Position numbers and translations under genes: made by a program. The notes below the pieces were generated by a model, which was given only the letters and a program-made list of their open reading frames with translations, was not told where the DNA came from and did no database searches. This document shows, piece by piece, positions 1-14,080 of a stretch of 14,080 bases of DNA. Source of the DNA: Bdellovibrio sp. (GTDB taxonomy: Bacteria; Bdellovibrionota; Bdellovibrionia; Bdellovibrionales; Bdellovibrionaceae); NCBI GenBank assembly GCA_046318155.1, contig JBKCUU010000045.1, positions 1-14,080 on the forward strand, written 5' to 3'. Position 1 is the first letter of the stretch. The number at the start of each line of letters is the position of its first letter.

Positions 1-597
1 GATGATGTACGGTCCTGGATGCATTTACGAAACGAACCCGACAAGTATTTTGTCGAACCCTTGCGAGTTCTCATGGCAAAAGGCAAGGGTCACCAGAAGG
101 TCTTCGTGCAAGACGTCTCTCAAAAAGACAAAGTCCGAAAAAAAATCGAAACCTTTGCCACAAAAAACGGAAATCAAGGCTGTGTCGAATCGACGATCGC
201 CTTGTTCGAAGAGATGTTTATGAACGCCATGATCGATGCGCCGAAAGAAGCTCGAAAAATTGGAATTCAAAAGGCACCCAAGGCGACTTTTCATCTGGCT
301 TTTGATAGTCGCCGTCTTGGTATAGCCTGTGAAGATCCGTTTGGCAGTCTGGACTTGTCGAAACTGTTGGGCCGGATGCACGATGTTTATGCCAAAGGTG
401 CCGGGCAGACGATTAATTTGCACGAACCCGGGGGCGCCGGCCTTGGGTGTGTACTTATGCTCGAGCATTGCGCACTTTTAGCATTTGGCGTCGATCGTGC
501 CCGCAAGACGATTGTCAGTGCGCTGTTGCATCGCAATTTAAGTCACAAACGAAGAGACGAAGTGAAGAAAAGTCTACATTTGATTTCGGCTGATTGA
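1..597 (+). CDS. 5'-truncated protein with a degenerate HATPase_c (RsbW/SpoIIAB-like anti-sigma kinase) fold
   Basis: Frame 1 is open from base 1 (DDVRSWMHLR...) to TGA at 595-597. N-box-like EEMFMNAMIDA, G1-like EDPFGSL and G2-like GGAGLG. Lies directly upstream of a STAS-like gene. Confidence 0.7.
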   Translation, partial: DDVRSWMHLRNEPDKYFVEPLRVLMAKGKGHQKVFVQDVSQKDKVRKKIETFATKNGNQGCVESTIALFEEMFMNAMIDAPKEARKIGIQKAPKATFHLAFDSRRLGIACEDPFGSLDLSKLLGRMHDVYAKGAGQTINLHEPGGAGLGCVLMLEHCALLAFGVDRARKTIVSALLHRNLSHKRRDEVKKSLHLISAD

Positions 598-617
598 GAT
601 CACAAGAAGAGGGTACG

Positions 618-1088
618 ATGGGAAAATATGAGGTAAAAATTAACAAGAGTGGCGTCAATGCAAACGTTTCAGTTTCGGGAGTCATTGATGAAGACGTCGA
701 CTTTAAGCCTTTCGACTTAGGCGGAGTGACGAATATCAATATGCACTTGGGTAACGTAAAGAGTATCAATTCATGCGGAATCCGAGAGTGGATCAAGTGG
801 ATTGGAACTGCGGGCGCAGCCAAAGTGCAGTACCATGAGTGTCCTAAAATCATCGTGGATCAAATCAACATGGTACAGGGTTTCTTGCCCGCCACCGGTT
901 CGGTCGTCTCGTTTTACGTCCCGTACTACAATGACGACTCGGGATCTGAGAAAAACGTCTTGTTTAAGTACGGCCAAGAGTTCACCGAAAATGGTGTGAA
1001 AGCTCCCGAAACGGTCACCGATGACTCGGGCGCAACCATGGAAATGGACGTGGTCGAAGCTAAGTATTTCAAGTTTATTAAAAAGTAA
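618..1088 (+). CDS. STAS-like (anti-anti-sigma-type) protein, 156 aa
   Basis: ATG at 618 after AAGAAGAGGG. STAS-like pattern SVSGVIDED...MHLGNVKSINSCGIREW, where INSCG sits at the position of the canonical (I/M)DSSG phosphoserine motif. Confidence 0.75.
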   Translation: MGKYEVKINKSGVNANVSVSGVIDEDVDFKPFDLGGVTNINMHLGNVKSINSCGIREWIKWIGTAGAAKVQYHECPKIIVDQINMVQGFLPATGSVVSFYVPYYNDDSGSEKNVLFKYGQEFTENGVKAPETVTDDSGATMEMDVVEAKYFKFIKK

Positions 1089-1096
1089 TCAAGCGC

Positions 1097-1136
1097 CTCA
1101 AGTCCTGGATTATTGTCCTGCCGTCCAGGACTTGAG
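1097..1136. terminator. Perfect 13-bp inverted repeat (stem-loop, possible terminator or mRNA stabiliser)
   Basis: CTCAAGTCCTGGA (1097-1109) and TCCAGGACTTGAG (1124-1136) with a 14-nt loop, just after the STAS stop codon. No clear U-tract. Confidence 0.55.
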
Positions 1137-1181
1137 CCTCATGGCCCATCTTCCGAAAAGAGCGTCTGGAGAGGTGGGGCC

Positions 1182-3110
1182 TTGTCAGTCTCTAATGCGA
1201 AAGTCATTATTCTAGAAGACGATCAGGCGCTAGCAAAGGCCTGGGGTCAGCTCTTAGAAAAAGAGGGCATCTCGGCGTTGATAACATCCAGGCCCGATGA
1301 AGCCCGTGATTTCTTAGGTCGCCATCGCGTGAGCACACTGTTTGTGGATTGCCTTTTGCCGACTGAAAACGGTGTTGATTTTGCGCAATCGATCCGTCAG
1401 CAATTTCCCAAAGAGATTCTTGATATCGTTTTGATGAGCGGCATTTTTACCGATCAAAGTTTTGTGAAAGAGTCGCTTCGTGCAGCGGGTGCGATTGCAT
1501 TTCTAAAGAAGCCCTTTGCCAATGAAGAGCTTCTCGGTTACATCAGACGCGCCGATACCCGCGATGAGGGGCATCACCCTCGCAAAGTTCTCTACCAGCT
1601 TTTTAGTCGACAGGGGGCAACGACCAGGGAAAAGCGCAAAGCGATCGAAGCTCTTGAAGACATTCACGGATTTGATCTTCCCTTCATTTTTCATATTTTG
1701 GTTGAAGCCCGTCTTTCGGGTCACCTTAACATCGTTGCCGACCGCGGTGATGTTTCAGGGATTTCTTTTTCGGACGGAGATATCGTCGGTGTTGATATCG
1801 CGGATAAAGCAACTTACCTCGGAAAATTGTTGATCGAATCTGGATTCTTGCTTCGTGAAGATCTTGATGAAGCTTTGAATGTTAAAAGCACAAAGAAGCT
1901 TGGTGAACGACTGATTCAAGGAAACCTGGTCAGTCCTCACGGTTTTGATGTCGTGCTTTCGAACCAAATGAGTATTCGGCTTTCACGAACCATCGTGGAT
2001 CAAAATGTGAAGGTCAACTTTGTGATGACCGAAGTCGAAAAAACCTCACCCTCGATTTCTGCAGAATTGTTTGAAAATTTTTTGCATGACTGGATCGCTT
2101 CGAAGATCAGCGTTGAATGGTTTCGCGCGCACTTTATGCAGTGGGCGAACGCTCGCGTTGTCAAAACGGGCTTGTTCGAGAAACGTGCAAGTGTCTTGAA
2201 TCGCCCGCTGGTTGCTAATTTAGAGGGGTTGATCGCAAAGGTGACTTCTGGACAAACCTTGACCGAGCTGTTTGATAGCCGCATTTATCCTGAAGACACG
2301 CTTTACAAGTCTCTGCACTTTTTGCTAACGCTTGGCTTGATCTCATTTGAAGAGGGCAAAGTCTTGAGCTCGTCAGAGCGTTTGCGTCTGATGCGAAAGA
2401 TGATGCAACAGTTTGCCAATAGAAATCGTCTCGAGATTTTTGACCTCATGGCAAAGATGACAAGTTTGCCGGACTCGCAAAGTGATCAAGTTTACAAAGA
2501 GTACATGGGACTTTTGGGCGAACCACCGTCAATCACTGAAAAAGAGCTCTACGGTCTGTACACACAGTTGGTTCAGATTGGTAAAGGCGCTTATGATTTT
2601 GCTCGCTCGGGAAATCGCGACAAGATGAAAGAGGAGTTGATGAAAGGCGAGGTCGAAATTAAGCTGAAGGCTTCAACTCTTTTTGATGAAGCTCGGAACA
2701 ACCTGCAAAAGTCTCAGTACAAAGAAGCCTTGGTGATGATTCAGAAAGCGGCGAACCTTGATCCTAAGATCGACAAGCTCCACTTGTACTTGGCTTGGGC
2801 GAAGCTCGGCACGCTTGATCCTAAGAATAAACTGGCGGCACTCAAAGAAGTCGATATGGATATGATGCAGATTGCTCCAGAGGATAAGTTCGATTCGATC
2901 TATAATTTTGTGGTGGGCTTGTATGCAAAAGCCAAGGGTGACTCGGGCGCTGCTCGTAAATCCTTTGAAAAGGCGATCGCCATGGACAACAGTATGATCG
3001 TTGCGCGCCGTGAATTGACCGTCCTGTCGAGTATAAGCACGACAAAGACGGACCTTCTGAATTCGGATTTAAAGTCTCTAGTGGGTTCACTCTTTAAAAA
3101 ATCCCGCTAA
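1182..3110 (+). CDS. Response regulator: receiver + DUF4388/PATAN-like + MshEN-like repeats + degenerate J-like region + TPR
   Basis: Likely TTG start at 1182 after GGAGAGGTGGGG (the ORF track's 1113 start lies inside the hairpin). Intact receiver residues LEDD, FVDCLLP, MSG, KKPF. LSGHLNI..GISFSDGDIV is DUF4388-like. TPR-like AKAKGDSGAARKSFEKAIAMDNS. Confidence 0.85.
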   Translation: MSVSNAKVIILEDDQALAKAWGQLLEKEGISALITSRPDEARDFLGRHRVSTLFVDCLLPTENGVDFAQSIRQQFPKEILDIVLMSGIFTDQSFVKESLRAAGAIAFLKKPFANEELLGYIRRADTRDEGHHPRKVLYQLFSRQGATTREKRKAIEALEDIHGFDLPFIFHILVEARLSGHLNIVADRGDVSGISFSDGDIVGVDIADKATYLGKLLIESGFLLREDLDEALNVKSTKKLGERLIQGNLVSPHGFDVVLSNQMSIRLSRTIVDQNVKVNFVMTEVEKTSPSISAELFENFLHDWIASKISVEWFRAHFMQWANARVVKTGLFEKRASVLNRPLVANLEGLIAKVTSGQTLTELFDSRIYPEDTLYKSLHFLLTLGLISFEEGKVLSSSERLRLMRKMMQQFANRNRLEIFDLMAKMTSLPDSQSDQVYKEYMGLLGEPPSITEKELYGLYTQLVQIGKGAYDFARSGNRDKMKEELMKGEVEIKLKASTLFDEARNNLQKSQYKEALVMIQKAANLDPKIDKLHLYLAWAKLGTLDPKNKLAALKEVDMDMMQIAPEDKFDSIYNFVVGLYAKAKGDSGAARKSFEKAIAMDNSMIVARRELTVLSSISTTKTDLLNSDLKSLVGSLFKKSR

Positions 3111-3126
3111 TCCCCGCTCGTAGCGA

Positions 3127-3621
3127 TTAGGCAGTTTTTTTGAAGGGCTCGAAATGGTCATTCAGCTGATCTTGCAGTAGCAGGGCTGGGTCAAAATCCT
3201 GAAAATCGAGCTGGCCACTGATTGACATCTCGCGCACCTGCAAAACGAGGCGCAGTTGAGCCGTCGCAAATTCGGCCTCGTCAAGCGGGGGAGTTTCTTC
3301 GAGTGCTTTTCGGAATGAGCTTTGGTAGGTGCGGGGGAGTGAACGCTCAATTTTTTCTCTGAGCACAGCTGGCGATTTTTGCCAGATGGCGACGGCAAGT
3401 TGCAAAGGCGACGACGCCCAAATTCGGCAGAGCACGGACTCGGGCCAGGTCAAAATTCGATCGCTGGAGAGCGTTTTTAGCTTAAGCAGATGCGCCCATC
3501 CTGGATCTTCCTGAGAAACCAAGTGAAGAAGAGTCTTCTGTTTTTGTGCGTCGCTCGACTCAACGAGAAGAATAAGTTTAAGAAAACCGCCGGATTGGCG
3601 AAAGCGTGAAAGGATGGACAT
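3127..3621 (-). CDS. Stand-alone FliG C-terminal-domain-like protein
   Basis: ATG at 3621 with GGAGG RBS. The N-terminus MSILSRFRQSGGFLKLILLVESS...EDPGWA resembles the Bdellovibrio-type small FliG_C-like family (recalled, not searched). C-terminal AQLRLVLQVREM..SGQL resembles the last FliG helix. Confidence 0.6.
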   Translation of the reverse strand: MSILSRFRQSGGFLKLILLVESSDAQKQKTLLHLVSQEDPGWAHLLKLKTLSSDRILTWPESVLCRIWASSPLQLAVAIWQKSPAVLREKIERSLPRTYQSSFRKALEETPPLDEAEFATAQLRLVLQVREMSISGQLDFQDFDPALLLQDQLNDHFEPFKKTA

Positions 3622-3637
3622 CGAGCCTCCAGTTAAC

Positions 3638-3664
3638 TTATCGGTCAAAGACGGTGTTTTTTAA
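3638..3664 (-). promoter_or_regulatory. Putative sigma28 (FliA) promoter
   Basis: Minus strand reads TTAA-N15-ACCGATAA versus consensus TAAA-N15-GCCGATAA, ending 16 nt upstream of the FliG-C-like start codon. Confidence 0.6.
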
Positions 3665-3694
3665 AGGGTCACACGCGCGCGCGCTCACACCCTT

Positions 3695-3711
3695 TGTCTC
3701 AACGCGAGACA
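3695..3711. repeat. Short palindrome TGTCTC-N5-GAGACA
   Basis: TGTCTC AACGC GAGACA directly abutting the stop codon of the AAA_28 gene. Confidence 0.5.
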
Positions 3712-4314
3712 TTAATCACCTAGAAGCTGCGAAATCTCAATGAAGCTTTTACCATCTATCATCATGCGGAGGGCTTTTTTGGCTTTTGCAATCTTGTCGA
3801 GGAATTCGTTCGAATGAGAGATCACGATGCGTTGAGGGTGGCCCTGCCAGGCGGCCTTAATGCGGTGGTTAATTTCGACAGCCTCTTTATGAGATTCGGT
3901 TCGCACGGGGTTGCTGGTATCAAAAAAATCCTGGTCCGCCGTGTCCAAGTGAAGAACCCATTGGTACCGCGCAAGCTCCTGGGCCCTTGAGGTGCCGAGG
4001 CTCTTAAAGAAATCGGCTTCGACATCGGGCCAATAGGCAATGCTATCGAGAGAACCGCGGTCGCAAACGATCACGTCTGTTTTTGAGTCTTCAATGGCAA
4101 GGTCCTCCAGTTCACGTTGCACAAAGCAGATCGCTCTTTGTGCATGACGTCGTCCATTTGAAGAGGATTTGCGCGGAAATCCGCCGCGATAAAGCAGGCT
4201 TGCGGCCTCGGGCACGATTGAAAGTAATCCCGTCATGTCTTTTTGTAAAGTCTCAATGAGAGTGGTTTTTCCACCCGAGGGTCCACCGGTGACAGCGATC
4301 GTGATTTTGCTCAT
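3712..4314 (-). CDS. AAA_28 / NadR-Ttd14-like P-loop NTPase
   Basis: IAVTGGPSGGKTT Walker A, VPEAA, and IVCDRGSLD Walker B motifs typical of AAA_28. Confidence 0.85.
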   Translation of the reverse strand: MSKITIAVTGGPSGGKTTLIETLQKDMTGLLSIVPEAASLLYRGGFPRKSSSNGRRHAQRAICFVQRELEDLAIEDSKTDVIVCDRGSLDSIAYWPDVEADFFKSLGTSRAQELARYQWVLHLDTADQDFFDTSNPVRTESHKEAVEINHRIKAAWQGHPQRIVISHSNEFLDKIAKAKKALRMMIDGKSFIEISQLLGD

Positions 4315-4324
4315 CCAGCGGAGA

Positions 4325-5077
4325 CTACTCGATTTCGAACTCGGCGAAAAGCGGAAGATGATCCGAGAGGGAGATCCAAGGGTGGCCTGAAAAAGTTTCG
4401 GCTGCCGTCAGTTTTAAACCACGAAAATAAATACGGTCCAGAGCTAGGCGGGGAAAGACCGCCGGAAACGTGCGGGCATGCTTGCCACGTTTCACCTTAA
4501 AGCACTCGCGCAAACCTAGAAACTCCTCAAAGAGCAGGGTCAGGGACTGGGGCCAGTCGTTAAAGTCGCCCGCCAGAATGATGGGCTCGTTGTCGGGGAC
4601 TTCCTTACGAAGCCAGTCAATCAATTGGCGCGTTTGCAGAATCCGTCCACCTTCAAGAAGGTTCAAATGTGTGGTGACGAGGTGCAGGGTGCGATCGGAC
4701 GGAAGGAGCGCGACCTTGGCGTGAAGAACGCCGCGGGACTCGTAGGTGTTCGTACTGACATCAAGATTGTGCGTCGAGAGCACTGGAAACTTGGACAAAA
4801 TCGCATTGCCATGGTGGCTTTCGGGAAAGACCGCATTCTTGCCATAGGAGTGATGCGGCCAGACGGTGTCGGCCAAAAATTCAAACTGAGTTTCAATTTG
4901 ATTTTTGTCGAGCTTTTTGTAGTGCTTGAGGTGCTTCTTGTTTTCGCCAACCACCTCTTGCAATAAGAGGATGTCGGCGCCGGTCTCTTTGAGCGCTTGG
5001 CGCATATCGGTCAAGGTCCAGTTGCCCCAGAGGTCAAAGCCTTTATGAATGTTGTAGGACAAGACCTTTATTTTCAT
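4325..5077 (-). CDS. ybhP: Endonuclease/exonuclease/phosphatase family protein (YbhP-like)
   Basis: SYNIHKG, LLQEV, HGNAILS, THL, AGDFNDW, LDRIYFRG and LSDHLP motifs. The ATG at 5077 overlaps the upstream stop (ATGA). Confidence 0.88.
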   Translation of the reverse strand: MKIKVLSYNIHKGFDLWGNWTLTDMRQALKETGADILLLQEVVGENKKHLKHYKKLDKNQIETQFEFLADTVWPHHSYGKNAVFPESHHGNAILSKFPVLSTHNLDVSTNTYESRGVLHAKVALLPSDRTLHLVTTHLNLLEGGRILQTRQLIDWLRKEVPDNEPIILAGDFNDWPQSLTLLFEEFLGLRECFKVKRGKHARTFPAVFPRLALDRIYFRGLKLTAAETFSGHPWISLSDHLPLFAEFEIE

Positions 5078-6237
5078 AACCAATACCGAAACCAGTAAAG
5101 GACTCGCGACAAGCCTCTTTGGTGCCAAGGAAATTTCGTCAAGTCACGCAGCCGATAAAGCTTTGAGACAGAAGCATCATGGTCCCACTGTTCGACCAAT
5201 TGCCCGATGAGGTCGGCAGATGTGATCACGGTTTCGACCTCAAGGTCATGCAGCATCGAGCGGTGGTTCATGTTATGAGATCCCACTGCTGCCCAGTCGT
5301 CGATGACCAACGTTTTGGCGTGCAAGACACGCGGTTTGTATTCGTAGAGGTGCACGCCTGCTTCGATCAGCTTTCGGTACAAGGTTTGTGAGGCCGCACG
5401 AACAAACCACACGTCCGTTTTTTCGGGCAAGATGAGGCCCACAAAAATGCCCCGCCTCGCTGCTTGGCGAAGCGCCACCAGCATCGATCGGCGAGGAACA
5501 AAGTAGGCATTTGTAATCAAGATGCGACTCTCGGCCGCGCGGATTTGATTGATGAGGTCGCGAAAGATGATGTACCGCGACCATGGGCGTGAGTTGAGAC
5601 GAAATCGACTGGGCTTCGGCCCGCGAAAGCGAAAGCCGGAGCGGGGCCGAAAGAGCCTGGTCGGTTGAGCAAAAAGTCTTCTGAGCGCACTCAAGCGCCA
5701 AGTTCGATCAAACGCCTTGGCCAGCAGTGCTGTTTCATGGTTGGGTTCATGAAACCGAAGTTCAATTCCAGTATCACGCCACGCCCGCTCGTCCATAAAT
5801 TCTTCAGTATGAACCTTGGTGATGTTCAAGCTGCCCATGAAGACGATTTTGCGATCGATCAAAATCACTTTGCGATGATTACGGCGGTTGATCTTTCTGA
5901 TAAAAAAAAGGTAGCGCCTTAAGTTTTTCCAGGAGAGTCGCAAACCACCTGAGAACGGAAGCGGGTGGTACACTCGAAGTGCGATCCCTGCACCCTGGCA
6001 CCGGGCGCGAAGTTCTCGAAGCCAATTGAAAGAACCGATGCCATCAACAAGAAGACGGACTTTAACGCCACGACTGTGTGCGGCTTCGAGCGCATAAAAA
6101 AAACGCAGCCCAATAGGGTCCATGTCAAAAATGTAGCTCTCGAGCAGGACCTCTTCTTTTGCAGACGCAATCGCTTCGAGTGCGCGTTCAAAATAGCGGT
6201 CTCCCGAGAAATGCAGTTGAACTAAAGGCTCTGACAT
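5074..6237 (-). CDS. clsB: Cardiolipin synthase B-like phospholipase D
   Basis: Two HxKxxxxD motifs (NHRKVILID, LHAKTLVID), plus WRDT and NAYFVP. No N-terminal TM anchor. Adjacent to a ybhP-like gene. Start uncertain (ATG 6237 or TTG 6303). Confidence 0.88.
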   Translation of the reverse strand: MSEPLVQLHFSGDRYFERALEAIASAKEEVLLESYIFDMDPIGLRFFYALEAAHSRGVKVRLLVDGIGSFNWLRELRARCQGAGIALRVYHPLPFSGGLRLSWKNLRRYLFFIRKINRRNHRKVILIDRKIVFMGSLNITKVHTEEFMDERAWRDTGIELRFHEPNHETALLAKAFDRTWRLSALRRLFAQPTRLFRPRSGFRFRGPKPSRFRLNSRPWSRYIIFRDLINQIRAAESRILITNAYFVPRRSMLVALRQAARRGIFVGLILPEKTDVWFVRAASQTLYRKLIEAGVHLYEYKPRVLHAKTLVIDDWAAVGSHNMNHRSMLHDLEVETVITSADLIGQLVEQWDHDASVSKLYRLRDLTKFPWHQRGLSRVLYWFRYWL

Positions 6238-6308
6238 ATAAAAATCATCAGGGGGAGACCTAAAAAATGAAAGCTCTTTTATGTTTGATGAGCTCTTTAA
6301 CAAATCAT

Positions 6309-7154
6309 CTACCGCCCAGGAAATAAGACCACGCGGTCTTGGTGCTTAGCTGGGATCTTTTTTTGTAAAAGTTCGAGCGCTGCCGCATCGCTGTACCGGC
6401 TCGAGGCATGAATCAAAACGATCTTTTCGGCCTGAATGTTGTCAAGCTCGGGGATCAGCTCGTTGAGATGCGTGTGTCCCCAAGTTCGGGCGTGTTCGAT
6501 GCTTTTCGTTTCATCAAGATAGGTCGATTCACAGATGAGCACTTTTGATTTTCGGATCCAGTCCGCTTGGTCTAAGAACTCGATCTGCGTGTCACCAGTG
6601 AAGCTAACCATCGGCGTTTCAATCAAGTGGTCAATGGCGACCTGCTTTTTTTTGAGCTGCCCAAGTTCGTGACCCTGGATGTGCTTGTATTCGGCTTTCA
6701 GCTTTTTGTTGACGGCGAACAGCGTGTAGCCAAAGGATTCGATCCGATGAACGGTCCTGAAAGGGCGAATCAGGGCTTGATTATTCAGCTCGATCCGCAA
6801 GCCGTGCTGAACCGGCTCAAAGCGAAGGGTGTATTTGTGCTCTTCGATCTCTTCCCACAGTTTCATCATTTTTGTAAGAGGATCAATCAAAGTCGGCGGC
6901 ATATAAAAAATTGGAGGGGCTTCGTTGTGCATCGCTTTTTGTGAGATGATGTAAGGGATCCCGGCGGCGTGATCCAGGTGACCATGCGTGATCAAAAACT
7001 TTTTCATGCGCAAGGTGAATGGGTAGCCTTGGGCGACATCAAATGACAGTCCGTAATCGGGCATCGAGATGGCCGTTCGGATGCCGCTTAAGGAAAGGCC
7101 AAAAAATTTGAAGCCGGCCGCTTCAAATGGCTCGCCAGCGGCGACGCCATTCAT
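6309..7154 (-). CDS. rnz: Metallo-beta-lactamase-fold hydrolase, short TM-type RNase Z-like
   Basis: THGHLDH, FTGDT, CESTY, GHTH and IHASSRY motifs, plus a KKLKAEY..I.G.EL..LKK flexible-arm motif. Start overlaps the upstream stop (ATGA). Confidence 0.8.
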   Translation of the reverse strand: MNGVAAGEPFEAAGFKFFGLSLSGIRTAISMPDYGLSFDVAQGYPFTLRMKKFLITHGHLDHAAGIPYIISQKAMHNEAPPIFYMPPTLIDPLTKMMKLWEEIEEHKYTLRFEPVQHGLRIELNNQALIRPFRTVHRIESFGYTLFAVNKKLKAEYKHIQGHELGQLKKKQVAIDHLIETPMVSFTGDTQIEFLDQADWIRKSKVLICESTYLDETKSIEHARTWGHTHLNELIPELDNIQAEKIVLIHASSRYSDAAALELLQKKIPAKHQDRVVLFPGR

Positions 7155-8467
7155 GCTTCAAAGTGGGTGTGAGCCACCACATCATGATTGAGCCATGTCA
7201 CAGGTGAAGCCGGTGCGGCCGAGTCTTCAACCATCACGGCGCCGCAGCTTGTGATGACGACTTCGCTCAGAACCGAGGTCATGAGATTTTTAGAATCTTT
7301 GTGCATCTCGAAAACTTTTTCGCTGGCTGCCAAAACAATCGACAGTTGTTTTTCTTCGTTGTGCTCTGGCCAGCTTGAAAAGTTAAATTTTTTCCGAAGC
7401 TCAGGATTGCTTAAGGTGTCATGGCAGACTTTGAGAACGTCCTGAATCGTGTGCTCTGGTTTGAGCAGCGCTCGGCAACTCTCTTCGAGTTTTTTGGTTT
7501 TGTTTGAAGTCGGGTTCTGCTTATTAAGAGAAAGCAACAGGGGATAAAGTGGTATTTCCACACCCTGAAAAATGCTTGAGGAGTTGGTCAAAATTTCGGG
7601 GCAGTTGTAGACACAAGTGCGAACACCTTGTTTGCTAAAGGCTCGGGATTGGTTTTCGAGATCTATTTTGGCCCAGCCTTGCAAATAGGGCGAGTAGGAT
7701 TGCCAGTCATACTCGCCGTTTACAAGAATTTCGGTCCCGTGGTAACCGTAAGCGGTGTAAGCCGCAAAGCCGCCTGATTTTTCGAGGTTCTCGCGGATCT
7801 CCTTGGTTTCTTCGACGAGCACGCGAAACGTTTCGGCCGTCACTTCATGAAAACTCAATTCACACAGCTTTCCGAGATCTGTTTTCCAGAATTTTTCACT
7901 CGAAAGATAGCGATCGCCCGTCCCTTTGACCGAGCGGTTCATGAGCGGCATGATAATTTTGGCACGAGGAACGCCGCCAGCCATCAGGTGGGCGAACAAG
8001 ATGTTTTTACCACTGGGCAATTGTTTTTTCAGTTCTTGAACGTAGGCGCGCACCGCGCGAGTAAAGCGCTCACGGCCCTTGTCGCGCGATTCATAAATTT
8101 TTTGAAAATCGAGCTGGCAGCTCTCCCATTCAGACAGCTTGGTGTCTTTGATCCGGTCCACGGGTGAGAGTCCATCACTGGCGGGTTCAAGATCAAATCC
8201 TGCTTCGAGCGGGATGTTGATCAGGGGTTGCGGGCTTGCGGCAAGCTCTTCGGCAGTGAGCGCGCGTAAGGTTCCCTCTTTTTCGCGGCGACCAACGGTC
8301 GCACGAATCACCCTCATGCCGCGGCGCTGGGCCGCTTCGACCAGACCGTTGGCGTAGCCGCGTGTGAACAGTTCGCCAAAAAGAACAAGGACATCACCTT
8401 CGCCAAATCCGGCTTTTTCGTTCTTTTTGAACTGGCGAATGGCATGGTAGCCTGGTGCTTGGAACAT
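7151..8467 (-). CDS. fabMG: Enoyl-ACP reductase, FabMG family
   Basis: GDVLVLFGELFTRGYANGL, TVGRR, IPLEAGFD, HLMAGGVP, YTAYGYHGT, WQSYSPYLQGWAK and NCPEILTNSS match my recollection of the FabMG family. ATG at 8467 with AGGGGG RBS (alternative start 8494). Confidence 0.8.
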   Translation of the reverse strand: MFQAPGYHAIRQFKKNEKAGFGEGDVLVLFGELFTRGYANGLVEAAQRRGMRVIRATVGRREKEGTLRALTAEELAASPQPLINIPLEAGFDLEPASDGLSPVDRIKDTKLSEWESCQLDFQKIYESRDKGRERFTRAVRAYVQELKKQLPSGKNILFAHLMAGGVPRAKIIMPLMNRSVKGTGDRYLSSEKFWKTDLGKLCELSFHEVTAETFRVLVEETKEIRENLEKSGGFAAYTAYGYHGTEILVNGEYDWQSYSPYLQGWAKIDLENQSRAFSKQGVRTCVYNCPEILTNSSSIFQGVEIPLYPLLLSLNKQNPTSNKTKKLEESCRALLKPEHTIQDVLKVCHDTLSNPELRKKFNFSSWPEHNEEKQLSIVLAASEKVFEMHKDSKNLMTSVLSEVVITSCGAVMVEDSAAPASPVTWLNHDVVAHTHFEA

Positions 8468-8530
8468 GGGTCCCCCTGTGAATGAAAAGCTCATTCATCC
8501 AAGGACGGCACTTTTGGTCAAGGATCAGCA

Positions 8531-9307
8531 ATGCGCGTTGTTAGCTTGGTACCCTCATTAACCGAAACTTTGATCGTTGCCGGCGCCGAGATCGTTGGTC
8601 GAACGCGTTATTGCGTGCATCCAAAGAGGCAAATCGAGCTCGTCCCCGTTGTGGGCGGTACGAAAGATCTTTCGCTCGAAAAATTGCGGAAGATGGGGCC
8701 CGATCTCCTTGTTTTAGACCAAGAAGAAAATCTGCCTTGGATGAAGGCAGATTCGCCGTGCCCGGTTCATGTTTTTCACGCCGAGTCTGTCGTGGGAATG
8801 TCTGCGCAGTTGCAGGCGCTTGCCTTGCGCTTTGAGCCCGGCCCCGTTCGGGAGCAGCTGGGGCACCAGGCGCAGGCCTGGCAAAAGGCCGCCGGTCATC
8901 CCAATCTTGAATGGAATTGGCTCCGGGTGCCAGGCACCGTCAAGAGCAAAAGAGGAGAGGCCAAGCCGCCTTATGACAAGGTTCTTTATCTCATCTGGAG
9001 AAATCCATGGATGAGCGTGAGCTCGCACACCTTTATCGGGTCCGTCTTCGAAAAACTGGGCGCGGCCCCTCATTGGCCCGCCTTTTCAGAAAAGTATCCC
9101 AAATTAAGGCTTGAGGACTTTGACCCGACCTCAACTTTGCTGCTTTTAAGTTCAGAGCCGTTTCCGTTCGGCGCCAAATGGGGGCAGCTGCCAGAGCTCG
9201 CCCCGTATGACCAAGTGCTGGTCGACGGCGAGAGCTTTAGTTGGTTTGGGATCCGGAGCCTTCGATTCTTGTCAGAACTCCAGGCGCGCTTTTCACACCA
9301 CGAATGA
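8531..9307 (+). CDS. Helical-backbone metal receptor (BtuF/TroA-like binding protein)
   Basis: MRVVSLVPSLTE, VGRTRYCVHP, VGGTKD, PDL...EEN, LLSSEPFPF and VDGESFSWFG motifs. Confidence 0.85.
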   Translation: MRVVSLVPSLTETLIVAGAEIVGRTRYCVHPKRQIELVPVVGGTKDLSLEKLRKMGPDLLVLDQEENLPWMKADSPCPVHVFHAESVVGMSAQLQALALRFEPGPVREQLGHQAQAWQKAAGHPNLEWNWLRVPGTVKSKRGEAKPPYDKVLYLIWRNPWMSVSSHTFIGSVFEKLGAAPHWPAFSEKYPKLRLEDFDPTSTLLLLSSEPFPFGAKWGQLPELAPYDQVLVDGESFSWFGIRSLRFLSELQARFSHHE

Positions 9308-12300
9308 AGACGGCCTGCGACGCATCGGTTCCCAGCATTTGTGAACGTTGAAATTCGCTTTCAAAACTGGTCGGAATGCTTTGCGAGCCGTGCAAGTAAG
9401 ACAAAAATCGGATCAAGTCCAGGTCACCGCGCATGGTGACGAAAAAGGGGCGGCTTGTTTCGGTTGAATCATCAATGATCTGGCCGCCACTGACGCGCTG
9501 ATTGATCACGTAAAAACTCTCGCTCGTTTTAAGCGTCTCTTGGCGATTTTGACCATCGCAGATCAGGTAGCCCGCACGAGCGTAGTGCTCCATCTCTTCG
9601 GCACTGAGCTTGGGATGAAAGCTTTTGACCCATGGGTTGCCGCTGGAGAAAAAGCCGTCTTCTTTTTTAACAAAAAGATTGGGATTGAGTTTAATCACCA
9701 AACATTTTTCATACTCGGGAATTTCAAGGTTGAGCTTTAACGTCTCGATCAACACGCCAATCGAACCCGAATAGCTGACACTTGTGCCTTGACCTTCTGA
9801 GACGCTACTTGATTTTGAAACGCTGTAGCCCGCACCCGTTGAAGCGCTAAATGGCAAACTGGAGATCTTCAGCAAATCAAGACCGAGGCCGACATTCCAG
9901 TTCCACGACTGGCTCACAGAATCCGAGTGGCCTTTGTTCAAAGAGAAGGACTGCGAGATCGAAAAGTCACGAAACGGCGTCGAGTTCTCGCTCACCGAAA
10001 GGAGCCTCGGGTTTTTGACAAAGTACTTTGTTTCGACATCAAAAACTGAGCGTAAATTTTGCTGCGCCAGGCGGTGGCACTCCGAGGTCAAAATAAAACT
10101 CGATGACGAAGGCGCAGCCGCCAGCACGCCATGGGTTTTATTCGGCAAGGGGCGCAGCCAAAAGTCATTAAACCAATAGGCACACAAGTTAACTTTAAGT
10201 TGGTCGCCGATTCCTGTGTCGAGCGTTTTTTTGAGATCAGCTGTTGAAATTTGCGTGCGTTCATTCATCCGCACGCGGGGATTTGCGAACTTGAGCGGCT
10301 GAGCCAGAGCCTGGCGAAATCCGGCCGTCGCCGCTTCATCATTGAGGTTGATCAAAGTCAGCTTATTGCTGGAGGCAAAGTTCTTGGTGTTTGCACTGAG
10401 CTCGGACCGAGCGGCCAGCGCTTTTTCGTCTTGAGTCAGCTGTTCTTTGAGCTTCGTGACAAGTGAACCCGTGTCAGGATCATCGATCATCGTAAACGTG
10501 CCCGCATCATTCCCATTCGAAAAATTGAGCGGCGCGCGAAAGCTTGCGATTTTAAGGTTCGAAGTCTTATCGATCAAATCGACAAAGGCAATCTGAGGGT
10601 TCTGTGCGAGCAGTTCGCCGGCATTCGCTTTCAACGGCAGCACCTCGATGATGAGTTGGTTGGTGTTGCCAAGCGCTTTGATGTTTTTTGTCGCTAATTG
10701 AATTTCCTCTGAAATTTGTGAATTGGCGCGAACGGGGAGAACTTTCTCCATCACGTAGAACACCTTGTTCTCGGCCTGATCAAAATCGCGCAAGAACTGA
10801 TCCACGACGGCCAAACGCACGCCGTAAAGACCGGGCGGCAGGAATTCTTCGGTAAAGCCCGACGGATCGCTGAGGCTTGGACGCTTGAGCTTGAGGCCCG
10901 CATTAAAAGGACCTTGCTTTTGGATTTCGAGATTCAAATAAGGATCAATTTTGTAATGAAACTGTTGTTTCGAAAAATAAAAGCTGCTGAGCATGATCTC
11001 GGCTTGGCCCTGAGCGCAGCGAAGAACTTTGGCTGAGGCATCCAGAAATCTGGCATCACGAAAGGCATCGCCTTGCATCCAGGGATTGTAATGCAAGTCA
11101 ATTTTTTGGGTAAAATTCGTGTTCTTATGAGAAATCTGGACCGAGCCGGACTTCCAGCACTCTTGAGCGTAATAGTTGAAGGAGACCTGATCATCGACGA
11201 TAAAGCAGCCTTCATCATTGGTCATGACTCGCTTTTTTTCGCCCGATAGAGTTTGGATTTCAAGTTCGGCAAGACGAACCGGCGCGCGGTCCCAGCCCGA
11301 GCGCAGGCAGGACTGAATTTGCAAATTGCGCTTACGGTTCACGCCGCCCGACTGTTCAAACGAGATCGTCGAAATCGAGAGGGGGCGTATTTCAAGTGCC
11401 TGGGTCTGAACGGGTTGGTCGACGGTCTTTGGGGCCGCTTCTTCGAGGTAAGTTTCGATCGTGAGGGCCGGATCACGTTCAAAGCGGTTTTTAAAATCAG
11501 AGACGGCTGTTCCCCAAGCTGTTCCGCGGGCTTCGCAAGTGCCGTAATAAAAAACACCTTCTAATTTCTTAAGACCCACAGGAGAGTCGATGGGTTCAAC
11601 CTTAACCCCAAGGTAAACCACGCCCGACCGGCACAGACCACCAGCGGGAAGATCAAACTGTTCACTGATAGAAAGCGAGCCCTGAACAAGGTCGTTGACA
11701 ATCAGGACTGGCGACTTTTTGATCACTCGGCGAACGGTCTTACTTTCTTGATCTGTCTGATAATAAAGCGTGTACTGAAACTTGAACTGACCGCGTGTGA
11801 GCGGAAACGTCGTGCGCGAGCCGCCAACATCTTGACCTTCATACGACAAAACACCAGTCAGATCGAGCGAAGCTTTGCGCTGGAGACCATCGATCGTCAG
11901 GGGCTGCAAAGTGATGCGCATGCCATCAAGAACCAAGGCCCGCGCGGGAGCTTGGCGTCCTTTCAGAGCTTCGCGGGCTTGCGCTTGCGTGACATAAGAG
12001 TTGGCTCGAACACGCGAGTCCTTCAGAGATAAAGCTTCGCCCGACCAAGGGTTGATCACGACTTGAATCAGCCGCGAACCCTTCTCGACACCAACCGCTT
12101 TGGCTTGGCGTTCAACTAAAATACTTTGGGCCGAGGCCATCGCGTTGTACGAGATTTCTTCGGTAAAAACAAAGCAACCTTCTAAATCAGAAGAAACGGT
12201 TTGCGTGGCAAAATCATCGCCCGAAATTTCAAAGGCGTGATTGATCACGGGACGCGATTGCTTGTTCTCTTTGAGGCAGGCCTTAACGCTCAGGGTGCGG

Positions 12301-12485
12301 GCAATCGGAATCGAGAACGAAGCATGCGTGCTTTGAGTGGTGAACTCGGGTCTGACGGAGTCGACAAAAAAGCTTGCGTTGTGGTCAAGATCCCGCTTTT
12401 GCGGCGCCGGGAGCGAGCACGCCGCAAGTGCCATAAAGCCCAGCGCAAAAATAAGTCTCCAGAGAGTCAGATTAGAGTGGCGCAT
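9237..12485 (-). CDS. Large hypothetical lipoprotein (1082 aa) with internal duplication and Ser-rich beta-hairpin
   Basis: ATG at 12485 gives MRHSNLTLWRLIFALGFMALAAC, a signal peptide II with lipobox LAAC (Cys23). Long uninterrupted beta-rich ORF. Confidence 0.85.
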   Translation of the reverse strand: MRHSNLTLWRLIFALGFMALAACSLPAPQKRDLDHNASFFVDSVRPEFTTQSTHASFSIPIARTLSVKACLKENKQSRPVINHAFEISGDDFATQTVSSDLEGCFVFTEEISYNAMASAQSILVERQAKAVGVEKGSRLIQVVINPWSGEALSLKDSRVRANSYVTQAQAREALKGRQAPARALVLDGMRITLQPLTIDGLQRKASLDLTGVLSYEGQDVGGSRTTFPLTRGQFKFQYTLYYQTDQESKTVRRVIKKSPVLIVNDLVQGSLSISEQFDLPAGGLCRSGVVYLGVKVEPIDSPVGLKKLEGVFYYGTCEARGTAWGTAVSDFKNRFERDPALTIETYLEEAAPKTVDQPVQTQALEIRPLSISTISFEQSGGVNRKRNLQIQSCLRSGWDRAPVRLAELEIQTLSGEKKRVMTNDEGCFIVDDQVSFNYYAQECWKSGSVQISHKNTNFTQKIDLHYNPWMQGDAFRDARFLDASAKVLRCAQGQAEIMLSSFYFSKQQFHYKIDPYLNLEIQKQGPFNAGLKLKRPSLSDPSGFTEEFLPPGLYGVRLAVVDQFLRDFDQAENKVFYVMEKVLPVRANSQISEEIQLATKNIKALGNTNQLIIEVLPLKANAGELLAQNPQIAFVDLIDKTSNLKIASFRAPLNFSNGNDAGTFTMIDDPDTGSLVTKLKEQLTQDEKALAARSELSANTKNFASSNKLTLINLNDEAATAGFRQALAQPLKFANPRVRMNERTQISTADLKKTLDTGIGDQLKVNLCAYWFNDFWLRPLPNKTHGVLAAAPSSSSFILTSECHRLAQQNLRSVFDVETKYFVKNPRLLSVSENSTPFRDFSISQSFSLNKGHSDSVSQSWNWNVGLGLDLLKISSLPFSASTGAGYSVSKSSSVSEGQGTSVSYSGSIGVLIETLKLNLEIPEYEKCLVIKLNPNLFVKKEDGFFSSGNPWVKSFHPKLSAEEMEHYARAGYLICDGQNRQETLKTSESFYVINQRVSGGQIIDDSTETSRPFFVTMRGDLDLIRFLSYLHGSQSIPTSFESEFQRSQMLGTDASQAVFIRGVKSAPGVLTRIEGSGSQTN

Positions 12486-13644
12486 CGAGAGTCTCCAAAG
12501 AAAGAGAGAAAAAACGTTCACGACTTTGAGAGGTACTTTCAAACAAGACATCACGTTCGCCGCCGCTCATGCCAAAACGAAAGATTTTCTTGTATTGCAA
12601 ACTCAGGCCGGTCTCATAACCGACTCGGTTGGTCTGATAGGTCGGAGAGCTGTAGTAGGCCACGCTCGCATCCGGCTGAACATAAAAGTATTCAAACGAG
12701 GGGCTCCATTTGATGGCCCCAGACCACAAGTCTGCTTTGGTAAAAACCGTGTACCCTTGGCTCATTTCTGAAGGGGCTCCGACGTTTTTAATTCCGTTGG
12801 CTTCAATTTCCAAACCCAAGGATTTTGAGAGGTCGAGCCGGGCGGACAAGCCCCCTTCAGTGCCGCGGTAGTCATAGTAAAATTCAGAAATGCCAGCCGA
12901 GGGACCTGAGGCCGCTGTTGAATTTCCTAGAAGAGCAGAATCTGTTGCGATGCCTGAGGGCAAGTCGCGGTACTCGAAATACATGGCACGGGCTCTCAGC
13001 GTCAAAGATTGCAACTTCAGCTGAGTCTTCACACCGCCACTTGTGAAAGAGGGCGTCTTTTCAAAGTCACGTGAGTTCGTCGTCAATGAGGACGACGTCG
13101 GTACTGCGGATTGACCAACAAGAGCCGCATACGACTCGGAGCTTGCACCTGTTTGCAAGGTGAGGCGAGCAGCCGGAAACGCCAAATCGTCAACGAGCAA
13201 ACCCGAAAGATCCCGCGTTTGGTTGAGCGCCCCTATAGAGAACTGAGCCCCTTCGCCGGCGTGCAAGTTGACCGACGCTTCTGACAACTCAAGAATGTTG
13301 GATTTTCCGTATTTGGCTGAATCTGACTGCACGTGTCCGTTTTGAAAATAGACGCGGGGATTGACGGTTAAATTTAAAAATGAAGTCAGGTCGTAATTGC
13401 TATTTACAATGGCCGAGAATGAAGAGCCCGTTTTTCGATTGGCCAAAGCGTCTTCCTTGCGAGCTGCGCCGATGGATAAGCGCCAAGTGGCCTTCAAGTT
13501 TTTGCGGTCCCAAGCCTGTTCGTTGTCGTCTGGACTCAGAGTTGTCTGGCCAGTTAAACCCACGGGAGCTTGCGCCAAACGAAGGTTCGTTTGGGCGGTT
13601 GCCAAGGCTGGAATGAGGGTTAAAACCAACGCTCGCCAGAACAA
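12472..13644 (-). CDS. Putative outer-membrane beta-barrel / porin-like protein (390 aa)
   Basis: AAGGAG RBS 7 nt before TTG. Signal peptide MFWRALVLTLIPALATA/Q. Many alternating amphipathic strands. YFYVQPDASVAYYSS...TNRVG resembles the 'putative porin' motif. Confidence 0.75.
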   Translation of the reverse strand: MFWRALVLTLIPALATAQTNLRLAQAPVGLTGQTTLSPDDNEQAWDRKNLKATWRLSIGAARKEDALANRKTGSSFSAIVNSNYDLTSFLNLTVNPRVYFQNGHVQSDSAKYGKSNILELSEASVNLHAGEGAQFSIGALNQTRDLSGLLVDDLAFPAARLTLQTGASSESYAALVGQSAVPTSSSLTTNSRDFEKTPSFTSGGVKTQLKLQSLTLRARAMYFEYRDLPSGIATDSALLGNSTAASGPSAGISEFYYDYRGTEGGLSARLDLSKSLGLEIEANGIKNVGAPSEMSQGYTVFTKADLWSGAIKWSPSFEYFYVQPDASVAYYSSPTYQTNRVGYETGLSLQYKKIFRFGMSGGERDVLFESTSQSRERFFSLSLETLDAPL

Positions 13645-13800
13645 GTGAAAACTCCTTTAGAACGACGGTGCGGTTTGGGTCCAAGTCCCCACCTCCAAAA
13701 ACAGTGCTCAGTTGTCGTTAAAAACAACGTCATGGGTTCGAATACACGGGCCCTGCGGCGCCGTCCTGGCCGAATTGTAAAAATGAGAGGCGGCGAAGTT

Positions 13801-14080
13801 TTAGACGGGTGACGATTTCGGCAAGCCGAGTTTTGTCTCAACCCAAACGACGACTCGAGCAGTTGCCCCCGAAAATTCGCGGACAACGCCGGCCAGTTCG
13901 GGTTTGATGGCGGGTCCATTTTGCCGGTCAGTTTGCCACTGATTTTGCCACTGAGTTTGCCACTGAGTTTGTAACCGAAAAATTTTGTTTTTAAGCTCGC
14001 CGCCGTTGTCGACTTGGCGAACGGCCGTGTCGCCATTTGAAAGTTTGATTCCCTGAAATTGCAAAGCCTCACGGTTGTTT
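13801..14080 (-). CDS. Probable 3' end of a hypothetical protein entering from the window edge
   Basis: The frame is open from the window end (NNREALQFQG...) to TAA at 13801-13803. No family recognised. Confidence 0.4.
   Translation of the reverse strand, partial: NNREALQFQGIKLSNGDTAVRQVDNGGELKNKIFRLQTQWQTQWQNQWQTDRQNGPAIKPELAGVVREFSGATARVVVWVETKLGLPKSSPV
13916..13971. repeat. 12-bp tandem repeat, about 4.5 copies
   Basis: Minus strand: CAAACTCAGTGG CAAACTCAGTGG CAAAATCAGTGG CAAACTGACCGG CAAAATGG. Confidence 0.85.

Follow-up and report, generated by a model that had tools for sequence, protein, structure and literature searches.

On the reverse strand of a 14,080-nucleotide stretch of Bdellovibrio DNA (hereafter the window), we identified two overlapping genes that encode a predicted outer-membrane beta-barrel and a giant lipoprotein with a pore-former-like C-terminus. 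Our tentative reading is that they encode a beta-pore-former tethered to the predator surface and served by a barrel of its own, which would attack prey membranes as the predator enters or soon afterwards. Behind this proposal stand the signals for translational coupling, the joint inheritance of the genes, the layout of the domains, a barrel fold seen in a structural model and a rise of the orthologues in early predation.

The barrel gene (12472..13644, reverse strand; 390 aa) starts at a TTG codon with an AGGAG Shine-Dalgarno sequence (13652..13656, reverse strand) 7 nt upstream, and the lipoprotein gene (9237..12485, reverse strand; 1082 aa) runs from an ATG at 12485 to a stop at 9237. Both ORFs, read from the sequence, have the ends given by an earlier sequence-only reading, which had described a signal-peptide-bearing barrel gene overlapping a lipobox gene by 14 bp; the signal peptides of both proteins were judged by eye. 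At the junction (12472..12496, reverse strand), the ribosome-binding site and ATG of the lipoprotein gene sit within the last codons of the barrel gene, with GGAG (12496–12493) in conserved L-E-T codons, the ATG at 12485 and the barrel stop at 12472, giving an overlap of 12472–12485. At its end, the barrel subfamily carries an E-T/x-x-Y motif that also serves as the start signal of its partner. We compared 44 distinct full-length barrel ORFs from the fetched loci, after dropping fragments and duplicates: a lipobox ORF comes next in 43, a Shine-Dalgarno-like word and ATG are both present at the junction in 40, and the overlap is more than chance because a Met at exactly 14 bp of overlap recurs in 42. 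Conservation of these junction signals upholds the translational coupling suggested earlier. A longer form of the lipoprotein starting at GTG 12554 was rejected, since both the conserved overlap and the ribosome site belong to ATG 12485.

The two genes are also inherited together, as synteny shows, and occur across predatory bacteria of the Bdellovibrio type. The barrel gene lies directly upstream of the lipoprotein gene in 31 of the 32 loci read, the exception beginning at a contig edge, and phylum-wide in 15 of 21 cases, 12 of them with the 14-bp overlap; the six lipoprotein genes without a barrel directly upstream count against our reading. Linkage and overlap across loci nonetheless agree with the proposal of a dedicated barrel-lipoprotein unit. 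In one locus (L050), a barrel gene without its lipoprotein has also lost the embedded GGAG and ATG. Two genomes of one Bdellovibrio lineage (G019 and G020) have kept an intact barrel and lost the lipoprotein; therefore, the barrel may have its own use. In genus g9, both homologues read lack the lipobox Cys and an upstream barrel, and the barrel profile matched in none of five genomes. The pair was found in 0 of 14 genomes of genus g38. In G116 and G117, kdtA adjoins a TroA-like gene with no pair in between, and the FabMG proteins of these genomes are assigned by their sources to the epibiotic predators P. exovorus and B. qaytius. The clade to which the two epibiotic predators belong lacks the pair, an absence that concerns this one clade only; against the argument from this absence, one g38 genome (G120) does have the pair, and gene-content differences between epibiotic and invasive predators may not be functional, as a published warning states (10.1101/506055). 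The genome that holds the window belongs to Bdellovibrionaceae, in agreement with the predatory host supposed earlier, and has no paralogue of the barrel or the lipoprotein. This host is known from an uncultured genome alone, which we count against the main reading.

AlphaFold models the barrel protein as a 16-stranded porin-type beta-barrel (pLDDT 88; 373 residues), as expected from the barrel assignment of the 390-aa protein, with a disordered N-terminus of 27 residues before the strands and no TPR region. Single-sequence searches returned no Pfam or PDB sequence match for either protein of the pair, and the barrel profile had no PDB sequence match; PF16930 (Porin_5) was matched weakly by 2 of 50 aligned barrels (best E 0.0025). 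The barrel looks Porin_5-like by its ESM Atlas scores to Porin_5 clusters (0.96–0.97), and its best Foldseek match is the outer-membrane attachment porin OmpM1 (TM 0.57). The barrel was also matched weakly in G116 and G158, but these are Porin_5-like porin genes that stand alone, with no lipoprotein partner, and they were rejected as members of the pair.

The lipoprotein model (pLDDT 84) comprises a lipid anchor, two tandem Ig-like pairs, a helical linker and a C-terminal module (all coordinates on the reverse strand). The signal peptide (12417..12485) carries the lipobox LAAC, whose Cys23 is present in 98% of 106 aligned relatives. From the model and domain comparison, the stalk begins with Ig-like domain A1 (12036..12380, ~residues 36–150), with invariant Cys70 and Cys104 and an NPW motif, followed by beta-sandwich domain B1 (11508..11948, ~residues 180–326). 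Domain A2 (11076..11402, ~residues 362–470; Cys393 and Cys427) is an Ig-like duplicate of A1, and beta-sandwich domain B2 (10485..11003, ~residues 495–667) is a remote duplicate of B1. The repeated spacer modules noticed earlier are recovered by hhalign, which pairs domain 1 with 3 (99.4%, E 5e-22) and domain 2 with 4 (55%, E 1e-4). A helical linker region (10044..10463, ~residues 675–814, with Cys768 and Cys803) follows according to the model and alignment. Relatives have one to three Ig-like domain pairs and total lengths from ~690 to 1900 aa. The smallest unit seen with a barrel is domain A, a 174-aa lipoprotein of domain A only being paired with a barrel in locus L044, and we infer that A1 is likely the docking domain for the barrel. 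The stalk folds match RTX-adhesin extender, invasin, intimin and macroglobulin Ig-like domains. In a fold search with the whole lipoprotein, which barely probed residues past ~477, the matches listed were all Ig-like (the best with Z 9.0 over 76 residues) and included no pore-forming toxin; the NCBIfam search gave only a weak Ser-rich match (E 0.004).

The C-terminal region is a predicted beta-pore-forming module (9387..10043, reverse strand; ~residues 815–1033) with invariant Cys928, Cys976, Glu989 and Arg1019, and with long strands modelled at 815–853, 899–933 and 972–996. Within it, the column profile of 106 relatives and the model delimit a predicted membrane-inserting stem (9753..9968, reverse strand; residues 840–911), in which residues 852–900 are modelled at a pLDDT under 50. 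The stem has the features of an aerolysin-type insertion hairpin conserved over the 106 relatives: hydrophobic residues alternating with Ser/Gly, a hydrophobic tip, Ser/Thr-rich flanks (Ser+Thr 27% in the stem vs 15% overall) and a length of ~78 residues. The distal pore-like hairpin claimed earlier is therefore real as a sequence pattern, and alignment and profile matches make it pore-former-like. The module has weak ESM Atlas matches to aerolysin, ETX/MTX2 and monalysin (0.90–0.92), and beta-pore-forming toxins account for all three PDB matches of the full profile and 23 of the 26 of the C-terminal profile. The stem matches to PDB are individually weak (E 0.01–2.5) and could be inflated by Ser/Thr composition, and no Pfam toxin family passed the cut-off (best E 0.036 and 0.074, the latter for PF01117; PF03318 also fell short of it). 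The C-terminal tail (9240..9386, reverse strand; residues 1034–1082), a variable low-confidence loop followed by a conserved P-x-x-P-G motif, may, speculatively and by analogy, serve as a propeptide such as the one aerolysin carries.

Several known systems resemble the pair in part. SLAM, or type XI lipoprotein export, likewise has an outer-membrane barrel gene adjoining a lipoprotein cargo gene, and SusC/SusD is likewise a fixed pair of a barrel gene and then a lipoprotein gene. In SLAM, an N-terminal TPR region is joined to a barrel of 14 strands, and the cargo carries a small barrel at its end, whereas here the barrel has 16 strands, its 27 disordered residues stand in place of a TPR and the cargo ends in a predicted pore module. 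SusC, a TonB-dependent transporter, has 22 strands and a plug, and SusD is helical; the models show neither a plugged barrel of that size nor a helical lipoprotein. The SLAM and SusC analogies of the sequence-only reading thus fail as membership because the barrel is of the 16-stranded porin type, with no TPR or plug domain. Two-partner secretion, in which TpsB is an Omp85 barrel with POTRA domains and the TpsA cargo is beta-helical, was rejected as well: the barrel model contains no POTRA, and the cargo is a lipoprotein with Ig-like domains. The module shares with aerolysin/ETX-MTX2 toxins (parasporin-2, monalysin, natterin, SaroL-1), the nearest families in the Atlas and PDB profile searches, an amphipathic hairpin with a hydrophobic tip and Ser/Thr-rich flanks, set between strands that are long in the model. 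Known toxins of this family are soluble and secreted, whereas here the module ends a lipid-anchored protein of 700–1900 aa that bears an Ig-like stalk and is paired with a barrel. The secreted pore-forming toxins BSAP and CDCL of Bacteroidales, also antibacterial beta-pore-formers of Gram-negative bacteria, differ in having a MACPF/CDC fold and being diffusible, and we know of no dedicated barrel for them. PopA and MAT fibres of B. bacteriovorus are likewise predator envelope proteins tied to prey membranes; PopA (Bd0427) is a pentameric porin-like protein and MAT fibres are trimeric, with folds unlike those of the pair, and PMC12228718 reports that PopA gets as far as the inner membrane of the prey. 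The available passages on PopA and MAT fibres, including those of PMC12228718, do not name the B. bacteriovorus orthologues of the pair.

These orthologues, CAE80200.1 (barrel) and CAE80201.1 (lipoprotein), correspond by gene order to Bd2381 and Bd2382. In published proteome and microarray data, both rise jointly between 15 min and 2 h into predation, which speaks for our reading, although the induction is modest (1.4- to 2.2-fold) and this, with the imputed values of Bd2381, counts against it. Bd2382 reached a log2FC of +0.98 to +1.13 at 30–60 min (FDR 0.001–0.007, 24 peptides) and Bd2381 +0.46 to +0.59 at 15–60 min, and both were down at 5–7 h (PMC12546842 supplement). Both also figure on the microarray "predatosome" list of genes up in the bdelloplast and not in host-independent growth (PMC2797640 supplement). 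The readable supplement on the invasion-vesicle proteome does not name either. In a low-multiplicity Tn-seq study of strain 109J, the seven genes of the interval that holds the pair, located by gene order, all had fitness W values of 1.05–2.08 under four prey conditions, compared with values under 0.1 for predation genes (PMC6561027 data set S2). The interval thus shows no predation defect, and killing of standard laboratory prey does not require the pair. An essential invasion device, as the sequence-only reading might have it, is unsupported because Tn-seq is neutral and the lipoprotein is lost in G019 and G020.

It is unlikely, in our view, that the pore-former and its barrel are aimed at non-prey membranes, such as those of grazing protists that swallow the predator or bdelloplast, or of rival predators in the same prey. 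Tn-seq on pure prey cultures without a defect would fit such a target, as would the multiplication of paralogues, with diverse stems, in a number of genera, which looks like an arms race, and eukaryotic cells are the targets of the solved toxins that the module resembles. Against this, both genes rise together upon contact with prey but not during host-independent growth, the pair is missing from epibiotic relatives, which grazers also take, and the lipoprotein showed no domain recognisable as a lectin or as otherwise receptor-binding. An adhesin or anchor, with a stalk like that of invasin or an RTX adhesin and a hairpin gripping the membrane without opening a pore, seems rather improbable given that the hairpin matches beta-pore-formers in its complete stem anatomy and in length and that protein levels peak after attachment, even though the first 660 residues find their best structural matches in adhesin-type Ig repeats and Bdellovibrio adhesins are described as redundant (PMC11003981), fitting the neutral Tn-seq.

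We consider it quite improbable that the lipoprotein hangs from the barrel into the predator's own periplasm, as a conduit or brace for squeezing in and for growth. A lipobox by itself does not confer surface exposure, the closest solved fold to the barrel is an attachment porin and the pair is single-copy in most Bdellovibrio genomes, all of which suit an envelope structure; a stalk varying from one to three repeats, the wide range of total lengths, a pair that is dispensable and lost in whole clades, and the harm that a self-directed pore-former would do to the predator argue against it. A protein translocase passing predator enzymes into prey through a pore of the binary-toxin B type appears very improbable. 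B components of the PA type have PA14 and oligomerisation domains around the stem and a cognate enzyme gene. Several stem matches are indeed binary-toxin binding components (C2-II, CdtB, Vip1, Vip4), but these alignments cover stem residues only, the loci read show no conserved cargo or enzyme gene next to the pair, and the best-covering PDB matches and all Atlas families of the module are aerolysin-type.

A tethered pore-former acting on prey could work as follows. Coupling would give matched amounts of barrel and lipoprotein; the Lol route would bring the lipoprotein to the outer membrane, where the barrel would export it or clamp its first domain at the surface; what bears on a need of the barrel for such display is the co-inheritance and co-loss of the genes. 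Reach would be set by the number of Ig-like pairs, and several tips would oligomerise so that their 840–911 hairpins jointly form a membrane-inserted beta-barrel pore. The likeliest target would be the inner membrane of the prey, approached from the periplasmic side, because levels are highest 30 min–2 h after mixing and the pair is missing from epibiotic relatives; with E. coli or V. cholerae as prey, the role would be accessory or redundant. The most complete form of this model, a new Bdellovibrionota display system in which the barrel surfaces the giant lipoprotein by its first Ig-like domain and aerolysin-type tips pore the prey inner membrane from the periplasm, is doubtful as a whole.

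We found no description of the pair, or of a Bdellovibrionota aerolysin-type pore-former, in a literature search mostly outside subscription papers and bioRxiv supplements, and term searches of PMC12034629, PMC13689555 and PMC12228718 gave none of the pair. What the pair encodes is likely a tethered weapon directed at prey membranes and so far undescribed. [quoted passage not shown] The model strain offers two named, expressed, non-essential genes, making deletion, tagging and pore assays feasible at once. If true, our reading would add to the toxin family an aerolysin-type protein that targets bacteria, stays tethered to the cell and has a porin-fold partner of its own, and would extend the known routes of surface lipoprotein display. 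Should the export-and-display form hold, it would provide a missing agent for the early depolarisation of prey, as well as a molecular marker separating invasive from epibiotic predators.

The pair lies in the window (contig C45; the genome is 2.75 Mb and 95% complete) as a barrel gene of 390 aa (13644–12472, minus strand; TTG start, AGGAG upstream) and a lipoprotein gene of 1082 aa (12485–9237, minus strand; lipobox LAAC), and the 14-bp overlap between them claimed by the sequence-only reading is present. The lipoprotein has 71% identity to its closest named relative, from a Bdellovibrionaceae genome, and Pfam and PDB sequence searches returned no match for either protein. On one side stands kdtA, whose 3' end (13927–13975) repeats a 12-bp unit (Q-T/N-Q-W) imperfectly about four times, a feature absent from the orthologue in L003, a close relative's locus; on the other, a convergent TroA-like gene (8531–9307, plus strand) overlaps the lipoprotein 3' end by 71 bp (9237–9307), with a similar overlap in L003. 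A conserved minus-strand run (3127–8494) comprises FabMG, a metallo-beta-lactamase-fold gene, a cardiolipin synthase-like PLD, an endonuclease/phosphatase, AAA_28 and a FliG_C-like gene, and much of this order is shared with loci L033, L050, L053 and L057. In L033 (Bdellovibrio; 385–7696) a gliding-motility-type TolQ/ExbD/TPR cluster and a chloride channel gene occupy the place of kdtA, and in L003 (12234–14173) pilin-like and cysteine-rich genes are inserted after the metallo-beta-lactamase-fold gene.

Synteny supports the view that the two genes form a dedicated pair: the barrel is directly upstream of the lipoprotein in 31 of the 32 loci read (30 distinct), the exception beginning at a contig edge. 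Among 44 distinct full-length barrel ORFs, a set that includes distant paralogues picked from match lists, a lipobox ORF follows in 43, overlapping by exactly 14 bp in 42 and by 20 bp in one. The GGAG and ATG of the lipoprotein are embedded in conserved C-terminal codons of the barrel, both being present in 40/44. Another 20 loci, chosen from across the phylum, contain 21 lipoprotein genes: 15 directly follow a barrel (14 bp in 12, 17 bp in one, a gap in two), and the other six do not. Because the genomes are kin, these counts measure conservation, not independent events. Matches at family level occur in 108/182 genomes for the lipoprotein and 109/182 for the barrel, and at phylum level the lipoprotein profile matches 152 of 401 sampled genomes.

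Three natural controls bear on the pairing. The L050 lineage, which includes genome G020, has kept the barrel and lost the lipoprotein, and in L050 the embedded start signals are gone too. Neither of the two homologues read in genus g9 has the lipobox cysteine or an upstream barrel, and the barrel profile matches none of five genomes of this genus; the two proteins are possibly a released form. Both (L048, 4255–7596; L049, 3853–7242) keep the stalk and pore module. At L044 (6495–8136) the barrel is partnered by a 174-aa lipoprotein consisting of the first domain (domain A) only, which points to domain 1 as the barrel's partner. Labelled by eye, the genes beside the L044 pair encode a phytochrome-like kinase, response regulators and a haem oxygenase-like protein. 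Genome G108 has a second short partner of this type, and L076 (3143–16418) has one barrel gene followed by two tandem 1500-aa lipoprotein copies.

The 390-aa protein does model as a barrel: AlphaFold2 with 50 sequences gave 16 long strands and no accessory domain (pLDDT 88.5, pTM 0.84). Its best Foldseek matches are porins, OmpM1 at the top (TM 0.57, E 2e-11), its ESM Atlas neighbours are Bdellovibrionota clusters and Porin_5 (0.97), and the PF16930 profile weakly matches 2/50 members. Judged by the general features of those families, this porin-type model with these matches led us to reject a SLAM, SusC or Omp85 identity, and the proposed SLAM/SusC analogy does not extend to membership.

The lipoprotein model (AlphaFold2, 68 sequences, pLDDT 84) runs from four beta-sandwich domains through a helical region to a long-strand domain, with low confidence at 852–900. 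The repeated modules noted earlier are borne out: domains 1 and 3 are duplicates (99.4%), 2 and 4 are duplicates of a remote kind (55%, E 1e-4), and comparisons between the two types gave <1%. The number of domain pairs in relatives is one, two or three, with the window's layout in 147/178 proteins. The fold matches of this four-domain part (Z 6–9; RTX adhesin extenders, invasin, intimin, macroglobulin domains) are generic Ig-like repeats, which suggest a stalk and nothing beyond that. Residues 181–357 (window ~11415–11945) match domains I–II of Shewanella MtrC, a porin-bound surface lipoprotein, at a middling score (Z 7.2, rmsd 3.9, 149 aligned).

At residues 840–911, hydrophobic and Ser/Gly columns strictly alternate across 106 relatives, with a hydrophobic tip and Ser/Thr-rich flanks, so the pore-like hairpin proposed earlier is conserved as a sequence pattern. 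The full profile against PDB (E up to 1) found three chains, all beta-pore-forming toxins, and the C-terminal profile (E up to 5) found 26, of which 23 are such toxins, each match being weak and composition a possible contributor. Aerolysin, ETX/MTX2 and monalysin clusters score 0.90–0.92 in the ESM Atlas, a range uncalibrated for parts of proteins, and rank under three unnamed clusters. We consider the C-terminal module a likely beta-pore-former. Barrel-less paralogues (L066, L068, L069, L073) have diverged stems, richer in charged and aromatic residues; the diverged stem of L036 has a glycine-zipper-like hydrophobic segment and that of L042 a long insertion. Such stems may have different targets.

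In B. bacteriovorus HD100 the identical counterparts of the L025 pair are CAE80200.1 and CAE80201.1, each annotated as hypothetical; by gene order relative to the PhoD gene Bd2384 they should be Bd2381 and Bd2382. A proteome time course reports significantly elevated Bd2382 between 30 min and 3 h, with log2FC reaching +1.13 at 1 h; Bd2381, for which the values are imputed, reaches +0.59 at 45 min and is down at 5–7 h (PMC12546842). The predatosome list holds both, at 1.36 to 1.60-fold, neither being up in host-independent growth (PMC2797640). In the invasion-vesicle paper, the readable supplementary data make no mention of the pair (PMC10769870). An essential role as an invasion device is disfavoured by Tn-seq data set S2, where the seven genes that lie between the gliding MotA-like and TroA-like genes all have W within 1.05–2.08 at multiplicities of 0.001–0.01; the table has seven rows against six genes seen, making the exact rows uncertain and leaving the conclusion unaffected (PMC6561027).

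The lipoprotein profile matches 0/14 genomes of genus g38; in the family-level tally of lipoprotein matches, one (G120) of the 53 genomes G116–G168 is positive. Sources assign the FabMG proteins of G116 and G117 to P. exovorus and B. qaytius. In both genomes kdtA lies directly beside the TroA-like gene, and a pore-module profile search, run without a positive control, found no match. These species are described as epibiotic and basal in a source that cautions against reading function from gene content (10.1101/506055); forming a single clade, they contribute one event of absence at most. The lipoprotein is also missing from G019, for whose FabMG cluster sources give the name B. bacteriovorus or B. 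reynosensis.

Coupling most likely matches the amounts of barrel and lipoprotein; beyond co-expression we infer each step. The barrel would export the lipoprotein or clamp it at the surface via domain 1, the stalk would keep the tip clear of the predator's own membrane, and tips would oligomerise into a beta-barrel pore. The target would be the prey inner membrane, given the post-entry timing and the absence from epibiotic relatives. PMC12228718 reports that prey lose proton motive force early and that PopA is transferred to their inner membrane; this may be a redundant route, which would account for the neutral Tn-seq. Under rival explanations the system would instead guard against grazers or rival predators, serve as an anchor without a pore, form part of the predator's own envelope, or act as a translocase.

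Our search of the openly accessible literature found no description of either gene. Barrel-plus-lipoprotein units and aerolysin-type toxins are already known; what appears new is their joining, in which the barrel has a porin fold and the Ig-like stalk is variable.
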